From: Bacteroidia bacterium
GTDB lineage: Bacteria; Bacteroidota; Bacteroidia; SpSt-205
Assembly (NCBI GenBank): GCA_026003215.1
Contig: BPGV01000001.1
Span: forward strand, 25,570-89,569
DNA length: 64,000 bases
Reading direction: 5' to 3'
Part shown: positions 1 through 64,000 of the stretch, one piece after another
Position numbering within the stretch: position 1 is the first letter of the stretch
Layout: every line of letters starts with the position of its first letter
Notes under the pieces: generated by a model
Told to the model about the DNA's origin: nothing
What the model saw: the letters and a program-made list of their open reading frames with translations, nothing else
The model's database searches: none
Translations under genes and position numbers: made by a program

Positions 1-2
1 GG

Positions 3-320
3 GCGCGCTTCGGCCAGTGGATTTTAGACCTGTGTGAGCGGCCTAAGGATGCCACTTGGTTGGCCTATCAAGAAGAGATTGGCCTGCGCCACCACAGCAC
101 TAAGAAAAACCAAACCGATGGCGTAAATGCCGTGCCTTTCGTGCATTTCCGCTACATGGTCGCATTTATCTTCCCTATCACCTACACGATTAAACCCTTC
201 TTAGCCAAAAAAGGCCACTCTCCCGAGGAAGTGGAGAAGATGCACACGGCATGGTTCAAGGCGGTGGTGCTCACGGTCATCCTCTGGTGCCGATCGTATA
301 TTCGGGAAGGACAGTTTTGA
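3..320 (+). CDS. Protoglobin / globin-coupled-sensor-type globin domain protein, 5' end truncated by the window edge.
   Basis: The frame is open from position 3 with no stop. The translation ...DLCERPKDATWLAYQEEIGLRHHS...VPFVHFRYMVAFIFPITYTIKPFLAKKGHSPEEVEKMHTAWFKAVVLTVILWCRSYIREGQF matches the conserved C-terminal half of the protoglobin family as I recall it. Confidence 0.55.
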   Translation, partial: ARFGQWILDLCERPKDATWLAYQEEIGLRHHSTKKNQTDGVNAVPFVHFRYMVAFIFPITYTIKPFLAKKGHSPEEVEKMHTAWFKAVVLTVILWCRSYIREGQF

Positions 321-371
321 GCTATGCGCGCGCTGCTTTTGTTTCTGGGACTTCTTTTTGGGCAAAAGGCT

Positions 372-635
372 ATGAAAGTAGCAGTCTGGGATACGTACGT
401 GCAGCGAAAGGATGGCCGGATTATGCACTTTGACATTATTGTGCCGGCAGAGGTGACTGATACAGCCCAGATATTTGCGTATGGGCGGGCCTACTTAGCG
501 ACGAAGGGGGAAGCCGGCCAGCCGCTTACTGCGCGTAACTGCCGCTTCTGCCACATAGAGACGGTGCGGCCGGCCTGGGAAAAAGCTATCCGTACCCAGG
601 GCTACGCCATCCACGAGATGGAAAACTGCGACTGA
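372..635 (+). CDS. DUF2024-family small protein of 87 aa.
   Basis: MKVAVWDTYVQRKDGRIMHFDIIVPAEV... is the characteristic N-terminus of DUF2024 proteins, and the family size fits. The ORF-track start at 324 adds a non-conserved leader, so I prefer the ATG at 372. The gene lies 3 nt after the protoglobin stop, so the two are probably co-transcribed. Confidence 0.6.
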   Translation: MKVAVWDTYVQRKDGRIMHFDIIVPAEVTDTAQIFAYGRAYLATKGEAGQPLTARNCRFCHIETVRPAWEKAIRTQGYAIHEMENCD

Positions 636-637
636 AG

Positions 638-672
638 GCGCGGGCGGGACCCCCCGCCCGCGCTACCTTTGT
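638..672 (+). terminator. GC-rich hairpin between DUF2024 and hldE: an 11-bp stem (638-648 pairs with 653-663), a 4-nt loop, then taccTTTgtgg.
   Basis: The inverted repeat ggcgcgggcgg/ccgcccgcgcc is read directly from the sequence. The U-tract is weak. Confidence 0.4.
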
Positions 673-1645
673 GGTGGTGGATTTTAGCGCGCTGCGGTTT
701 CTCGTGATAGGGGATGTGATGCTGGACCGTTACCTCTATGGGAAAGTCCAGCGCATCTCCCCAGAGGCTCCCGTCCCCATCTTGGAGCTCGAAAGAGAAG
801 AAAACCGCTTGGGCGGGGCCGCTAACGTGGCCCTCAACTTACGGAGCTTAGGATGCCAGGTGAGCCTGGCCGGGGTGATTGGCACCGACTCCTTTGGCGA
901 TACACTCTTAGAGGAAGCGGGACGCATGGGCATCCATACGTATGGGATTTTGCGGGATGAGAATCGCCCCACCACCACCAAAATACGCCTGATTGCGCAC
1001 AAGCATCACCTCCTGCGGGTAGATAGAGAAAAGCGTGCCCCGCTGACTCCGCCTCAAGCCGAGACTTTCCTCCTCAAAATCAAAGCTCTCCTCCAAGACA
1101 AACCCCATGCTGTGATTATAGAAGATTACGACAAGGGAGCCCTATCGCTAGAAAGTATTCAAGCTATCATTGGCTTATCGCAGGAGAGGGGCGTTCCTGT
1201 ATTGGTGGACCCCAAAAAGGACAACTTTTGGGCCTATTCAGGGGCCACGGTGTTCAAACCCAATCTGCGTGAGCTGGGCGAAGCCTTGGGGGTTTCCCTA
1301 AGCGAAGCGCCCATCCCTGAGATAGAGGAGGCCGTACTCCTGCTGCGCTCCCGCATGCCCCACACCTACACGGTCATCACCCTCAGCGAACGCGGTCTTT
1401 TAGCCTATGGCGAAAAAGAAGGCTTCCTCCATATCCCCGCGCACTACCGCAATATTGTAGATGTGTCGGGGGCCGGTGATACGGTGGTAAGTATTCTGGC
1501 GGTGGGCATGGCGCTGGGCCTTCCGCTGGAAAAGACCACCGCCTTAGCAAACTTGGCCGGAGGGCTTGTCTGCGAGTATGTGGGGGTGGTGCCGGTGCCT
1601 AAGGACCGTTGGTTAGAACAAGCATACAGCCTGGGGCTCCTATAA
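671..1645 (+). CDS. hldE: D-glycero-beta-D-manno-heptose-7-phosphate kinase (RfaE/HldE domain I, PfkB carbohydrate kinase), starting with GTG.
   Basis: The N-terminus LVIGDVMLDRYLYGKVQRISPEAPVPIL is typical of RfaE, and the C-terminal DVSGAGDTV anion-hole motif is present. The product is 324 aa with no adenylyltransferase domain. Confidence 0.85.
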   Translation: MVVDFSALRFLVIGDVMLDRYLYGKVQRISPEAPVPILELEREENRLGGAANVALNLRSLGCQVSLAGVIGTDSFGDTLLEEAGRMGIHTYGILRDENRPTTTKIRLIAHKHHLLRVDREKRAPLTPPQAETFLLKIKALLQDKPHAVIIEDYDKGALSLESIQAIIGLSQERGVPVLVDPKKDNFWAYSGATVFKPNLRELGEALGVSLSEAPIPEIEEAVLLLRSRMPHTYTVITLSERGLLAYGEKEGFLHIPAHYRNIVDVSGAGDTVVSILAVGMALGLPLEKTTALANLAGGLVCEYVGVVPVPKDRWLEQAYSLGLL

Positions 1646-1918
1646 ACCGATTAAGCCGAGGGGGCAGCATCCCAAAACTTCCCGCTCAAGTAAGAAGTTG
1701 CTTCCCCGCACTATACCTGCGGTCGGGCTATACGCGTGGTGTATTGTACTATCCAGCATTTTGACCCACCCCGACGAGGCTGTCTAAGGAGCCTATATTA
1801 GGCATATCGGCTGGCCAAAGCCATCCTCCAAGAAAGAGAATATCGTTAGCGAGAGGCCTTAAGAGCAAGGTTGCCAGAGGAATTCCACTGACGGGTCTCT
1901 AACTCATCTGGTACTACC

Positions 1919-1946
1919 GTCTAAGTTCATACGGACTTAGAGTTTT
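1919..1946 (+). terminator. Hairpin tctaagt-tcatacgg-acttaga followed by gTTTTcccc, in plus orientation. It spans the queF stop codon.
   Basis: The 7-bp inverted repeat plus T4 run is seen directly. It could terminate a plus-strand transcript from the 1646-1926 intergenic region. The evidence is weak. Confidence 0.3.
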
Positions 1947-2373
1947 CCCCTGGTAGGAGTGCGCGTATCTCGGGCGGGAGCACGGATAGGTCTCCCCGCG
2001 CTAAATGCACCGTAGTCAAAATGCCTCCGCGGATGTTATACCGTAGCGAAAGGCGCATATACCGCGGCTGCAGTACCGCCCAGAGGTCTTCCAAGATAAG
2101 ATCCGCTACCGGCTCTTGAAAGATTGCTTCGTTTCGGTAGCTGAAAAGGTACATTTTGAGCGATTTGAGTTCTATGCAGCGGTCGGAGGGGATGTACCAA
2201 ATATCTAAGGTGCCAATGTCGGGTAGGCCCGTGCCGGGACACACGGCGCTAAACTCTTCCGTGTGCAGGTGTATGACTTGCGGCTGCTCGGTAATAAAGG
2301 TAAAAGTTTCCAGCAAGGCCCGGCGTTCGGGCTTGCGCACCTCGTCGCGGGTATCAGCTATGCGGATGGGCAT
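1927..2373 (-). CDS. queF: NADPH-dependent 7-cyano-7-deazaguanine reductase (preQ0 reductase, single-domain QueF).
   Basis: LETFTFITEQP...HLHTEEFSAVCPGTGLPD...ELKSLKMYLFSYRNEAIFQE matches QueF type I including the catalytic Cys. The gene overlaps rluB by 20 nt. Confidence 0.9.
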   Translation of the reverse strand: MPIRIADTRDEVRKPERRALLETFTFITEQPQVIHLHTEEFSAVCPGTGLPDIGTLDIWYIPSDRCIELKSLKMYLFSYRNEAIFQEPVADLILEDLWAVLQPRYMRLSLRYNIRGGILTTVHLARGDLSVLPPEIRALLPGENSKSV

Positions 2374-3326
2374 CTTGGGTCGTTTTTTGGGAGGCAGCCA
2401 ACATTTTGAGCCATCCTACTTCTTGCGGTGTGAGGAAGCGCCATTTGCCGCGCGGCACCCCCTTCCGGGTAATCGGCCCAAAGGCTATCCGGTCCAAGCT
2501 TTTGAGCTTATACCCCAGCTTTTCCATCATGCGGCGCACGATGTGCTTGCGGCCCATATGAATCGTCAGCACCAAGGTATAGGGGTCCTCTAAGTGCGCT
2601 TCATCGGCTTGGGCTACGCCATCCTCTAAGGGGATACCTCGCAAGAGCCGTTCTACCACCTCTGGGTTCATGGGTTTGATAGTGGTGGCGCGGTAGGTGC
2701 GCGGCACCTTGCTACGGGGATGTAGGAGCTTTTGCGCTAAGTCGCCGTCGTTGGTAAGCAGCAGAATACCCGTGGTATTGCGGTCCAGCCGGCCCACAGG
2801 ATACAAGCGCACTGGCGGCACCCCTTCCAAAAGGTCCATGACCGTACGGCGCCCCTGCGGGTCTCGTACCGTGCAGAGCGTGTTTTTCGGCTTATTTAGG
2901 AGGATATACACGGGTTTTTCGGGCCGAATAGGCTGTCCTTTATAGGTCACAAGGTCTTTTTGCGTATCTACATAAACCCACGGCTCTTTAACCACCTCGC
3001 CATTTACGGAAACTTGACCGTTTTTGATAACTTTCACAGCTTCTCGGCGCGACGCTATCCCGGCCAAGGCTATATACCGCACCAGTCGTATTTTTTCCGG
3101 CAGAGGGGCGGAACCTTGGGGCTTTTTTCCCTGGGCGTTCTTTCGGTGAAGTAGGCTTGGGCGGTCTGGCAGAACTTTTTTTCTCCTGTGGGGGAGCAAA
3201 TCGGTGGTACCATTTCTTTTCGCCCTCTTGCGATGCGGAGGTGGGAGGGGAGCTTGAGGACTTCTTTTTGAGGTTTCGGGCAGAAGCAGGCTTCTCGGGG
3301 CGAGGTTGGCGGCCTGGGCGTGTCAT
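2354..3326 (-). CDS. rluB: 23S rRNA pseudouridine synthase of the RluB/RsuA type (S4 domain plus PseudoU_synth_2) with a Lys/Pro-rich N-terminal extension. There is an apparent frameshift in an A6/T6 run at about 3124-3129.
   Basis: The core frame (2354-3199) has an S4 domain (IRLVRYIALAGIASRREAVKVIKNGQVSVNG) and a catalytic region (LYPVGRLDRNTTGILLLTNDG). The basic extension MTRPGRQPRPEKPASARNLKKK...KERPGKK is in another frame (3326-3130). The two frames fuse cleanly if the T6 run ggcTTTTTTccc is one base shorter. Confidence 0.75.
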
Positions 3327-3346
3327 ATAGGATAAAGATACGCGTT

Positions 3347-3952
3347 TTAGGGCAAGGGCAGGGTAGCAGCCAGTTTGTTGTCGCTCAGCAGCGCCAAGGG
3401 CTGGTTAGCAGGGTGAAGGAGGTACGTATGCAGGCCTGCTGCTTGCGCTCCGGTAATATTGGTAGGGCTATCATCTATAAATAGGGTTTCTGTTGGGGCC
3501 CACCCTAAGCGGGCTAATACGGCCTGGTAGGCTTCGGGTTCGGGCTTGCGCAGGTGGAGCCGATTGGAGAAAAACATATCGGTGAAATACACACTCCACG
3601 GCATAATCTCCGGCTCTACAATCGCCAAGTGCAGGTCGTTGGTGTTGCTGAAGAGGGCCAGGGAGAAGTGTGGGTAGAGCTTGGCGAGGAACGTTTCGGC
3701 TTCGGGCAGGGGGCCCCGCAGCATAGCACACCAAGCATCTACGAGCTCGGCTTCGGACAGATGGGGGAAGCGCCGCTGCCAGTGCGCTAAGAAAGCCTCG
3801 GTAGTGAGTAGGCCCTTTTCATACTCGGCCAAAACGGGATCTTGCAGCAGTGTCGGCAAGGTCTCGGGCGGGAGGCCCAATGCCTCCGTCGTGCGCGTGT
3901 ATTCTACCCCATACAACACCCCGCCTAAATCGAGCAAGATATGCCGTATCAT
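3347..3952 (-). CDS. HAD-superfamily hydrolase, subfamily IA.
   Basis: The HAD motif I LLDLGGVL is at the N-terminus and motif IV FIDDS follows later. The product is 201 aa. Confidence 0.75.
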   Translation of the reverse strand: MIRHILLDLGGVLYGVEYTRTTEALGLPPETLPTLLQDPVLAEYEKGLLTTEAFLAHWQRRFPHLSEAELVDAWCAMLRGPLPEAETFLAKLYPHFSLALFSNTNDLHLAIVEPEIMPWSVYFTDMFFSNRLHLRKPEPEAYQAVLARLGWAPTETLFIDDSPTNITGAQAAGLHTYLLHPANQPLALLSDNKLAATLPLP

Positions 3953-4608
3953 GCTTGTGAGGGAACTTGGGCGCGCTTACGCTCCTTCCACCACGTGCGC
4001 AGAATCGGTAAGACAGACAAAAAGATAATCCCCAGCGCTATCACCTCCACGTACCGCCGCAGCCCAGGAAAAGCGCTTCCTAATCCATACCCGGCCAGCA
4101 CCATAGAGAAAACCCACAGGATACCCCCCGTGAAGTTATATAGGATAAAAGTGCGGGGCGGAAACTGTACAGCTCCGGCTAAAATAGGCGCAAAAGTTCG
4201 TACGATTGGCACAAAACGCCCCAAGATAATCGCGCTACCCCCCCAGCGGTTATAAAAGGCCCGCGTTTGCTCTAAGTACTTGCGTTTGAAGAAGCGCGAG
4301 TCGGTTTTCTCAAAAAGTTTTTGGCCTAAGAAGCGGCCGGTCCAGTAGCCTACTTGGTCGCCTACGACGGCGGCTATGCTTAGGGCGAGAAGTACCCACG
4401 CCACGGGCACAGGTAGGATATGGAGCGCGCAAAAGAGGCCCACCGTAAAAAGTAGTGAGTCGCCGGGCAAAAAGAAGCCTACCATGAGACCCGTCTCGGC
4501 AAAAACCACCGCTGTCACCAAGGTAAGCCCACCGATTTGGATAATTTTCTCGGGGTCAATCAGCTGCCGAAAAAACGCTATCAGCTCCTCCACTGGACAA
4601 AGGTACAT
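3949..4608 (-). CDS. DedA / SNARE-associated (VTT domain) inner-membrane protein.
   Basis: Multi-TM protein with the typical DedA segments GFFLPGDSLLFTVG and ILGRFVPIVRTFAPILAG. An ATGA overlap with the upstream gene indicates translational coupling. Confidence 0.8.
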   Translation of the reverse strand: MYLCPVEELIAFFRQLIDPEKIIQIGGLTLVTAVVFAETGLMVGFFLPGDSLLFTVGLFCALHILPVPVAWVLLALSIAAVVGDQVGYWTGRFLGQKLFEKTDSRFFKRKYLEQTRAFYNRWGGSAIILGRFVPIVRTFAPILAGAVQFPPRTFILYNFTGGILWVFSMVLAGYGLGSAFPGLRRYVEVIALGIIFLSVLPILRTWWKERKRAQVPSQA

Positions 4609-4659
4609 GTAAAGCCCTCATCAGTGAAGTTTGCTAAGCTATGTTTATATTTTTGCCGT

Positions 4660-5367
4660 ATGTTCAGTCAGAAAAGATGGCTACTTGCTGGCTTAGCGGT
4701 AGGGCTGTGGGGATGTGGTCCGGTGCGGTGGCCTGTGGCTTGGGGTACAGTGCCGGTGCCCCCCTTGCCCCATACCCACGAAGAAGGCCTCCTTTTTTCA
4801 CGGCGGAGGGCGCGTAGGCCTGCCTACCCAAGATAAGGACTCCGACATGGAGAAGCGCTTCCTGGCGGGCGGACATATAGGCCTTTTAGGACAGTGGAAA
4901 TTTTTCCGATGGACCTGACCGCCTCAGGAAGCTATGCTCGTTATACTTATGCCGATTGGGTACAAGGGGGAGGTGTACATACCGCTACGGCTTTTCACCT
5001 CCAAGGGAACTTTGCCCTGGCGCCTAAGATAGGGGAGCACCTCCGCCTCGAGTCGGGACTCGGTATCGGCATCGGCAACGAAACCTGGCGAAAAGACACA
5101 CTCCTCTCCATCCCAGGCGAGATAGGAAAGACGGGTAAGCCAATGGGCATTCCTACCTTTTCGGCTTTTCTGGGGCTCAGTGGAACTCTCGCTAATGGCA
5201 AGACCAGCCTCGGCTGGCGCTGGCATTTTGCGGGATTAGGCACAGGGATGACCTTCGCCGTGCGGCATGGGCCAGTGGAGGCCTTCATGGCTACCCAGGG
5301 GCTCCCCTCGCTGTCCGGCGTCCCTAACGGAACCGCCGGCCTTATGGTGCTCTTGCCAATAAGATAA
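4660..5367 (+). CDS. Putative lipoprotein or small outer-membrane protein whose reading frame is broken in the current sequence.
   Basis: A lipoprotein signal peptide MFSQKRWLLAGLAVGLWGCG begins at 4660 in frame 1. A Gly-rich beta-strand-like domain (4894-5367, ...SGLGIGIGNETW...GWRWHFAGLG...) is in frame 1 again. A frame-2 stretch lies between them. A contiguous 235-aa protein is obtained if the C6 run at 4759-4764 loses one base and the T5 run at 4901-4905 gains one. This is low confidence. Confidence 0.3.
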
Positions 5368-5390
5368 AAAATTGTTGTTCCTTTGCCTAA

Positions 5391-5771
5391 ATGCGTTACC
5401 CTACTTATTGGGCTATTCTCTCTCTGCTGGGTAACGCGGTATGGGCGCAGACGGCTGTACAGTTGGAAGAGCCGCGGCAGTCCTGGGTTTTTCATGTAGA
5501 GGGTACGGAACGGGTGCCTTTCCAGGAGGTAGCCCACACGCTCTCTCAGGCTTTTCCTACTTTGGAGCGGGTGCTCCCCTGCGAAAAAGGGCACTATCTC
5601 GTCCTTATACCCCGCGAGGTACTTCCGCCCAAGGAGTATGAAACCTTCCGGCAAGCGGTAGAAGAGACGCTCACGCAGCACGGCTGGCGCCCCTATTTTA
5701 AAGAGGGGGCCTCCGTGGTAGAGCTGGCCTACACCTGTGAAGAGCTCATCAAACCCCTGCTCAAACCCTGA
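5391..5771 (+). CDS. Hypothetical secreted protein of 126 aa.
   Basis: Signal peptide MRYPTYWAILSLLGNAVWAQ. No family was recognised. Confidence 0.55.
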   Translation: MRYPTYWAILSLLGNAVWAQTAVQLEEPRQSWVFHVEGTERVPFQEVAHTLSQAFPTLERVLPCEKGHYLVLIPREVLPPKEYETFRQAVEETLTQHGWRPYFKEGASVVELAYTCEELIKPLLKP

Positions 5772-5776
5772 GGCCT

Positions 5777-7507
5777 ATGCGATACATAGCCTGGCTGATG
5801 GTATCGGGCTTGCTCTTGTGGGCGCAGCCGCCTAACGATAACCCCTGTGGGGCCATTACGCTCACGCCCAGTGCAGGCTGTACCTACGTAAATGGCAACC
5901 TTAATGGAGCTACCGCTACCCCAGGGATTCCCGCGCCTGGCTGTGCCAACTATCAAGGGGGAGATGTATGGTACGCTTTTCCTGTGCCTGTGGGGGGGCG
6001 GGTCATTATCCAGGTGAGTAGCAGCTATGATTTGGGGATGGCTATTTACACGGCTGCAACCTGTACGGGGCCCTTCACCCTCACCGAGTGCGACGATGAC
6101 GATGGCCCTGGCCTCAATCCCACCATCTGTCGCACTGGGGGTAGTAATACTGGTTGTACCGGCATCGATCCAGGGGTCGCCTGTACCTATAATGCAGCCC
6201 TAACGGCCGGCACCACCATATGGATCCGAATATGGCGATATAATAATGGTACGCCTGGCAATACGCCCTTCCAGATATGCGTGATAGATTGTGGGAGTGG
6301 GGGTGGTGGTGGCGGCAGTGGGTGTAATGCAGCAAACTATACCGCCTATTCCTGTCCCTGTCCTACGCCGGGTGGCGGGAGCTGGTGTGGTGGAGGCTGT
6401 ACCTCTGCGGGTATTACCACAGATGATGTATATGCGCCTGCATGGACTTCTCTCCCCTTCTCTTTTTACTTTGCCGGAAATACCTATAACCAAATCCTTA
6501 TCGGCGCAAATGGGCATGTAGTCTTCCCGCCCTCGGGAAAGACCGCCGGAGGTTACGATGGCTACAGCTGGGGCGGGTACACAAGCGATCTATACTCTAT
6601 CCAGTTTCAGTTGGATATAAATCCGGCCTTAGGCGGAACTATTTGTTATCGGACTATAGGCAGCGCTCCTAACCGCTGCTTGGTTGTGCAGTATTGTAAT
6701 GTGCCTTATTTTGGGAGTGCTTGTACGGGCTTGACTTTTACGGGTGAGCTGCGCCTGTGTGAGAATGGAAGCATTCAGATAAATATCGCCAACATGCCTG
6801 TATGTACCGGATGGAATGGCGGGGGCTGCTTTGTAGGAATTGTAGGAGGGTCAGGGGATATGTGGGCTATCCATAATGCCCAGCCTTGTCCAGCGCTGAC
6901 CAATACCTGTTATGCTTTTACGCCACCGCTGAGTTGTCAGGTATCTACGCCGCCGCTGGGGTGCCTGCCCCTGGCCGCGGTCATAGAGCGTTTTGAGGGG
7001 AGCCTCCGTCCCGAAGGGGTTCGCATAGAGTGGGATGTAGCTGAGGAGGAGGATATCCTCCGCTATCGCATAGAGCGCAGTGGAGACCTTCAGCGCTGGG
7101 AAAGCATAGGGGAGCTCCCTCCGCAAGGGAGCGGAAGCCACTACTTCCTCGTGGATGATGCCTATCCCCGGCAGTATAGCTCACTGTATTATCGCCTTAT
7201 TGTAGTAGAGCAGGTGGGCGGCGAGAAGGCATACGGCCCCATAGAAGTGGTTTTGACTGAAAAGCGGCCTATTCGGCCGGAGCGGTTTGAGCTGCGGGCT
7301 GGGGAGGCCCTACGGTTGCGCTTAGGTACGGGCGAGGAAGTGCGGGCGACCGTGTATGATGCCAGTGGTCGCCGCACATTTGAAGGGTACTTTTCTGGAC
7401 CCGGGGAGGCGGAGATACCCGCTGTGTTTTTCAGTCGGGGTTTTAACATCCTCCTGCTGGAGGTGATGGGGGGCGAGACGGCGGCTTATCGTATCCTGCA
7501 CTACTGA
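5777..7507 (+). CDS. Cysteine-rich secreted protein of 576 aa with a poly-Gly linker.
   Basis: Signal peptide MRYIAWLMVSGLLLWAQ. The N-terminal roughly 350 aa contains more than 30 Cys, separated by a CGSGGGGGGSGC linker. The C-terminal roughly 120 aa (RPERFELRAGEALRLRLG...AYRILHY) looks like a beta-sandwich sorting or adhesion domain. Confidence 0.65.
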   Translation: MRYIAWLMVSGLLLWAQPPNDNPCGAITLTPSAGCTYVNGNLNGATATPGIPAPGCANYQGGDVWYAFPVPVGGRVIIQVSSSYDLGMAIYTAATCTGPFTLTECDDDDGPGLNPTICRTGGSNTGCTGIDPGVACTYNAALTAGTTIWIRIWRYNNGTPGNTPFQICVIDCGSGGGGGGSGCNAANYTAYSCPCPTPGGGSWCGGGCTSAGITTDDVYAPAWTSLPFSFYFAGNTYNQILIGANGHVVFPPSGKTAGGYDGYSWGGYTSDLYSIQFQLDINPALGGTICYRTIGSAPNRCLVVQYCNVPYFGSACTGLTFTGELRLCENGSIQINIANMPVCTGWNGGGCFVGIVGGSGDMWAIHNAQPCPALTNTCYAFTPPLSCQVSTPPLGCLPLAAVIERFEGSLRPEGVRIEWDVAEEEDILRYRIERSGDLQRWESIGELPPQGSGSHYFLVDDAYPRQYSSLYYRLIVVEQVGGEKAYGPIEVVLTEKRPIRPERFELRAGEALRLRLGTGEEVRATVYDASGRRTFEGYFSGPGEAEIPAVFFSRGFNILLLEVMGGETAAYRILHY

Positions 7508-7525
7508 GCCTTCGCTTTTAGGTGC

Positions 7526-7565
7526 GGCGGGGGGATAGCTTCCCCCCGCCACTTTTATGTAGTTT
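7526..7565 (+). terminator. Intrinsic terminator: 10-bp stem ggcgggggga/tccccccgcc, 5-nt loop, then acTTTTatgtagTTTT.
   Basis: Perfect inverted repeat plus U-tract, 19 nt after the stop of the 5777-7507 gene. Confidence 0.6.
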
Positions 7566-7571
7566 TGGGGG

Positions 7572-8945
7572 ATGGCATCGCTTTTTGTATGGCTACGCCG
7601 GCTGCGTGCTGTTGTAGAGCGCTTCCGCATACACCCCGAAATGGATAGCCCAGAGCGTATCCTGGAGGCTATCAGCCGCGATGTGACCTTCCGTGGGATA
7701 AACCTTTGGGTGCTCATCACTGCCACCTTGGTCGCTTCCGTCGGCCTGAATGTCAACTCCACCGCTGTCATCATCGGCGCAATGCTCATCTCGCCTTTGA
7801 TGGGCCCTATCATCGGCGTGGGCGTGAGCTTGGCTATTTATGATATTGCGCTCTTCCGCAAATCTCTGCGTAACCTCGTCGTGGCGGTATTTTTCAGCTT
7901 GGTGGCTAGTTCATTGTACTTCCTCCTCACCCCCCTCAAAGAAGCGGGTAGCGAACTTATCGCGCGTACCAAGCCTACCTTTTGGGACGTACTTATCGCC
8001 TTCTTTGGTGGGCTGTCAGGGGTGATCGCCGCGTTAGGCCGAGAAAAAAAAACCAACATAATCGCAGGCGTAGCGATTGCTACGGCGCTTATGCCGCCGC
8101 TTTGCACGGCGGGATATGGGGTAGGTACCGGCCAGTGGAGTTTTTTCATAGGGGCTTTTTACCTTTTCCTCATAAATGCGGTCTTTATTAGCGCCTCAGC
8201 TTATCTGACTTTTCAAGTCATACGTTTCCCTAACCGAGAGTTTGTAGATAAGTCCTACCAGCAGCGGATTCGGCGGCTTTTGGCGGTAGTAGGCCTTCTT
8301 ACCCTTTTGCCCAGTGTGTATATCGCCTATACCGTCGTGCAAGAAGCCATCCAAGAAGCCCGTGTGCGGCAGTTTGTGGAAAAAGCTTTTGAGGTCTTTC
8401 CCCTCACCAGCGTAGTAGAATACAAAAAAATAAGTGAGGGCGATACCGTACGGCTTCGAGTGGTCTTGGTAGGAGAACCTTTGGCTGAAAAGGATATTCA
8501 ATATCTTGCCCATGAGCTACATACTTCTTATCGCCTCCCGAAGTATCGCCTGGAAGTGGTGCAAGGAATCCTACCCGAAAAGCCTGAGCCTTCTCACCTC
8601 TTAGAGCTTGCCGAACGGAGTCACCAACAGGTGCGCACGCTCAGTGATAGTGTGTATAAACTCCAGCGGGCCTTAGAAGCTTGTCGTAAAGAAAAGGAAA
8701 CGCAAACTCAAGAACTGCTTCAAATAGCTCGAGAGGCACGCAGCCTTTTTCCTGAAATCCAGCGTTTAGGCTTCCAAAAAATGAGACTTTCGGACGGTAA
8801 GTCTTATAGCGGCGATACCGTATATGCGGTGTGGGTTGAAGTACCTTCTAAGAGAAAGTTTGCCGAGGGGGAGCGACTCCAAAAATGGCTCAGCGAGCGG
8901 CTCGGTGGAAAAAAAGTACAAGTATTCCTCCAGCCTACGCGATAA
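7572..8945 (+). CDS. DUF389-family (TIGR00341-like) integral membrane protein.
   Basis: Multi-TM N-terminal half with the conserved LISPLMGPIIG and ALMPPLCTAGYG segments of DUF389, followed by a coiled-coil-like soluble C-terminal half. Confidence 0.65.
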   Translation: MASLFVWLRRLRAVVERFRIHPEMDSPERILEAISRDVTFRGINLWVLITATLVASVGLNVNSTAVIIGAMLISPLMGPIIGVGVSLAIYDIALFRKSLRNLVVAVFFSLVASSLYFLLTPLKEAGSELIARTKPTFWDVLIAFFGGLSGVIAALGREKKTNIIAGVAIATALMPPLCTAGYGVGTGQWSFFIGAFYLFLINAVFISASAYLTFQVIRFPNREFVDKSYQQRIRRLLAVVGLLTLLPSVYIAYTVVQEAIQEARVRQFVEKAFEVFPLTSVVEYKKISEGDTVRLRVVLVGEPLAEKDIQYLAHELHTSYRLPKYRLEVVQGILPEKPEPSHLLELAERSHQQVRTLSDSVYKLQRALEACRKEKETQTQELLQIAREARSLFPEIQRLGFQKMRLSDGKSYSGDTVYAVWVEVPSKRKFAEGERLQKWLSERLGGKKVQVFLQPTR

Positions 8946-8967
8946 AGTCGTACCTTTGCAGCCCAAG

Positions 8968-11115
8968 ATGATCCCTAAAATAGCGACCCCAACGAATGGG
9001 GCAGGTGTAGCGCGTATAGCGCCGCATACCTTTGGTGAGCTTGTCTTCCATCGGGAAGTCATGCGGGAATATCTCTCGGAGACGGCGTTGGACGCCATAG
9101 CCCGGTGGGAAAAAGGCGAGCCTATCTCTGCTGACTTAGCGGACGAAGTGGCCAATGCCTTGCGCCAGTGGGCCATAGACCACGGAGCCACCCATTATAC
9201 GCATTGGTTCCACCCGCTTACAGGCCTTACAGCCGAGAAACACGAAAACTTTTTTGAAGCCGTAGGCGGCAAGGTTATAAGTGGCTTCAACGGAAGTGAG
9301 CTTTTGCAGCAAGAGCCCGATGCCTCGTCCTTTCCCAGTGGCGGGCTGCGCAGCACCTTTGAAGCCCGTGGGTACACGGCATGGGATCCTACTTCGCCGC
9401 CTTTTATTTATGGTCGTACCCTATGCATTCCCTCCGTATATATCTCGTATCACGGAGAAACTTTAGACTATAAGACTCCACTTCTTCGTTCTATTGAGGC
9501 GCTCAACCGTGCCGCGCAAAAGGTCGTTTCCCTCTTTTATCGTGGGGTCGAGCGGGTGTTCCCTACCTTGGGGATAGAGCAGGAGTTTTTCCTTATGGAT
9601 CAGGCGCTGTATGAGCGGCGCTTGGACCTTATGCTTACGGGGCGGACGCTTTTAGGGGCGCCTTCGCCGCGGGGCCAGCAAATGGAAGACCACTACTTTG
9701 GCGCTATACCCCAGCGGGTGTTGGCTTTCTTTGAGGAGCTGGAAGCGGAGGCGTGGCGATTGGGCATCCCCCTCAAAACCCGCCATAACGAAGTAGCCCC
9801 CGCCCAGTATGAATGTGCCCCCGTCTTTGAAGAACTCAATGTAGCGATTGACCACAACCAGCTCCTTATGGACCTTATCCAGCGCACGGCGCGCCGGCAT
9901 GGTCTGGTAGCTCTCCTGCATGAAAAGCCTTTCGCCGGCATCAACGGCTCCGGCAAGCACAATAACTGGTCCCTCGCCACCGATACCGGCCTCAACCTTC
10001 TCTCCCCAGGCAAAAGCGCCAAAGAAAACCTCCGCTTCTTTGCCCTGCTCAGTATAGTGCTGCGCGCTGTGTATCGCCACGCAGACCTACTGCGGGCTAC
10101 GATTGCTACCCCGGGCAACGAACACCGCCTGGGAGGCAACGAAGCGCCGCCTTCTATTTTGTCGGTCTTTTTAGGGAGTCAGGTTTCTAAAGCCATAGAA
10201 GCTTTGGAGAAATCCACGGAAATACCTAAGCTTGTTGAGAAAACGCCTATCTCTTTACTTATTCCTCGGCTGCCGGCGGTTTTGCGCGACAATACCGACC
10301 GCAATCGCACAGCGCCCTTTGCCTTCACAGGGAGTAAGTTTGAGTTTCGGGCGGTGGGGGCGTCGGCGCACTGTGCCCCAGCTATGATTGTGCTCAATGC
10401 GGCGGTGGCGGAGTCGTGTGAGCACTTTGCCACTCAGGTAGCCGAACTCCGCAAGAATGGGCTTAGCCGGGAGGCTGCCATCCTGACGACCATACGAGGC
10501 TTTCTTCAAGAGAGCCACTCTATCCGCTTTGATGGCAATAGTTATGACCCGAGCTGGCATGAAGAGGCCGCGCGTCGGGGCCTCTCCGTGTCTTTCTATA
10601 TCCCTTCGGTGTTGAAAGCTTATATAGCGCCCCAGACTATCTCCCTCTTTGAGAAGCTGGGCATTTTGCGGGAAGAGGAGCTCCATGCCCGCTATGAGGT
10701 GCGGCTGGAGCGGTATGTTAAGGCTTTGGGCATAGAGCTTCATACGCTGGTGGATATATTGCGGACGCAGGTGCTGCCGGCGGCTTTGCGTTATCAGGGA
10801 GAGGTGGCCCAGCTCTTGGCGGCGCCGGCGATGCAGGCGCTTGCTGCTATGGCCCCCGAAAAAACGCCCCAAGAAGCGCTATTTGAGGCCCTTCAGACCC
10901 ATATTCAAGCTCTGTGGGTCGGTCTCCAGCGGGCAGAGGCTGTCTGGCAAGAGGTACAAGCCCTTCCTTCGGCCCAAGCCCAAGCCGAAAAAGTCTATGC
11001 CGAGGTGCGGCCCCTCTTAGCGGAGCTGCGCCAGCATGCAGATGCCTTAGAGACCCTCCTCCCCGCAGACAAGTATCCCCTCCCGCGGTACGCAGATATG
11101 CTTTTTAGGTATTGA
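8968..11115 (+). CDS. glnN: Glutamine synthetase type III (GSIII).
   Basis: The 715-aa product has the GSIII N-terminal domain (HYTHWFHPLTGLTAEKHENFF) and the catalytic region (NEVAPAQYECAPVFEE...HEKPFAGINGSGKHNNWS). I chose the ATG at 8968 because the ORF-track start at 8824 overlaps the previous gene. Confidence 0.85.
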   Translation: MIPKIATPTNGAGVARIAPHTFGELVFHREVMREYLSETALDAIARWEKGEPISADLADEVANALRQWAIDHGATHYTHWFHPLTGLTAEKHENFFEAVGGKVISGFNGSELLQQEPDASSFPSGGLRSTFEARGYTAWDPTSPPFIYGRTLCIPSVYISYHGETLDYKTPLLRSIEALNRAAQKVVSLFYRGVERVFPTLGIEQEFFLMDQALYERRLDLMLTGRTLLGAPSPRGQQMEDHYFGAIPQRVLAFFEELEAEAWRLGIPLKTRHNEVAPAQYECAPVFEELNVAIDHNQLLMDLIQRTARRHGLVALLHEKPFAGINGSGKHNNWSLATDTGLNLLSPGKSAKENLRFFALLSIVLRAVYRHADLLRATIATPGNEHRLGGNEAPPSILSVFLGSQVSKAIEALEKSTEIPKLVEKTPISLLIPRLPAVLRDNTDRNRTAPFAFTGSKFEFRAVGASAHCAPAMIVLNAAVAESCEHFATQVAELRKNGLSREAAILTTIRGFLQESHSIRFDGNSYDPSWHEEAARRGLSVSFYIPSVLKAYIAPQTISLFEKLGILREEELHARYEVRLERYVKALGIELHTLVDILRTQVLPAALRYQGEVAQLLAAPAMQALAAMAPEKTPQEALFEALQTHIQALWVGLQRAEAVWQEVQALPSAQAQAEKVYAEVRPLLAELRQHADALETLLPADKYPLPRYADMLFRY

Positions 11116-11136
11116 GTATGGGCAAGCCTGCTCCCC

Positions 11137-11865
11137 GTGCGCGGGTGCCGGATACCCGGCGGGGTGAAGGTCCAGCTGGACAAGGTTCCGCCCTGGAACC
11201 CCGAGGAAGAGCTCAGATTGCGGGGGCAGCTTGCGCAGGTGGTCGGACCCGCTGTAGGTCCGCCGGTAGAGGGGGGAGAGGCTATCCAACGCTTGCTTTC
11301 CCTTCTCCAGCTTCTTGATCCCAAGGGGAAAATAGCCACAGTCGCCAGCTTATTTGAAGGCTTCTTGTGGAGCGTGGGAAGCGTCCATCGCCATAAAAAA
11401 GGCCACCTCCAACTCAACTGGGCACGCACCGAGTTTGCCCTTGAAGAAAAGCCCATCTCCGAAAAATGGGAAGATTTTTTAGATTACGTGTCCCGCATAA
11501 TAGAAGCGATCTCTCCGAGCTATTCCTTAGAAAAGCTGGAACGAGTCACGGTAGAATGGGTATATTATTTTCCAACAGAAGAATCCCCATTTACTAAGTT
11601 TCAGCCTTCCTTGATTAAAGAGCTGCCTAAGCCGCTTCGTTGGAGTTACGAAGTCTTAGCGGATCCTGACCGAATGGAGCGCCTGCTTGTATCTGTGCGG
11701 GATTTTTATGAAGCAGCCAGCCCGCCTTTTGGCCAACTCATGGCGGTCTATACAGGGCCCAAGGTGCCCATAAAGCACATAGGCGAGTGGATACACACAG
11801 CTCGGAATAGCGCACAAGAGCTTATAAATCGTATATTTGCTTCTGACTTCCCCTTGGCGCTATGA
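11137..11865 (+). CDS. Hypothetical protein A of the AT-rich cassette (up to 242 aa; real start uncertain).
   Basis: A long ORF whose 5' roughly 200 nt is GC-rich and gives a Gly/Pro/Arg-rich translation, so it is probably not coding. The remainder is AT-richer with a protein-like translation (...ISEKWEDFLDYVSRIIEAISPSYSLEKLERVTVEWVYYFPTEESPF...). In-frame TTG/GTG codons near 11290-11370 are alternative starts. The stop overlaps the next gene's ATG as ATGA. Confidence 0.45.
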   Translation: MRGCRIPGGVKVQLDKVPPWNPEEELRLRGQLAQVVGPAVGPPVEGGEAIQRLLSLLQLLDPKGKIATVASLFEGFLWSVGSVHRHKKGHLQLNWARTEFALEEKPISEKWEDFLDYVSRIIEAISPSYSLEKLERVTVEWVYYFPTEESPFTKFQPSLIKELPKPLRWSYEVLADPDRMERLLVSVRDFYEAASPPFGQLMAVYTGPKVPIKHIGEWIHTARNSAQELINRIFASDFPLAL

Positions 11866-12203
11866 TAGAGCTACTCTTATCCCAGGAAAGCTATGCCCAG
11901 CCTGGGTTTGATGAGAAATGGGAGGCTCAGTTAGTGGAGTATCCTGGCGTACGCTCCTTGGTTCGAGAGATATCCCATATAGTGGATAAATACTTTTCAC
12001 GGTCTCGGCCCCAGGTAGCTCTCAAAGTAGATGAAGAGGACGAGGAACCCACTTTGCTTTATACCATAAAGCGTGACCCAGCCATAGACAAGAATCAGTT
12101 TTGGGATCTTTTTGTAAAAGCAGATGATGAATATCTAAAACTTTTGCGGGAAAACTATAACAAATATCCTGACGGTCAGTATCTTATTTTTCGGTTAGGG
12201 TGA
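11862..12203 (+). CDS. Hypothetical protein B of the AT-rich cassette (113 aa, acidic).
   Basis: An AT-rich ORF translationally coupled to protein A. There is no recognisable motif, and no GSx...DxD nucleotidyltransferase signature. Confidence 0.5.
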   Translation: MIELLLSQESYAQPGFDEKWEAQLVEYPGVRSLVREISHIVDKYFSRSRPQVALKVDEEDEEPTLLYTIKRDPAIDKNQFWDLFVKADDEYLKLLRENYNKYPDGQYLIFRLG

Positions 12204-12228
12204 GGGAGGAATCGGGCTACTTTCTTTT

Positions 12229-12666
12229 ATGGGTTTTAGGTGGTCGGAGTTTGAGGAGGTAGCAAAAAAGTTGGAAAATATAGCGGAAGGAGATATAGAG
12301 TGGAAAGAAGGGGCCCTACGTTCAGCCATAGGACGTTTGTATTATGCTGCATTCAATCAGGTACGCGAGTGGGCGATACGGCGAGGATTTAGGGATCCTC
12401 GCTCAGGAGCTGTGCATGGTAACTTAAGGGACTTTGTAGCAAAGGAAGGCTATCGTGACATAGCTAAGTTATTGAAAGTCCTTCATGATAGCAGGAAAAA
12501 TGTGGATTATAGTATGGTTTTGGATAAAGATTCGGATCTAATGCTAAAAGAAGCCAAACGGAATTATGAGCTTATAGTGAAATGGCTCGGCTCCTTGTCA
12601 GAAAATATGCTGGAAAGCGAAGAAGGTTTGGACTCCTTCGTGGCTGCGGGCGATATCCCAGCGTAG
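12229..12666 (+). CDS. HEPN-like small protein C (145 aa), a candidate toxin/RNase component.
   Basis: Predicted all-alpha protein with ALRSAIGRLYYAAFNQVREWA followed by RDPRSGAVHGNL (R-x4-H, the HEPN signature spacing), then a second helix pair (DIAKLLKVLHDS...EAKRNYELIVKWL). The last 22 codons (12599-12666) are antisense to the 3' end of the Omp85 gene, so the ORF reads across the insertion junction. Confidence 0.5.
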   Translation: MGFRWSEFEEVAKKLENIAEGDIEWKEGALRSAIGRLYYAAFNQVREWAIRRGFRDPRSGAVHGNLRDFVAKEGYRDIAKLLKVLHDSRKNVDYSMVLDKDSDLMLKEAKRNYELIVKWLGSLSENMLESEEGLDSFVAAGDIPA

Positions 12667-14029
12667 GATAGTGCTTTGGTTCCATATCAAGCGCAGGCCT
12701 GCGCCGGGCGCGCCTATCCAGCCGGTGAAGGTAGGCTTGATTTGACGCAGGTAGTCCCACACCGTGCCCGCATCATAAAACGCTACAGTCCCTATAATCC
12801 AGTCTTGTTTTAGCAGGCGGAAACCCTACAGAGGGCTCCGCAGTTCGGCGTTGATTTGGGCGGTGGCGAGGGCTACGAAGCGGCTCTCGCGAAAGCCTCG
12901 CACCGAACGTGCCCCACCTAAGACCAAAATGCCTCCGGCTTCTGCCTGGCTGGAGAGGTCATACAGCTCAATCCAGTTGATGCGTTTGCCCCAGATGTAG
13001 CCGAAGGCTGCCAATCCCGCCAAGGTAAGGCGGCCCCAGCGCCCCCACCGCACCGGCGTATAAAAGCCCACCGATTGCACCCTAATCTTATTCATGCGGA
13101 AGTCTGCGCCCAGCCATGGCGCCTGCAGTTCATGGGAGTACTCCAAGAAAACCCCGCGTGTGGGGTCCGGCTCTAAATCGCGGGTGTCGTACATGACCAC
13201 CCAGGCCCAAATGCTGCTTATCCACCAGCGGCGGCTCTCTTCGTACCCTGTCACATGCAGCGCATCCCATATACCCGCTTGCCGATCTTTTTCCAGCTGG
13301 GTAGAACGATGTATCGCTTCTACCACTTGGCCTTCGGGGGATTTTACCCGCACTTTTTGACCGGCGTAACTGCGAAAACGCGTAAGGTCTATCTCATACC
13401 CTAAAAATACCCGCACTCGGCTCTCAGCCAAAAGCCTTTCAAAAGCCACATTGTACAGTTGCGACTCTAAAAAAATGCGGTTGTACTTAGCATCTGTATA
13501 AAGGACCCCTCCGCTGTCAAAAGGTATTTCTAAGGCTTCCTCATAGGGTTTTATCCGCGTAAAGGTTTGGGGTGGTGAGTTACCCCGGGCAGGAACGGTA
13601 AGTGCTTCAAAGAGCCGCTTGCGTCCCATCCCCCAATATTGCCCATCCGGGTCGCGAATAATCTCTACATTGGCCCGCATGCGATAAGGCTTATCCAAGA
13701 GAAAAGTAGCGTCATAGTTAGCGGAGAAGATATAGCGGGTATTTTCGAACAAAAACAGGTTAGCGTTTAAACGATGACGATAGGAGCTGTAAGCGAAAAA
13801 GGGGTCTTGACGGGTTTTGTTGAAGTAGATATACCCTTCGGCTCCTATGCCGAAGCCCCGAATAGGGTCCTATTCCCAGCGAGGCAGCCCTGTGGCGAAA
13901 GTTCCTTCGTGCTTTTGGGCTAACTCCGTCTCTGCCAGTTTTTTAGAGGGGTGGATGTAAAAAGGCAAGGGGGGAGGGAGAAAGCGACTGGGCCCATAGG
14001 ATTACACTGAACCCTATACCTAAGCGCAT
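12599..14029 (-). pseudogene. Omp85/BamA-family (surface antigen D15 beta-barrel, no POTRA) outer-membrane protein gene, disrupted by two in-frame TAG codons and one C-run frameshift.
   Basis: The signal peptide MRLGIGFSVILWAQ starts at 14029. A +1 shift is needed in the C6 run (plus-strand G6, 13966-13975). There are in-frame TAG codons at 13870-13872 and 12823-12825. Conserved barrel motifs are intact (GFGIGAEGYIYFN..., GGARSVRGFRESRF...NAELRSPL*GF...VAFYDAGTVW...) and the canonical C-terminal Phe (FAFQHIF*) is at 12599-12601. TAG terminates several confident genes here, so suppression or reassignment is unlikely. Confidence 0.7.
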
Positions 14030-14101
14030 GCCGCAAAGTACGGCTGGAGGGTGGAAGGAAATGCCGATGTATAAGGCACAAGGTTTGCTACTTTTGCGGA
14101 T

Positions 14102-14626
14102 ATGTTAAGGAGCCTAAGTAAGTATGCTTGGGGTTTACTCAGCCTGGCCCTCGTCTATGTGGGGGGGTGTAAGCGGGGCTCTTGTGAGGGCGTGGCTTGC
14201 CTGAATGGCGGCACTTGCCGCGGCGGTCGCTGTGAGTGTCCGCCCGGCTTCTCGGGGGGACGCTGCGAGGTCAAATGGACTGATAGCTGGACAGGTACCT
14301 ACACCGTAGATGACCGCTGCCAGGTCGTGGGACTCATTCCCCAGTACGAGGCCAGCGTATCCGCTTCCACCGTCTATCCCGATGTGATTTATTTTGAAGG
14401 CTTTGGGGATATCCACTGTCAGGGGCAGCGCTTGCGGGTAGAGGGACGGCTTACCAGTCCTACGACAGTGAGTATAGCTCGGCAGAGCAGCTGCGACCGC
14501 CGCTATAGCGTAGAAGGCTCCGGCACCTTAGACCCTACCAACCGCCGCCTCACTATCACTTACTACTACTGGGACTTTCAAACTGGCCTGCAAGACACCT
14601 GTACGGCGGTGTGGGTGCGGTACTGA
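14102..14626 (+). CDS. Lipoprotein with an EGF-like domain.
   Basis: Lipoprotein signal and lipobox LSLALVYVGGC. It is followed immediately by CEGVACLNGGTCRGGRCECPPGFSGGRCE, the canonical six-Cys EGF spacing C-x-C-x5-G-x-C-x-C-x2-GF-x-G-x2-C. Confidence 0.7.
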   Translation: MLRSLSKYAWGLLSLALVYVGGCKRGSCEGVACLNGGTCRGGRCECPPGFSGGRCEVKWTDSWTGTYTVDDRCQVVGLIPQYEASVSASTVYPDVIYFEGFGDIHCQGQRLRVEGRLTSPTTVSIARQSSCDRRYSVEGSGTLDPTNRRLTITYYYWDFQTGLQDTCTAVWVRY

Positions 14627-14723
14627 GACCACTCGGCCCGCTCTTTCTACGACTTAGCCTGTGTAGGCAACCGTTCAAGCTTGAACTTCGGATTTAAGAA
14701 AAGGAGGTTTGTACCTTTGGTAC

Positions 14724-17678
14724 ATGACAGGCAAGATGCGCATAGGGCTGCTTGTACTCGGTGTAAGCCTCCTGACGGCCCAGACTATCTTTTACTCGCA
14801 GGACTTCAATAGCGGGGTGCCGGCCGACTGGAGCCTCAATACCAGCGATATGGGCAGTGTCACAAACGGCTACAACTACTGGACCGTCGGCGCCGATTAT
14901 AATACAAGCGTGTCTCCTAATCCTTTTGAGGTTCCGTGTTCATTCTTGGGGTGTGTGCCAGCGACAGTTGTCCCTGTTATTCCCAACCAGCCGGCGGCTA
15001 TCCCCGGCGCGCCTAATTCTCCTTTTCTGCATATTGCTTATGACGGGAGTTATAGCAGTAGTGCGGGCTGTATGGCTCCAAATGTCGTTACTACTTCTTT
15101 TCTCGCAGCGGATGGGGTATGTGCCTTAGCCCAAAACTACTTTGCTCGGCTGAATACCCCTATCCCTATTCCTGCGGGCACAGCGCCGGTCAAACTCAGC
15201 TTTTTCTGGCTATGCAAAGGCGGCCCTGCCTGGTACGGGGAAGTGCTGTATGGTACCGGACCCACCGTGCCCACCACTTGGTTTAGCTTGACCTCCAGCG
15301 TGACGGGAACCAACGTCTTGAACAACCATGATGGTCAGTGGTATGCCGACACGATTACGCTGCCAATTACGCGGCCGGCGCAGCTCTGGATAGCCTTCCG
15401 CTTCGTAAATAATAATGGGACCACGGGGGGAGATCCGCCCTTAGCGGTGGATATGATTCGGGTCTTTGATGTCCCGGTGGCTACGCCTACCCTTACCTTA
15501 GACAATGCCACCCCTAACCCAGTGTGTGCGGGCAATACCCTAACTGTCTCCTACACAGCGCAAAACTTCCCCACTGGCACCACCTACACTGCTCAGCTCC
15601 TCAATGCCAGCAATACGGTAGTAGCGTCCGCCTCGGGTTCCAGTCCTATTGCCCTGACTATCCCGGCCACCTTGCCCAGTGGTACCTACACCCTCCGAGT
15701 GCAAGCGAATACTACCCCCCCGACCAATAGCAATACCGTCCCTATCACCGTTGTGAATGTACAATCCCTCTCCTGCTCTGCAAACCCCAATCCCGCTCAG
15801 GTGGGTGCCGCCGTCTCCTTATCTCTCAACGGAACCAATCTCCCCAGCGGGCCTTTTAATATCCAGATGAACCCCGGCGATGGCAGCCCTCCCCAATCTC
15901 AAGCCAACGTGGCTGCCTTGCCCGTGACCTTCAGCCACACCTACACCGCCGCAGGGACCTATACCGTGACCTTTACGATTACGCATCCCGCTTCGGGGTG
16001 TAGTGGCACCTGTACGGTACCGGTGACCGTACAGCCCCCCACCACGAATACGATTGATTTGGTGAGTGTGACCCCGTCGCCTGTCTGTGCAGGTAATACT
16101 ATCACGGTGACCTTCACGCCCTCAGGCACCTATAACTCGGGCAATCTCTTTCGGGTGCAGCTTTCGGATGCGACGGGTTCCTTTGCTGCACCCCAAAATA
16201 TCGGGGTCGGGGCCACCAGCCCTATCACAGCCACTATCCCTCCTACGACGCCTTCAGGCACCTATGGGGTTCGTGTGGTGAGTACCTCGCCGGCAGTGGT
16301 GAGCGATACCCTGAGTGTGGATGTTGTTAATCTCAGTGGTCTTACGTGTTCGTATAACCCTACACCGGCGTTGGTGGGTACAGCTACTACGCTCACGATA
16401 GGGGGGAGTGGCTTACCCAGCGGGCCTTTTGATGTCCGTGTGGATGTGGATGGGGATGCTACGGCGGACTATACGCAAAATGGGGTGGCGCTTCCGTATA
16501 GCTTTACCCATACCTATACGGCAGGGGGAACCTACAACGTGACTTTTACGGTGACGCATCCTGCTTCCGGCTGCACGGGCACCTGTAATATGACGGTGCA
16601 GGTACAAGGGCAAGGCCTCTCCGCTACCAATCTGACCCCGGATACCCTCTGTGCGGGCGAATCTTTCACGGTGGATTATACCAGTGTAGGGATAACCTTT
16701 GCAGCGGGCAATACTTTTACGGTGGAGGCACGAGATGGGAGCGGGAACTTGGTGTTTAGCTGTCCTACGGCGAGTACAGCGACGAGTGGTACCTTAAGCT
16801 GTACGGTACCGGCGGGCACGCCTCCCGGCAGCTATACCGTGCAGGTGGTGAGTAGCAATCCTGCTTACACCAGTGGCAGTTTGAGCGTAGGGGTGAGTGC
16901 GCCGCCGGTGGCGGACTTTGCCCCTGATGCTAACCTGCGCTTCTGCGTAGGGACCCCTATCCGTTTTACCAACCGTTCTCAGAATGCCCTCTCTGTGCAG
17001 TGGGACTTTGGCGATGGCACCACGAGTACCAGCCTCAATCCTACCCACACCTATACCCAGCCGGGCACTTACACGGTGACGCTGACGGCCTCGGTGAGTC
17101 CGACTTGTACAGACCAAATCCAGCGGACGGTAGAGATACTTCCGCTGCCGCAAGCTTCCTTTACGGTGCAGCCACCTACGCTGACACTGCCCGAGCAAAC
17201 CACCGTCACCCTCACCAATACTTCTACGGGAGCCGCTACCTATCAGTGGGACTTCGGAAACGGCCAAACCAGCACTGCCCCGAATCCTACCGCTACCTAT
17301 AACCAAGAAGGGGACTACACTATTACCCTCACGGCTATTTCCGCCGACGGGTGTAGAGATACGGCGCAGTACCTCCTCGTCGTGCGCTACGCGCAATCCT
17401 TAGCTATCCCGAACGCCTTTACCCCTAATAGCGATGGCATCAACGATCGATTTGTGATACGCTATGTAGGGATGGAACGCTTGCAGGTGCGGCTCTATGA
17501 CCGCTGGGGAAATGAAATCTTTTCTCAGCAGCAGGCCGCGCCTGCGGGCACCATAGAGTGGGATGGCACGCGTAATGGCCAGCCCGCACCCGAAGGGGTG
17601 TATACCGGCCTGGTGGAGGGGCGCACGATAGACGGAAAAGAGGTTCGCAAGGGCTTTACGGTGACCCTCCTGCGCTGA
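14724..17678 (+). CDS. Large secreted T9SS type-B substrate with tandem Ig-like/PKD repeats and a gliding-motility-associated C-terminal domain (CHU_C).
   Basis: Signal peptide MTGKMRIGLLVLGVSLLTAQ. There are three roughly 180-aa divergent repeats, each ending in a PKD-like motif (SFSHTYTAAGTYTVTFTITHPASGCSGTC; WDFGDGTTSTSLNPTHTYTQPGTYTVTLTA; YQWDFGNGQTSTAPNPTATYNQEGDYTITLTA). The C-terminus IPNAFTPNSDGINDRFVIRYVGMERLQVRLYDRWGNEIF...GKEVRKGFTVTLLR is a T9SS type-B sorting domain. Confidence 0.85.
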   Translation: MTGKMRIGLLVLGVSLLTAQTIFYSQDFNSGVPADWSLNTSDMGSVTNGYNYWTVGADYNTSVSPNPFEVPCSFLGCVPATVVPVIPNQPAAIPGAPNSPFLHIAYDGSYSSSAGCMAPNVVTTSFLAADGVCALAQNYFARLNTPIPIPAGTAPVKLSFFWLCKGGPAWYGEVLYGTGPTVPTTWFSLTSSVTGTNVLNNHDGQWYADTITLPITRPAQLWIAFRFVNNNGTTGGDPPLAVDMIRVFDVPVATPTLTLDNATPNPVCAGNTLTVSYTAQNFPTGTTYTAQLLNASNTVVASASGSSPIALTIPATLPSGTYTLRVQANTTPPTNSNTVPITVVNVQSLSCSANPNPAQVGAAVSLSLNGTNLPSGPFNIQMNPGDGSPPQSQANVAALPVTFSHTYTAAGTYTVTFTITHPASGCSGTCTVPVTVQPPTTNTIDLVSVTPSPVCAGNTITVTFTPSGTYNSGNLFRVQLSDATGSFAAPQNIGVGATSPITATIPPTTPSGTYGVRVVSTSPAVVSDTLSVDVVNLSGLTCSYNPTPALVGTATTLTIGGSGLPSGPFDVRVDVDGDATADYTQNGVALPYSFTHTYTAGGTYNVTFTVTHPASGCTGTCNMTVQVQGQGLSATNLTPDTLCAGESFTVDYTSVGITFAAGNTFTVEARDGSGNLVFSCPTASTATSGTLSCTVPAGTPPGSYTVQVVSSNPAYTSGSLSVGVSAPPVADFAPDANLRFCVGTPIRFTNRSQNALSVQWDFGDGTTSTSLNPTHTYTQPGTYTVTLTASVSPTCTDQIQRTVEILPLPQASFTVQPPTLTLPEQTTVTLTNTSTGAATYQWDFGNGQTSTAPNPTATYNQEGDYTITLTAISADGCRDTAQYLLVVRYAQSLAIPNAFTPNSDGINDRFVIRYVGMERLQVRLYDRWGNEIFSQQQAAPAGTIEWDGTRNGQPAPEGVYTGLVEGRTIDGKEVRKGFTVTLLR

Positions 17679-17697
17679 GGGTAGTGCATAGCTTCCG

Positions 17698-17733
17698 GCG
17701 GGGCCCTTAATCGGGTCCCGCTTTGTTTCTTTG
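17698..17733 (+). terminator. Intrinsic terminator: 9-bp stem (one G·U pair) gcggggccc/gggtcccgc, loop ttaatc, tail cTTTgTTTcTTTg.
   Basis: Seen directly, 20 nt after the stop of the T9SS cargo gene. The U-tract runs into the start region of the next gene. Confidence 0.55.
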
Positions 17734-17737
17734 GGCC

Positions 17738-18541
17738 ATGTCTCCTTTTTGGAAGGGCCTTCGTGGGCGCACTTGGAACACTACCCTGGCTTTCTGGATA
17801 AATCGGGCATGCTATCGGCTCTTCCCTGCTCAGGCGAAACACTGGCTTGCCTACCCATTTGACCTGCACTTGCGTCGTTTTTATGTGCCCTACTTGGGCG
17901 GATGGACAGATGGAGGCGGGATATTGTGGGCACTTTTGCATTATGAGAACCCCGACTTTGAAATAAGTTGGATAGAGCGACTTGCCTCAGGAAAGGTGGG
18001 CATAGATCTGGGAGCCCATAGAGGATATTGGCTTCTTCTGCACAGGCGCAAAATCCCCTCTGATGCTCTCATTTTTGCTTTTGAGCCTTATCTACCTAAT
18101 ATCCCATACTTGGCCCAAAATCTGTATGAAAATGGGGTAAAGAATGTGGCTATTTTGCAGATAGCCGCCTCCGCTGGTCCAGGCAAGGTTTCTATGGGGG
18201 TGAGTACGGGGCCTTTCGGGGAGATGGGGGGGACTGCGCACCTGGTACAAGAAGGGGGAGAGTATGTGGCTTATGCCGTGAAGGTAGCGGATTGGCTTTC
18301 AGCGCTAAACTTACCGAGGGTGGATTGGATAAAGATGGACATTGAAGGGGCAGAAGTGGCAGCCCTTGAGGGCGCTTTACCGCTTCTTGAACGGTACAAG
18401 CCCGATTTATGGATAGAAGTGCATGGGACCTTTAAGGCTCTCCAGCCTCTCTTAGAGAGAGCAAACTATCGCGTAGCTGGCGAGAAGTGGTATGAAGCCC
18501 CCCGGGAAGGTATGGGGCATATTTGGGCGGTTCCGGCTTAG
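17738..18541 (+). CDS. FkbM-family SAM-dependent methyltransferase.
   Basis: ...GIDLGAHRGYW...IFAFEPYLPNIPYLAQN...DWIKMDIEGAEVAALEGA matches the FkbM family (TIGR01444) core. The start is set at the ATG at 17738, downstream of the terminator. Confidence 0.7.
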   Translation: MSPFWKGLRGRTWNTTLAFWINRACYRLFPAQAKHWLAYPFDLHLRRFYVPYLGGWTDGGGILWALLHYENPDFEISWIERLASGKVGIDLGAHRGYWLLLHRRKIPSDALIFAFEPYLPNIPYLAQNLYENGVKNVAILQIAASAGPGKVSMGVSTGPFGEMGGTAHLVQEGGEYVAYAVKVADWLSALNLPRVDWIKMDIEGAEVAALEGALPLLERYKPDLWIEVHGTFKALQPLLERANYRVAGEKWYEAPREGMGHIWAVPA

Positions 18542-19341
18542 TGGAAGGTGACTGGGGGATGTAGCCGCCGTCTTTCGCTCAGGGTGACGACCCCTATGCT
18601 GAGTTCGTACAGGCCCCAGAGGGGTATAGCTAAGAGGAGCTGGCTAAGCACATCGGGCGAAGGGGTGAGTATGCCACCCAGAATTACGGCTGCGGCGATA
18701 GCGTAGCGCCTTCCCTTGCGCAGACCTCGGGCCGTCACTATACCTGCTTGGCTCAGACCCCATAAAAGAATAGGCAGTTGAAAAACCAGCCCCACCGCCA
18801 GGCAGGTCTGCACAATCAAGCCGATTACTTCGCCGATGCGCCAGATGTTTTCCACGCCTTCGCCGAGCTGAAAGCTGGCAAAAAACCGCATCATAAACGG
18901 CGTAAGTACAAAGTACCCAAAAGCCACCCCAGCCAGAAAGAGCGAAGAAACATACAGGACAATCCCTTTGAGGGCTTGGCGTTCGTGGCGGTAGAGGCCG
19001 GGTCGGATAAACCGCCATAGCTCCCACACCAGGTAGGGGAACCCCAGTACCAAGCCTGTGGCCAGGGCCAAAACCATAGCTTTTACGAACTGCTCGGAGG
19101 GGTGGGTCGCTTGCAGCCGAAGGGGCACTTCTTGGACACAAGGGCCCAAGCGGCAGAGCAGGCGTACGGTCGGAAAGTCAGCCCGCAGCGGCGCCAGAAG
19201 CACCTTATCTACAATCCACTGGATCTTCCAAAAAGCCAAACCGGAAAGTACAACGATGACTATCACACTGCGCCAGAGATGCCAGCGCAGCTCTTCCAAG
19301 TGGGCCCAGAAGGAGAGGTCACGCTCTTGGTCCAGCGGCAT
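18538..19341 (-). CDS. tatC: Twin-arginine translocase subunit TatC.
   Basis: MPLDQERDLSFWAHLEELRWHLWRS... is the canonical TatC N-terminus, followed by six TM segments. The start is coupled (TGATG) to the upstream gene. Confidence 0.9.
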   Translation of the reverse strand: MPLDQERDLSFWAHLEELRWHLWRSVIVIVVLSGLAFWKIQWIVDKVLLAPLRADFPTVRLLCRLGPCVQEVPLRLQATHPSEQFVKAMVLALATGLVLGFPYLVWELWRFIRPGLYRHERQALKGIVLYVSSLFLAGVAFGYFVLTPFMMRFFASFQLGEGVENIWRIGEVIGLIVQTCLAVGLVFQLPILLWGLSQAGIVTARGLRKGRRYAIAAAVILGGILTPSPDVLSQLLLAIPLWGLYELSIGVVTLSERRRLHPPVTFH

Positions 19342-20732
19342 CAGAAGCGGATATGGTAAATTTGGTAGCCGTTTTTGCCTGGGGGCGCTAAGGCTAAACA
19401 TATCACCTCTTGAGGGCTCAGGTAGGCGGCTCGGCCAGGTAGAAGGAGGAGGTCACCGGCGGCATTCGTAGCCAGGTCCTTGGTAAGGGCCTCTCCCGTC
19501 TGATGATTGAGGAGATAGGCGCGGAGGATGCCTTTGCCGGTGCGTTCGGTGAGGAAAGCTACGGTGAGGAAGGTCTCATTTAGGCCGTGGAGGAAGGAAA
19601 CCGCCTCGGGGAAGGGTTCGCGTTGGCGCTTTTCTATCCGATAGCTCCAGAGAAACTGGGCTGCGGTATCGGCTATGGCCCAGCGGGTCACCCATAGGTC
19701 ATAGGCGAGGTGAGTACCTGCGCGTTCCCACGCATCTTCCCAGACCACATACAAGGCCGTGTCCGCGTGGAGGGTGGTCCAGCGGGGGGTAAAGTGGGTG
19801 GGTTCTTTGTAGAGGGAGAGCCACTCGGGGGGTAAAGGGGCTTTGCTCCAGACGATACGGCTGGTGTCGGTGAGGGGCAGGGCCAGCTTACCCACGGCCC
19901 ACGCGCCCACAGCCCCTTGTTGGTGAGGCAGAGTTTTTTCAGCAGGAATCAACCCCCCCACATAGATAGCCTTCGGCGTGACATAGAGCCACGGGGCATA
20001 GAGAACGGTATCTACGTCCAGGTTCCAAGCGCGTGTGGTACGCGCCTTGGTATCGTGGAAGAAGAGCTTCTTAGGTCCCGTAGGCGGCGCTTGGAGGGTC
20101 CAGAAGTTCATGCGGTTGTCGGGGGCAGCGGCTACGATAGGCCCTTCGAGCTGCCAATCGCTTTGGGCAGCGACTTTTCGGCCGCTACTGCTCCAGAGGG
20201 CATACCACGCTCGGCTCACCAGGCCCTTTTTATCCACCTGATAGGCATACCAGAGAAAGTAGGAGCTGTCCGGACTAAGCGCTATTTGGCTTATAGCGTC
20301 GGGGGCAGGGCGATCATAGACGGAGATAGGTGTCCATTTGGGGAAGATAGGCTCGCCTTTGAGGGAGAGGAAGCGCGCCGCCTCTTGGACGGTTCCTTTA
20401 TTAAGGGGGTCAGCTTCATACGAGAGCACCACCAGGGCATCCCGCAGCCCTAAGAGCCGAAAAGGCTTTCCTATGCCAGCTTCGGGGACATCCGTCAGAG
20501 GGAAGGACCACTGGGTGTAGTATTGGGTGTTGAGGCACTCTACATAATACCCCGGTTTGGGCTTGTCTTTGACCCAGTACTCTACAAACGCAAAGCGGCC
20601 TTTTCCCGCGGGGGCGGGACTTTGCGGCAGGCCTACTTTTTCTACCGCGTATCCTTCCACCTGGATCTGGGTGCGGCTTATGATGCGCTGGGCCCACACT
20701 ATCCCCAGGAGCAACGCCAGCCCTCGAACCAT
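19341..20732 (-). CDS. Hypothetical secreted protein of 463 aa.
   Basis: Signal peptide MVRGLALLLGIVWAQ. It is Trp- and Tyr-rich and possibly a beta-propeller. No family was recognised. Confidence 0.6.
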   Translation of the reverse strand: MVRGLALLLGIVWAQRIISRTQIQVEGYAVEKVGLPQSPAPAGKGRFAFVEYWVKDKPKPGYYVECLNTQYYTQWSFPLTDVPEAGIGKPFRLLGLRDALVVLSYEADPLNKGTVQEAARFLSLKGEPIFPKWTPISVYDRPAPDAISQIALSPDSSYFLWYAYQVDKKGLVSRAWYALWSSSGRKVAAQSDWQLEGPIVAAAPDNRMNFWTLQAPPTGPKKLFFHDTKARTTRAWNLDVDTVLYAPWLYVTPKAIYVGGLIPAEKTLPHQQGAVGAWAVGKLALPLTDTSRIVWSKAPLPPEWLSLYKEPTHFTPRWTTLHADTALYVVWEDAWERAGTHLAYDLWVTRWAIADTAAQFLWSYRIEKRQREPFPEAVSFLHGLNETFLTVAFLTERTGKGILRAYLLNHQTGEALTKDLATNAAGDLLLLPGRAAYLSPQEVICLALAPPGKNGYQIYHIRF

Positions 20733-20775
20733 TTCCTCAAAGGTACTAAGACTCGGCTATGCCCTGTACCTTTGT

Positions 20776-21627
20776 GTGGTGCGGTACTTTTTGGCCTGTG
20801 TAGCCCTCTTGTGGGCCCAAGATAAGCCGGCTTACCTTTTCTACTCCGTCAAAGGCAAGCCCCTTTCTTATGGGGCTGTGCTCAAAATCCTCCAAAAAGC
20901 CGATGTGGTCCTTTTTGGCGAGCTTCACAATAACCCAATTGCCCACTGGCTGGAGTATGAGCTTGCTCGGGACTTGTATGCGGTCAAAAAAGATAGCCTA
21001 CTGATAGGCATGGAAATGTTAGAGGCTGACCAAGAAGAAGCGCTCCTCCGGTATAGGAAAGGAGAACTTTCGTTGGAAAAGTTGGGAGAGGAGATACGGT
21101 TATGGCCAAACTTTAGGACCGATTATGCCCCTATACTGGAATGGGCTCGTCAGCACCACGTACCTGTATATGCTACGAATGCCCCTCGTTCTTTGGCCCG
21201 AGAGGTAAGTCAAAAAGGCGCTGCCGCTTGGGAGAGCTGGGGGGCTGCCCAACGCCGGTATGTAGCGCCTATCCCGTTTCCTCGCTTAGATACGCTGCCC
21301 AGCTACCAGAAGATGAACGAGATGGCCCGCAGCCACGGCATGGAACCCGAGCCTTTCCGTTTAGCGCAAATGCTCAAAGATGCTACTATGGCTTATCGGA
21401 TTACTCAGGCCTGGCGGCCCGGAACCGTGTTTTTTCATTTGAACGGCCGATACCACAGCGACTATCACGAAGGGATAGCGGCATACCTGCGTGTGTATAA
21501 TCCCGCCCTCAAAGTAGTGGTACTCACCACCGAAGAGGCGGCTGACCCACGGACTTATAAGCCAGCTCAGCCGCCGGTCGCAGATATCCTTCTCGTCGTG
21601 CCGGAGACTATGACCAAGACGCACTGA
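20776..21627 (+). CDS. ChaN-family (haem-binding / TraB-Tiki superfamily) lipoprotein-like protein. The start is uncertain, with a GTG at 20776 assumed.
   Basis: ADVVLFGELHNNPIAHWLEYELARDLY...HHVPVYATNAPRSLAREV is the conserved ChaN/Cofac_haem_bdg core. The ORF-track 5' extension is antisense to the neighbouring gene. Confidence 0.6.
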   Translation: MVRYFLACVALLWAQDKPAYLFYSVKGKPLSYGAVLKILQKADVVLFGELHNNPIAHWLEYELARDLYAVKKDSLLIGMEMLEADQEEALLRYRKGELSLEKLGEEIRLWPNFRTDYAPILEWARQHHVPVYATNAPRSLAREVSQKGAAAWESWGAAQRRYVAPIPFPRLDTLPSYQKMNEMARSHGMEPEPFRLAQMLKDATMAYRITQAWRPGTVFFHLNGRYHSDYHEGIAAYLRVYNPALKVVVLTTEEAADPRTYKPAQPPVADILLVVPETMTKTH

Positions 21628-21630
21628 CTT

Positions 21631-22851
21631 ATGACTTATGATGTGGCAGTCATAGGGGCGGGGATTGTGGGGGCAGCGGTGGCTTACCGCTTGCGGGAAG
21701 CCTGGCCTGAGGCGCGTCTCCTCGTGATCGAAAAAGAACCGCACCCCGCTGCCCACCAAACCGGCCGCAACTCGGGCGTTATCCATTCGGGCATTTACTA
21801 TAAGCCCGGCTCCCTGAAAGCTACGTTGTGTGCCCAAGGCCGAGAGGAGTTGTATGACTTTGCTCAGACCTGGCACATCCCCCATGAACGCTGCGGTAAG
21901 CTCATCGTAGCCACCACACCCGAAGAACTGCCCCGTTTGAAGGCCCTCTATGCGCGCGGCTTGGAAAATCAGATTCCGGGAATCCGACTTCTTTCCGAAG
22001 ACGACATCCCGCCCTATGAACCCTACTGCAGGGGTGTGGGAGCCATTTATGTGCCGGTTACAGGCATCATAGATTATCGAGCAGTGACTGCCCGCCTATT
22101 GGAACAAAGTAAGGCCACCGTGGTCTTTTCTGCTCCGCTCAAAGGGCTTGTGCCGCAGCGGGAAGGGTACCTTATCTATGCAGGTAACGGTTCGTATGAA
22201 AGTCGCTATCTCATAGCCTGTGCGGGGCTGCAAGCCGATCGCGTGGCCCGCTTGGATGGGCTGCGGCCGCCTTTGCGGATTGTGCCTTTTAGGGGGGATT
22301 ATTATGAGCTTCGGCCGGAAAGCCGCTACAAGGTGCGCAACCTCATCTATCCCCTTCCGCACCCTACCTATCCGGTCTTAGGCGTGCACCTTACGCGCAT
22401 GGTAGATGGCAGCGTAGAAGCTGGCCCTAACGCCGTCTTTGCCTGGGCCCGAGAAATATACAGCCGTACGGGTTTCAACTTGCGTGACACCATAGAAGCG
22501 CTAACCTTTAAGGGGACGTGGCGCTTCTTTTTCAAGCATTGGCGGGAAGGGCTTATGGAATACCGGCGGGCTTTTTCTAAACGGCTTTTCTGGGAGAGTT
22601 TGCGTCGGCTCGTGCCTGCACTCCAGATAGAGGACTTAGTGCCGGCTCGGTCGGGCATCCGAGCGCTGGCCCTCACCCCCGAAGGCACTTTTTGGGATGA
22701 CTTCTATTTCGTAGCGCGGGAGCGCAGCCTCCATGTACTCAATGCCCCTTCGCCAGCAGCTACGGCCGCTCTGGCCTTGGGCCGGGCAATTGTACAAAAA
22801 GCCTTCTCCACATGGAATCTCTCCTCCCCAGTCTCTACCACTGGCCGCTAA
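21631..22851 (+). CDS. lhgO: L-2-hydroxyglutarate oxidase / FAD-dependent oxidoreductase.
   Basis: MTYDVAVIGAGIVGAAVAYRL... (Rossmann GxGxxG motif) plus LhgO/YgaF-type conserved blocks. The product is 406 aa. Confidence 0.75.
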   Translation: MTYDVAVIGAGIVGAAVAYRLREAWPEARLLVIEKEPHPAAHQTGRNSGVIHSGIYYKPGSLKATLCAQGREELYDFAQTWHIPHERCGKLIVATTPEELPRLKALYARGLENQIPGIRLLSEDDIPPYEPYCRGVGAIYVPVTGIIDYRAVTARLLEQSKATVVFSAPLKGLVPQREGYLIYAGNGSYESRYLIACAGLQADRVARLDGLRPPLRIVPFRGDYYELRPESRYKVRNLIYPLPHPTYPVLGVHLTRMVDGSVEAGPNAVFAWAREIYSRTGFNLRDTIEALTFKGTWRFFFKHWREGLMEYRRAFSKRLFWESLRRLVPALQIEDLVPARSGIRALALTPEGTFWDDFYFVARERSLHVLNAPSPAATAALALGRAIVQKAFSTWNLSSPVSTTGR

Positions 22852-23252
22852 CTCCGCCCTTAGAGCGACTGGTCCGCGGGAAAGGGCCTTTGGCAGTCTT
22901 CCTCCCTGCTTCGGAACATAACCCGGAAACCTACGCCCTTTTAGAGAAGATACTGGCTGCGGTGAAACTTTCTCCCCAGCAAGCTTCGGTATGGGGGGTA
23001 CATTCGCCCGTCAGCCTATATAGGCTTGAGCTTTTTTCGGAGCGGCTCTTGTGGGTGTTCGGTGAAGTGGGCTTGTCTCTTCAAATAGGGACTTACCTTT
23101 TGGAGGGGGGGCAAGCGCGTCCCGTGCAAGTACGCGGCTGGCCCGGGCAGCAAGTACTTTTTCAGCTGCCTTCTCTCTCGCAAATGCTGACCGATGAAGC
23201 GCGCAAACGCGAGGCCTGGCGATGGCTCAAACCCCTTTCTTCACCCTCATAG
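22812..23252 (+). CDS. Hypothetical protein of 146 aa that overlaps both neighbours.
   Basis: A clean ORF in the 370-nt space between lhgO and tgt. It has a weak resemblance to the DNA polymerase III psi (HolD)-like pattern (LAVFLPASEHNPETYALLEKILAAVKLSPQQA). Call is low confidence. Confidence 0.4.
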   Translation: MESLLPSLYHWPLTPPLERLVRGKGPLAVFLPASEHNPETYALLEKILAAVKLSPQQASVWGVHSPVSLYRLELFSERLLWVFGEVGLSLQIGTYLLEGGQARPVQVRGWPGQQVLFQLPSLSQMLTDEARKREAWRWLKPLSSPS

Positions 23253-24334
23253 CCGAAGAAGGCGCTGCCCGAGCGGGTATTCTCCATACCGCCCACGGCG
23301 AGGTGCCCACGCCCGTCTTCATGCCCGTGGCTACGTATGGTGCCCTCCGGGCTTTTCCCCACCATCTCCTTCAAGAAGCCCCCATTCTCCTCTCCAATAC
23401 TTACCACCTATACCTTCGGCCGGGTACAAGCTTACTGGAGGAGGCCGGCGGACTCCATCGCTTCATGGGCTGGGAAAAACCCATTCTCACCGACAGTGGC
23501 GGCTACCAAGTGTTTAGCCTGGCTGCGCATCGGACCCTCTCTGAGGAAGGTGTCCGCTTCAAGTCCCACATAGATGGCTCCGCGCACCTCCTTACGCCGG
23601 AGCTCGCCGTCTCTATTCAACGCAGTATTGGTTCGGATATCCAGATGGTCTTAGATGTATGTCCGCCCTATCCGGCCTCACCAGCAGAGCTGAGCGAAGC
23701 TTTGCGGCTGACCCATGCGTGGGCAGGACGAGCCCGCCGGGCCTTCGTGGAAAGGCCGGAAGCCTATGGCTATCCGATTGCCCAGTTTGGGATTGTGCAA
23801 GGGGGGGTAGATCCGACGCTTCGTCAGGAGAGCTGGGCGGCTTTGGCCCCGTTGGCCTTTGAAGGATGGGCCATAGGCGGCCTAGCCGTAGGCGAACCCT
23901 TCGAGCTGCGCAAACCTATCCTCCACCTTATGGGCCAGCTCCTTCCCTCAGAAAAGCCCCGCTACGTGATGGGCCTGGGTACCCCACAGGACATCCTGGA
24001 AGCTATCGCCGCAGGCATGGATATGATGGACTGCGTCATCCCCACCCGCAATGCTCGGCACGGCTTGATTTATAGCTGGGAGGGCATCCGTAATATCAAA
24101 AATGCCCCTTATAAAAACGACTTTACCCCTCTGCCGCCCTGGGGCTATACCCGGGCATACCTACATCATCTTTTTCGGGTAGAAGATCCGCTGGCTTTAG
24201 TGATTGCCACAGCGGCGAACTTGCATTTCTTTTTAGAGCTGGTGCGGGTGGCGCGGGAACGGATTGTAGCGGGAGAGTTTCGGGTGTGGCGGGAGGCTGT
24301 GGAGGGGCAGTTGATGCGGCGGTGGTCGGGGTAA
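23222..24334 (+). CDS. tgt: Queuine tRNA-ribosyltransferase (tRNA-guanine transglycosylase).
   Basis: Canonical Tgt blocks: MPVATYGALRA, LTDSGGYQVFSL, IQMVLDVCPPY, GIVQGG and YVMGLGTPQDILEAIAAGMDMMDCVIPTRNARHG. Confidence 0.95.
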   Translation: MAQTPFFTLIAEEGAARAGILHTAHGEVPTPVFMPVATYGALRAFPHHLLQEAPILLSNTYHLYLRPGTSLLEEAGGLHRFMGWEKPILTDSGGYQVFSLAAHRTLSEEGVRFKSHIDGSAHLLTPELAVSIQRSIGSDIQMVLDVCPPYPASPAELSEALRLTHAWAGRARRAFVERPEAYGYPIAQFGIVQGGVDPTLRQESWAALAPLAFEGWAIGGLAVGEPFELRKPILHLMGQLLPSEKPRYVMGLGTPQDILEAIAAGMDMMDCVIPTRNARHGLIYSWEGIRNIKNAPYKNDFTPLPPWGYTRAYLHHLFRVEDPLALVIATAANLHFFLELVRVARERIVAGEFRVWREAVEGQLMRRWSG

Positions 24335-24407
24335 GGGGCATGGCCGCCGCCTTTGGCGGCGGCCATGCCCCCCACTGGGCGGCCAGCGCCAGAGGCGCTG
24401 GCCGCCC
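24335..24407 (+). promoter_or_regulatory. Two tandem perfect GC-rich hairpins immediately after the tgt stop. Hairpin 1 is a 17-bp stem at 24335-24371 with loop ttt. Hairpin 2 is a 13-14-bp stem at 24377-24407 with a 3-5-nt loop. A weak U-tract cacccCTTTTacc follows.
   Basis: Perfect inverted repeats are read directly: ggggcatggccgccgcc/ggcggcggccatgcccc and gggcggccagcgc/gcgctggccgccc. This is probably a transcription terminator or protein-binding element. It accounts for the spurious MAAAMPPTGRPAP... ORF start. Confidence 0.6.
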
Positions 24408-24430
24408 ACCCCTTTTACCTATCTTTGCCC

Positions 24431-25699
24431 ATGCGCCTTCTCCTCCTCTCCCTACTTTCTCTGGGCGCCTTCGCCCAAACCTGGTACGAAACCGACCTCC
24501 CCAAGGCCTTCGCCAAAGCTAAAAAGCAAAAAAAGCCCCTCTGGATTATGTTCTCTGCCACTTGGTGCGGCCCCTGCAAACTGGTAGAAGCTAAGGTCCT
24601 CTCCAGCCCTACCTTCCAAGAAGCCGTTACAAAAGACTTCATCCCCCTCCATGTGTATGTCCAAAGCGGGGAAGAAGATACCCCCGGCGCAGACACTCTG
24701 GCGAAAAGGATAGGCGTGGCAGCTTATCCCACATTTGTGTGCATGGAGGCTAATGGATCTGTCTTTTATCGGCAAGAGGGGATTTCTTCGGAGGTAGTCA
24801 GGGGTACCCCCGATGACGCAGTGAAAGAGTTCTTACAGCAGCTCAGCTCTGCCAAAGAAGCTCGGACCACCCTTCCTCAGCTGCGCGCACGCTTCCAAAA
24901 AGGAGATAGATCTTTACCTTTTTTGCGAGAATATCTGACCTTGCTTATAAAAGTCAAGCAAAAGACCGAAATGGATACGGTTTTTTCTGCTTATCTCCGA
25001 GCAGCGGGTTCTACCCGTGCAGCCTGGCTCCCAGAACCCGGATTTTTTCTCAATCTGCTTTATCTGGTGATGAGCTTCCCTGAATATACAACTTATGTGA
25101 TGAGCATAGCTGATACCCTTCGGCAGGAGCTGGATAGCGCTTCTTTTTTGTCGTTATATCAGGCAGTGGTAGCGGTAGATTTTGAAGAGAAACAGGCAAA
25201 AATCAAAGATTGGAAGGCTTTGGTGGAGACCACGGAAGTGTACATCCGACGGCATAGGGAGCGTTTCCCCTTTGTGGAAAAGCTTATTTTACAACATGTA
25301 GCTGAGTGGGGCATAGGCAGCAAGGACCCCGAGACACGAGAGCAGGCCGCAGCCCTCATGATACGAGCGGTAGCGGTAAACTGGCCTTTAGAAATCCCGG
25401 GGGCGGAGGAACGGGAAGACTTTGCGCAAAAGCTCAATGAAGCGGCCTGGCGTTTCTATGAGAAAGTAGAAAGTCCCGATAAGCTTTGGACAGCGATAAG
25501 CTGGGCTAAAATGGCCGTAGCCCTCCATCCCTCCGCTTGGGAAATCTGGGATACCCTCGGCGCCCTTTACTACAAGCTTAAGCAAAAGAGACACGCCATA
25601 GAAGCGCTTTCCAAAGCCATTGAACTGGCACAAAAGCAAGGCGAAGAAGCCGAAGAGACAAAAGCCCTTCTTGAAAAAGCCAAAGCGCTCTCGGATTAA
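24431..25699 (+). CDS. Secreted thioredoxin-fold (WCGPC) protein with a C-terminal TPR-like helical domain.
   Basis: Signal peptide [16 protein letters not shown]. The thioredoxin active site is [13 protein letters not shown]. The alpha-helical C-terminus ends with TPR-like repeats. Confidence 0.7.
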
Positions 25700-27927
25700 A
25701 GAGGGGGCTTTTGCCACTTGGCTTTGAGCGCTATCAAGTCTAAGGGGACTTTTCCAAAAGGGAGCGCTACTTCTGCCCAAGCCAGCTGGGGCAGGCTTTG
25801 CCCTAAGCGGTAAGCTATGAGGCCGGCTTCGGTGGTGAGGGCTTCAAGGGTCTGGGCTTGGGCGGGCGAAACAGCCACTACGACGCGGCCGCCATCTTCG
25901 CTAAACCAGAAAGCCGCAGGAGGAACTTCCTCAGGCTGGCGTACCAAAAAGCCCGCTCGGCCCTGAAAAGCCATCTCCAATAGGGCTATGAGTAGGCCGC
26001 CATCGGATACATCCTGTGCCGCCAAAAGTAATCCCTTGGCGGCCAGCTGAGGGAGGAGGGTTATGAGCTTTTTTTCGGTCTCTAAGGCGAGCCGAGGCGG
26101 AGGACTGTACCGAATCTCTGCTATCTCGCGCAAGTAGTGGCTACTACCGAGGGTGGGGTGCATAAGCCCCTCGAGGTCGGTAATAAGGTAGAGGTAGGCG
26201 GGTTCTGCGGGGAGGCCCATCGGCACGAAGCGTTCCAGCGCTTTTTCTAAAATACCTACCACCCCAATCACCGGCGTAGGCAAGATAGGCCCTGCTTCGT
26301 CTTGGTTGTAAAAGCTTACATTGCCCCCTGTGACGGGGAGGCCGAGGGTTTCGCAGGCCAATTTGAGGCCTTCTACCGCTTCTACAAACTGCCAATAGAC
26401 TTCTGGGACCTGAGGACTGCCGAAGTTGAGGCAGTTGGTCACGCCTAAGGGGATAGCGCCGCTGCAGGCTACTTGTCGGGCAGCTTCTGCCACCGCTAAG
26501 GCCGTGCCTATACGCGGGTCGGCTTCTACCCACCAAGGATTACAGTCTAAGCTCATCGCCAAAGCCCTGTCCGTGTAGGGGATGCGTACCACAGGCACCG
26601 CAGCGGGCGAGTCATTGGCGCTGCCCATCGTAGAGGCCCCTACCATCCGGTCGTACTGGGTGTAAAGCCAGCTTTTATCCCCTATGTTAGGATGCTCCAG
26701 TAGGCGCTCTACCACCGCTATAAACGCCTTTGCCGAAGTAATCGGCGTATAAGGCTCCAGCACGTACGCAGGCTGCCACGGTGTTTTAGGCCAGTCGTAG
26801 ATAGGGGCGCCTTCCCCTGCCATCAAGGTCGAAGGCGGCACCTCTGCTACTTTTTCCCCTTGCCACCAGTACTCTAAAAGGCCTGTATCTGTGACTTCTC
26901 CAATGACTTCACAAGGAAGCTCCCATTTTTGGGCAATCGCTTGGACGGCTGCGAGGTGCTCTGGCCGCACGATAAGGAGCATGCGTTCCTGGGACTCGGA
27001 CAGGAGGATCTCATGCGGCGCGGAGACGCCGCCGCGCAGCGGAACCCTATCCAGATAAACACGCATGCCTACCCCGCCCCGTGCGGCTATCTCTGCCGTA
27101 GAACTGGCCAGCCCAGCAGCACCCATGTCTTGCATGGCTACAATCAAGCCGGCCTCGTTCATCTCGCTGAGTGCCTCTAAGAGCAGTTTTTCCTTGAACG
27201 GGTCACCCACTTGGATAGCGGGTAGATTACTACGGTTTTCTCCTTCCAAGGTTTCTGAGGCGAAGGCCGCTCCCCCAATCCCATCTGGTCCTGTAGCAGC
27301 TCCTAAATAAACTACCAGATTTCCCGGGCCTTGGGCTTTCGCGCTTATGATTTTGTCTGTCTTTACCAGGCCTATGCTAAAAGCATTCACAATAGGCTTG
27401 CCTGTGTATTCCGGGGCGAAGTAGGTTTCTCCTCCCACAGTGGGCACGCCAAAGGCATTCCCGTAGTCGCCGATACCGCGGACCACGCCTTCTATTATGC
27501 GCTGGGTTTCGGGGGTAGTAGGCCAGCCAAAGTGTAAGGAGTTGAGGGCGGCGATAGGGCGAGCCCCCACGGCCATAATGTCGCGATGTATGCCTCCCAC
27601 GCCTGTGGCAGCTCCTTGATAAGGCGCTACGGCACTGGGATGGTTATGCGACTCTACCTTGAAGGCGATAGCCCATCCGTCGCCCATATCTATGAGGCCG
27701 GCGTTTTCTTCGCCGGCGCTGCGCAGGCTCCTCGGGCCTTTTCGAGGGAGGCGCCGCAGATGAACCAGCGAACTTTTATAACTACAGTGCTCACTCCATA
27801 AAGCCGAAAAAAGCCATACTTCTACAAAACTGGGCTCTCGTCCTAAAAGCGCACAGATGCGCTCATACTCTTGGGCAGAAAGGCCGGCGGTTTCGGCTAT
27901 TGCACGGCTCGTAAGAAGCGATCCCAT
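25696..27927 (-). CDS. purL: Phosphoribosylformylglycinamidine synthase subunit PurL (FGAM synthase II).
   Basis: The N-terminus [34 protein letters not shown] and duplicated AIR-synthase-like domains (...GAAGLASST..., ...GGNVSFYNQ...) are present. The product is about 743 aa. Confidence 0.95.
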
Positions 27928-29006
27928 CGGGGTTTCCAGTTTTCTATGGAGAGTAGTACAAAAATAGGCTTGCCTACGATATGGTCTTCCGGCACAGGAC
28001 CCCAAAAGCGTCCATCTAAGGAGTTGTACCGGTTATCTCCCATAGCGAAGTAATAGTTTTGCTCAAAGGTATATTCGGTGCGTGGCTGGCCGTCTATGTA
28101 GATTTGGCCCGCCGCTACTTCTACTCTGTGGCCTTCGTAGGCTTCTATCAGACGGCGATAGAGGGTGAGGGTGTAGTGATTTAGGGAAATACGGTCTCCT
28201 TTGCGGGGAAGGTAAAAGGGCCCCCACTGGTCTAAGTTCCAGCGAAAGGCCGTATCGTGCGGGTACATCTGAGGTAGGTAATGCCCTACCGAATCAATCG
28301 CCCGACAAAAAGTATCTAATAATGAAGCGAAGTTTTTTTGGAAGGCCTGCGCTTGTTCTTCCGGCAGGTCTAATAGGTAAGTGCGGGCATCTACGGCTAT
28401 CCAGTTTCGGTTAGAGCTCTCCGGGGGGCGCAAGCCATATTTTTTGAGCACTCGGTAGGTGAGGGGTTCGCCTTGGGTGACGGCTTTGTAGCGTACTTGA
28501 TGGTAGCGCGGTTTATAGGCGGGCTTACCATTTACATAAAGGATCCCGTCTTTGATGAGGATAGTGTCGCCGGGGATGCCCACGCAACGTTTGACGTAGT
28601 TTTCTTTGAGGCTGGGGATGTATACGGGGCCGAGCTCGGGACTATTAGGCATGATGTCGTCTGCCGGGTAGTTGAAGACGATAATGTCATTTCGTTGGAT
28701 AGGCTTGAAGCCGGGCAGGCGCTTGTAGGGGAGCACAATCCAATCCAGATAGGAGGGAATAGAAGTGAAGGGAATACGATTGTGAATAAAGGGGATGGTG
28801 AGCGGCACCATAGGCAGGCGAGGGCCGTAGTGGAGCTTACTTACAAATACAAGGTCCCAGGCCATGAGGGTGCGTTCCATGGAGCTGGTGGGGATGAGAA
28901 AAGCTTCTACCATGAAGGTTCGCAAGAAAAGGATGATGGCCAAGGCGAGGATAAGCTCACGCCACCAGCGGCGGCGCCGAGCCCGCACTTCAGGGGTAGT
29001 CGTCAC
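27897..29006 (-). CDS. lepB: Signal peptidase I.
   Basis: N-terminal TM segment, catalytic Ser box ([10 protein letters not shown]), Lys box ([13 protein letters not shown]) and C-terminal [24 protein letters not shown]. Confidence 0.9.
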
Positions 29007-29043
29007 TGCGGCAAAGATAGCATAGACCTCCTACCTTTGGGAT

Positions 29044-30369
29044 ATGCGTGCCCTATCCTTGGGATGGCCTCTGCTCCTCCTCGCCCAGAAGGTCTCCCTG
29101 CAAGCCGGCCCAATGTTAGGCTATGCCCAGCTCCGCGAGGTAGCGATTTGGCTGCAAACCACGGCTCCCGCGCGGGTAGAAATAGAATACGCCGATACCG
29201 CTTCTCCCGGTGTGAAGTACAAAACCCTGCCACAACATACTGAAGCAGAAAAAGCTTATACGGCGGTTTTCCGCATAGGGCCTTTGACGCCGGGGCGAGT
29301 CTATGGCTATACCGTGTATTTGAATGGCAAACCCGCACAGCTTCCATATTCCACTTACTTTCGTACACTGCCGCAGTGGCGTTGGCGTACGGCCCCTCCG
29401 GACTTCCGGTTTGTCATGGGTAGCTGTGCTTACATAAACGACTCCTCCTACGATAGACCCGGCCAACCCTATGGGGGAGAATACGAGATTTTCCGCGCTA
29501 TCACGGCCCAGAAACCCGACTTTATGCTTTGGCTGGGCGATAATGTCTACCTCCGAGAAGCCGACTGGAATAGCCGAAGCGGCATCCTCTACCGTTACAC
29601 GCATACGCGTTCTCTCCCTGAGCTCCAGCCGCTCCTGGCCTTGTGTCCGCACTATGCGATATGGGATGACCACGACTTTGGGCCTAATGACGCCGATAGA
29701 GGCTTCTGGGCCAGAAACGTTACGCGGGAGGCTTTTACGCTCTTTTGGGCTAACCCCTCTTATGGGGTTGCCAGTGCACCGGAGGGGATTACGACCTTCT
29801 TTGAGTGGGGGGATGCGGACTTTTTCTTATTAGACAATCGCACCTACCGAGCTCCCAATAAGCGTACCACAGGCGACCGTTCCTTCCTCGGCACCGCTCA
29901 ACTGGAATGGCTTATAGACGCGCTCAAGTCCAGTCGCGCCACTTTCAAGTTTGTCGCCTGCGGCAGTCAAATCCTCAACCCCTCCCCCGGCTTCGAAAAC
30001 TTTATCAACTATGCTGCCGAACGGGAGACCCTCCTCAAACGCATAGAACAAGAAAATATATGGGGGGTTATATTCCTCACGGGCGATAGGCACTTTTCGG
30101 AAATATCGGTGCTCACCTTGCCAAATGGCCAAAAAGTGTATGACATTACTTCGTCTCCCCTGACGGCATCGCCTTTTCGGGAGGCACCCCAGCGCGACGC
30201 CAATCCTCTCCGGGTAGAAGGCACCCTTACGCCGGAACGAAACTTCCTCCTCCTCAGCGTCAGCGGTCCCGAAAAAGACCGCCAGCTTACCGTGAGTGCT
30301 TTCAACAGCCGTGGAGAGAAGCTCTGGGAACGCACTATTTCCGCTCGGGAGCTACGGGGGAAAAAATGA
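29044..30369 (+). CDS. phoD: Alkaline phosphatase D-like metallophosphoesterase (PhoD family).
   Basis: N-terminal PhoD_N-like domain and the metallophosphatase motifs LWLGDNVY, AIWDDHDFGPND and GDRHFSEI. Signal-like N-terminus. Confidence 0.8.
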   Translation: MRALSLGWPLLLLAQKVSLQAGPMLGYAQLREVAIWLQTTAPARVEIEYADTASPGVKYKTLPQHTEAEKAYTAVFRIGPLTPGRVYGYTVYLNGKPAQLPYSTYFRTLPQWRWRTAPPDFRFVMGSCAYINDSSYDRPGQPYGGEYEIFRAITAQKPDFMLWLGDNVYLREADWNSRSGILYRYTHTRSLPELQPLLALCPHYAIWDDHDFGPNDADRGFWARNVTREAFTLFWANPSYGVASAPEGITTFFEWGDADFFLLDNRTYRAPNKRTTGDRSFLGTAQLEWLIDALKSSRATFKFVACGSQILNPSPGFENFINYAAERETLLKRIEQENIWGVIFLTGDRHFSEISVLTLPNGQKVYDITSSPLTASPFREAPQRDANPLRVEGTLTPERNFLLLSVSGPEKDRQLTVSAFNSRGEKLWERTISARELRGKK

Positions 30370-30408
30370 GCATAACTATTCCCGATGTGATTTGGATTTT
30401 TCCGACAT

Positions 30409-32709
30409 TTGTCGTTTCTTAGGGGTATGAAACGGGCACAAAGCCACCAACCTCTCTCGCTGGGCTTTGTGCAACCTTTAGGTCTCCCACAGCGTATAAG
30501 GCATGTGCTACGAGTTTGCCTACTCATAGGGCTGGTGGGCCTAAGCTGGGCGGAGGGAACCCGCGAGCTTATGAATGGAAACTGCGCAAACTTTGGCTTT
30601 ATCCAAATCTGGGACAATAATGACCCTCTGCGGAACTTTGCTACCTATAACTGCCCCGAATACGCTCGCTTGTATGTACGTGTAGCGGGTGGCGAACGCA
30701 TCTATATGGGGTTCCATGTCATTAATCCTGCTAATGGTAATCCTATCGGCGATGTATACATGCGTTTGAAGGACCCAAATGGAAATGTGGTATTTGGCCC
30801 TATTAACCTCAATAACGGCATGGCGGCAGGCTGGATAAACACCTGTGCGCAAGCTATGGCCGGCCCGGCAGCGCTCACGCCTGGTGGGTATAATGCGCTT
30901 GTCTACAATGTACCTGCCGGCCTTGGGGGAAACTACTACATAGAGTTTGCTGTCAACAACAATCCTACGCTGTATCAAGTGCGACAGTTTCGATGGTTTG
31001 ATGTCACGGTAGCCCGTTGGAACGGCACCCAGTGGGTGGAGCGACGCGGACGCCTATGGAGCCGCAAGTGGGACTTCACTACCCGAGGGGCGAATAACCC
31101 TTTTGTAGGCACGCTCTACACCTATTCCACGGATTCGGTGGTGACGAGTTTCAACTTCAACGGGATGCGTCCCTGGGGGTTTGAGGTCAGCTGCAACTCT
31201 TTTGGCGCTTCTAATGTAGGCACGCCGCAGCAGCGTCGCCGCTCCGACTACCGTCAAAATATCCTCAACGCCGGGGGAATCCCCGCTGCCCCGGAGTATC
31301 CCGTCTTTCTTAATGACCCTGACCCCGAGTTTTATCCCACAGGTATCGTCGCCAGCGTAGATTCTTTTTCGGTCATTCCTTGTACCGAAATGAGCTATTG
31401 CATCTATGTTTCGCTCTCCAAGCCCGGCCAAGTGTCGGTGACCTTGACCTTTCCCAATACTTCCTACGTTCCCCGTACCTTCATTGAGAACCTCAACGCT
31501 GGCCCGAACTGTATCCCCTGGGATGGCACCGACGGCAATGGTATCCCTGTGGCTAACGGTACCACCGTAAATGCTCAGCTGGACTTTTTTACGGGACTTA
31601 CCCACCTTCCCCTCGTAGATGTGGAACACCACAACAATGGCTTTAGGGTCTTCTTAGTGCGTCCTACGACCCGGCCGAATGGGACCCCGCTCCCTGACCC
31701 GCGTGTGTATTGGGATGACATCCTGCTGAATGACCCCGTCAATTCCTTGGACGGTGTGCAAAACCTCACGGGATGCCAGCCTACCCCAGCTTTGGGCTGC
31801 CACCGCTGGCAAAACCGCGGTACCAATAACGCCAATCCTGAGGTCATCAATACCTGGTGGTATACCAATACCGAGCAGCATACCTTTGTTCTGAATATAG
31901 ACCCTAACAAATGGCGGATTTTCTCGGAAATCCTCAACTGTGGTGGACCTAATGGCGTACAGATTCATTTTTGGTTTTGGCATGAGATACCTTTCTCTTC
32001 TGTCTCGTGGAATATCTCTACCAATCCGCCGGGCCTTTTAGGCACTCCTAACCCTCCTACTGTGGATAGTACGACCGACCCCAACTGGACCCATGTGTGG
32101 GTTACCTATCCGATTGTGGGTAATGGCTCTAATGTTACGATTACTTTCCAGGTGAGTGCGGTTTCCAGTAAGTATCCTTATTGTCAAGACCAAGCTACCC
32201 TAAGCTGTACGGTGCTGCCTGTGGTGTGGGCACAAGAGCTGGAAGGGCGCGCCTATCCCGGCTATAATGCGCTCTACTGGGCCACTGCGGTGGAAGAAGG
32301 TATTCAAGGCTTTTGGGTAGAGCGGGCTGTGGATAATGGGCCTTTTGAGACGCTCCGTTTTATCCCTTCTCAGGGACGCGGCCAGGCCTATCACCTGCGT
32401 GATGACAATCCCCCGCCTGCTGCTCGCTGGTGGTATCGTCTCCGCATAGAGGAAGCCGGCCTGCCCCCGGTGTATTCCCGCACCGTAGAACTACTATCTC
32501 AGGAGCAGGGCCCGCAAATAACCATCGCTGCGGATGCGCGGATGCTCCACCTGTATAGTCCTGAGCCCCTCCTCGTTGAAGTCTATACCCTCTTAGGTCA
32601 GCAGGTATGGCAGGCAGAGCTAACCACCGGTAGCTACACTTTACCCCTGCCGTCAGGGGCTTACCTCTTGCGTGCAGGCTCAGTAGTGCGCCGCTTTTTC
32701 CTGCCTTAG
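30409..32709 (+). CDS. Large secreted hypothetical protein carrying a T9SS type-A (Por_Secre_tail) C-terminal sorting domain.
   Basis: Signal-like N-terminus (VLRVCLLIGLVGLSWAEG). The product is 766 aa with no recognised catalytic domain. The C-terminus ...PLLVEVYTLLGQQVWQAELTTGSYTLPLPSGAYLLRAGSVVRRFFLP matches the TIGR04183-type CTD. Confidence 0.75.
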   Translation: MSFLRGMKRAQSHQPLSLGFVQPLGLPQRIRHVLRVCLLIGLVGLSWAEGTRELMNGNCANFGFIQIWDNNDPLRNFATYNCPEYARLYVRVAGGERIYMGFHVINPANGNPIGDVYMRLKDPNGNVVFGPINLNNGMAAGWINTCAQAMAGPAALTPGGYNALVYNVPAGLGGNYYIEFAVNNNPTLYQVRQFRWFDVTVARWNGTQWVERRGRLWSRKWDFTTRGANNPFVGTLYTYSTDSVVTSFNFNGMRPWGFEVSCNSFGASNVGTPQQRRRSDYRQNILNAGGIPAAPEYPVFLNDPDPEFYPTGIVASVDSFSVIPCTEMSYCIYVSLSKPGQVSVTLTFPNTSYVPRTFIENLNAGPNCIPWDGTDGNGIPVANGTTVNAQLDFFTGLTHLPLVDVEHHNNGFRVFLVRPTTRPNGTPLPDPRVYWDDILLNDPVNSLDGVQNLTGCQPTPALGCHRWQNRGTNNANPEVINTWWYTNTEQHTFVLNIDPNKWRIFSEILNCGGPNGVQIHFWFWHEIPFSSVSWNISTNPPGLLGTPNPPTVDSTTDPNWTHVWVTYPIVGNGSNVTITFQVSAVSSKYPYCQDQATLSCTVLPVVWAQELEGRAYPGYNALYWATAVEEGIQGFWVERAVDNGPFETLRFIPSQGRGQAYHLRDDNPPPAARWWYRLRIEEAGLPPVYSRTVELLSQEQGPQITIAADARMLHLYSPEPLLVEVYTLLGQQVWQAELTTGSYTLPLPSGAYLLRAGSVVRRFFLP

Positions 32710-33512
32710 AGGGGAAACTCCTCTGCTTTCTCTGTCGGGGAGAAAGACAAACTCGGCTGCCCTTCTTGTCGGAGCCGCTCCATAGCTAAGCCGCAATAAG
32801 AAGGGCTTATTTCTATACCTATGCCTCTCCGATGCGTCTGAAGGGCCGCCAAGAGGGTCGTGCCGCTCCCTACAAAAGGATCCAATACCACATTGCCTAC
32901 ATAGCTGAAAAGTTTTATGCATCTTTTCGGCAGCTCAATAGGAAAAGGCGCAGGGTGGCCGGTTCGCTTTTTACTTTCCCCGCTAAAGGTCCAAAGCCCA
33001 TTCGTCCATTCTATAAACTCTTCTCGGGAGATGTCTGAGGGGCCTGGGCGGAGTTTTCGCCAGCTTTGTTTGTAGAGGACGAGGATAACCTCCACGGGGG
33101 CAATCACGTAGGGGGCAGAGGCGCTAAGCCAAGAGCCCCACGCTGTGCGACGAGAGATATTCCCTTCGTTCCATATGATAGTGGCATGGTAACCATACCC
33201 TACTTTCTTCGCGAGGGTGGTGAGGTCAGCGGCGATACTTTGCGCTCCGCCCTTGTTGGTGTCTAAGGGGACATTGAGGCATAAGCGGCCATCGGGTTTG
33301 AGCCATTCCCAAGCCCGCCTTAGCCACTGCTCCTGAAAGGCTAAGTATGTTTCATACGGGAGGTTATCGGGATTATCGGCATAAGGTAGGTCTAAGTTGT
33401 AGGGAGGAGAGGTTACAATAAGGTCTATGGAAGCGGGCTCTATCAGCGTGGTTTTTAGGCTATCATCGCAAATCAAGCGTACAAAAGGCGTATCTAAAAC
33501 CACGCCCTGCAT
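32706..33512 (-). CDS. Site-specific DNA methyltransferase, beta-class amino-MTase (N4-cytosine or N6-adenine), an apparent orphan.
   Basis: Motif IV SPPY is near the N-terminus (IDLIVTSPPYNL) and motif I DPFVGSGTT is near the C-terminus. This order defines the beta class. No restriction-endonuclease-like ORF is adjacent. The GC content is somewhat lower than in the flanking genes. Confidence 0.8.
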   Translation of the reverse strand: MQGVVLDTPFVRLICDDSLKTTLIEPASIDLIVTSPPYNLDLPYADNPDNLPYETYLAFQEQWLRRAWEWLKPDGRLCLNVPLDTNKGGAQSIAADLTTLAKKVGYGYHATIIWNEGNISRRTAWGSWLSASAPYVIAPVEVILVLYKQSWRKLRPGPSDISREEFIEWTNGLWTFSGESKKRTGHPAPFPIELPKRCIKLFSYVGNVVLDPFVGSGTTLLAALQTHRRGIGIEISPSYCGLAMERLRQEGQPSLSFSPTEKAEEFPL

Positions 33513-33540
33513 GAGGAAAGAGAAAAGTAGAGATTTTCGC

Positions 33541-34173
33541 TCATTCCTGAGGCAGTAAAGCTAAGAGTTCGCGGGCGATGGTGCGAGGGTCGTCTGCGGT
33601 GCAGAAGGCGGAAAGAACGGCTACCCCGTGGAGTTTGGGGATAGCGCGAAAGAGCTCAGCGGCGCGCGGGGGCGTAATGCCCCCAATCGCAATCACCGGC
33701 TGCGTTATCGCCTCTACAAACTGCCGAAGGCCCTCTATGCCCAGCGGAGGGCGACCCACGTCCTTGGTCTGCGTTTCAAAGACAGGCCCTACGCCTACAT
33801 ACGCAATCGGCAGGTGTCGGATAGCTTGGTACCTTTCCAAGGAATGTACCGTCGCGCCAATAAGCGTGAAAGCCGGTAAGCGGTGGAGCGCCTCTTCAAT
33901 CGGCATGTCGGACTCCCCCAGATGGACACCCGTGGCGCCAATCTCTGCGGCTACTTCTACTAAGTCGTTGATGATAAGCTGGGTGTGGTACTGGCGCGCC
34001 AAAGCCGCTATTTTTTTCAGCTCCTCAAGGTGCTTTTCGGGGGTGAAGGCTTTTTCTCGGTATTGGAGGGTGGGTATGCCTTCTGCTATGGCCATTTGGG
34101 CCAGCTCATAGTGAGAATAGCGGGTCTGAAGGTGGGTATCGGTGAGGATGTGTATGCGTCCTATGCGAAGCAT
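33541..34173 (-). CDS. thiE: Thiamine-phosphate synthase.
   Basis: TIM-barrel ThiE blocks: HILTDTHLQ, LQYREK, IINDLVEVAAEIGATGVHLGESD and VGVGPVFETQTK. Confidence 0.9.
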   Translation of the reverse strand: MLRIGRIHILTDTHLQTRYSHYELAQMAIAEGIPTLQYREKAFTPEKHLEELKKIAALARQYHTQLIINDLVEVAAEIGATGVHLGESDMPIEEALHRLPAFTLIGATVHSLERYQAIRHLPIAYVGVGPVFETQTKDVGRPPLGIEGLRQFVEAITQPVIAIGGITPPRAAELFRAIPKLHGVAVLSAFCTADDPRTIARELLALLPQE

Positions 34174-34185
34174 TAGCCAAAAATA

Positions 34186-34866
34186 CTACATATTTAGGTA
34201 GCGTAAAAGTGCATTCAGTTGGTCACGGGCTTGTTTTTCCATGAGTCTATCGCCGTGGATAGCGGCGAGGTGGTAGCCTTTTCGTTCAAGGAGTTCTATT
34301 ACTCGGGTGAGGTAGATGCTATTGACTTTCAGGACAATGTAGGTTTTTTGTAGGTCTTTATCGTGTTTTAGGAGATAGGCGGAGAGTATCCGTATTTCGT
34401 CGCTTTCTAAGATTTGGGCTATTTCGGCGAGGCTGTAGTTGTGGAGGTAAGTTTCTAAGATGAGGACGGCGCCGGGTTCTTGTACAGCGCCGAGGTGGCT
34501 CCACCAGCGTACGAGGCTATCGGTAGTGATGAGGCCGAGGTAGTGGTTTTCGTCGTCTGTGACGGCGATTTCGGGGGTTTTGTGGGCTTCCATCTCTTGG
34601 AGGGCATCGTAAATGGTGGCATAGGGTGGAAGAGCGGGATGAGTGTGGTAGGGGAGTGTGCCCACCGGCGTATCAGGCGTCACCCGCAGAAGGGAACGCT
34701 TAGGGAAGAGCCCCAGATATTCATTTTGGTCAGAGAGCAAGGGGAGGTGATAGAGGCGGGGATGGCGGGAAAAGGTATGGCGGGCGGTCTGCGCCGTATC
34801 CGCGGGGTGTAAGGCTACCTTCCGGTACCGAAGGAGCGGAAGTACTGTCAGATTAGCTCGGTTCAT
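34186..34866 (-). CDS. CBS-domain pair protein (AcuB-like), about 226 aa.
   Basis: Two CBS-like segments. The start is taken at MNRANLTV..., coupled (ATGA) to the upstream gene. The longer ORF-track version overlaps the neighbour by 180 nt. Confidence 0.6.
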   Translation of the reverse strand: MNRANLTVLPLLRYRKVALHPADTAQTARHTFSRHPRLYHLPLLSDQNEYLGLFPKRSLLRVTPDTPVGTLPYHTHPALPPYATIYDALQEMEAHKTPEIAVTDDENHYLGLITTDSLVRWWSHLGAVQEPGAVLILETYLHNYSLAEIAQILESDEIRILSAYLLKHDKDLQKTYIVLKVNSIYLTRVIELLERKGYHLAAIHGDRLMEKQARDQLNALLRYLNM

Positions 34867-35675
34867 AGGGGAAGCTCTTGCAAAAATCGCAGCAAAGCGG
34901 CATGGAAGCGTTCGGGCTGCTCCATCATGGGGGCATGGCCGCATTCCTCTATGAAGGCTAAATAGGCATTCGGGAGGAGCCGATAAAAGGCATAGGCCAC
35001 CGCTACAGGCGTTATGGTATCGTTGAGCCCCCATATGAGACACGTAGGGGTAGTAATCTCAGGCAGCCAAGGGCCTACGAAGTTCCGTTGGGCATCGCGC
35101 GCGATCTTGAGGACCCGGAGGGCTTTGTAGTTATCGGTGACAATCTGATAAACTTCATCAATAAGCTCAGGGGTAGCGTGACGCGGGTCGTAAAAGGTGA
35201 AGCGTACTTTTTCGGCTACATAATCTCGGCTGCTGCGTTTGGGGAATGTGTTTCCCATGCCTTCTTCAAAGAGGCCGGAGCTGCCTGTAAGTACCAGGGC
35301 GCGTACGGCTTGGGGCGTTTGGCGCGCCACGAGGAGGGCTAAATGGCCTCCCAACGAGTTGCCCATCCATACGGCGGGTGGGAGCTTCTCCCCTTCGTAA
35401 AAGGCCAAGAGATACCTTAGAAGCCCTTCCAACGAAGGCTCCACTGAGCTTTTCTCATAGATAGGGAGGAGGGGCACATATAAGGCATACTGGTCTCCCA
35501 GCGCGTGGAGGGTTGCATCCCAGTTGCTGAGGGCGCCAAAGAGGCCATGCACTAAGATGATGGGGGGGCCGTGGGGATTGCCGCCAAACGCATAAGCATA
35601 CTCGGCTTTGCGGAGGGTTTGCCACCTGGGCTGAGCGGTGGCTACTCGGAGGGCTTCCATAGGTATCTTAAACAC
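34863..35675 (-). CDS. Alpha/beta-fold hydrolase.
   Basis: HGLFGALSNW...GNSLGGHLALLVA (nucleophile elbow GxSxG) ...ECGHAPMMEQPERF (catalytic His). Confidence 0.8.
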   Translation of the reverse strand: MFKIPMEALRVATAQPRWQTLRKAEYAYAFGGNPHGPPIILVHGLFGALSNWDATLHALGDQYALYVPLLPIYEKSSVEPSLEGLLRYLLAFYEGEKLPPAVWMGNSLGGHLALLVARQTPQAVRALVLTGSSGLFEEGMGNTFPKRSSRDYVAEKVRFTFYDPRHATPELIDEVYQIVTDNYKALRVLKIARDAQRNFVGPWLPEITTPTCLIWGLNDTITPVAVAYAFYRLLPNAYLAFIEECGHAPMMEQPERFHAALLRFLQELPL

Positions 35676-36267
35676 TTTCCTGAGGGGTATGTGTCAGTAC
35701 TAAGGACAACCAAGCGCGTAGAAGCATACCTCCATGCGGGGTGAGAATAGAGTCCGGATGAAACTGCAGCCCCCACAAGGGATACTCTGGGTGTCGTACG
35801 GCCATACAATGGCCTTCGGCATCCTGCGCGATCACTTCCAAGGGGGCAGGGACATGGCTGGCGTGCAAAGCATGATACAAGCCCACAGGTAAGGGATTAG
35901 GCAGCCCTGCAAATAGGCCTACCCCGGTGTGGTAAATCTCCTTTTGAATGCCAAAGTAAGGGCGCTCCATGGGTTCTATCACGCCCCCGTGGGCATACAC
36001 AATGTACTGATGCCCCAGACAAATGCCCAGCATGGGTATATGCAAAACGGGGGGCAGGAAAGGCGGTAAGAGTTCGCTGATGAGGGAAGGATGGCCTGGC
36101 CCTGGCCCTATGAGGATACCTGACCACGGATAGTGAAAAATCTCTGCAGGAAGGAGCTTCTCTATGGGACGAATAGCTACTTTTGCTCCTACTGTTTCTA
36201 AAAGCGCTGCTATATTGTAAGTGAAAGAGTCATAGTTGTCTATCAGGAGGATGTGGGGTGTAGTCAT
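35668..36267 (-). CDS. pabA: Glutamine amidotransferase component of anthranilate or aminodeoxychorismate synthase.
   Basis: ILLIDNYDSFTYNI...PMLGICLGHQ...GLQFHPDS is a class-I GATase triad. Its context beside other cofactor genes suggests PabA or TrpG. Confidence 0.85.
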   Translation of the reverse strand: MTTPHILLIDNYDSFTYNIAALLETVGAKVAIRPIEKLLPAEIFHYPWSGILIGPGPGHPSLISELLPPFLPPVLHIPMLGICLGHQYIVYAHGGVIEPMERPYFGIQKEIYHTGVGLFAGLPNPLPVGLYHALHASHVPAPLEVIAQDAEGHCMAVRHPEYPLWGLQFHPDSILTPHGGMLLRAWLSLVLTHTPQESV

Positions 36268-36734
36268 AGTTCCCGCAGGAGGACAGTTAGGGGGACCTCC
36301 TCTTTGTGGATGGCTTTGAGTTTGCCGCTGCGGTCATATACGTAAATAGTAGGCGCTACGCTATACCCAAAAAAGCTGTCAAACTTGAAATCCTTGTCGC
36401 GTAAGACATAGATGGAGGGGACTCCTTTGAGGTAGGTTTCTTGAAACTTTTTTATAGCGTCTGCGGTCTCGGTAGAAACCCACAGGGATTGGATGCCCTT
36501 GAGGGCAGCGGCATTTTCGCGGAAGAAGGTGGCTTGTTTTTGGCAGTGGTCACAGTAAGGGTCAAAAAAGATAACGATGCGTCCTCGCTCAGCTGGGGGT
36601 AAGTTCTTGTCGGTGAAGGGCCTGCCTTCCAGGTCGTACAAAAGGAACTTAGGGAAGGTTTGGGCGGGGGGATATTTTTCGGGCTGGGCCCATACCCAAG
36701 AGAGCGTCACTAAGGTGAGTGCTACCGAGCGCAT
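36264..36734 (-). CDS. Secreted thiol-disulfide oxidoreductase of the TlpA/ResA-like redoxin type.
   Basis: Signal peptide MRSVALTLVTLSWVWAQ. The CxxC motif is FFDPYCDHCQKQ. Confidence 0.75.
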   Translation of the reverse strand: MRSVALTLVTLSWVWAQPEKYPPAQTFPKFLLYDLEGRPFTDKNLPPAERGRIVIFFDPYCDHCQKQATFFRENAAALKGIQSLWVSTETADAIKKFQETYLKGVPSIYVLRDKDFKFDSFFGYSVAPTIYVYDRSGKLKAIHKEEVPLTVLLREL

Positions 36735-36940
36735 AGGTCAAAGGTAGGCAAAAATCCCGCCAAAAGCGCATCATAGCGAAGAGAAGGTACAGGGGAGAGC
36801 TTTACGGGTGCGGCGACTCTACATGGGAGCTTTAGCCTCGTAAAAGGCTTATCCTGGAGGGCAGGCGGTCTATCGGGCGACTTTAGAGAATCTGGTAGCG
36901 GATGTAGGAAAGGCTACGGTTGTAGGCGTATCTTTGCCGG

Positions 36941-38446
36941 GTGGAGCGTTGGGGTAGTCGGCTGGGGGCGCTTTTGGCGCTGGTGGGTGGTGCGGTGGGG
37001 CTGGGTAACTTTTTGCGCTTTCCCTTTCAAGCGGCGAAGTGGGGGGGTGGGGCTTTTTTGGTGCCGTATGGGGTAGCGCTTCTCTGGGTAGGGCTGCCGC
37101 TGGTGTGGATGGAAGTAGCGATGGGCCGGGCAGGAAGCAAAGCCGCTGCGCAAAGCGCGCCTCGTCTCTTGGAGGTGCTTATAGGGCGATGGGGGTGGTT
37201 CGTCGGGCTTGTGGCGGTGTATGTGAGCATAGGAGTGGCGGCGTACTATGCGTATCTTACGGGTTGGACCGTAGGGTATGCTTGGCATGGGCTGAGGGGG
37301 GATTTCCCGGCGGGGGCGGTGGAGCAGGGAGCCTCTTTTCATAGCCGTTTTTTAGCGGGTGAGGCGGTACTCTGGTGGATAGGGGTGCTGGTGCTTATGG
37401 GTCTGGTGTTGAGCGCAGGCCTTCAAAAAGGCTTAGAAAAGGTGAGTTTGTATGGCATGCCGCTTTTATTTCTCTTAGCGGGAGGTATCGCAATAGGAGT
37501 GTTTTTTGTAGGGGAGACGGGGCGGTGTGCTTCGTGCAGTGTGTGGGCTGGGCTGCGGTATTTGTACCTTCCGCGCTGGGAGGCCCTCCTGCAGCCGGCG
37601 GTGTGGCTTGCGGCCACCGGCCAAGTGTTTTTCACCATCGGGGTGGGCTTTGGGATCTATTTGGTGTATTCGGCCGCATGGTCAGGGAATGACCCCATTC
37701 GGGATAGTGTGCTGACCGTATCGGCCAATACCTTTGCGGAGGTGGGACTGGGCGGGGTAATAGTTATTCCGTTGGTGGCGGCTTTTTTGGGGATGGAAGC
37801 GGTGCAGGCCCGGGCTGGCTTTGGCATGGGTTTTGAGGTTATGCCGTATGTGCTGATGGCGTGGGGGGGGCGCCTGCTCGTAGTGGCGTGGTACCTACTG
37901 CTTTTTTTAGCGGCGTTTACTTCCTTGATAGCGATGGGGTGGGTGGGGGTGACTTGGCTTTCGGAAGCCGTAGGCGGTACGCCCCGGCGATGGGCCTGGC
38001 CCTTGACTCTGGCAATAGCCGTTTTAGGGGCGCCCGTGGCATTTGGGCCTAACAGCTCGGCGATGGACCTGTATGATCAGTGGATGGGTAGTCTCTTTTT
38101 GGTGGTAGCGGCCTTAGGGCAGTGGTGGGTGTTCCAGCGGGTGCGTCCCTGGGCGGTAGTAGAAGCGGAGAGCCGCTGGCGGCTCGGCCGGGTATGGCGT
38201 TTTATCATGCAGGTGGGAACCCCTGTATTTTTGATTTTCCTGCTGGTAGGCAGCTTCTTTCAGCCGGAGAAAGGCGATTGGGTGGGAGCCTGTAGGCAGC
38301 TTTTGGCCGGGGAAGGCTGGCCTTGGGCGCCTGAGGCGCTTCCTGTCTCGCTGGCTCATCACCTACGGGACCCGTGGGGTTTGGCCGGATTTCTGCTGCT
38401 TATTTTGACTGCGGGGGGGCTCGTACTTTTGCGCAAGCGTTCATGA
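36941..38446 (+). CDS. Sodium-dependent transporter of the neurotransmitter:sodium symporter (SNF) family.
   Basis: The N-terminus ERWGSRLGALLALVGGAVGLGNFLRFPFQAAKWGGGAFLVPY is the NSS signature. There are roughly 12 TM segments. Confidence 0.85.
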   Translation: MERWGSRLGALLALVGGAVGLGNFLRFPFQAAKWGGGAFLVPYGVALLWVGLPLVWMEVAMGRAGSKAAAQSAPRLLEVLIGRWGWFVGLVAVYVSIGVAAYYAYLTGWTVGYAWHGLRGDFPAGAVEQGASFHSRFLAGEAVLWWIGVLVLMGLVLSAGLQKGLEKVSLYGMPLLFLLAGGIAIGVFFVGETGRCASCSVWAGLRYLYLPRWEALLQPAVWLAATGQVFFTIGVGFGIYLVYSAAWSGNDPIRDSVLTVSANTFAEVGLGGVIVIPLVAAFLGMEAVQARAGFGMGFEVMPYVLMAWGGRLLVVAWYLLLFLAAFTSLIAMGWVGVTWLSEAVGGTPRRWAWPLTLAIAVLGAPVAFGPNSSAMDLYDQWMGSLFLVVAALGQWWVFQRVRPWAVVEAESRWRLGRVWRFIMQVGTPVFLIFLLVGSFFQPEKGDWVGACRQLLAGEGWPWAPEALPVSLAHHLRDPWGLAGFLLLILTAGGLVLLRKRS

Positions 38447-41277
38447 CGGAATGGAACTGGAAAGGCCTTTGGATAGGATTTCCTAAGGTAGAACGGCGTT
38501 TCTTGTTAGTTTTTGTGGGGGGAGCTCTTCTGGCTATTGTAGCCGCTGTGTTCGGTTGGTTTCAGCGGTATGATTTTTCGGAGGTGTTGATTCCTTTCAC
38601 TTTCCAAGAGGAGCAGATAGAAGCCGTGCGTGAAGTGTCTATTAGCTATCGCACTTATCTCTTGGAAGTGCCTGTACGGTGGGTATATGAGGTACAAGCG
38701 GCCGACCTTTTGGTTCCTGCCCGGTGGGGGTATGTTTTGGCTTGGATAGGGGTGGTGTTGGGATGGGGGGCCTTGCTTACGGCTACCACGCGTATGCAGG
38801 GCTTTTGGCCGTATCTTTTGTATTTTGTCTGGGTAAGCTGGGTCTATCTGAGTGGCGTAGCACAGGCGTGGGCAGGCCAAGATCCTTTCTATGTGGTGTC
38901 CTTGGGGCTTTCGCTCCTGAGTTTGCTGCCAGCATACCTGATACAAAGTGGGATATTCCGGCTGAGCTTCCGTCATTCTGCGCTGCTGCTAACGGGTTTA
39001 GTGGGAGTGACTTTGGGGGGACCTGCGCTGTGGCGGGGTACGGTGGTTCTTCATGATGGGGTGGCCTACCCGGGGATTCTTTCGATAGCGGCGACGTTAG
39101 GGCTTTTTCTCCAAGTAGCTGTGAGCATAGGGGCAGTGAGCGTTTATGTTCTTGCCCGACTCCGCAAAAGTATTCAAGCTTTTATGGGGATGGTGGTGCT
39201 GTTTATGGGTATTGCTGTGCTATTGTTTTTCCTTCCTCAAGAGGGTGCCTTCAGCCTGAGTATAGTTTTGGCAGCGATAGGGGTGGGGCTGGGTTTTATA
39301 GGCTTACAACCTTTTTATCCGGTTTTTGCTGGGGCTTTTCGGCAGCCTATCGCTTTTTTCTGGGGGTATGTGGGGCTGGTGTTTATTGCGTTTGCGCCGC
39401 TGGCTTATCATGCGGTCAATCATCAAGACTTGTACATTTATCGGACTGCTGCGCTGGCGCGGTGGGCGTTGGTAGGGGGGATGCCGGCGGTAGCCGTGTA
39501 TCTCGCACTAAACTTTTGGCCGCTGTGGCAGGCACGCAAGATGTCTTTTTGGGTGTTGCATCAAAGTGCGCGCATGCCGTTGGCGTTGGTCTATTTTGCG
39601 CAGATTATCGCCATAGTTATTTCGGAGGCGTATAATGATTGGCCTACTTCTCGGCTGCCGGCGCGGCTGTATGCGGTATTGCGGGCGGAATCTGCGCTGG
39701 TGAGAGGAGATTGGACCGCGGCTCAGGCCGCTTATCAGGAAGCCGCTCTTTTCCTCCCGTATGAGGCCAAGGTCAGCTACAACTTGGGCCGCTTGGAGGC
39801 TCAGGATCCGCGGGCGGCTGGGGTCGCTACGGAGCGGTACGAACGGGCCTTGCTTGCTAAACCCTTTCTCCCGGCGGTGCTCCAAGCCTCTCTGGTAGCT
39901 TTGGCCATGGATAGGCCCGTGCAGGCCATACAACTGCTTCAACGCTACTATCACCATTTTGGGGGAGGGCCTGTGGTGTGCAATCAGCTGGCTTTTGCCT
40001 TTTATAAGGGGGGATTTTTGGACTCGGCGGCTTTTTATTGGAAAGAAGCTATTCGGCAGGACCCGAGTCACCCGCAGTATTATTTACACTTGGCGCTATT
40101 GTATGCCCGGTATGGGCGTCTTTCGTGGGCGCAAAAGGTGGCCCGGCATGTGCTTACGCTCAGGCCTGAGGCTCAGGCAGCGCTGGAAAATCTGGCCTAT
40201 TTGCGGCTGGTAGGGGTCTTAGATACCTTGCCGCCGCCAGCTGTGCCCCTGTGGAACGCCCAGTGGTTGGGGATTGAAAACAAGGGAGATAGCAGCAAGG
40301 TAGGGCAGTTTGTGGCCAGTGTGCAAAGGCGACAGTTTAGGGAGGCATTTTCTTTCCTGCCGTACTTTGAGGAGCAAGACAAGGAACTGGCCCCTAAGCT
40401 TACCCGATACTTGGGAGTAGCGCTCTTAGAAGAGGGATTGGCCCGGGTAGCGGCAGAAGTCTTTTTTAGGGCTGGTACCCCTCAGGACTCTTTATACGGG
40501 GCTTATGCTTTAGGTGATGCGGGCTGCTTGGATGCGGCATATAGTGGCGTCAGTCGGCTGTGGGCGTCTTATCCTGAGGTGGAAGAAGCCGGACGAAAGG
40601 AAGCGGCTTTGCTATTAGCGGCAGCGGGCCATTTGAATGAAGCTTCTCTGATGGAGCCAGTAAGCCAGTGGAAAGACGCGGATTACTTGCGGTTTGGGTG
40701 GTATGGGTATCATCGGGGTTCCTTGAATGAGATGGTGATTGTTTTGCGGCCGTGGATAGAGCAAGGGGCAAGGTACGATGCGCCTTATGAATGGGTAGCT
40801 CGGCTTTTCCTTCTGCAGGGGGATACCGCTGGCGCAGAAGAAAACATTGCGGCTGGGCTTGCGCGGGTGCCGCGGTCGGTGCGTTTGTGGGGGCTACGGG
40901 CGGAGATAGCGCTGGCTCGTCAAGCGCTTTCGGAGGCCCGCCGCTGCGAAGACTCCGTGTGGGCGTATGCCCGCAGCCGAAGCGACTCGTTGGTAGGATG
41001 GGGACTCCGTTTGCGGCGTGACCCTTCGCCAGAGGTAGTGCAAGGGTGCTTGAAGGCCCATTCCCTATATGCGCCAGCGATAGCAGCATGGGGCCGCTAC
41101 CTTCTCCAGCAGGGCAAAAAGGAGGAAGCTTTTGCCTACTTAGGGCAGGCTTTGGAGATAAATCCCTATGCGAAGGAGCTGTGGGAAGCTTACGCGGAGG
41201 CCGCTCAGGCCATAGGTATGACCGAAGAGGCAGAGTTCGCCCGAAAGAAGCCTGACCCATGTCCGCCTGCGCTATAG
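38443..41277 (+). CDS. Large membrane protein: an N-terminal polytopic domain of about 12 TM segments plus C-terminal TPR repeats.
   Basis: The start is coupled (ATGA) to the SNF gene. A hydrophobic N-terminal half of roughly 420 aa is followed by TPR-like repeats (AYQEAALFLPYEAKVSYNLGRL..., YYLHLALLYARYGRL...). Confidence 0.7.
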   Translation: MTEWNWKGLWIGFPKVERRFLLVFVGGALLAIVAAVFGWFQRYDFSEVLIPFTFQEEQIEAVREVSISYRTYLLEVPVRWVYEVQAADLLVPARWGYVLAWIGVVLGWGALLTATTRMQGFWPYLLYFVWVSWVYLSGVAQAWAGQDPFYVVSLGLSLLSLLPAYLIQSGIFRLSFRHSALLLTGLVGVTLGGPALWRGTVVLHDGVAYPGILSIAATLGLFLQVAVSIGAVSVYVLARLRKSIQAFMGMVVLFMGIAVLLFFLPQEGAFSLSIVLAAIGVGLGFIGLQPFYPVFAGAFRQPIAFFWGYVGLVFIAFAPLAYHAVNHQDLYIYRTAALARWALVGGMPAVAVYLALNFWPLWQARKMSFWVLHQSARMPLALVYFAQIIAIVISEAYNDWPTSRLPARLYAVLRAESALVRGDWTAAQAAYQEAALFLPYEAKVSYNLGRLEAQDPRAAGVATERYERALLAKPFLPAVLQASLVALAMDRPVQAIQLLQRYYHHFGGGPVVCNQLAFAFYKGGFLDSAAFYWKEAIRQDPSHPQYYLHLALLYARYGRLSWAQKVARHVLTLRPEAQAALENLAYLRLVGVLDTLPPPAVPLWNAQWLGIENKGDSSKVGQFVASVQRRQFREAFSFLPYFEEQDKELAPKLTRYLGVALLEEGLARVAAEVFFRAGTPQDSLYGAYALGDAGCLDAAYSGVSRLWASYPEVEEAGRKEAALLLAAAGHLNEASLMEPVSQWKDADYLRFGWYGYHRGSLNEMVIVLRPWIEQGARYDAPYEWVARLFLLQGDTAGAEENIAAGLARVPRSVRLWGLRAEIALARQALSEARRCEDSVWAYARSRSDSLVGWGLRLRRDPSPEVVQGCLKAHSLYAPAIAAWGRYLLQQGKKEEAFAYLGQALEINPYAKELWEAYAEAAQAIGMTEEAEFARKKPDPCPPAL

Positions 41278-41809
41278 CGTATTCGGGGCGGGGACGGCTG
41301 GCCCAAGCAGTGGCGGAGTACTTCTCTGCCCGAGGGGTGCCCGTAGTAGGCATAGTAGATAGAGCCTCCGCCAATCGCGAAGCTTTTACCGAAAAGGGGG
41401 TGGCCTGTAGTGCAGATACGCAATACCGAAGCCCACTGGCTGCAAGTATGTGCGGAATGGCAAGTGGGATTTATTGCGCTGGCGGGGGTATCTCGCGCTG
41501 GTGCCCGCAGCGGTACTCCAGCGCTATGCAGGACGCATCTATAACAGTCACCCGGCGCTCTTGCCGGCGTTTGGTGGTAAGGGAATGTATGGTCGTAAGG
41601 TGCACGAGGCGGTCGTGCGCGCCGGTGCCATAGAAACAGGCATCACTATCCATGCCGTCACAGCTCAGTATGATGAAGGCCCTATCGTTTATCAGGTGCG
41701 CTTACCTATTGAAGGGCTTTCTGCAGATGAGGTAGAGGCCTTTGTGCAGGCTGTGGAGCGCGAAGTCTATCCCGCTATTTTATGGCGCCTCTATAAGGAG
41801 GGGTTTTAG
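41259..41809 (+). CDS. purN: Phosphoribosylglycinamide formyltransferase (PurN), apparently interrupted by two +1 frameshifts in G5 runs.
   Basis: The N-terminus in frame 0 is IAYSGRGRLAQAV (the SGxGxxLQAI motif). The middle in frame 1 is AEWQVGFIALAG. The C-terminus in frame 2 is GRIYNSHPALLPAFGG...GITIHAVTAQYDEGPIVYQ. The switches fall at aaGGGGGtgg (41396-41400) and gcGGGGGta (about 41488-41492). Removing one G at each gives a contiguous PurN. Confidence 0.8.
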
Positions 41810-42933
41810 GTGTAGCGGCCCAAAAGTCCCCCTCCTATGAAAGCTAACAATCCACATAGGAGCGTCATGCCTATTATCTTGAAAAAGGTTTGGGGCATCT
41901 TGAGCCCTGGGAGGAAGCGGCGAGTGGGTTCGCCTCGCACGAGGGGGCTGGTATAGGCTTCTATCTCGGGGGTATAGGCCTCCACCCGGAGGTAAGTGTC
42001 TTCAAAGGAAGCGACATATCGGAGGGTATCGGTGTGGTAAGCTACGGCCCGTACTGTACCGCCCTGGCCGATTACCCGAAGGGAGTCAGCGGGTTGGGTG
42101 AGCTTGACCCATAACGTGTCCCCTCGCATCTGAATGCGCGCAAACTGCGGGTAAGGCCGAGTGATGGGCGTAGGGGTTCGGTTTTTGTAACCCACGGTTT
42201 TGCCGGCTTTGAGGGCGCTTTTTAGTGTTTCTATCGAAGCAGTGGGGGAAATAGCCATCTCTGTCCAGCGGGAGAGCAGTTCGTGGGGGTTTTCTACATT
42301 ATGGACATTATCGTGGGCGAGGATGGGGGCATACTGGCCCGAGGAGAGGGCACTGTCCCACTCCGCTACGGAGTCCCCATAGCGGTTTAGCACTTCGATA
42401 GCGTCGTAGCCGCCCAGCCGAGCCAACTCCTCGCCGGTGTAACTGTGCATGAAGCGCGGGTGGGCTATCACCACAAAGGGGCAGCTTCCTCGCAGTAAAG
42501 CAAGGATAAGCTGCTTTTGGTGTATAGATTGCCCGTGCGGGATGTCCAACCATCGCACTTTTTCTGGCCAGAAGCACAGCTGATGTACCTTTCCGATATT
42601 CCAGCCGTGCTCGTAGAGGGGTATGGGGCTTTCGGGGTTGATGCGTTGGTAGTCGGAAATGCCTATCCAATGGACGCCATGCTTTTGGTAAGCGGCTTGG
42701 ATTTGGGCGGGGGTATTGTAACCGTTGGTGAGGCCGCCCCAAGTGCGGCTATGGATGTGGAAGTTGGCCCGGCTCCACAGAAGGGTTTCGGCTGCAAAGG
42801 GGTTGTACCAGTTTTTACCGTGAAAGGGTTGAGGCCGTTCAAAGTCGTATACGGGGATGAGGGCTTCGGTAAAGAGGAGGTAGAATGCCAAAAAGAGACA
42901 CAGGAAGCCTAAGCTTCTATAGAGCCAGTGCAC
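41806..42933 (-). CDS. Membrane-anchored PHP-domain-like metal-dependent phosphoesterase.
   Basis: N-terminal TM segment. NFHIHSRTW... is the His-rich motif typical of the PHP/CehA family. A C-terminal TM segment is also present. Confidence 0.5.
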   Translation of the reverse strand: MHWLYRSLGFLCLFLAFYLLFTEALIPVYDFERPQPFHGKNWYNPFAAETLLWSRANFHIHSRTWGGLTNGYNTPAQIQAAYQKHGVHWIGISDYQRINPESPIPLYEHGWNIGKVHQLCFWPEKVRWLDIPHGQSIHQKQLILALLRGSCPFVVIAHPRFMHSYTGEELARLGGYDAIEVLNRYGDSVAEWDSALSSGQYAPILAHDNVHNVENPHELLSRWTEMAISPTASIETLKSALKAGKTVGYKNRTPTPITRPYPQFARIQMRGDTLWVKLTQPADSLRVIGQGGTVRAVAYHTDTLRYVASFEDTYLRVEAYTPEIEAYTSPLVRGEPTRRFLPGLKMPQTFFKIIGMTLLCGLLAFIGGGLLGRYT

Positions 42934-44125
42934 GGAGGGCTTGTGTCATTCGGTGTAGGCCCTCTTGGATGGCGGTTAGGGCCACGGCATAGCTTATGCG
43001 GATGTGGCGTTCGGAACCAAAGCCGGTACCCGAAACGACCGCCACGCCATTTTGCAGGAGGTATTCGGTAATATCGTCTGCGGAAGTGATAGGGGAGTCT
43101 GCGGGGGTTTTACGGCCAAAGTAGGCCGACACATCTAAGAAAAAGTAAAAGGCTCCGGCGGGGCGATAAGGACGCAGTTCGGGGTGGTGCTGGGAGAGGT
43201 AAGCATAAATCAGGTCGCGGCGCTCACGGAAAGCTTGCACCATGGGCGCGATAAGGGTTTGGAGGTCGCTTTGGAGGCCGGCCAGGGCGGCTTTCTGGGC
43301 GATAATGTTTGCGCCGGCCGTGGTTTGGCCTTGTACTTTGGTGGCGGCCTCTGCGATAGGCTTAGGCGCGATCAGGTAGCCCAAGCGCCAGCCCGGCATG
43401 GCAAAAGCTTTGGAAAAGCCGTTGCATATAACGGTGCGCTCGTACAGGCTGGGCACTTGCGCAGGGGAGACGTGCTGGCCCTCGTAGCGGAGGAGTTCAT
43501 ATATCTCGTCGGAGAGAACCCATACCTGAGGATGCCTTTCTAAGACTTCGCCTAAGGCGGCCAGTTCTGTGGCGGTGTAGGTACTGCCGGTGGGATTAGA
43601 GGGGCTACATAAAATAAGCACGCGGCTTTTCGGGGTGAGGGCTGCTTCCAGCTGGTCTGGGGTGATTTTGTAGTCGGTGGTATGGTCAGTCCGCAGGAGG
43701 ACAGGACGCCCTTCGGCTAACTGGATGAGTGGGAGGTAAGAAACCCAATACGGCACTGGTACCAGCACTTCTTCGCCGGGCTCTATGAGCGAAAGGAGCG
43801 CATTGAAGATGGCCTGTTTAGAGCCGTTGGACACCACTACGTGGGCAGCGGTGTAGGGGAGGCCGTAGGTGCGGTGATAGTAGTGAGCGATAGTTTCTCG
43901 GAGCGGAGGAAGGCCCGCTACGGGGGGATAGGGCGCGTGTCCTTCTCGAATGGCTTGAATAGCTGCTTCTTGCAGAAGGGGAGGTACAGGAAAGTCCGGC
44001 TCCCCTAAAAGCAGGGAGACGATATCTTTGCCTTGTGCGCGCAAGTCGCGCACCCGCTGCGCCATGCCCAACGTTTGGGCTTCATGGAGGCGGGCTATGC
44101 GGCGGCTGATAGCCTGGGCTATCAA
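42917..44125 (-). CDS. Class I/II pyridoxal-phosphate aminotransferase (aspartate/aromatic type).
   Basis: ...LSLIEPGEEVLVPVPYWVSY...CNGFSKAFAMPGWRLGYLIA... (the Lys in SKAF is the PLP lysine). Confidence 0.85.
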   Translation of the reverse strand: MIAQAISRRIARLHEAQTLGMAQRVRDLRAQGKDIVSLLLGEPDFPVPPLLQEAAIQAIREGHAPYPPVAGLPPLRETIAHYYHRTYGLPYTAAHVVVSNGSKQAIFNALLSLIEPGEEVLVPVPYWVSYLPLIQLAEGRPVLLRTDHTTDYKITPDQLEAALTPKSRVLILCSPSNPTGSTYTATELAALGEVLERHPQVWVLSDEIYELLRYEGQHVSPAQVPSLYERTVICNGFSKAFAMPGWRLGYLIAPKPIAEAATKVQGQTTAGANIIAQKAALAGLQSDLQTLIAPMVQAFRERRDLIYAYLSQHHPELRPYRPAGAFYFFLDVSAYFGRKTPADSPITSADDITEYLLQNGVAVVSGTGFGSERHIRISYAVALTAIQEGLHRMTQALRALAL

Positions 44126-44775
44126 GAGAGGATGGTTATGCGAGGCAGCTTAAGCCGGCTGAGGGTGAAACGCAGCGCCTCGTAAGCGCTATCCAGCACA
44201 TTTTGCCCCATCAGTTCCAGCGGAATCCGTAGGTACGTCTCAATCGCTTTTTCCGTATCTTGGAAGCCTTCCGACTCATCATTCAGCCAGAACTGAATAA
44301 GACCCCAATGCAGACCCCACAACACATCTAAGTAGAGGTTTTCCAGATGACGAGACTGGATTTCGTCGGCTATTACCCCTTCTTGGACGACCTCGGCCAT
44401 GTGCGCGCGGAACTTGCGCTGATAACCTCGTAGGAGCGAAAAGTTGGTGTAAGTCTTCGCTATGAAGCTGCGGTCCTTGAGGACATTTTCAAAGAAAGTG
44501 AAGAAATAGGCCAATATCTTTTCTCGGGCAGAGTAAGAGGCGTAGGTTTCGGATTCTTTTAGGGCAGAGATGACCTCGTCGGCGTAGCTTGTCCATATCT
44601 TGCGGCCGATAGCGTCCAGCGAAGCGAAATGCTTGTAAAAGTCAGCTTCTGAGATGTCTAAGAGCTTGCAAAAGGAATACACGCTCATTTTGCGGATTTT
44701 CCCTTCTACGGTGAGCTGCTTGTACAGCTCTACAATACGGGTCTCCAGGGAAGTTTCCTTGGTTTTAGTGGCCAT
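44122..44775 (-). CDS. TetR/AcrR-family transcriptional regulator.
   Basis: N-terminal HTH (MSVYSFCKLLDISEADFYKHF) plus an alpha-helical ligand-binding domain. Confidence 0.7.
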   Translation of the reverse strand: MATKTKETSLETRIVELYKQLTVEGKIRKMSVYSFCKLLDISEADFYKHFASLDAIGRKIWTSYADEVISALKESETYASYSAREKILAYFFTFFENVLKDRSFIAKTYTNFSLLRGYQRKFRAHMAEVVQEGVIADEIQSRHLENLYLDVLWGLHWGLIQFWLNDESEGFQDTEKAIETYLRIPLELMGQNVLDSAYEALRFTLSRLKLPRITILS

Positions 44776-44810
44776 ATCTCGGCAAAGATACGGAAAAATA
44801 CCTTTGCCGA

Positions 44811-45767
44811 ATGCGGGTAGTGTGGGTAGCAGATGCCGGCGCCACTAAGACGGAGTGGGCTATGCTGGATACGGACCGCTATAAAAAATTTCCTCATATG
44901 GGATACCGTTTGTCCTCCATTGACCCCCATTTTCGGCCCTACCTTATAAGTGAGAGAGAAGGGCTCAACGCAGAAGTAGAAGGATGGGAAGCCGCTCGGC
45001 GAAAGCTTGAGGCAGCTTTTCAAGCGCTAAGGGAGAATAAGTGGCCTGTACCTACTGAGTTGTATTACTATGGTCCGGCACTTCATGCCGACGAAAGCGG
45101 CCGCCGCATGAAAGCGCTACTCTCTTCCTTGACAGGTCCTACTACCCGCGTAGCCGTGTATCATGACCTTTTAGGTGCGGCGCGAGCGGCATGGGGAGCC
45201 CATGAGGGGATAGTGTGTATCTTGGGCACGGGGTCTAACTGTGCCTATTGGGACGGCTTCAAAATAACTCGGCAAGCTGGGGGGCATGGTTATCTCCTCG
45301 GCGATGAGGGGAGCGGCGCCGACTTAGGGAAGCACTTCCTGAGTGCTTGGCTACATGGCGAGGTGCCCTCCGACCTCATAAAAGCCTTTAAAGAGCAGAA
45401 CCCCCTTTCTTGGCCCATAGAGAGCCTGGCTCCGCTTACCTTGCGCAACTTTGTGTATCAGGCACCCAACAAGTCCGCAATCCTGGGGCGGTTTGCGCTG
45501 TTTTTACACCAGCATAAAGACCATCCGTGGGTAGCGGCGTTGGTTCGCCATCGTTTTGCGGCTTTTATTGAGCGCACGTGGGGACGCTGGGCCGACCTTC
45601 CTAAAAGAAAAGTGCGTTACATCGGCGGCGTAGCCCGAGCATTTGACGCTATATTGAAAGAAGTCACCGAAGCCTACGGCGGCCAGTGGGAAGGTAGAGT
45701 GGAGTCGGTGGTCGAGGCGCTTTTGGAGTATCATTGGCTCTTTCCGTCCAGAGAAGACCATGAGTGA
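44811..45767 (+). CDS. BadF/BadG/BcrA/BcrD-type ATPase / N-acetylglucosamine kinase-like protein.
   Basis: ADAGATKTEW... (phosphate-1), ILGTGSNCAYWDG and GYLLGDEGSGADLG are ASKHA-fold motifs. Confidence 0.75.
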   Translation: MRVVWVADAGATKTEWAMLDTDRYKKFPHMGYRLSSIDPHFRPYLISEREGLNAEVEGWEAARRKLEAAFQALRENKWPVPTELYYYGPALHADESGRRMKALLSSLTGPTTRVAVYHDLLGAARAAWGAHEGIVCILGTGSNCAYWDGFKITRQAGGHGYLLGDEGSGADLGKHFLSAWLHGEVPSDLIKAFKEQNPLSWPIESLAPLTLRNFVYQAPNKSAILGRFALFLHQHKDHPWVAALVRHRFAAFIERTWGRWADLPKRKVRYIGGVARAFDAILKEVTEAYGGQWEGRVESVVEALLEYHWLFPSREDHE

Positions 45768-46506
45768 AGGCTACTGGATCGTTAGGCAGGCGGTGGTGCC
45801 CTTGCGCGCAGAACCCTCCCACCGAAGTGAGCAAGTTTCTCAGCTCCTGTGGGGGGAGCCCCAACAAATCCTCTTGGAGGAAAGGGGTTGGCTTTATGTG
45901 CGAGGCATCCTGGATGGCTACGTGGGGTGGGTGCCAGGGGGTACGCTCTGCTGGGCCGTCCATCCCTTTGGGGGGTGGGCGGTGGTGCAGCAGCGGTATG
46001 CCCCTCTTTTGTGCAATGGCCGGCAAGTGGGGTGGGTTCCACTGGGGGCGCTCTTCCCGGCAGAAGGGACCTGGCTTACGGCGTTGGGCTCCTACCACGT
46101 GCCCAGGAGTGCTCTGAGGCCGTGGGGACCCACCCCTCTTGCCCAGCTGATACCTGCCTTGAGGCCGCTTTTTGCCGGTACGCCCTATTTGTGGGGGGGG
46201 AAAACCCCTGCAGGTATAGACTGCTCAGGCCTTACCCAAATAGCCTATCGGCTGGCTGGCGTGCTCCTACCCCGCGATGCGTACCAACAGGCAGAAGTGA
46301 CCCTGCCCGTGGAGCAGCCTAAGGTCGGCGATTTGGTGTTTTTCTCCACTGGGGCGCGCATCACGCATGTGGCGCTTTGGCTGGGGGAAGGCCGTATTTG
46401 GCAGGCTACGCCTGCCGCCGGCGTGCATGAAGTCCCACTGACTGTGCTTTTTACCCATACTTTCCACAGCTTTCGCACTTGGGTAGCGGGGTATTTCGTT
46501 ATTTAG
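45760..46506 (+). CDS. NlpC/P60 (C40) cell-wall peptidase with an N-terminal SH3-like domain.
   Basis: GIDCSGLTQIAY contains the catalytic Cys, and HVALWLGEG contains the catalytic His. Confidence 0.85.
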   Translation: MSEGYWIVRQAVVPLRAEPSHRSEQVSQLLWGEPQQILLEERGWLYVRGILDGYVGWVPGGTLCWAVHPFGGWAVVQQRYAPLLCNGRQVGWVPLGALFPAEGTWLTALGSYHVPRSALRPWGPTPLAQLIPALRPLFAGTPYLWGGKTPAGIDCSGLTQIAYRLAGVLLPRDAYQQAEVTLPVEQPKVGDLVFFSTGARITHVALWLGEGRIWQATPAAGVHEVPLTVLFTHTFHSFRTWVAGYFVI

Positions 46507-46520
46507 TCCAAACCTCGGTC

Positions 46521-47027
46521 ATGTCGGTGCTGGTACTCAACTACGATTATCAACCTATCCATGTGACGACATGGCGGCGAGCCTTTGTCCTTGTGCTCTT
46601 ACAGAAAGCGGAGATAGTGGAGGTTCGGCCGGGCAAGCGCTTGCGTACTGCCCGCGCAGAGTATCCGTGGCCCAGTATTATTCGGCTTTTGCGGTATGTG
46701 CCCGTACCGTATAAAAATGTACCACTGACCCGCCAAAATATCTTCAAGCGGGATGGCTTTCGCTGTGGGTATTGTGGCACTACGCGCACTCTCACGGTGG
46801 ACCATATTGTCCCCCGTAGTCAGGGGGGCGATGACAGCTGGGAAAACCTCATCACAGCCTGCGAATCTTGCAATCGTCGCAAGGGCAATCGCACGCCCGA
46901 GCAAGCGGGGATGCCGCTTCTTTTCAAGCCCAGGCGGCCGCATTATCTCCTTTTCTGGCTGCGGGGCGTGGAAGAGCTGGACCAAAGCTGGCGCCCCTAC
47001 CTCATGTTAGAGGCGCGTAAGGTATGA
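46521..47027 (+). CDS. Stand-alone HNH endonuclease.
   Basis: CGYCG...LTVDHIVPRSQGGDDSWENLITACESCNRRKGNR has the HNH core with a zinc-finger Cys pair. Confidence 0.85.
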   Translation: MSVLVLNYDYQPIHVTTWRRAFVLVLLQKAEIVEVRPGKRLRTARAEYPWPSIIRLLRYVPVPYKNVPLTRQNIFKRDGFRCGYCGTTRTLTVDHIVPRSQGGDDSWENLITACESCNRRKGNRTPEQAGMPLLFKPRRPHYLLFWLRGVEELDQSWRPYLMLEARKV

Positions 47028-48133
47028 CGCCCCCGACAGGGTGGTTTGTCCCAGAAGCCTTGTACTGGCAGGGAGCTCTCTTGCGGGGGGTATCTGTGCA
47101 CCTACAGGAAGGCAAAGTGGTTGAAATCACGCACGCTTCTATTCCAGATGCGTTGCAAGTGGAGGGGCTACTCACGCCGGCGTGGGTAAATGCGCATACC
47201 CACTTGGAGCTGTCGCATCTACGGGGCAAGCTCCCACGGGGGCGAGGTATGGTGGACTTCTTGGAAGCGATGGGGCCGGGCCGAGGCCAGGCTTCCCCTG
47301 AAATCATCTACCAGGCACTTCACGAGGCAGCTCAGGCGGGCACATGGGCTTTTGTCTCCCACCAGAATGTGCCCCTTCCCCCTGAAGCTATTCCGTCCCG
47401 CGTGCAGGTATATCCCTTGACAGAATATTTTGGGCTAAGAAGGAATGGCGCGCGTCGCCGCTGGAAGGCCCTCCGGCGCTGGGGCTATCCGCTCACCCCG
47501 CACAGCTTTTATGCTTTGAGCCGGCCGCTTCTGCGGCGTGTGCGCCGGTTTACGGCTTTTCCTCGGAGCTTGCACTTCTATGAGAGTGTAGAAGAGCGGC
47601 TTTGGCTGGAAGGAGGAAAAGGCCCTTTTAAGCGGTTTTTTCGGCGGTTTGTGGCGCGACCTTACCCCCCCCGCTGGCGCTATTGGCTTAGCCAAGCCTA
47701 TCGCCGCACCCCAGCGCTATGGCTTATCCACGCTGCAGAACTGCCCGCTTCTCTCGCCGAAATCCTTTTGCACCGCTACCCGCGCTTGTACTTCGTGCTT
47801 TGTCCCGAAGCCAACGCTTATCTTTTCCGACGGGGGCCTGCCCTCAGCTTTTGGCGCAGGTATCCCCATCGGCTACTCTTGGGTACGGACAGTTTGGCCA
47901 ATAGTCCCTCCCTCTCCGTGTGGGAACCGCTACGGCGGCTATTGCTGGCGGGCTTTCACTGGGAAGAGGCCCTGCTGGCCGTGGTAGATACGCCTCGACG
48001 ATGGGTGGCGGTGCCTCCCTTTTGGGTGCAGGTCGCTCCCCTATCAGAGAGACTCTCCCTTCTCCCCCAAACACAGCCTAAAACGTTCGCCCTGCGCGCT
48101 ACGATAGCGGAGAAAGGCTTTTCAGCGCGGTAG
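47024..48133 (+). CDS. Amidohydrolase-superfamily metal-dependent hydrolase (nucleoside/aminofutalosine-deaminase-like).
   Basis: WVNAHTHLELS is the HxH metal-binding motif of the TIM-barrel amidohydrolases. The C-terminal half is Arg-rich and atypical. Confidence 0.6.
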   Translation: MTPPTGWFVPEALYWQGALLRGVSVHLQEGKVVEITHASIPDALQVEGLLTPAWVNAHTHLELSHLRGKLPRGRGMVDFLEAMGPGRGQASPEIIYQALHEAAQAGTWAFVSHQNVPLPPEAIPSRVQVYPLTEYFGLRRNGARRRWKALRRWGYPLTPHSFYALSRPLLRRVRRFTAFPRSLHFYESVEERLWLEGGKGPFKRFFRRFVARPYPPRWRYWLSQAYRRTPALWLIHAAELPASLAEILLHRYPRLYFVLCPEANAYLFRRGPALSFWRRYPHRLLLGTDSLANSPSLSVWEPLRRLLLAGFHWEEALLAVVDTPRRWVAVPPFWVQVAPLSERLSLLPQTQPKTFALRATIAEKGFSAR

Positions 48134-48760
48134 GCTGTATATCAGAGAAAACCCATACGTACGGAAGTCCAGCGGAACGGGATCCAGGGAGCCTAATATG
48201 TCGGTATTCCGCCGGGCAGGTAAAATGTCCAAGTAAGCCCGGATAGTAGTAGGGCTTACCCGACGAAAGTTGAAGGTTATATCCACAAAAGCGGTGGGAT
48301 TGATGAAGTTTTGCCGAAGCTTACCTACGTAGCTCCCAGACAGAGAAGTGTAAGTTGTTTGGAAGGTAGTGAATCGTAGCCCGGCACCTGCGCCCAGGCC
48401 TATCCGCTGAATATTGTAGGCGGTAGCCCCGGCCCCCACCCGAACATATCCATATACGGGCACTTGTATCATCCAGTTAGCGCCCGCTGACCCTAAAAAC
48501 TGAAAAGCCCCCGTTACTTGTATCCCCGGTCCCGCAGCAAAAACTTCATTTTCTGTCCGGAAATAGGTGTAGTTGCTTCCCACAGTTATGCCCCAAAAGT
48601 TAGTAGGATAGGAGAAGAGCGGGGCATTTAGGAAGCGTATGTCTATAAAGCTGAGGTCTGCCCCAAAAAAGGGATTCAGTTTGGGCCAGAGGTCTTCATT
48701 CAAGAGCTTTTCTTGGGCCAGGACCAGCCCTATGTACAGGAAGGCCAGAGAGAGGCGCAC
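48122..48760 (-). CDS. Small outer-membrane beta-barrel protein.
   Basis: Signal peptide MRLSLAFLYIGLVLAQ, alternating-hydrophobic strands, and a C-terminal aromatic residue near the end. Confidence 0.55.
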   Translation of the reverse strand: MRLSLAFLYIGLVLAQEKLLNEDLWPKLNPFFGADLSFIDIRFLNAPLFSYPTNFWGITVGSNYTYFRTENEVFAAGPGIQVTGAFQFLGSAGANWMIQVPVYGYVRVGAGATAYNIQRIGLGAGAGLRFTTFQTTYTSLSGSYVGKLRQNFINPTAFVDITFNFRRVSPTTIRAYLDILPARRNTDILGSLDPVPLDFRTYGFSLIYSLPR

Positions 48761-48765
48761 CTTCT

Positions 48766-49188
48766 TTAGCAGTATTCGTCAAAGAGGGCAGTCAAGACGG
48801 GGGCGATACTTTGCGGCGTGCGGCCCTCTATCTCGTGCCGAGGCATAAAGTGTATGAGTTCTTTACCTTTCCATAAGGCGATGCTGGGCGAAGAGGGCGG
48901 GTGAGGCGCAAGGTATGCCCGCAAGCGGGCCGTGGCTTCTTTATCCACCCCTGCAAAGACGCTGTAAAAACGGTGCGGCCGTTTGGTATGTTGCATAGCC
49001 AAAGCTACCGCCGGACGCGCCGACGCGGCCGAACAGCCACATACCGAATTTATCAAAAACAAGGCTGATTCGCCTGTGGCTTTGAGCTCTTGGATAGCTT
49101 TATCTACCTCTTCGGGGGTGCGCAGTTCTACCAAGCCTATTTGCGTGGTTTCTTGCCGAATAGGTTCTACGACGTACGCTGGGTACAT
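48766..49188 (-). CDS. Bacilliredoxin-like (BrxA/BrxB, DUF1094) thiol oxidoreductase.
   Basis: LFLINSVCGCSAASARP contains the CGC active-site motif of the YphP/YqiW family. The product is 140 aa. Confidence 0.65.
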   Translation of the reverse strand: MYPAYVVEPIRQETTQIGLVELRTPEEVDKAIQELKATGESALFLINSVCGCSAASARPAVALAMQHTKRPHRFYSVFAGVDKEATARLRAYLAPHPPSSPSIALWKGKELIHFMPRHEIEGRTPQSIAPVLTALFDEYC

Positions 49189-49212
49189 ACTGCAAACCTA
49201 AACAAAAATCCC

Positions 49213-50034
49213 CTATGGCAAGGTGCCCACGGGCGGCTCGGAAGGGCTCGGCAGCTGAACCGGGAGGGGAAGGGGCTGACGCGCTCGCCAAAGGTGCATC
49301 CAGCCCCATGCCTCAGCCAAAGTCTCCGGATAATAGTCCTGAATGCGCACAATGTAGGCATACCTGGAGGCGTTTTTTAGTTCAAGAAACCGTTTTTGGA
49401 GGTCTTTGGGTAGACGATGCAAGGGTTTTTCTATTACTTTTTGGTCAAACGCTAAGTCAGGCGCTTGATGGATAAGTAGGCCTATGTGGGTATATTGCAC
49501 TTTTCCATCGGCAAAGTACCGCGCTTGCAGGCTCAGGGCAGAGATACGGCCGGGGGGGAGCTTTTCGCTGAGGGTCCAGGGGAGGACCAGCGACTCAGCC
49601 CAAGCGAAGTTTTGTCGCCAGAGGGTGTCTTCCCGCACCTGGGGACGCGACCCTAAGGGAATAACCACTTCTATCCTCTTATAAGGAGGGAAGCCCTTCT
49701 CCCAGGTGCGTGGCCCTCGCACGCACAAAAAGTGTTTCCGGAGCCAGCGTGCAGATGGCTTTTTAGAGCAAAACAGTAGGCTGTCTGTTCCTTTTTGGAT
49801 ATACCAGTAGGCGACCTCCCCTTGTAGGCAAAGCCTCAGGAGTAGCAGGGCGCTATCGGAAAAAAAAGCTCTTGAAGGCGTAAACTCACTCCGCACCTCT
49901 CGGAAGTGAAGCCTTTTGCGGGCCCGCGCTAAGGCTCGGAAGGAGGAGGGCGTAGCCTCCCACAAGCTGTCTTGGTGGCGTAGGGTATAGGGTAGGTCAC
50001 ATACTTGGCCCCATAGTAGAAGAAAAGCTATCAC
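49213..50034 (-). CDS. Hypothetical protein of 273 aa.
   Basis: Long ORF with no overlap to a better gene. No family was recognised. Confidence 0.45.
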   Translation of the reverse strand: MIAFLLLWGQVCDLPYTLRHQDSLWEATPSSFRALARARKRLHFREVRSEFTPSRAFFSDSALLLLRLCLQGEVAYWYIQKGTDSLLFCSKKPSARWLRKHFLCVRGPRTWEKGFPPYKRIEVVIPLGSRPQVREDTLWRQNFAWAESLVLPWTLSEKLPPGRISALSLQARYFADGKVQYTHIGLLIHQAPDLAFDQKVIEKPLHRLPKDLQKRFLELKNASRYAYIVRIQDYYPETLAEAWGWMHLWRARQPLPLPVQLPSPSEPPVGTLP

Positions 50035-50091
50035 CCGTCAAAGATAACGCACGATTTACTTGAGTATTTTTACCTTTGGGGCGAGGTAGTT

Positions 50092-52794
50092 ATGCGATAC
50101 GCTGTCATTTCCGTCTTAGTCTGGACTTGGGCGTATGCCCAAGAAGAACGAGAGATTCGTGGCCTCATAACCACGACTCGGCAGACGGGCGTTTCCCGCA
50201 GCGAAGAAAGCATCACTGTGCGGGGGGTAGTGCGTGACCGAGAGACCGGCGAGCCTCTCATAGGGGCTTCAGTGCGACTCCTCGCTACCGATAGAGGAAC
50301 CCTCACGCAGCTGGATGGCCAGTTTGTCTTGACCGTGCCCGCAGCTACCCTGCCCCCAGAACCTAAAATAGCCATCTCTTATGTGGGCTACGAGGAAAAG
50401 ATATTCCCCCTGAACGAGCTTGTCGACAAGGCGGAGGTAGCCTTGGCGCCGTTAGGGGTGGCCCTCAAAGAAGTGCTCATACAGGCTTCTACGGCTTTGA
50501 CGCTCGTGACCCCCCTCAACTTTACGCGCTTGGAGTCTAAGCAAATCGTAGAGATGCGAGGCTCGCAGGAGTTTACCGAGGCGATACGTTTCTCCCCTTC
50601 GGTGTATGCCTCTCGGGAAGGGGGCGGCTGGGGCGACTCCCGGATCAACCTCCGCGGCTTCGAACAAGAAAATATCGCGGTACAAATCAACGGCATTCCC
50701 GTCAACGACATGGAAAATGCCCGCATTTACTGGTCTAACTGGGTAGGGTTAGCCGACGTCACCGAAGAAGTACAAGTGCAAAAAGGGTTGGGGAATGCGC
50801 GTATTGTCCTTCCTTCTATCGGGGGGACACTCAACCTGCGTACTCTTTCGCCGCAGGCAGAGCGCCGAGTCATCTTTACCAGTGAAGCTTCTAATGTGTA
50901 TAGCGCACGGGTAGGACTTAGCTACCATTCAGGCTTGTCGGAAAAAGGCTGGGCGCTTACCTTCTCTGGTAGCCGTGCTGTAGGGCCGGGCTATGTGCCT
51001 GGAACTGACCTCAGCGCTTGGAGCTACTATGGGGCCATCTCCAAGCTGATAGGCCAGCGCCATCACCTGATGCTTCAGGCTTTCGGCGCGCCGCAGTGGC
51101 ACTTCCAGCGCTTTACCTATCTCACACAGCGGGATATAGATACGCTCAAGCTTAGCTCCTTCCATAATTACGACTATGGCTACTTAGATGGCCAGCGGTT
51201 CAGTAACTTTCGCAACTTCTACCATAAGCCTATCATTTCGCTTAGCCACTTCTGGGAGTTGAATGAAAAAATGCGCTTGCTTACTTCAGCTTATGTGTCC
51301 TTCGGTCGAGGTGGGGGGGCGGGCATTCTCTCTGTGCGCAGAGATTGGGATTCGCGGGCCAGTACCTATCGCCTCCCTTTGCGGTATGATGGTCTGATCA
51401 ACTGGGAGCAGGTACGCATAGATAACCGGGCCAAACGCGATACCTTCATCCGAGCCAGTGGCGATACCCTCGTCGGTTATGCGGCAAACCTCATCCACCG
51501 AAACTCCATCAACTCCCACAACTGGTATGGGCTGGTCTCTACATTCAACTGGCAGCTTGGCCCCTTGGAAATCAACGCCGGCGTAGACCTGCGCTACTAT
51601 GTGGGTTACCACTATCGCGAAGTGACTAACCTCTTTGGTGCAGACTTCTGGATTGATACTTTTGATGTGCGTAATGGCGAAAATATCCAAGTCGTTATTC
51701 GTGATACGGCTCGTACTATCCGAAATGCGCGTCTTACCCGAATGGGGGACCGCGTGAACTACGACTACGATTCCTATATTACTTGGATAGGGGGCTTTTC
51801 AGAGGTGCGTTATCAGCGAGGCCCGCTCGTGGCTAACCTTGTATTAGCTGGGGCCAATACCGGCTATCAGCGGCAAGAAAACTTTCGCTATAAGCCTGAA
51901 GAAAAGTCGCTTCGTTCTCCTACCATAAACATCTTTTCTTACACCGCCAAGGGTGGGGTAGGCCTGAGGATTACCGACCAAAGCCTTTTGTATGTCAGTG
52001 GCGGGTATTTCACGCGGCCGCCCTTCTTCCAATTTGTCTTTATCAACGACCGAGCGGGGAATGAAATTGCCCAAAACTATGATGTGGAAAAAGTTTTACA
52101 AGCAGAGGGTGGTTTTCGTTGGCAAAGTCGTGTTTTGGCTGCGCAAATCGCCGCTTATTGGATACGCTGGCGGGATAAGGTGCTCATGTCGCCCAATATT
52201 ACTTTACCTGATGGGAGTTTTACCCAGGTGCGGCTAAATGGGCTTTCTGCGCTGCACAAGGGCATGGAAGCGGAGGTAGGCGCGCAGCCCTTGCCCTGGC
52301 TGCGGGTGAGTCTCATTGGGAGCCTTGGAGACTGGCGCTGGGAAAAAGATGTTTTTGGCGTAGTGCGCGACAATAATCAGCAAATCGTAGATACCGTGGA
52401 GCTGTATGTAGGTGGGCTGCGGGTGGGGAGCGCGCCGCAGACCCAGCTTGGCGGCATCCTCCGCTTCTCGCCTACGCCTACGTGGTACTTCACGATGAGC
52501 TACTTTTATTATGACCGCTTCTGGGCCAGCTTTGACCCGCAGACTCGTACAAATCCCAACGACCGCGCCCAACCGTGGCGTCTCCCTGCCTATGGACTCT
52601 TGGATATAGCCGCAGGCTATGAAGCCCCTATCAGTTCTGAGCTCCGCGTGCGCTTCTTTGGGAATGTCCATAACCTCCTCAATACCCGTTATGTCGTCAC
52701 GGCGTTGGATGGCTCCTCCCATGATAAAAGCACGGCGCGCTTCTTCTACGGTTTTGGCCGTACCTGGAATATTGGCATGAGCCTTATCTGGTGA
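50092..52794 (+). CDS. TonB-dependent outer-membrane receptor with an N-terminal carboxypeptidase-regulatory-like domain (SusC/RagA-like).
   Basis: Signal peptide, then the CarbopepD_reg segment ITVRGVVRDRETGEPLIGASVRLLATDRGTLTQLDGQFVLTV. This is followed by a plug domain (RINLRGFEQENIAVQINGIPVND) and a 22-strand barrel ending ...WNIGMSLIW. Confidence 0.9.
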   Translation: MRYAVISVLVWTWAYAQEEREIRGLITTTRQTGVSRSEESITVRGVVRDRETGEPLIGASVRLLATDRGTLTQLDGQFVLTVPAATLPPEPKIAISYVGYEEKIFPLNELVDKAEVALAPLGVALKEVLIQASTALTLVTPLNFTRLESKQIVEMRGSQEFTEAIRFSPSVYASREGGGWGDSRINLRGFEQENIAVQINGIPVNDMENARIYWSNWVGLADVTEEVQVQKGLGNARIVLPSIGGTLNLRTLSPQAERRVIFTSEASNVYSARVGLSYHSGLSEKGWALTFSGSRAVGPGYVPGTDLSAWSYYGAISKLIGQRHHLMLQAFGAPQWHFQRFTYLTQRDIDTLKLSSFHNYDYGYLDGQRFSNFRNFYHKPIISLSHFWELNEKMRLLTSAYVSFGRGGGAGILSVRRDWDSRASTYRLPLRYDGLINWEQVRIDNRAKRDTFIRASGDTLVGYAANLIHRNSINSHNWYGLVSTFNWQLGPLEINAGVDLRYYVGYHYREVTNLFGADFWIDTFDVRNGENIQVVIRDTARTIRNARLTRMGDRVNYDYDSYITWIGGFSEVRYQRGPLVANLVLAGANTGYQRQENFRYKPEEKSLRSPTINIFSYTAKGGVGLRITDQSLLYVSGGYFTRPPFFQFVFINDRAGNEIAQNYDVEKVLQAEGGFRWQSRVLAAQIAAYWIRWRDKVLMSPNITLPDGSFTQVRLNGLSALHKGMEAEVGAQPLPWLRVSLIGSLGDWRWEKDVFGVVRDNNQQIVDTVELYVGGLRVGSAPQTQLGGILRFSPTPTWYFTMSYFYYDRFWASFDPQTRTNPNDRAQPWRLPAYGLLDIAAGYEAPISSELRVRFFGNVHNLLNTRYVVTALDGSSHDKSTARFFYGFGRTWNIGMSLIW

Positions 52795-52836
52795 GCTTTT
52801 CGGGGGAGGGCCGACTTTCTGTGGTATCTTTGTGGT

Positions 52837-54678
52837 ATGCAGCAGGTGGGGCGGGTTCCCCTCATAGAAGGCCAGTGGGCCCTTCGCCGAGAGCTTGTCC
52901 GCAGCACGCGGTGGGGGGGATTCGCCATGACTACCCTGTGGGGCTGCCCCGCCCGTAAGTATCACGCTTGGCTCTCCCTCTGGAAAGGCTTTGAACGCTG
53001 GGAAATCCTCCCCCAAATCCAAGAAGAACTCCTCCTCAAAGAGGGCCATTACCTCCTGACTACGCAGCACTTCCACGGCAAGCTCGCTTGGGAAGGCTTC
53101 CGTCACTTACAAGCTTTCCAAGCCAGCGCTGCGTGGGTGTGGGACTATCAAATAGGCGACCTGCGCATACAGAAGCTTTTTTACCTCTCACCCGATTCGC
53201 CTTTTTGGTTTTTTCGGTATCGTTTTTCGGGGCCGGTGCTTTTTCGGTGGATACCGCTCTGGGCGGTGCGGCCGTGGCATACTTTGCGTACTGAGCCGCT
53301 GGAAGTGCGCCGTCAAGGACAGATTCTCACCTTCTCCGCCGGCCTAAGCCTCTCCTTTCGGGCGGATCCAGCTCCTCGTTTCGTGCCATGGTCGTACCCA
53401 TACGAGGGGGTATATTATCCCGAGGAAGCGGCGCGGGGCTATCCCGCGACAGAAACCCTTTACCCCTCCGAATGTTGGGAATGGCGCCTCCATGTGCCCG
53501 GCGAGATTGTGATAGCCTTTTCCCTTGAGGAGACTCCGCGCATCCCTCTTAGCCTTCCGCAGGGTAAGGTCCCTTCTACCTTGTACGAAGCCTTAGACCA
53601 GGCCGCCGAAAACTTCTTCCTCCAAGATAGGGAGGGCGAGTATATCCTTGCCGGACATCCTTGGTTTGGGGTCTGGGGCCGGGATGCCTTTATTAGCTTG
53701 CCGGGGCTCACTTTGGCTCGGGGAGAGGTAGAACGTTTCCACCAAATCCAAGAAACAGCCCTGCGGTATCTCTCACCTGTGGGGCAGCTCCCCACCATTT
53801 TCCCGGACCAATACCTGGCCGAAGACACAGGATTATGGTGGGTGTGGTCGCTCTTGCAGGCTTGGCGTATGGGGCTCCCTGCCCAAGAACTCTGGCAGCG
53901 CTACGGCGAAGCCCTGCAAGCGGTGCTGGTAGGCTACTTACAACGATTGGCGGGATCCGATGGGCTCTTGTATGTCTCGGGGGAGGTGCCCCCTTCGTGG
54001 ATGGATGCTGTGGTGGAGGGTAAGCCGGCTGTCCCCCGCCAAGGCGCCCTCGTAGAACTCAACGCTTTGTGGTACGCTGCCCTGCGGTTTATCGCAGAGA
54101 TAGCGCCCCAAGAGGGGGTTCGCTGGCGCTGGGACCTCCTGGCTCGGCAGGTGCTCCAAGCCTTCAAGCCTACCTTCTGGGAAAAAGCCCGTGGCTACTT
54201 AGCCGACTGGCGCAGCACCCACGCCATAAGCTGGCAAATACGTCCCAACCAACTCTTTGCGGCTGCCCTTCCGTATCGCCCCATCAGTGAAAAAATCGCT
54301 GAACTTATCGTAGAAACCGTAGAAAAACACCTCCTTACGCCGCGGGGCCTTCGTACGCTATCGCCGGCAGACCCTGCTTATCAAGGACGATATGAAGGCC
54401 CGCCTGAGGCCCGTGACAGAGCCTACCATAACGGTATCGTATGGCCGTGGCTCATAGGCGCTTATGCCGAGGCAAAAATCGCTATCTGGGGCTCCTCCAC
54501 TAAGCCGGCCCTCCAAAAGCTCCTCCAAAGCTTTGAAGAAGGGCTCTATACCTATGGGTGGGGCATGGTAGCGGAGATTTACGACGGGGATGCGCCGCAC
54601 CTCCCGCGCGGCGCGCCCGCCCAAGCTTGGAGCATCGCCGAACTCCTACGAACCCACACCTTGCTACAGCGTCTATGA
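52837..54678 (+). CDS. Glycogen debranching enzyme, archaeal/bacterial GDE type (amylo-alpha-1,6-glucosidase).
   Basis: N-terminal GGFAMTTLWGCPARKYHAWL and a C-terminal (alpha/alpha)6 domain (GHPWFGVWGRDAFISLPG...PRQGALVELNALWYAAL...NGIVWPWLIGAY). Confidence 0.8.
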   Translation: MQQVGRVPLIEGQWALRRELVRSTRWGGFAMTTLWGCPARKYHAWLSLWKGFERWEILPQIQEELLLKEGHYLLTTQHFHGKLAWEGFRHLQAFQASAAWVWDYQIGDLRIQKLFYLSPDSPFWFFRYRFSGPVLFRWIPLWAVRPWHTLRTEPLEVRRQGQILTFSAGLSLSFRADPAPRFVPWSYPYEGVYYPEEAARGYPATETLYPSECWEWRLHVPGEIVIAFSLEETPRIPLSLPQGKVPSTLYEALDQAAENFFLQDREGEYILAGHPWFGVWGRDAFISLPGLTLARGEVERFHQIQETALRYLSPVGQLPTIFPDQYLAEDTGLWWVWSLLQAWRMGLPAQELWQRYGEALQAVLVGYLQRLAGSDGLLYVSGEVPPSWMDAVVEGKPAVPRQGALVELNALWYAALRFIAEIAPQEGVRWRWDLLARQVLQAFKPTFWEKARGYLADWRSTHAISWQIRPNQLFAAALPYRPISEKIAELIVETVEKHLLTPRGLRTLSPADPAYQGRYEGPPEARDRAYHNGIVWPWLIGAYAEAKIAIWGSSTKPALQKLLQSFEEGLYTYGWGMVAEIYDGDAPHLPRGAPAQAWSIAELLRTHTLLQRL

Positions 54679-55952
54679 AGGTGCTCATGTTAGGCTGGGA
54701 GTTTCCGCCCCGCATAGCGGGAGGCTTAGCGGTAGCCTGCTTCGGGCTGGTCAAGGGCCTGGTGCATCAGGGCGTGGAGGTTACCTTCGTAATGCCGCTC
54801 CGCACCGGTGAGGAACCCCCTAATGGCTATCGCCTCCTCGGCGCAAATGAAATAGACATTCCCCTCACCTCGGTGGTAGAGTTGCCGCCTTTCTGGCATC
54901 AAGTGACTTTCTACGGCGTGCGCACCGCCTTAGGGCCGTACTTGGAACAGCTTACAGAGCCGGTGCTTTCCTTTTCAGCCGTGCCAGAACCCGTGACTTT
55001 TACTACGGAAACCCCCTTACGCTTAGAGTTTTCGGGTAAATATGGGCCGGATTTGCTCTCAGAAGTCTATCGTTACGCCTACGCAGTCAGTCATCTGACC
55101 GAAAAGGTCGATTTTGATGTTATCCATGCGCATGATTGGCTGACGTACTTAGGCGGGCTATGGCTCAAAGCCAAGACCGGCAAGCCCTTAGTGGTGCATG
55201 TGCATGCCACCGAGTACGACCGCTCCGGCGAAAATCCCAACCCCGACATACGCACCATTGAACAGATGGGGTTTGAAGGGGCGGATGCGGTGATCGCGGT
55301 GAGCTTCTACACCCGGGCACTGGTGGCCGAAAAGTATGGCATTCCCCCCGAGAAAATCTGGGCCGTCCATAATGCGGTCTTGCCAAAGGATAGGCGGCCG
55401 GTAGAGCGGCCCCCTTCTCGCCGTAAAGTCGTCACCTTCTTAGGCCGCGTGACTTTCCAAAAAGGCCCTGAATACTTTGTAGAAGCGGCAGCTAAGCTCG
55501 CGCCGTACGTGCCGGAAGCCCATTTTGTGATGGCTGGTACCGGCGACCTACTCAAGACCGTCATACATCGGGTGGCCCAGCTTCGCTTAGGCGCACGGTT
55601 TAGCTTTACGGGCTTCCTCCCCCCCGCCGAAGTCGAAAAACTTTTTGACCTCAGCGACGTGTATGTGATGCCCTCGGTATCCGAGCCCTTCGGCATATCT
55701 GCACTGGAAGCTTTACGTGCCGGCGTGCCTGTGATTATTTCTAAGCAGTCCGGCGTAGCCGAGGTACTCCCCCATGCCCTCAAAGTGGACTTTTGGGATG
55801 TAGATGAGCTGGCCGATTTGATATATGGCGTTTTGCGGTATAAGGGGATTCGGCCGTTTTTTGTACGCCATGCCCAAGCCGAGCTGAGCCAGCTGCAGTG
55901 GGAGCGGGCCAGCGCCAAAGTCGTTGAAGTGTATAAAACCCTTCTGACATGA
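54675..55952 (+). CDS. GT4-family glycosyltransferase (alpha-glucan / glycogen synthase-like).
   Basis: MKVLMLGWEFPPRIAGGLAVAC... plus the C-terminal E-x7-E region (...SVSEPFGISALEALRAGVPVI...). The start is coupled (ATGA) to the GDE gene. Confidence 0.8.
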   Translation: MKVLMLGWEFPPRIAGGLAVACFGLVKGLVHQGVEVTFVMPLRTGEEPPNGYRLLGANEIDIPLTSVVELPPFWHQVTFYGVRTALGPYLEQLTEPVLSFSAVPEPVTFTTETPLRLEFSGKYGPDLLSEVYRYAYAVSHLTEKVDFDVIHAHDWLTYLGGLWLKAKTGKPLVVHVHATEYDRSGENPNPDIRTIEQMGFEGADAVIAVSFYTRALVAEKYGIPPEKIWAVHNAVLPKDRRPVERPPSRRKVVTFLGRVTFQKGPEYFVEAAAKLAPYVPEAHFVMAGTGDLLKTVIHRVAQLRLGARFSFTGFLPPAEVEKLFDLSDVYVMPSVSEPFGISALEALRAGVPVIISKQSGVAEVLPHALKVDFWDVDELADLIYGVLRYKGIRPFFVRHAQAELSQLQWERASAKVVEVYKTLLT

Positions 55953-57178
55953 AGCATATTTGCTTATACTTTCAAGTACATCAGCCTTTTCGTTTGCGAA
56001 TCTATCGCTTTTTTGACATTGGCGTTTCTCATGAATATTATCACGACCTCAATAACCGAGCGCTTTTGCACCGCATCGCTAAAAAGTGCTACCTCCCCAT
56101 GAATGCTCTCCTCAAGAAGCTTATAGAGAAATGGGGGCCAGAATACTTTTCTGTGTCTTTTGCTATAAGTGGCATAGCCCTTGAACAAATGCAGCTCTAT
56201 GCCCCAGAGGTGTTGGAAAGTTTCCAAGCGTTGTATAAAACAAGTGGGGTTGAGCTTATTGGGGAAACGTATGCGCATAGCTTAGCCTGTTTGAAATCGC
56301 GGACAGAGTTTGAGCGGCAGGTCCAGAAGCATCAGGCTGTGTTGGAAGAACTTTTTTCGGCCTCCCCGCGGGTCTTTCGCAATACCGAGCTGGTGTATTA
56401 TGATGCGGTGGCCCAGTGGGTGGCCAAGCTGGGCTTCTCTGCCATGATGGCCGAAGGCGCCGATACTTTACTTGGATGGCGCAGCCCCAACTACTTATAT
56501 GAAAGTGCCGCAGCTCCCCTTGCGCTCCTCCTGCGCAACTATAAACTAAGCGACGATATCGCCTTTCGCTTTTCTAATCAAGCTTGGGAAGCGTGGCCCC
56601 TCACCGCTGAAAAATATACCCAGTGGATAGCTGATTTGCCAGAGGAGCAGAAGATCGTCAATCTCTTTATGGACTATGAGACTTTCGGCGAACATCAGTG
56701 GCCAGAGACCGGTATATTTGAGTTTTTTGAAAACTGGGTAGAACTCACCCTTAGGGAAAAAGTGGGGCTATTTGTGACGCCCTCTTATCTTCTGCGGGAG
56801 CATACGCCAGCGGCAAAGCTGAGTGTGCCTATGCCCCTCTCTTGGGCCGATACCGAAAGGGACCTTACCGCTTGGCTGGGTAACGAACTCCAAGAAGATG
56901 CCTTTGAAACCCTTTATGCCTTAGAACCCTTGGTTGAAAATACTCAAGAGCCTTCTCTCCTTCGGGATTGGCTCCGTTTGCAGACCAGCGACCATTTTTA
57001 TTACATGTGCACGAAGTTTTTTTCCGATGGAGATGTGCATAAGTACTTCAATCCCTTTAGCTCGCCCTACGAGGCCTATGTGACCTATATGAATGTTTTA
57101 GCGGACTTCAAGGAGCGGTTGGAGGCCCAGACGCCGGTAAGCTTGGGCGGAAAGTCCGCTGGAGATGTGAAAGAATAG
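55949..57178 (+). CDS. Glycoside hydrolase family 57 protein (alpha-amylase / branching-enzyme type).
   Basis: The N-terminus LYFQVHQPFRL... and ETYAHSL...MDYETFGEHQWPE are GH57 catalytic-region motifs. The GC content is visibly lower than in the neighbouring genes. Confidence 0.8.
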   Translation: MKHICLYFQVHQPFRLRIYRFFDIGVSHEYYHDLNNRALLHRIAKKCYLPMNALLKKLIEKWGPEYFSVSFAISGIALEQMQLYAPEVLESFQALYKTSGVELIGETYAHSLACLKSRTEFERQVQKHQAVLEELFSASPRVFRNTELVYYDAVAQWVAKLGFSAMMAEGADTLLGWRSPNYLYESAAAPLALLLRNYKLSDDIAFRFSNQAWEAWPLTAEKYTQWIADLPEEQKIVNLFMDYETFGEHQWPETGIFEFFENWVELTLREKVGLFVTPSYLLREHTPAAKLSVPMPLSWADTERDLTAWLGNELQEDAFETLYALEPLVENTQEPSLLRDWLRLQTSDHFYYMCTKFFSDGDVHKYFNPFSSPYEAYVTYMNVLADFKERLEAQTPVSLGGKSAGDVKE

Positions 57179-58448
57179 CGAGGAGGGTATTTTGTAGGGC
57201 TTCTTGGAGGGTAGGGTCTTGGAGGCGCTCGCGCAGATGGGTGAGGACGCTATCGGTGAGGGTAGCCAAAGCTTTTTGCCCGGCTTCGCTGCGTAGGTAG
57301 GCTTCCAAATGCATTAAAAAGCGCTCCGTGGTTTGGCGGGCGGCCTTTCGGGCTATGGTGAGAAGCCTCTCGCGGGGTAGGCCCGGCAGGGTAGGAAGCT
57401 CCCGCTCCAAGGCCTGCATAAGGCTCTCTTCTATCATCTGAGCAAGGGCCGGGTTCCGACGCAAAAGCCCTATCATTGGGCCGGCCTCCCCAGCAATAAG
57501 GTGGCGCGCAAGTGGCCGCACTTCCTCCAAGATTCCCGCACTTTGGGCTAAGGTCTCTTGGGCTTTTATCTGACGTTTGACTTGCTCTAAGATTTGGTAG
57601 GCTACTTCGTCGGAAATGGCCTTAGCGATGAGGCGCGACTGCTGCGTAAGAAAGCGCGCTATGATTGTATTAGAAAAGTTTATGAACTTGCTGCGGTTGA
57701 GACGCAAGTAGAGGTTCCATATCCGCAAAAGGCGGAACCATCGTAGGCTTTTCAAAGGGATAAGAGCCAGCACATCGTACCAGTGGGCCAGCGGGTACAT
57801 CCACCAGTAGGCATAGCGGCGCGTGCGAAGGCTTACCCACCACGCTATCCAAAACTCTATCCAAAAAAATACCAAAAAGGGGAGGTCTAACTTCCAAAAG
57901 TGATCCACATAGTCGCCCGAAAGGTCATAGTGGCGATAGTAGTTTACTTGTAGTAAGTAGCGGAGTTCCTTTCGGTAAAAGTCTAAATGTAGGGCAGCGT
58001 TGGTAGGGGTGAGGGTCCAAAATCGGTGGAAAGCCGCTGTGGCGCGCAAGCGCTCGCCATAGTGTTCTTGGATAAAGGTTTTGATTTTGTTTTTGAGGAG
58101 TTCTTGGTAGGCCATCAGGCCGAAGCGCTCGTAGGGGCGTTCGGTGAGGATTTTTACGGACAGCTGGAAGAGGGTATCGCCAAAGGCTTGGAGTTTTTCA
58201 GGGGGGAGGGGTGCGGCGGGGTTCCAGAGCTTGACCAGGCTGTCGGCTATCTGGCGATAGGTGTCGGTCGTCCAGTGCGGTTCTATGCCTTTGTAGGGGT
58301 CGTACCAGCGTACTACCGCTGGGGCATATTTGAGATACTTCGGCCGGAGGGAGATATACGTCAGGTCAAAGAGAATGAGCAAGAGGTTGACCGCAGCTAA
58401 GAGCAGCATGAAAAGGTCCCAAATCGTTTCCAGCTTTTGGCGGGACAT
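57108..58448 (-). CDS. Hypothetical membrane protein of 446 aa.
   Basis: N-terminal TM segment, and Trp-rich TM helices mid-protein (FLVFFWIEFWIAWWVSL). It has a 70-nt convergent overlap with the GH57 gene, so the C-terminus may be mis-framed. Confidence 0.5.
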   Translation of the reverse strand: MSRQKLETIWDLFMLLLAAVNLLLILFDLTYISLRPKYLKYAPAVVRWYDPYKGIEPHWTTDTYRQIADSLVKLWNPAAPLPPEKLQAFGDTLFQLSVKILTERPYERFGLMAYQELLKNKIKTFIQEHYGERLRATAAFHRFWTLTPTNAALHLDFYRKELRYLLQVNYYRHYDLSGDYVDHFWKLDLPFLVFFWIEFWIAWWVSLRTRRYAYWWMYPLAHWYDVLALIPLKSLRWFRLLRIWNLYLRLNRSKFINFSNTIIARFLTQQSRLIAKAISDEVAYQILEQVKRQIKAQETLAQSAGILEEVRPLARHLIAGEAGPMIGLLRRNPALAQMIEESLMQALERELPTLPGLPRERLLTIARKAARQTTERFLMHLEAYLRSEAGQKALATLTDSVLTHLRERLQDPTLQEALQNTLLAILSHLQRTFRPSLPASGPPTAP

Positions 58449-58484
58449 GCCGCTAAGGTACCGGCTGAATGCTTTTCTTTGGGT

Positions 58485-61497
<3,013 letters not shown>

Positions 61498-61521
61498 ACG
61501 CGCTCGCTTCTCTTATAGTAC

Positions 61522-61560
61522 GGCAGCTTCTTATGAAGAGAAGCTGCCTTTTCTTTTTGG
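61522..61560 (+). terminator. Strong intrinsic terminator of the atp operon: 10-bp stem ggcagcttct/agaagctgcc, 7-nt loop tatgaag, tail TTTTcTTTTTgg.
   Basis: Perfect inverted repeat plus U-tract, 25 nt after the atpC stop. The loop contains the ATG (61533) of the next ORF. Confidence 0.75.
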
Positions 61561-62705
61561 GTGTGGGGGCGGGGCTTTGGGCCCAAAATGAGTCGGATGA
61601 ACGTTCGCTCTTGCGTATTTATAATGGCTTGTCCTTTCAGCAGGACTCCGTTTTTCTCCTCAATCTGCGTTTCCGCTTGCAAAATCGGTTTGGCTACTAC
61701 ACCCAGATGGATGACACGGCTGCGCCGGGGTTTGAAGCGCGCGTACGCCGTCTGCGCTTGCGCTTGGATGGGTTTGCGCTCTCGCCGCGCCTCTCGTATT
61801 ATATCCAGCTCTCTTTTGCCGCAGGAGACCAAGATTTTGTGCCAGGATTCCCGCCGCATATCGTACGAGATGCGATGGTGTATTATACTTTTTCGCCTAC
61901 TTTTTATGTAGGCTTTGGGCAAAGCAAGCTCCCGGGTAACCGCCAGCGCGTCATTTCCTCCGGCAACCTCCAACTGCCCGAACGCTCCTACGCTAATCAG
62001 TTTTACAACATAGACCGAGATGTGGGTTTCTTTTTGTACAAAACCTTTCACTTGGGGAAGGTCCTTCTGCACGGCAAAGCAGCCCTTACGGCCGGCGAAG
62101 GTCGCCTCTTCGGGGTGTACAACCCCGCCCTGGCCTATACCGCTCGCATAGAATGCTTACCTTTTGGCCCCTTCCAAAATAGTGGCGATTACAGCGAAGG
62201 CGACCTGGAGCAGGAACCTACACCCAAGCTCTCGGTAGGCGTCACCTATCACTACAATCCGAACACCTTACGGGTAGGGGGGCAGATTGGCGCGGTGCTT
62301 CGCCAGCCTATCACCCTCACCACCGCCATAGCTGACCTTATGGGCAAATATCGGGGATGGGGCCTCCTGGCGGAGTACTTCCGGCGAGAAGTGCAAGCGC
62401 TCTCCCCTACCGACACCCTGAGCCGTACCTTCCCCGCAGGACACGCCTGGAACATCCAGCTCAGCAAACTACTGGCCCGGCGCCACGAGATAGCCTTACG
62501 CTATACCCAGATAGAACCTCCTACATCGCTACGCTCCTACCAAAGCTTCTGGCGGACCTACGGTATTGGCTACTCTTACTACCTCAACGGCCACCGCATC
62601 AAAGCCCAACTCTACGCCAGCATAGACGAACGCACCCCTATCCTCCGAAGAGCCGGCTTCCGCTATCGCCTCTCCTTGCTGGGGCAGGTAGAGTTTGGGA
62701 TATAG
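61533..62705 (+). CDS. Outer-membrane porin (phosphate-selective porin O/P-like beta-barrel).
   Basis: The signal peptide MKRSCLFFLGVGAGLWAQ is the only in-frame start that gives a full signal peptide. The alternating beta-strand pattern and the C-terminal ...GQVEFGI (aromatic residue near the end) fit a porin. Confidence 0.65.
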   Translation: MKRSCLFFLGVGAGLWAQNESDERSLLRIYNGLSFQQDSVFLLNLRFRLQNRFGYYTQMDDTAAPGFEARVRRLRLRLDGFALSPRLSYYIQLSFAAGDQDFVPGFPPHIVRDAMVYYTFSPTFYVGFGQSKLPGNRQRVISSGNLQLPERSYANQFYNIDRDVGFFLYKTFHLGKVLLHGKAALTAGEGRLFGVYNPALAYTARIECLPFGPFQNSGDYSEGDLEQEPTPKLSVGVTYHYNPNTLRVGGQIGAVLRQPITLTTAIADLMGKYRGWGLLAEYFRREVQALSPTDTLSRTFPAGHAWNIQLSKLLARRHEIALRYTQIEPPTSLRSYQSFWRTYGIGYSYYLNGHRIKAQLYASIDERTPILRRAGFRYRLSLLGQVEFGI

Positions 62706-62774
62706 TTTTTGCTGGCGTAAAAACTTTTTTGCTAACTTTGTCTCGTGCTAAGAGGGGTTTATGGGCTGCTGGTC

Positions 62775-64000
62775 ATGGGTATATTGTGGGCCCAGGCAGG
62801 AGACACCGCGGTGGCTACACTCACGCTGAGTTCTGTGACGATTGTGGCAGAGCAAGTCCCTTTTCTTAAGGCCCGTCCCGTAGAGATTGCTGAGGCAGGG
62901 CAGTTGTCCTTAGGGGATAACTTGTCTACGGTGCCGGGGGTGGAGTGGATGCACACGGGTATTTTTACGGGGCGGCCTGTGGTGCGGGGGCATAGCTATA
63001 CGCGGGTGCTTTGGCTCTTAGGGGGCCTTCCGCGGGAAGGGGCCTATTGGGGCGAAGACCACGGCTACGAGACGCCGCCTACGCTACTCACTTTTCAGCC
63101 AGAGGTGTGGTTGGGTCCCCAAAGTGTGCGCTATGGAAGCGATGCCCTGGGAGGCGTAGTACGCTTACAACCCCTGGTGCCTACACGGCCTTTTCTTAGG
63201 GGATACGTCACCGCTATGAGTAATCCCTTAGGGGGCATAGCCCAGGTGGCCGGTGCCGTAGGGGAGGGACAGCGCTTCCTGATGGGGGAGGTAGCCCTAC
63301 GACAAGCCGGAAACTACTTCACGCCTCGCCAAGGCTTTGTGTGGAATACGGGCCTCCGAGCCGCTTACGGCTATCTCACCGCGCGGCTCCCCTTAGGTAA
63401 GAAAGGCTTCTTAGAGACCCTCCTCTTTCATACGCATGAGCTACTCGGGCTCCCTTCAACCTTGTGGGATCCTGAGCAGAAAGCCTGGTTTTCTGAAGCT
63501 CAATCGCGCTTTATTCCTTTGGATCAGGCCCGCTTCTTTCAAAGAGACCTGCCTTTCCAACGAATTTCTTCTTCGGGCGGGCAGCTTCGCCTCTTATGGA
63601 ATCATCCTTCGGGGCATCTTACGACAGTTCTTTTAGGAGGCCAGCGCAGCCTGCGCAGAGAGTATACGAAGGATTGGGTTTCGCCAGATGTGCTTATACA
63701 AGTGGAGCGGATAGATGCAGATATATCCCATGTATGGCGCGATTGTGAGGGAGGCTTTACAGGAAACTGGCGGTTACTTACGGATGTTGGCCAAGAGCCT
63801 TTTTTACCTCGGGTGCATCATGCGGAAGGGGGAGTTTGGCTTAGGCGTGCATGGACCTGGGGAAAAGGTCGGCTTTGGGCCGGGGGACGCTTGCACGGGG
63901 CATTTAGTGCGAGGGCAGAAGGCGCACAGCCTCGGCTTTTTCTCACTTGGGCGGCCGAAGCCGCCTACCAGCAGGGGGCATGGATAGGTCGTCTCACCCG
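62775..64000 (+). CDS. TonB-dependent receptor (plug domain plus start of the barrel), 3' end truncated by the window edge.
   Basis: The frame is open from ATG 62775 to the end of the window, which is why it is absent from the ORF track. The signal MGILWAQA is followed by plug motifs (TLSSVTIVAEQ, DNLSTVPGVEW, TGRPVVRGHSYTRVLWLLGGLP, VRYGSDALGGVVRL). Confidence 0.75.
   Translation, partial: MGILWAQAGDTAVATLTLSSVTIVAEQVPFLKARPVEIAEAGQLSLGDNLSTVPGVEWMHTGIFTGRPVVRGHSYTRVLWLLGGLPREGAYWGEDHGYETPPTLLTFQPEVWLGPQSVRYGSDALGGVVRLQPLVPTRPFLRGYVTAMSNPLGGIAQVAGAVGEGQRFLMGEVALRQAGNYFTPRQGFVWNTGLRAAYGYLTARLPLGKKGFLETLLFHTHELLGLPSTLWDPEQKAWFSEAQSRFIPLDQARFFQRDLPFQRISSSGGQLRLLWNHPSGHLTTVLLGGQRSLRREYTKDWVSPDVLIQVERIDADISHVWRDCEGGFTGNWRLLTDVGQEPFLPRVHHAEGGVWLRRAWTWGKGRLWAGGRLHGAFSARAEGAQPRLFLTWAAEAAYQQGAWIGRLT

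Follow-up and report, generated by a model that had tools for sequence, protein, structure and literature searches.

Many immune and addiction systems, among them Cas13, Csm6, HepT, RnlA and the type IX retrons, have a HEPN RNase as effector, and the informative difference among these systems is how the RNase is restrained and what releases it. The HepT-MntA type VII toxin-antitoxin (TA) systems (Shewanella SO_3166/SO_3165, Aphanizomenon HEPN/MNT) have one partner gene, which encodes a nucleotidyltransferase, and HepT uses an Rx4H-x-Y motif. The type IX retron HEPN protein cleaves tRNA and rRNA and is kept inactive by a partner protein of ~245 aa (bioRxiv 10.64898/2026.07.14.738597). A third arrangement is that of RnlA-RnlB and LsoA-LsoB, the anti-T4 abortive infection systems, where a small unrelated protein encoded by a neighbouring gene binds and inactivates the HEPN RNase (PMC3710099).

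Here we describe a cassette of three genes, A, B and C, found in a stretch of 64,000 nucleotides from a Bacteroidia bacterium (the window). It combines a UPF0332-type HEPN protein, bearing a His/Arg site like that of the type IX retrons, with a partner from a small unnamed family instead of an MNT or a retron, and homologous cassettes often add a TIGR04255-type protein. The trio was not found as a named system in PADLOC, Pfam or PHROGs, as the first-pass annotation of this DNA had anticipated, and it probably represents a toxin-antitoxin or phage-defence module of a new type.

The comparison with HepT-MntA fails on the partner. A, B and their alleles have no NTP_transf match in Pfam, NCBIfam or PADLOC and no GS...DxD motif, in line with the initial view that the partners are not MNT nucleotidyltransferases, and neutralisation by AMPylation is therefore not expected. 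The cassette also has two upstream genes instead of one partner gene, and C is without the HepT motif. A type IX retron was likewise rejected: no RT and no msr/msd ncRNA adjoin the genes, an Rfam search of the locus gave no match, and A and B match no retron model. The HEPN gene comes first in those retrons (Retron-Kva2, Retron-Yin1) and last here, and their WH/KH-HTH partner has no detectable similarity to A or B. The RnlA-RnlB and LsoA-LsoB pairs share the concept of restraint by a small neighbour-encoded protein, but RnlA and LsoA are large and have several domains, the antitoxin gene lies downstream of them, and their antitoxins have no sequence similarity to B. Closest to C itself are the UPF0332/PF05168 proteins (AF_0298, 2hsb; TM0613, 1o3u; TTHA0636, 1wwp; 9xbd), which have the same length, the same fold and the same pattern (S/G)R-x-YYA-x-F ... 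(S)H ... R-x3-D-Y. An MNT is the usual partner of these proteins. C is too divergent to reach the Pfam threshold and has an extra tail of 22 residues.

Layout and allelic states of the locus

Three same-direction ORFs lie on the forward strand at 11.1-12.7 kb (Table 1). Direct reading of the sequence confirmed the ATGA overlap at the A/B junction and the 25-nt spacing between B and C that had been given in the first-pass annotation.

Table 1. Features of the cassette and its flanks, in window coordinates.
Feature	Position	Strand	Remark
glnN (type III glutamine synthetase), conserved left flank	8824..11115	+	stop codon 2 nt before A
Gene A, true form of 248 aa, apparently a remote TIGR04255-like protein	11118..11865	+	alignment with six same-species contigs and sister species
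GGGG run (GGG in every other contig), +1 frameshift in A	11161..11164	+	
Gene B, 113 aa	11862..12203	+	ATGA overlap with A
Gene C, 145 aa overall	12229..12666	+	
Gene C, HEPN core, residues 1-123, UPF0332/PF05168 type	12229..12597	+	
Gene C, tail of 22 acidic residues and stop codon	12598..12666	+	antisense to the final 22 codons and the stop codon of the Omp85 gene
Segment exchanged in divergent allele (L089)	11116..12690	.	
Approximate segment absent from cassette-less allele (L094)	11212..12588	.	
Omp85-family pseudogene, convergent with C, in-frame TAG 12826-12828	12598..13752	-	

The AT-rich block noticed at first inspection is borne out by the base composition, with 43.3% GC in B and 45.0% in C compared with 56.2% in glnN and 55.3% in the whole window. 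Gene A averages 53.1% and, as had also been noticed, contains the step within its own frame, from ~62% over the first ~180 nt to ~47-48% beyond. GC3 steps likewise: it is 0.62-0.67 in host genes and 0.70 in A codons 1-70, and then 0.50 in the remaining part of A, 0.43 in B and 0.41 in C. In each of the three hosts the trio is richer in AT than the DNA around it. Comparison of this species with a sister species gave dN/dS values of 0.135 for A, 0.216 for B and 0.247 for C, and all three are real genes under purifying selection. The corresponding dS values (0.73-1.84) exceed the 0.33-0.45 obtained for the flanking genes, a difference to be expected if the alleles predate the species split or have moved between lineages.

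The locus occurs in three states on near-identical backgrounds: the present cassette, an allele with proteins of 38-41% identity, and a deletion. Two contigs from one sample (L008 and L089) both span exactly window positions 11086-12744, with identical ends and with proteins that are 38-41% identical. On the left, L089 matches the window exactly through the glnN stop at 11115, and on the right it is identical again from 12691. A third contig (L094) is without the cassette, although its glnN is 99.3% identical. Decay of A is the better explanation of its ~90-nt spacer, which retains a remnant of codons 1-31 with an alignment score of 39 against 18 ± 3 (maximum 29) in 300 shuffles. Nine related genomes with GlnN of 65-79% identity lack the cassette and have unrelated convergent genes after glnN. 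These comparisons agree with the original proposal of an accessory, exchangeable cassette. The same annotation had named conservation of the three genes in equal composition and context across the clade as evidence to the contrary; such conservation was seen for one sister species and not beyond, and so the hypothesis of a horizontal module is not refuted. A search of metagenome contigs with the 3' end of glnN for further alleles gave zero matches, and no flanking direct or inverted repeats (att-like sites) were found above chance.

The genes around the cassette are glnN, the Omp85-family gene, a gene for a 174-aa lipoprotein and one for a PKD/CHU_C protein. No defence island was seen around the cassette and the neighbours are housekeeping genes, which counts against reading it as a conflict module. 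The Omp85 gene, identified by Pfam Omp85 and by NCBIfam NF047779 (191 bits, cutoff 200), has a reading frame that ends ...FAFQHIF*, and its 3' end is antisense to the last 69 nt of C. At the in-frame TAG a relative has Tyr (L001 and L004 were compared), another strain has a different lesion and the sister species a deletion of ~1 kb. Its reading frame thus marks it as a decayed pseudogene, as the first reading of the region had it.

Gene C as a HEPN protein

C belongs to the HEPN proteins of UPF0332/PF05168 type, in agreement with the initial assignment. This conclusion is based on a fold search, on sub-threshold profile matches and on strong homology to HEPN proteins that pass the Pfam threshold. 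The model of C is a four- to five-helix up-down bundle with HEPN topology, of moderate confidence (pLDDT 62). C itself has no match to the Pfam HEPN model at E<=1, and C of the sister species scores 17 bits over the full length of the model, below the gathering score of 22 bits. The Thermus homologue (T_C) passes the PF05168 threshold with 27.4 bits and is linked to C by hhalign (probability 98.6, E 5.6e-16). Two Gloeothece homologues, annotated at NCBI as HEPN domain-containing, score 72 and 67 bits against the C profile. The JGI label for C is UPF0332. Among named defence models, C and its alleles match only PADLOC HEPN_IX (E 7.6e-5 to 4.3e-7), and a PDB profile match was obtained to 36ht_I, a type IX retron HEPN.

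The strings GRLYYAAF and RSGAVH are both present in C. The latter had been put forward as a conserved R-x4-H dyad, a claim that did not hold, since H63 is invariant and R58 is not; the invariant Arg is instead R89 in R-K-N-V-D-Y. Invariant positions are R31, R36, Y38, Y39, H63, R89, D93 and Y94, and H63 together with R89-x3-D93-Y94 is unchanged in five homologues of 30-66% identity. The canonical Rx4-6H was not found at the start of the last core helix, where C reads R89-K-N-V-D93-Y94. For the 2hsb/1o3u/1wwp group, Anantharaman et al. 2013 (PMC3710099) described the replacement of this H by D, accompanied by a conserved H elsewhere. C and the type IX retron HEPN proteins have a non-canonical site in common, consisting of a His after helix 2/3 and an Arg in R-x3-D-Y on helix 4. 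The Retron-Kva2 equivalents, a His on helix 3 and the Arg of R-G-I-V-D-Y on helix 4, are essential for RNase activity, toxicity and defence (bioRxiv 10.64898/2026.07.14.738597).

The loss of the canonical histidine raises the question whether C is a non-catalytic HEPN, with A, B and C forming a regulatory complex or one that binds nucleotides or RNA and has no toxin activity, for example as an adaptor like the HEPN domains fused to nucleotidyltransferases. Some HEPN domains of this type are considered non-catalytic, inactive HEPN versions were described in the same 2013 survey (PMC3710099), and C is not basic overall (pI 5.5, tail included). On the other hand, the invariance of H63, R89, D93 and Y94 at such low identities, the catalytic role of the equivalent His/Arg pair in the type IX retron HEPN, and a distribution on plasmids and prophages with presence/absence polymorphism, which better fits a selfish or defensive module, make this alternative unlikely. 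C is the predicted RNase effector.

The C-terminal tail of C lies outside the HEPN domain. Residues 125-145 are disordered in the model (pLDDT <50), and the tail is missing from the homologues in L089, Thermus, Gloeothece and the provirus. The DNA that encodes it is also found in the cassette-less L094, where it is merely the Omp85 3' end, as would follow from the earlier suggestion that the insertion created the tail.

Genes A and B

Alignment places the start of A at the ATG at 11118 in six other same-species contigs and in the sister species, and not at a TTG or GTG near 11290-11370, as had been supposed. The extra G in this window shifts the frame near codon 15, and the form annotated here (11137-11865) begins at GTG 11137 and has 242 aa. 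The extra G is due to an error in the assembly or to a mutation in this strain. The module may not be intact here, given the frameshift.

It could thus be argued that the module in this genome is no longer functional and, like its Omp85 neighbour, is a remnant on the way to loss. The frameshift is specific to this window, a related strain carries the deletion allele, and the lesions of the adjoining pseudogene differ among strains. We consider this quite unlikely, however: A is intact in the six other same-species contigs, B and C are intact, the between-species dN/dS is 0.13-0.25, the extra G sits in a homopolymer where it may be an assembly error, and the product from GTG 11137 would be short of only ~15 residues.

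Constraint within A is strongest in the GC-rich codons 1-70 (dN/dS 0.08). Capture of this 5' part from a native spacer was ruled out, because it is kept in the 41%-identical allele, is under this constraint and aligns to the N-terminus of TIGR04255.

Relatives of A are few. Among 1.84 billion representative proteins only P0003 and P0006 were found; P0006 was the single true relative gained by exhaustive HMMER searching, which also brought up a junk repeat protein (P0007). A appears to be a remote TIGR04255-like protein. The link is a single profile-profile score, obtained where HMMER showed no similarity: the A profile, aligned by hhalign with a TIGR04255 profile built from 12 sequences, scored 31.5 (P 6.5e-4), higher than the reversed control (13.7), the column-shuffle maximum (19.9), the block-shuffle maximum (27.3) and all of the shuffles (200/200). 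The core match pairs A 90-148 with 77-134, and in a greedy alignment the two run colinearly from end to end. A resembles the family (NCBIfam 'sporadTIGR04255') also in length (248 aa compared with 246-269) and in taking first place in a trio that ends in a C-like HEPN, but it fails the family model: the window A, P0004 and P0006 gave no match at E<=10, at least 30 bits being needed. TIGR04255 is a family without assigned function, for which we found no solved structure and no mention in the literature.

B is a small acidic protein (pI 4.7) with no match in Pfam, NCBIfam, PADLOC, PHROGs or PDB. Its profile aligns with the partners in Thermus and the provirus (hhalign 27.7, P 4.7e-4; maximum 17.9 in 150 shuffles). 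The Gloeothece partners score 24.0 and 21.4 bits against a 5-sequence B profile, and hhalign between B and Gloeothece gives 36.2 (P 9e-6; shuffle maximum 17.6). By these profile comparisons B is a member of an unnamed family of ~100-120 aa that is always encoded directly upstream of C-like HEPN genes, and it is a candidate antitoxin or neutraliser. The statement that A and B resemble no family was therefore right as regards MNT features, which both lack, and is superseded for B, which belongs to a recurrent partner family, and for A, which is remotely TIGR04255-like.

No recognisable fold or motif was found in either protein. Neither of them matched PADLOC defence models or PDB chains, including the retron WH protein; no similarity was found between A and B that would make them duplicated domains; and the AF2 model of A (pLDDT 38) was unusable.

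A 139-aa protein encoded upstream of a streptococcal-type prophage HEPN gene has no similarity to B, and the prophage set of DUF6941, 139-aa protein and HEPN is thus a different partner set.

Recurrence of the module and its proposed function

A word-indexed search with A, B and C gave matches in this lineage only. More distant B-C-like pairs with start/stop overlap were found in other phyla, on the Thermus brockianus plasmid pTB1, beside VapBC, a methylase and cas6, on two Gloeothece plasmids and in one provirus. In L089, Thermus, Gloeothece and the provirus, the B and C genes overlap or directly adjoin each other; here 25 nt separate them. Thermus and the provirus have the full trio, with a first gene of ~246 aa that belongs to TIGR04255 (150.9 bits in Thermus, 85 bits in the provirus). 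In phage and plasmid collections, tblastn with C-like proteins gave a few plasmid matches and no phage matches, and no A-like or B-like genes were found on viral contigs. The layout is like that of type II TA systems, with two small same-direction genes that occur on mobile DNA and vary among strains.

The cassette is probably co-transcribed with glnN, because A starts 2 nt past the glnN stop (6 nt in the L089 allele). A role in nitrogen metabolism as an accessory specific to this lineage, acting on glutamine synthetase or translation under nitrogen limitation, would suit this position, which is kept in all alleles and both species and leaves no room for an own promoter, and would suit a scan of the locus that gave no promoter or terminator signal beyond chance, but it is very improbable with the cassette absent from a strain with near-identical glnN and from the nine related genomes, no glutamine synthetase near the B-C pairs and trios on plasmids and in the provirus, and no similarity of the cassette proteins to known GS regulators in Pfam or NCBIfam.

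On balance, we read A, B and C as an accessory, horizontally exchanged three-gene module of the TA or abortive-infection-like kind, built on a B-C core in which C would be the RNase toxin, B its neutraliser and A a regulator or sensor. By analogy with the type IX retron HEPN, C would dimerise and form an RNase site from H63 and R89 (R-x3-D-Y). B would bind and neutralise C in the manner of a type II-like protein antitoxin. Released C would cleave cellular RNA, possibly tRNA or rRNA, and cause growth arrest, from which a phage phenotype might follow. A would be an optional third component, most likely a regulator or sensor that times the release of C. Elsewhere the module is found on plasmids and prophages, and in this lineage it has settled in the site flanked by glnN and the dead Omp85 gene.

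If confirmed, such a module would give a function to two uncharacterised protein families and reveal a new neutralisation mechanism for HEPN toxins. It would also provide a natural case in which closely related hot-spring bacteria carry, at a single chromosomal site, either of two highly divergent alleles of such a module or a null allele.

A broader reading is possible, though doubtful. According to it, B-C would represent an undescribed HEPN TA or abortive-infection family with a new neutraliser, TIGR04255-type proteins including A would be modular sensors or regulators of various effector pairs (HEPN; HTH-containing or HEAT-like), and the allele and null variation would reflect phage-driven frequency-dependent selection in hot-spring populations. 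A whole class of conflict systems, so far unrecognised, would then have TIGR04255 as its signature gene. The partners that follow TIGR04255 genes elsewhere are different ones, HTH regulators and HEAT-like proteins.

Composition, selection and the start of the first gene

The cassette between glnN and a decayed Omp85-family gene is a real accessory HEPN-based module, and its partners are not MNT (the nucleotidyltransferase partner of HepT-type systems). An ORF check of the window returned its three co-directional genes, here called A, B and C, at the positions of the first-pass annotation. The surroundings, in a hot-spring Bacteroidia MAG, are otherwise housekeeping (source protein names for the cassette KatS3mg025_0040, N3A68_07165 and N3A68_07170), and no flanking repeats were found around the cassette.

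Features of the locus in window coordinates, with divergence between this species and its sister species
Feature	Position	Strand	dN/dS	dS	Remark
glnN			0.054	0.45	
A	11137-11865	+	0.135	0.73	ORF as placed by the first-pass annotation
B	11862-12203	+	0.216	1.84	ATGA overlap with A
C	12229-12666	+	0.247	1.03	25-nt gap after B
Omp85-family pseudogene	12598-13752	-			in-frame TAG at 12826-12828
174-aa gene	14102-14626		0.154	0.33	predicted lipoprotein

Selection acts on all three genes. Their synonymous sites (window 11118-12597 versus the sister-species locus L001) have diverged two to five times as far as those of the genes on either side (dS 0.73-1.84 against 0.33-0.45). The AT-richness perceived by eye was borne out, with a GC content of 43.3% in B and 45.0% in C against 55.3% for the whole window and 56.2% for glnN. 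A has 53.1%, composed of about 62% over the first ~180 nt and about 47-48% in the remainder. GC3 is 0.62-0.67 in host genes, 0.50 in the remaining part of A, 0.43 in B and 0.41 in C; codons 1-70 of A (0.70) are host-like, in contrast to the other parts of the cassette. Older alleles, exchange between lineages and weak codon constraint are candidate causes of both the raised dS and the GC3 contrast.

An internal start of A near 11290-11370 had been proposed. This start is wrong, since the GC-rich N-terminus is the most constrained part of the gene (dN/dS 0.08 for codons 1-70 versus 0.166 for the remainder, this species against the sister species) and these 70 codons are kept in a 41%-identical homologue. 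The window reads GGGG at 11161-11164, versus GGG in six same-species contigs (99.6% identical) and in the sister species (about 78% identical across the region). Without the extra G, A comprises 248 aa from an ATG at 11118, 2 nt past the glnN TGA, and this is the protein reported by gene callers on all six contigs and in the sister species. The extra G, which is a homopolymer error of the assembly or else a frameshift particular to the strain, shifts the frame of the first ~15 codons, and the public annotation therefore gives a 242-aa protein from GTG 11137. As A abuts glnN, expression of the cassette here is probably dependent on glnN transcription.

C as a HEPN protein

C is a HEPN protein in which a His/Arg pair is invariant. 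C and its alleles matched phrog_5176 and HEPN_IX, the PADLOC model for type IX retron HEPN (E 7.6e-5, 2.8e-6 and 4.3e-7), and sister-species C gave a full-length match to Pfam HEPN at 17 bits, below the cutoff of 22. A C-family profile matched two HEPN proteins in the PDB (9xbd_A and Retron-Kva2 HEPN). In the AF2 model (pLDDT 62) C forms a bundle of helices and its tail is disordered; nine of the model's ten top Foldseek matches were HEPN proteins. The HEPN identity, which the first-pass annotation had proposed, is settled because a homologous Thermus brockianus plasmid protein (hhalign probability 98.6, E 5.6e-16) exceeds the Pfam HEPN threshold (27.4 bits) and because NCBI lists Gloeothece homologues, which score 72 and 67 bits with the C profile, as HEPN domain-containing proteins.

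Residues R31, A33, R36, Y38, Y39, A40, H63, L85, R89, D93 and Y94 are invariant in five homologues (30-66% identity). The dyad originally suggested, RSGAVH, thus stands for its histidine, H63, but not for its arginine, R58, which is T, K or Y in other homologues. C lacks the canonical Rx4-6H motif of HEPN and has R89-K-N-V-D-Y at that position. This is the variant noted for the 2hsb/1o3u/1wwp group, which has a "conserved D in place of H ... a conserved H elsewhere" (Anantharaman et al. 2013, PMC3710099). In the type IX retron HEPN, H64 and R122 (in V-R-G-I-V-D-Y) are joined in a composite site that spans the dimer and are both needed for RNase activity, toxicity and defence (two 2026 preprints, including bioRxiv 10.64898/2026.07.14.738597); in a profile alignment its R122-D126-Y127 fall on R89-D93-Y94 of C.

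The last 22 codons of C and its stop (12598-12666) are antisense to the Omp85 C-terminus (ending FAFQHIF-stop). This tail lies outside the HEPN domain, since its DNA in L094, the allele without the cassette, is nothing but Omp85 sequence, it is missing in every other C homologue compared, it is disordered in the model, and its dN/dS is about 0.7, at low divergence. The same observations support the earlier view of the tail as a product of the junction.

Variation at the locus

The cassette varies within the population in presence, absence and allele. One sequencing run (DRR290133) contained two short contigs, each spanning exactly window 11086-12744: L008, with the window-type cassette, and L089, a divergent allele. 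The ends of L089 match the window type (first 30 nt, to the glnN stop; last 54 nt, from 12691), and its interior encodes counterparts only 41%, 36% and 38% identical to A, B and C, respectively. The last ~30 Omp85 codons are replaced in this allele. The right edge of the exchanged segment falls, within the Omp85 reading frame, on a GC-rich perfect palindrome at window 12691-12704, GCGCAGGCCTGCGC; it measures 14 nt here and 16 nt in L089, and GGCGCGCC comes after it.

The cassette-less allele L094, from a different run (Logan DRR082460), was compared with window 7542-16006. Its glnN is 99.3% identical to 11105 and is followed by about 90 nt aligning to A codons 1-31 (score 39 versus 18 ± 3 for shuffles, maximum 29), whereupon it rejoins the window at 12589, 9 nt ahead of the Omp85 stop codon at 12598-12600. 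L094 is a mosaic: identity changes from 99.3% in glnN and upstream to 90.6% beyond the stop codon of this gene, and the final three sense codons of glnN and its stop differ synonymously (TTC CGC TAC TAA versus TTT AGG TAT TGA in the window). This pattern indicates a recombination breakpoint at the glnN 3' end. We read L094 as a deletion derivative on a recombinant background.

The sister species has the cassette at the same position, with identities of 82-83% for A, about 48% for B and 65-66% for C, and ~1 kb of its Omp85 is gone. Unrelated convergent genes follow glnN in nine related genomes (GlnN 65-79% identical), from which A, B, C, Omp85 and the 174-aa gene are all absent. Omp85 lesions vary by strain, the gene in the NCBI MAG L004 being truncated differently from that in the window, and the N-terminal ~60 residues of the Omp85 family model are unmatched. 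The 174-aa predicted lipoprotein adjoining the locus is 90% identical in the sister species and matches the EGF-like family Pfam hEGF weakly (E 1.5e-4, under the threshold); its gene is followed by that of a ~985-aa PKD/CHU_C protein (type IX secretion cargo).

Partner genes elsewhere and predicted function

Word-indexed protein searches found no relatives of A, B or C beyond this lineage, and an exhaustive HMMER search with A (1.84 billion representatives) gave one additional true relative. A tblastn search of plasmids with C led to T. brockianus pTB1, where the genes for a 246-aa protein of the NCBIfam family TIGR04255 (150.9 bits), a 147-aa protein and a 130-aa HEPN protein follow each other, the last two overlapping; VapBC, a DNA methylase and cas6 adjoin the trio. 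The same trio was found in provirus IMGVR_UViG_2645728042_000003 (TIGR04255 protein, 85 bits), and two Gloeothece plasmids carry the pair only, in which the HEPN gene overlaps with that of a 118- or 119-aa protein. The trio has a lower GC content than the DNA around it in this lineage, in Thermus (0.47-0.48 in a 0.62 locus) and in the provirus (0.37-0.44 in 0.48) alike. A small conserved partner gene is coupled to C, the pair is recurrent on mobile DNA, and a first gene of TIGR04255 type is common though not always present.

The first-pass annotation could name no family for A or B. This no longer holds for B, which has recurrent relatives among these partners: 10.6 bits to the Thermus partner in HMMER, a value in the extreme tail of some 470 shuffles that gave a score (95th percentile 2.1, maximum 11.6), 27.7 to the Thermus and provirus partners in hhalign (P 4.7e-4; 150 shuffles, maximum 17.9), and 36.2 to those of Gloeothece (P 9e-6; shuffle maximum 17.6), which reach 24.0 and 21.4 bits with a five-sequence B profile. 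A is fairly likely to be a remote TIGR04255-like protein, judging from profile alignment. Its profile matched a 12-sequence TIGR04255 profile (score 31.5, P 6.5e-4), and A gave no match to the TIGR04255 model itself; all controls stayed under 31.5 (reversed, 13.7; 200 shuffles, with highest scores of 19.9 and 27.3). At the core of the match A 90-148 pairs with 77-134, and greedy alignment stays colinear from end to end.

Elsewhere TIGR04255 genes precede HTH regulators and a HEAT-like protein, suggesting a modular family, and C-like HEPN genes have other upstream partners, namely a 260-aa protein (Mu-like phage) or DUF6941 plus a 139-aa protein (streptococcal-type prophage). Since both kinds of gene have alternative partners, the components are modular.

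The cassette is best described as a variant HEPN toxin-antitoxin or abortive-infection system with a predicted function, uncatalogued in the libraries searched. C would be an RNase toxin that B neutralises through binding, A may modulate the release of C, and the module would work in addiction or abortive infection. PADLOC models gave no match to A-like, B-like or TIGR04255 proteins, and TIGR04255 was not mentioned in the literature searched. The HEPN part is familiar; the new leads are the partner families, the TIGR04255 link and the three-state locus.

On plasmids and viral contigs (L096, L097, L101-L110), genuine TIGR04255 genes are regularly followed by varying partner genes, often with overlapping stop and start: an HTH regulator and a ~250-aa protein in actinobacterial elements, and a HEAT-like protein and a 171-aa protein in Crinalium. 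At the cargo end of a streptococcal-type prophage, between the lysin gene and lepA (L090-L093), a C-like HEPN (phrog_5176, 141 aa) sits behind the DUF6941 protein and the unrelated 139-aa protein, with overlapping genes; the partner set differs and the HEPN clade is the same. In IMGVR_UViG_2639763060_000004 (L099, 3139-4276) a 117-aa C-like HEPN (46.6 bits to the C profile) directly follows a 260-aa helical protein among ORFs that by eye resemble phage virion-assembly genes, a moron-like placement.

What the first reader, a model, noticed from the sequence alone, without database searches (positions are those of the whole stretch)
12599..14029. Omp85-family outer-membrane protein gene carrying two in-frame amber codons and a C-run frameshift yet otherwise intact
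Reconstructing the minus strand gives a complete Bac_surface_Ag-type barrel protein of about 475 aa with no POTRA domains. It runs from a signal peptide (MRLGIGFSVILWAQ at 14029) to the canonical C-terminal Phe (…FAFQHIF, stop at 12599-12601). Three lesions interrupt it. The first is a frame change in a C6 run (plus-strand G6, 13966-13975). The second is a TAG at 13870-13872. The third is a TAG at 12823-12825, which falls exactly inside the conserved …NAELRSPL|GF… region. All conserved motifs on either side of the lesions are preserved, so inactivation is recent. Alternatively the TAGs are read through, but TAG clearly terminates other genes here (the HEPN ORF, the T9SS cargo at 32709 and GH57). 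The AT-rich cassette abuts the gene's 3' end.
Basis: seen in the sequence. Interest (0 to 1): 0.5.

Follow-up and report, generated by a model that had tools for sequence, protein, structure and literature searches.

The report
Decaying Omp85 outer-membrane pseudogene
This is a dead copy of an outer-membrane barrel protein gene in an uncultured hot-spring bacterium; it carries the same two stop mutations in three independent assemblies and is decaying further in relatives, so it is an ordinary pseudogene and not a sequencing error or a recoded gene.

Summary
On the minus strand, 14029..12598, lies a 476-codon POTRA-less Omp85 gene of the DUF5982 / NF047779 family.

The window comes from the PacBio-HiFi MAG 'Bacteroidia bacterium KatS3mg025'. 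Three other assemblies of the same clade settle the question.
- A 99%-identical MAG has the same C6 run and both TAGs, plus one extra 1-bp deletion.
- A ~96%-identical Illumina contig has both TAGs and the same frame discordance. It also has a lost start codon, 30-bp and 11-bp deletions and two 1-bp deletions.
- A sister lineage (~80-90% identical) keeps TAT (Tyr) at the second site but has lost the 5' ~930 bp of the gene.

Ten related species carry uninterrupted genes with Tyr (TAT/TAC) at both sites. Within the clade dN/dS is 0.6-0.9, against 0.03-0.10 in intact orthologues. The window copy also breaks 6 of 133 near-invariant residues. TAG ends 13 of 48 large ORFs in the window.

Verdict: a real, population-wide pseudogene. 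It is older than "recent" suggests, and the frame change cannot be attributed to the C-run. Ordinary; low interest.

The parts
12598..14029 (-). Whole pseudogene. It is the relic of a DUF5982-type, POTRA-less ('noNterm') Omp85 outer-membrane barrel gene, 476 codons once repaired.
   Evidence: translation. NF047779 at 346 bits end to end, DUF5982 at 87 bits, PF01103 at 58 bits; 70-72% identity to intact 481-522 aa orthologues.
13988..14029 (-). Signal-peptide remnant MRLGIGFSVILWAQ. It lies in a different frame from the rest of the gene.
   Evidence: frame 2; it ends in 'AQ', like the signal peptides of most orthologues. The mature frame has three stops across this stretch and no usable start.
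13969..13987 (-). Zone in which the reading frame changes. It includes the C6 run at 13969-13974. The exact lesion cannot be located.
   Evidence: In L004 the run reads CCCTCACCC (+3 nt) and the frame discordance is the same. L029 has the identical C6. In the mature frame the run and the bases before it read LPPPLPFYIHPS, which resembles orthologue P0005's LPPPPFYIHPS, so the shift may lie upstream of the run.
13777..13968 (-). DUF5982 domain region (residues 21-84 of the repaired protein). It spans the first TAG.
   Evidence: PF19412, profile positions 1-64/64, E = 5.5e-25.
13870..13872 (-). Nonsense codon 1 (codon 53), TAG derived from Tyr TAT.
   Evidence: Orthologue context is CGCTGGGAATATGACCCTATT; the window reads CGCTGGGAATAGGACCCTATT. 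Ten related species have Tyr TAT/TAC here. The TAG is shared by L029 and L004.
12676..13296 (-). Omp85 (bacterial surface antigen) barrel domain as matched by Pfam (residues 245-451). It contains the VRGF loop-6 motif and the FYDAG motif.
   Evidence: The motifs were read directly in the translation. Their definition follows PMC11358297.
12826..12828 (-). Nonsense codon 2 (codon 401), TAG derived from Tyr TAT.
   Evidence: It is shared by L029 and L004. The sister lineage L030 has TAT at the homologous position. The orthologues where the site could be read have TAT or TAC.
12598..12600 (-). Original terminator TGA, after the C-terminal ...FAFQHIF.
   Evidence: The C-terminal FFAFQHIF is identical in all ten related species.
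12868..12870 (-). Example of decay beyond the three lesions: P387L (CCC>CTC), a change specific to the window at a residue invariant in 120 orthologues. Others are F352W (12973-12975), A277V (13198-13200), M316R, G203S and P108T.
   Evidence: conserved-column test. (polarised substitutions, 12869 C>T in the window only).

Best explanation
Window 12598-14029 (minus strand) is a non-functional relic of a DUF5982-type, POTRA-less Omp85 outer-membrane beta-barrel gene in the uncultured hot-spring Bacteroidia lineage represented by MAG KatS3mg025.

The ancestral gene encoded a protein of about 480 aa: a signal peptide followed by a barrel.

In the common ancestor of the sampled strains (window, L029, L004) it acquired three lesions:
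- a frame change between the signal peptide and the mature part;
- a Tyr TAT>TAG nonsense mutation at codon 53;
- a second TAT>TAG nonsense mutation at codon 401.

Any one of the three prevents a secreted, complete barrel from being made. Since then the sequence has drifted neutrally. Each strain has added its own damage: amino-acid changes at otherwise invariant residues in the window, a 1-bp deletion in L029, and start-codon loss plus four deletions in L004. A sister lineage (L030) lost the 5' two-thirds of the gene independently.

Shown: the lesions, their sharing between assemblies, the ancestral codons, the relaxed substitution pattern and the intact state in related species.

Inferred: that no product is made, and that the gene became dispensable in this lineage. 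The Leptospira homologue tolerates transposon disruption (PMC11358297).
For: 1. Family and continuity. The repaired frame matches NF047779 end to end, plus DUF5982 and PF01103. The best 120 of 234 homologues listed are single proteins of 442-588 aa that cover 94-100% of the query. Alignment A1 places Tyr at both TAG sites in the five closest orthologues.

2. The lesions are real.
- The window is from a PacBio-HiFi MAG (PMC9671151).
- L029 is a different sample (NCBI GCA_026416395.1), 99.1% identical. It has the same C6 run and both TAGs.
- L004 is a Logan contig from run DRR082460, 95.9% identical. It has both TAGs and the same frame discordance.

3. Continuing decay.
- L004 adds ATG>AGG at the start codon, 30-bp and 11-bp deletions and two 1-bp deletions.
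- L029 adds a 1-bp deletion.
- L030 lacks about 930 bp of the 5' part.

4. Ancestral state. L030 has TAT at site 2. Ten related species have uninterrupted ORFs with TAT or TAC: at site 1 in all ten, and at site 2 in the seven where my pattern located it.

5. Relaxed selection.
- Differences between the window and L004 fall 18/15/16 over the three codon positions, and dN/dS is 0.73. For window-L029 it is 0.60 and for L029-L004 it is 0.87.
- Intact orthologue pairs give 0.03-0.10. The flanking GSIII gene gives 0.05-0.21.
- Pseudogene dN (0.034) is about equal to GSIII dS (0.033) for window-L004.
- The window copy breaks 6 of 133 near-invariant columns, against a mean of 0.53 for orthologues.

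6. TAG is an ordinary terminator. It ends 13 of 48 large ORFs, including proteins whose exact sequences are on record. No other gene in the window is interrupted by a TAG.
Against: - No expression or proteome data exist, so the absence of a product is inferred.
- The dN/dS values within the clade rest on only 15-49 substitutions.
- The Logan contigs are automatic short-read assemblies, so an occasional indel in L004 could be an assembly error. The two TAGs appear in all three assemblies regardless.
- The window copy is still a continuous frame of 476 codons with the key motifs. On its own that would also fit a very young pseudogene or a recoded gene.
- I could not search the rest of the 2.27-Mb genome for a suppressor tRNA or for an intact paralogue.
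Confidence: 0.93

Rival explanations
1. Sequencing or assembly artefact: the gene is intact in the organism, and the two TAGs and the extra C are errors of the long-read assembly.
For: The window comes from a metagenome assembly. Homopolymer length is the commonest residual error of long-read data (my own knowledge).
Against: - The data are PacBio HiFi reads above Q20.
- An independent MAG from another sample (L029) has the identical C6 run and both TAGs.
- A contig from a separate sequencing run (L004) has both TAGs and the same frame discordance.
- Substitution errors that produce the same two stop codons in three assemblies are not credible.
Confidence: 0.01
2. The gene is functional through recoding: TAG is read as Tyr (or another residue) by a suppressor tRNA or by read-through, and a +1 ribosomal frameshift occurs at the C-run.
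For: Both TAGs replace Tyr codons. The rest of the frame is open, with the VRGF and FYDAG motifs and the C-terminal Phe present.
Against: - TAG ends 13 of 48 large ORFs, and no other gene in the window has an internal TAG.
- No tRNA lies in the window.
- Strains that share the TAGs carry additional frameshifts, deletions and a lost start codon. These would not be tolerated if the gene were still translated usefully.
- dN/dS is 0.6-0.9 and invariant residues have been lost.
- AT>CG changes make up 10 of 55 polarised substitutions in this pseudogene, so two TAT>TAG events are not unusual.
Confidence: 0.02
3. Phase-variable (contingency) surface-protein gene: slippage in the C-run switches the outer-membrane protein on and off.
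For: A homopolymer lies just after the signal peptide of a surface-exposed protein, a classic position for phase variation (my own knowledge).
Against: - The run has only 6 bases and has the same length in the window and L029.
- In L004 it is interrupted (CCCTCACCC), differs by 3 nt and does not change the frame.
- Even in the 'on' frame, the two downstream TAGs would truncate the product at residue 52.
Confidence: 0.01
4. The loss was selected rather than neutral. The barrel was a liability, for example as a phage or predator receptor or because it was costly in the hot-spring niche. Null alleles swept, which would explain inactivation in two sister lineages by different lesions.
For: - The inactivating events appear independent. 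The window/L029/L004 lineage has TAG at site 2. L030 keeps TAT there but has a 5' deletion.
- L030's remnant is still an open frame of 168 codons.
- Clade-versus-L030 dN/dS of 0.17-0.20 indicates that constraint held for most of the time since the split.
Against: - One shared early lesion in the 5' part, now deleted in L030, could equally explain both lineages.
- Loss of a dispensable paralogue by drift is the default explanation.
- There are no data on phage receptors, and no test for a selective sweep was possible.
Confidence: 0.12

Closest known systems
DUF5982-containing 'noNterm' Omp85 proteins (NCBIfam NF047779; Pfam PF19412 + PF01103), described for Leptospira LIC12252/12254/12258 and Cytophagales orthologues by Bettin et al. 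2024 (PMC11358297)
   Same: - Same architecture: a signal peptide, the DUF5982 segment (first two strands plus a short periplasmic stretch), then an Omp85 barrel, with no POTRA domains.
- End-to-end profile match at 346 bits.
- VRGF and FYDAG lid-lock-type motifs and a C-terminal aromatic residue.
- The family is non-essential where it has been tested: a transposon mutant is viable.
   Different: The copy here is dead. It has a frame change after the signal peptide, two nonsense codons and six substitutions at near-invariant positions. The function of the family itself is unknown.
Intact orthologues in related hot-spring Bacteroidia MAGs (P0001-P0005; loci L001-L003 and L031-L039; e.g. isolates SKW77, SKYG92, DT_Bin_51)
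   Same: 67-73% amino-acid identity over the whole length. The C-terminus FFAFQHIF is identical. The DNA context around site 1 is identical in L001-L003 except for the T>G change.
   Different: - They are uninterrupted ORFs with Tyr codons at both sites.
- Their gene neighbourhoods differ from the window's. A paralogous rather than strictly orthologous relationship therefore cannot be excluded.
BamA / TamA (POTRA-bearing Omp85 insertases)
   Same: They share the Omp85 barrel domain. There is a weak match to TIGR03303 BamA over residues 269-427.
   Different: The BamA score is 26.8 bits against a cut-off of 297. There are no POTRA domains, and only about 20 residues precede the barrel. This is not BamA, so its loss says nothing about essential outer-membrane biogenesis.

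Membership tests
Omp85 superfamily (PF01103) | Match to the Omp85 barrel profile above Pfam's gathering score | tested here: met
Omp85 superfamily (PF01103) | Loop-6 (V/L/M)RG(F/Y/W) motif, FxDxG motif on strand 13, and a C-terminal aromatic beta-signal | tested here: met
   Read directly in the translation: SVRGF, FYDAG and ...FAFQHIF. The motif definitions are taken from PMC11358297.
Omp85 superfamily (PF01103) | 16-stranded beta-barrel fold | not tested
   No structure was predicted. No solved structure is detectable by sequence.
DUF5982 noNterm Omp85 subfamily (NF047779) | End-to-end match to NF047779 above its cut-off | tested here: met
   346.1 bits against 200, profile positions 1-423 of 423.
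DUF5982 noNterm Omp85 subfamily (NF047779) | DUF5982 segment at the N-terminus of the barrel | tested here: met
   PF19412 at 87.4 bits against 23.9, profile 1-64/64. It spans TAG 1.
DUF5982 noNterm Omp85 subfamily (NF047779) | No POTRA or other periplasmic N-terminal domain | tested here: met
   no POTRA family at E <= 1. Only 20 residues precede DUF5982.
Functional member of that subfamily (an expressed gene) | Uninterrupted reading frame from an in-frame signal peptide to the C-terminal Phe | tested here: not met
   the signal peptide is in another frame, and TAGs stand at codons 53 and 401.
Pseudogene | Disabling lesions at positions that are sense codons in orthologues | tested here: met
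   Tyr TAT/TAC in ten related species (site 1 in all ten, site 2 in the seven where it could be read), all with open frames.
Pseudogene | Lesions reproducible in independent data, so not sequencing error | tested here: met
   L029 and L004 share both TAGs and the frame discordance.
Pseudogene | Relaxed selection: dN/dS near 1, substitutions spread evenly over codon positions, conserved residues lost | tested here: met
   dN/dS 0.60-0.87, differences 18/15/16 by codon position; baseline 0.03-0.10 in intact orthologues; 6 departures in 133 conserved columns against a mean of 0.53. The counts are small.
Pseudogene | No protein product | not testable with these tools
   This needs a metaproteome or metatranscriptome.
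Stop-codon reassignment or programmed read-through | TAG avoided as a terminator, with in-frame TAGs in many genes | tested here: not met
   TAG ends 13 of 48 large ORFs, and no other gene is interrupted by a TAG.
Stop-codon reassignment or programmed read-through | Cognate suppressor tRNA (CUA anticodon) | not testable with these tools
   there are no tRNA genes in the 64-kb window. The rest of the genome is not available.
Phase-variable contingency locus | Homopolymer tract whose length varies between strains and toggles the frame | tested here: not met
   C6 in both the window and L029. L004 has CCCTCACCC (+3 nt), with no change of frame.

The most novel reading that the evidence does not exclude
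The DUF5982-Omp85 barrel was lost twice, independently, in sister hot-spring Bacteroidia lineages: by nonsense and frameshift lesions in the KatS3mg025 lineage and by a 5' deletion in the ERR14790943 lineage. The cause would be selection against the surface protein, for example escape from a phage that uses it as a receptor. That would give a first ecological handle on a widespread Omp85 subfamily of unknown function.
Probability: 0.1. Interest if true: 0.35.

Novelty: already known. Interest (0 to 1): 0.08.

Why it matters
It matters little beyond correct annotation.

- Coordinates 12598-14029 should be annotated as one pseudogene. They should not be called as several short 'hypothetical' or 'Omp85' fragments. 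One automatic gene call on the sister MAG gives a 259-aa Omp85 fragment.
- The result shows that this POTRA-less DUF5982 Omp85 is dispensable in at least one thermophilic Bacteroidia lineage. That agrees with the viable Leptospira mutant.
- It is a clean example of using independent public assemblies in place of read pile-ups to separate real lesions from assembly errors.

Tried and rejected
- First genome-contig scan, using exact peptides from the window: no relative found, so the window's species is not among the GTDB representatives held.
- Metagenome-contig scan: only 57-73% relatives, and no contig of the window's species at this locus.
- Exact look-ups with the 174-aa neighbour and with the 736-aa GSIII product returned only contigs I already had.
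- tRNA scan of the window for a suppressor: no tRNA genes at all.
- Sequence search against solved structures: no hit.
- Promoter and terminator consensus scan of 12400-14300: counts no higher than in shuffled sequence, so uninformative.
- Pfam on the three ORFs of the neighbouring cassette: no hits. PADLOC gave only a weak HEPN_IX match for the 145-aa ORF, E = 7.6e-5.
- A special mutational cause for the two TAT>TAG changes. Both are T>G in an A-T-G context, as is L004's ATG>AGG. I rejected this as unnecessary, because AT>CG changes are 10 of 55 polarised substitutions here.
- Structure prediction was not run.

Full report
**1. What is in the sequence**

Reading the minus strand of 12300-14300 and translating all three frames shows one long frame running from about 13985 to a TGA at 12598-12600. 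Exactly two TAG codons break it, at 13870-13872 and 12826-12828.

Upstream, an ATG at 14029 opens a short ORF in another frame, MRLGIGFSVILWAQ.... It has the look of a signal peptide. The mature frame carries three stops across that stretch and has no usable start. The only C6 run is at 13969-13974. Dropping one C joins the two frames into 476 codons that end ...FAFQHIF.

**2. What the gene was**

- The repaired product matches NCBIfam NF047779 'Omp85 family outer membrane protein' from the first to the last profile position, at 346 bits against a cut-off of 200.
- It also matches Pfam DUF5982 (residues 21-84, so across the first TAG) and the Omp85 barrel domain PF01103.
- The match to BamA is far below its cut-off, and no POTRA domain is found.
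- A search of 5.8 billion protein clusters gave 234 hits. The best 120 listed are single proteins of 442-588 aa with DUF5982 + Omp85, and the closest (70-72% identity) come from hot-spring Bacteroidia MAGs.
- This is the 'noNterm' DUF5982 Omp85 subfamily described in Leptospira and Cytophagales. Its function is unknown, and a transposon mutant of one Leptospira paralogue is viable (PMC11358297).
- In the alignment the signal peptide ends in 'AQ', as in most orthologues, and both TAGs stand where the five closest orthologues have Tyr.

**3. Source of the window**

Ten neighbouring ORFs are exact matches to proteins GIV22378-GIV22421 of 'MAG: Bacteroidia bacterium KatS3mg025', on a contig of 2,268,343 bp. 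The matching study assembled PacBio HiFi reads with metaFlye from 52 °C sediment of Katase hot spring (PMC9671151). I inferred the link between the KatS3mg025 name and that study's 'mg025' from the names alone.

**4. Independent assemblies in place of read pile-ups**

Exact look-ups of neighbouring proteins retrieved three other assemblies of this locus. I aligned them to the window.

| Locus | Source | Identity to window | State of the gene |
|---|---|---|---|
| L029 | NCBI GCA_026416395.1 | 99.1% over window 8946-17104 | Same C6 run and both TAGs, plus a 1-bp deletion near 12974 |
| L004 | Logan contig from run DRR082460 | 95.9% over the gene | Both TAGs and the same discordance between signal-peptide and mature frames. 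The run reads CCCTCACCC there. Also has ATG>AGG at the start, a 30-bp and an 11-bp deletion and two 1-bp deletions |
| L030 | Logan contig from ERR14790943 | 79-91%, a sister lineage | Lacks about 930 bp of the 5' part. Keeps an open remnant of 168 codons, with TAT (Tyr) at the position of the second TAG |

The lesions are therefore real. They are shared by all three sampled assemblies of the window's own lineage, and the gene keeps decaying in different ways in each.

The frame change cannot be attributed to slippage in the C6 run. L004 has the same discordance without a homopolymer. In the mature frame, the run and the bases before it encode LPPPLPFY, which resembles an orthologue's LPPPPFY.

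**5. Ancestral state**

- In the three closest orthologue loci fetched first, the DNA around site 1 is CGCTGGGAATATGACCCTATT. That is identical to the window except for T>G.
- Site 2 is TAT in two of them and TAC in the third.
- A second scan of species-representative genomes returned nine related MAG species at 67-73% identity and one at 57%.
- All ten have uninterrupted frames ending FFAFQHIF. All ten have TAT or TAC at site 1, and the seven in which my search pattern located site 2 have TAT or TAC there too.
- Both nonsense codons are thus TAT>TAG transversions, not CAG>TAG.

**6. Selection**

| Comparison | dN/dS | Note |
|---|---|---|
| Window vs L004 (pseudogene) | 0.73 | Differences 18/15/16 over codon positions 1/2/3 |
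| Window vs L029 (pseudogene) | 0.60 | |
| L029 vs L004 (pseudogene) | 0.87 | |
| Clade vs L030 (168 shared codons) | 0.17-0.20 | Differences mostly at third positions |
| Intact orthologue pairs at similar dS | 0.03-0.10 | |
| Flanking glutamine synthetase III | 0.05-0.21 | |

For window-L004, dN of the pseudogene (0.034) equals dS of GSIII (0.033). The sequence has therefore evolved neutrally for the whole time since these strains diverged. For most of the longer time since the split from L030 it was still constrained. Inactivation happened shortly before the sampled strains began to diverge. It is recent at genus scale but not strain-specific.

In a conserved-column test against 120 orthologues, the window copy departs from 6 of 133 columns conserved in at least 97% of them: P108T, G203S, A277V, M316R, F352W and P387L. 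Orthologues average 0.53, and 82 of 120 have none. At least A277V, P387L and an L>W change at codon 274 arose in the window's own branch.

**7. Rivals**

- **Read-through or reassignment of TAG.** This does not fit. TAG ends 13 of 48 large ORFs, including proteins whose exact sequence is on record. A scan for frames interrupted only by TAG found no other candidate gene. The window has no tRNA gene. The extra frameshifts in L004 and L029 show the frame is not being maintained.
- **Phase variation.** This does not fit a 6-base run that has the same length in two strains and is interrupted in a third. Two stops lie downstream in any case.
- **Assembly error.** The independent assemblies exclude it.
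- **Special mutational process.** Both nonsense changes are T>G in an A-T-G context, but no special process is needed. AT>CG changes are 10 of 55 polarised substitutions in this pseudogene.

**8. Open point: was the loss neutral or selected?**

The window lineage and L030 were disabled by different visible lesions, which hints at independent loss. An older shared lesion in the part now deleted from L030 cannot be excluded. I could not search the rest of the genome for a paralogue that would make this copy redundant. None of the 120 homologues listed lies on the 2.27-Mb contig, but weaker paralogues would not have been listed.

**9. Verdict**

The main interpretation, a pseudogene and not a read-through gene, is right. 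Four points need correction:
- the inactivation is shared across the sampled population, not recent in one strain;
- the copy has already lost several invariant residues;
- the ancestral codons were Tyr TAT;
- the C-run is not demonstrably the site of the frameshift.

This is an ordinary decaying pseudogene of a known family.

Noticed in passing
window 11106-12588 (ORFs 11137-11865, 11862-12203, 12229-12666): The lower-GC three-ORF cassette (48% GC against 55% for the window) is present in the window, L029 and the sister lineage L030. It is absent from L004, where about 100 bp joins the GSIII stop to the Omp85 stop. Because the outgroup L030 has it, L004 probably deleted it; by eye L004 keeps short remnants of both ends. 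The ORFs have no Pfam hits. The 145-aa ORF has only a weak PADLOC HEPN_IX match (E = 7.6e-5). Its 3' end overlaps the Omp85 3' end, tail to tail, by 69 bp, and the same overlap is seen in L030.
   Followed up: partly
window 7510-8945 (DUF389 gene 7572-8945): The DUF389 membrane-protein gene is present in the window and in eight Logan contigs. It is missing from L029, where 537 bp replace it, and from L030. Where it is present, the GSIII ORF gains an extended N-terminal reading frame that overlaps its end. This is a presence/absence polymorphism within the species.
   Followed up: partly
L029 10001-11733 (homologous to window 5777-7507): The 576-aa protein (named DUF3999 in L029's annotation) is intact in the window and in L030. 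In the sister MAG L029 it is split into products of 142 and 408 aa. That is either another strain-specific gene disruption or an assembly error in that MAG.
   Followed up: no
window 14102-14626 and 14709-17678: Relatedness between strains is mosaic. The 174-aa EGF-like ORF is 100% identical between the window and L004 but has dS 0.16 against L029. GSIII and the pseudogene show the opposite pattern (L029 closer). The region 13846-16006, which covers the start of the PKD/CHU_C surface protein, is only 89% identical to L004. This suggests recombination between strains around a variable surface-protein gene.
   Followed up: partly
window 13990-14090 (5' end and upstream region of the pseudogene): Divergence from L004 is much higher here than in the body of the pseudogene: about 10 substitutions in the 40 bp of the signal-peptide segment, against about 3.6% elsewhere. 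Either the promoter and leader have decayed faster, or a recombination boundary falls here.
   Followed up: no
L005 (Logan DRR290133 contig), end = window 11115: This contig is 99.97% identical to the window and stops exactly at the GSIII stop codon, which is the cassette boundary. An assembly break caused by cassette-present and cassette-absent strains co-occurring in that sample would explain it.
   Followed up: no

Follow-up and report, generated by a model that had tools for sequence, protein, structure and literature searches.

Between the tRNA-guanine transglycosylase gene tgt and the thioredoxin-like gene downstream of it, the window (the whole stretch of DNA analysed, 64,000 nt, of 55% G+C) carries two adjacent, perfect, GC-rich palindromes, designated H1 and H2. 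We lean towards regarding them as a REP/BIME-like palindrome pair that would act as a terminator, an insulator and a stabiliser of the mRNA 3' end. An extragenic GC-rich palindrome at the boundary of a transcription unit is a known sort of element, not a new kind. H1 (24335–24371, plus strand, 37 nt, intergenic) reads GGGGCATGGCCGCCGCC-TTT-GGCGGCGGCCATGCCCC, with a stem of 17 bp, all 17 of 17 pairs being Watson-Crick, and a TTT loop; it begins 0 nt after the tgt TAA. On its 3' side lies CCAC, the 4-nt spacer to H2, with no U-tract. H2 (24376–24408, 33 nt, also intergenic, with its best match to the family described below on the minus strand) reads TGGGCGGCCAGCGCC-AGA-GGCGCTGGCCGCCCA, the loop being AGA on the plus strand, and starts 41 nt past the tgt stop codon. 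Both hairpins were found where the preliminary description had located them, directly after the tgt TAA, except that H2 is one pair longer: with T24376 and A24408 added to 24377–24407, its stem comprises 15 perfect pairs. Downstream of H2, CCCC precedes TTTT (T-run 24413–24416) within the spacer CCCCTTTTACC (24409–24419, plus strand). This T-run is separated from the stem by 4 nt and would make a weak U-tract at best, as had been noted earlier; to judge from its sequence, it also fits the T-rich stretch that is common just upstream of the -7 boxes of the window and may be part of the promoter.

The RNA fold of the region 24320–24440, a check suggested in the preliminary description, gave -91 kcal/mol (z = -8.5), and none of 200 shuffled sequences was equally stable; the fold of the minus strand in the same region gave -92.5 kcal/mol. 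Taken individually, H1 and H2 have energies of -41.4 and -35.3 kcal/mol at 37 °C. At 70 °C the predicted values are -24.1 kcal/mol for H1 and about -20 kcal/mol for H2, so that both stay stable, whereas other hairpins of the window reach about -8 to -16 kcal/mol at 60–80 °C (-11 to -16 kcal/mol at 70 °C for the hairpins at other unit ends). In an exhaustive scan of the window for perfect stems, no hairpin matched H1 and H2 in length, and those next in rank had 11 and 10 bp. The chance expectation for perfect stems of at least 15 bp with loops of 3–8 nt is about 4e-4 per 64 kb at the composition of the window, which is a rough estimate and not the output of a program.

For comparison with unrelated DNA, we used a control set of about 590 kb, made up of the 80 loci listed from a scan of genome contigs with the pattern GGGGCATGGCCGCCGCCN{2,8}GGCGG, which matched 84 stretches. 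As a search for relatives this pattern was too unspecific: the 80 listed loci were all unrelated, came mostly from GC-rich taxa, included no palindromic match and did not include the focal genome. In these GC-rich loci (591 kb) there are 14 perfect hairpins of at least 15 bp, or about 1 per 40 kb. Long perfect hairpins are thus not exotic in general, and the earlier statement that the stems are far beyond what a simple terminator needs was too strong. The remark that nothing similar is repeated in the window held, as neither the H1 nor the H2 arms have another copy there at up to 3 mismatches. No Rfam family was assigned, either to the region at E-values up to 10 or to the whole window at gathering scores, and the sub-threshold matches were to generic hairpins only (miRNA precursors and Pseudomonas P17). 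We found no tRNA or tmRNA genes, and no copy of H1 or H2 in viral contigs.

The palindromes fill most of the boundary between two transcription units. The upstream gene, tgt (23222–24334, plus strand, 370 aa, TAA at 24332–24334), was identified by Pfam PF01702 and by homologues named Tgt. It is the last of four co-directional genes, overlapping or tightly spaced, which encode Cofac_haem_bdg, DAO, a hypothetical protein and Tgt. The downstream gene, here called trx (24431–25699, plus strand), encodes a thioredoxin-like/TPR protein of 422 aa with a signal peptide and has its true start at ATG 24431. In the NCBI annotation it is a hypothetical protein of "MAG: Bacteroidia bacterium" with the locus tag KatS3mg025_0053; from the nature of the KatS3mg series, we take the source to be a hot-spring organism. 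Gene callers are split between a 422-aa and a 444-aa form of trx, the latter, by its length, beginning near 24365; the longest open reading frame (448 aa) starts with TTG 24353, inside H1. Since homologues of 423–435 aa cover 97–100% of the 422-aa protein from ATG 24431, the 444-aa and 448-aa starts are spurious, in line with the preliminary description, which had attributed a false N-terminal extension to the palindromes. The supposed extension also contains a promoter element, the -7 box TATCTTTG (24420–24427, plus strand), which matches the Bacteroidota sigma-A sequence TAnnTTTG and ends 3 nt before ATG 24431.

In Flavobacterium psychrophilum, the TAnnTTTG box spans positions -12 to -5 relative to the start of transcription (PMC9723704). 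On this spacing, transcription of trx is predicted to start at or next to the A of its ATG, and the trx mRNA is predicted from sequence to be leaderless. The arrangement is frequent in the window: 20 of the 49 TAnnTTTG boxes are followed at a distance of 3–5 nt by the start of an ORF of at least 80 aa, where 1.6 would be expected, and the spacings peak sharply at 4. Relatives share this arrangement of box and start, also in front of their trx homologues (L007, L010 and L095). A -33 TTTG element is absent from the trx promoter, and the -33 position falls in the right arm of H2; in F. johnsoniae, the -33 motif was likewise not found (PMC7366714). The gap between tgt and trx, 96 nt long, consists of 74 nt of hairpins and 22 nt that include the promoter box, which begins 12 nt past H2. 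This gap separates two transcription units. No regulator gene is adjacent to H1 and H2, nor do genes converge there. The stop codon of purL overlaps that of trx, and antisense read-through from purL could at most reach H1 and H2.

Related palindromes were found at three other gene ends, two in a relative with a TGT 74–75% identical (L106) and one in L095, one of two distant loci that were the sole returns of a metagenome-contig scan with the trx protein and that offered no strain variants. The first L106 hairpin, hp1 (GGGGCGCGCCAGCGCC-TTC-GGCGCTGGCGCGCCCC), is located 1 nt after a TGA and 22 nt before TAACTTTG-N6-ATG of serS. The second, hp2 (GTTTTGGGCGGCAGCGCC-TGC-GGCGCTGCCGCCCAAAAC), lies 20 nt after a stop codon and is followed by ATTTTCCCC. 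The 17-bp L095 hairpin (GGTGGGGCGGCGGCGCC-TTC-GGCGCCGCCGCCCCACC) lies 111 nt after the trx homologue of that locus. All three have perfect stems of 16–18 bp and 3-nt loops and occupy non-orthologous gene ends, the neighbours being serS, a haem-binding-cofactor operon and an epimerase gene; A-runs follow the L095 hairpin and hp1. The family thus rests on five copies at four loci in three species, with two adjacent copies in the 64-kb window and two in 21 kb of L106. The window yielded no further member, nor did about 65 kb of sequence from five additional relatives.

The kinship of H2 with these hairpins is evident at several levels. H2, hp1 and hp2 have the apex CAGCGCC-NNN-GGCGCTG in common, and the hp2 arm is the H2 arm minus one C. 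Three independent loci within roughly 150 kb of sequence from the lineage contain the 14-base pattern CAGCGCCNNNGGCGCTG, which is absent from the 590 kb of control DNA. When the apical 13 nt were compared with the loop as the anchor, all six pairs among H2, hp1, hp2 and L095 showed 9–12 of 13 identities (9–10 for H2 against the others), and the shared stem positions include the same A-T pair. By comparison, of the 276 pairs formed by 24 long perfect hairpins of unrelated genomes, 4 reached 9 of 13, one of them being a within-genome repeat. The 5' flank AGGGGT is common to H2 (on the minus strand), L095 and hp2. A covariance model, R2, built from the three members outside the window only (hp1, hp2 and L095), gave H2 a score of 35.3 bits on the minus strand, with an E-value of 4e-7. 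Judged on its sequence, H2 is certainly a member of a palindrome family of this lineage. H1 was scored by R2 at 27.3 bits on the plus strand, the best match in the control DNA (590 kb, GC-rich) having 20.1 bits; its arm shows 6–8 of 13 identities to the family, which is not above chance for a sequence of G and C only. H1 is an element of the same style and probably belongs to the family, but is not demonstrably a homologue. Across the five copies, every one of the 75 stem cells is Watson-Crick; 9 of the 15 pairs have changed on both sides, and one-sided changes, which would leave a G-U pair, number zero. The stem sequence is conserved across members, while the loops vary. The total lack of G-U pairs suggests a constraint at the DNA level or a recent origin rather than selection purely at the RNA level.

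At the orthologous site, relatives lack the pair. In L108 (TGT 79% identical), the tgt-trx junction is kept with a 197-nt spacer that has no long hairpin, and in L105 (79%) and in L106 and L109 (74–75%) other genes follow tgt, with no such hairpin. Conservation of the H1/H2 pair at this site is therefore limited to the species and possibly a sister species with a 92% identical TGT. Synteny is uninformative for most trx homologues, which share about 50% identity and stand among different genes. The trx homologues of relatives keep the promoter without a palindrome. In L109, the site orthologous to hp2 of L106 carries a different hairpin of 12 bp with a G-U pair; at this site a hairpin is kept and its sequence differs.

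These properties resemble those of REP and BIME elements in several respects. REPs, known from Proteobacteria and other phyla, are stem-loop palindromes of 20–40 nt associated with a RAYT gene (an IS200/IS605-type Y1 transposase); they number tens to hundreds per genome, and in BIMEs the copies cluster in alternating orientation. The palindromes are short (33–39 nt here), GC-rich and extragenic, and are located just after stop codons at the ends of units. They form an adjacent pair whose second copy, H2, matches best in the opposite orientation, an assignment that depends on a few flank bases of near-perfect palindromes. Related copies occur at non-orthologous sites (H2 with L106 and with L095, both other species), their presence varies among close relatives, and the family may be mobile. 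The roles proposed for REP elements (PMC3733652, PMC2817692), namely stabilisation of mRNA 3' ends, termination and insulation, are the same as those proposed here. Differences are also apparent. One end of a REP element bears an unpaired tag, GTAG or CGTC (PMC3733652). Neither tag is present here, the flanks being GTAA (H1), GTGA (hp1), ATAG (hp2), CTGA (L095) and CACT or AAAAGGGGT (H2). Moreover, the stems are perfect here and imperfect in REPs, and the host is an uncultured hot-spring Bacteroidia. The preliminary description had mentioned an insulating or REP-like structure among its options. The context fits an insulator, and the related palindromes at non-orthologous sites in two other species support the REP-like option, a support that comes from relatives only; elsewhere in the window there is nothing similar.

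The alternative that survives best, which we regard as possible but clearly the less probable account, is that H1 and H2 are plain tandem intrinsic terminators that arose in place, their likeness to the hairpins of relatives being convergence in a thermophile that needs GC-rich stems, with no dispersed family. Their position is exactly that expected of a terminator, no second copy exists in 64 kb, the similarity of H1 is at chance level, and GC hairpins follow other genes of the window as well. Three of these are located after stop codons and before promoter boxes of the TAnnTTTG type: a 12-bp hairpin at 637–664, with TACCTTTG directly 3' of it; a 10-bp hairpin at 7526–7550, followed by ACTTTTATG TAGTTTTG gggg ATG; and a 10-bp hairpin with two G-U pairs at 17697–17722, followed by TTTGTTTCTTTG. 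Canonical terminators with 10-bp stems and T-rich tails directly 3', one of them with G-U pairs, are therefore present in the window, and the organism has ordinary terminator-like hairpins, than which H1 and H2 are much stronger (15–17 bp against 10–12 bp for the other gene-end GC hairpins). The L109 site, where function is apparently conserved and the sequence has turned over, would also suit independent origins. Set against this are the 9–12 of 13 matches and the common A-T pair of H2, hp1, hp2 and L095, a level that control hairpins rarely reach, the AGGGGT flank of three of them, and the R2 score of H2, 15 bits above all control hairpins. Most members lack U-tracts, and perfect pairing without G-U would be unusual if selection acted only at the RNA level. 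Kinship at non-orthologous loci, patchiness, the arrangement in a pair and strict Watson-Crick symmetry together lead us to favour a REP/BIME-like family over independent terminators.

The site resembles described tandem terminators: GC-rich stem-loops lie 0–80 nt past a stop codon at an operon end, and hairpins less than 15 nt apart are counted as a "cluster" (PMC8355165). At H1 and H2, the stable GC-rich stem-loop and the location after the last gene of a unit are both present, and an immediate U-tract is not. They differ from intrinsic terminators in that H1 has no U-tract, H2 has four U residues set 4 nt off, and the stems are purely Watson-Crick on both strands. Prediction of terminators had been proposed in the preliminary description; a consensus terminator scan called no site at H1 or H2. 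With H1 lacking a U-tract, the TTTT of H2 distant and perhaps belonging to the promoter, and A-runs at L095 and hp1, the family is not one of canonical intrinsic terminators. The earlier suggestion of a strong or bidirectional terminator was thus borne out in part: the context, an operon end followed by a separate promoter, fits a terminator, whereas bidirectionality found no support, with no proper U-tract on either strand. A dedicated bidirectional terminator was rejected, as no genes converge there and the minus strand has no U-tract.

Two further kinds of hairpin were considered for comparison. I-shaped terminators, which lack the U-tract, are said to have been proposed for high-GC bacteria such as mycobacteria, by Unniraman et al. 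in 2001 and Mitra et al. in 2009, and their function is still debated. H1 and H2 share with them the long stable hairpin without a U-trail downstream of a gene, but elements of the H1/H2 type share sequence across loci and species, which is not expected of independently evolved I-shaped terminators. The uptake sequences of Neisseria (DUS) and Haemophilus (USS) form inverted pairs that double as terminators. Here too there is a repeated short sequence, an inverted pair and a terminator-like hairpin after a gene; single H1 and H2 arms, however, show no excess in the window, where 9 matches with up to 3 mismatches compare with an expectation of 6.2, and an uptake signal of this kind was rejected. 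Alternative pairing as in a riboswitch or attenuator was also rejected, as H1 and H2 share just an 8-nt box (GGCGGCCA/TGGCCGCC), far weaker than the 17- and 15-bp stems.

If H1 and H2 are a REP/BIME-like pair with the roles proposed above, the transcript of the tgt operon would fold into two very stable hairpins, stable even at 70 °C, which would stop or strongly pause RNA polymerase and bar 3'-to-5' exonucleases. The 96-nt gap would then suffice to close the tgt transcription unit, and read-through would be kept from the promoter of the putatively leaderless trx. Double hairpins at up to 80 nt from stop codons are common termination units, often without poly-U (PMC8355165), and in E. coli the ribosome represses terminators that lie a few bp past a stop codon (PMC4824070). 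A ribosome terminating at the abutting stop codon would hold the 5' arm of H1 open, while H2, 41 nt on, would lie outside the ribosome footprint and could serve as a fail-safe. With H1 subject to this hold and H2 free of it, the tandem layout would have a rationale.

A more specific version of the family reading, which we put forward only tentatively and consider rather unlikely, is that a dedicated lineage-specific system, such as a transposase-like or stem-binding protein, spreads or maintains the palindromes as U-tract-independent signals for 3'-end formation, termination and insulation. The conserved stems with free loops, the strict Watson-Crick pairing and the shared AGGGGT flank point in this direction.

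Slightly less probable still, in our view, is that the main role of the palindromes lies in translational or mRNA-decay control of tgt, with termination secondary. A very stable hairpin at the stop codon would hinder the terminating ribosome and lower tgt expression, an effect that Liang, Rudd and Deutscher reportedly described in 2015 for REPs of E. coli located less than about 15 nt from stop codons; we know of no test of this effect in Bacteroidota. The spacing of H1 (0 nt past TAA) and of hp1 (1 nt past TGA) would suit such a role, as would the interference between ribosome and hairpin known for terminators near a stop codon (PMC4824070). The other members, however, lie 20, 41 and 111 nt past stop codons, so abutment is not a trait of the family, and hairpins are efficiently unwound by ribosomes.

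We also doubt that the palindromes are primarily protein-binding sites. Sites for a dimeric regulator had been among the interpretations of the preliminary description; they could form an operator that overlaps the -33 region of the trx promoter, or the palindromes could be bound by gyrase or a nucleoid protein, as is reported of REP/BIME elements. H2 does occupy the -33 position, 12 nt upstream of the -7 box, the pairing is symmetric on both strands with no G-U, and stems are conserved where loops are variable. Yet elements of 33–37 bp, of nearly pure G+C and with three unpaired central bases, are unlike known operators, related copies stand beside unrelated genes (serS, the haem-binding-cofactor operon and the epimerase gene), no regulator gene is adjacent, and relatives keep the trx promoter without the palindrome. 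The regulator-site proposal gained no positive evidence.

The locus is difficult for short-read assembly. Inverted repeats and GGC motifs trigger Illumina errors and assembly gaps (PMC3141275). The tgt-trx locus is present in several independent assemblies with 99.2–100% identity. H1 and H2 are unchanged in three of them (L002, L003 and L004, strains 99.6–100% identical), and L100 carries unchanged the portion of H2 that its contig reaches. Other contigs end here: L005 in poly-G after H1, L006 between H1 and H2, L104 (a variant with a 98% identical TGT) 1 nt past TAA, and L103, the 92% sister species, in poly-G right after TAG, the sole GTAG reading preceding the poly-G run; L099 and L100 start inside H2. 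L001 has a 58-nt pseudo-duplication of H2 and its tail, many A/T-to-G/C differences, and outer arms that differ by two double changes, each perfectly compensatory. We rejected L001 as natural strain variation, the differences being mostly from A/T to G/C and beside poly-C or poly-G, at a place where sister assemblies break. The same systematic error read from both sides of a palindrome would also look compensatory, and the L001 arms stay unexplained. Apparent strain variation at this locus is not to be trusted, as short-read assemblies repeatedly break or become garbled there. Despite these breaks and poly-G runs in six contigs, the garbled L001 and the known error-proneness of such sequence, the idea that sequencing or assembly made the hairpins is effectively refuted, and we give it almost no credence, because the hairpin sequence is identical in the window and in independent assemblies (L002–L004 in full, L100 for its part of H2), from which we conclude that the hairpins are real.

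For annotation, the palindromes mark the boundary of a transcription unit and explain the wrong 444-aa calls of the trx gene. The lineage appears far more reliant on leaderless mRNAs than the Bacteroidota studied so far, and this predicted layout, a finding in passing, is the more unusual one. If a dedicated system does maintain the palindromes, its signals might matter where the promoters of leaderless genes adjoin the preceding gene. The elements described here are putatively the first sighting of a family of REP-like perfect GC palindromes in an uncultured hot-spring lineage of Bacteroidia, and, should a census of the whole genome confirm the family, it would offer a way to study the insulation of transcription units in a compact genome of a thermophile.

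The two perfect GC-rich hairpins that lie between tgt and the thioredoxin-like/TPR gene (trx-like), H1 (24335-24371) and H2 (24376-24408), are a repeated assembly breakpoint: in six independent assemblies a contig ends (L005, L006, L103 and L104) or begins (L099 and L100) exactly at one of them. Two of the six contigs carry poly-G runs at the break, and one of the six belongs to a sister species whose tgt product is 92% identical to the focal protein, where the break directly follows the TAG stop codon of the gene. In L001, a JGI assembly, the counterpart of 24376-24408 is found at 6157-6246 and contains a pseudo-duplication of 58 nt comprising H2 and its downstream tail. Most of the changes replace A/T by G/C. 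In the outer arms there are two double substitutions, both perfectly compensatory (GGGCGGGCCGCGCC / GGCGCGGCCCGCCC). L099, from a sister sample, contains a third garbled version of the site. The variants in L001 and L099 may reflect real hypervariability of the site; probably, however, they result from a sequence-specific Illumina error at the inverted repeat.

Three further GC-rich hairpins were found at gene ends in the window, with stems of 10-12 bp, shorter than those of H1 and H2, located 1-20 nt past stop codons. Those at 637-664 and 7526-7550 are followed by the Bacteroidota sigma-A -7 promoter box TAnnTTTG (664-671 and 7560-7567, respectively). The third, at 17697-17722, with two G-U pairs in its stem and a canonical T-rich tail, precedes TTTGTTTCTTTG and then an ATG at 17729. 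The intergenic regions at these three sites show a compact stop-hairpin-promoter-start arrangement. Among the relatives, L109 has a hairpin of 12 bp including one G-U pair (GGGGCGATGGCC-tagtcag-GGCTATCGCCCC, 7411-7441), preceded by an A-run. It occupies the site, flanked by the TPR gene and the Cofac_haem_bdg operon, that is orthologous to that of hp2, one of the two H2-related perfect palindromes of L106, from which it differs in sequence; what is conserved at this site is the hairpin, not its sequence. A within-genome repeated palindromic hairpin was also observed in an unrelated genome of the control set, the Halodesulfovibrio MAG L070, where a perfect hairpin, (AA)AGGCCCCTGCCGGA-aat-..., is present in two copies, 1 kb apart (823-853 and 1817-1851).

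Downstream, trx-like (+) and purL (-) are convergent, with a 4-nt overlap of their stop codons in the ORF list (25696-25699), which leaves no room for a terminator between them. Each transcript should therefore enter the other gene as antisense, and read-through from purL would reach H2 and then H1 from the minus side.

Across the whole window, 20 of the 49 TAnnTTTG boxes lie 3-5 nt upstream of the start codon of a long ORF, against 1.6 expected, and within this range the spacing is exactly 4 nt in most cases (box and start at 7560-7574, 14712-14726, 24420-24433, 29032-29046, 44799-44813 and 52825-52839, for example). The same layout is present in relatives at 50-79% protein identity, such as L007 (2990), L009 (336), L010 (2989), L095 (848) and L105 (2304, minus strand); it is absent from the distant relative L096. 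Published values for leaderless mRNAs in Bacteroidota are 5.5% in F. psychrophilum and about 3.7% in B. thetaiotaomicron (UTR under 10 nt). In the present organism, the placement of the box 3-5 nt before start codons predicts leaderless mRNAs for a large share of the genes.
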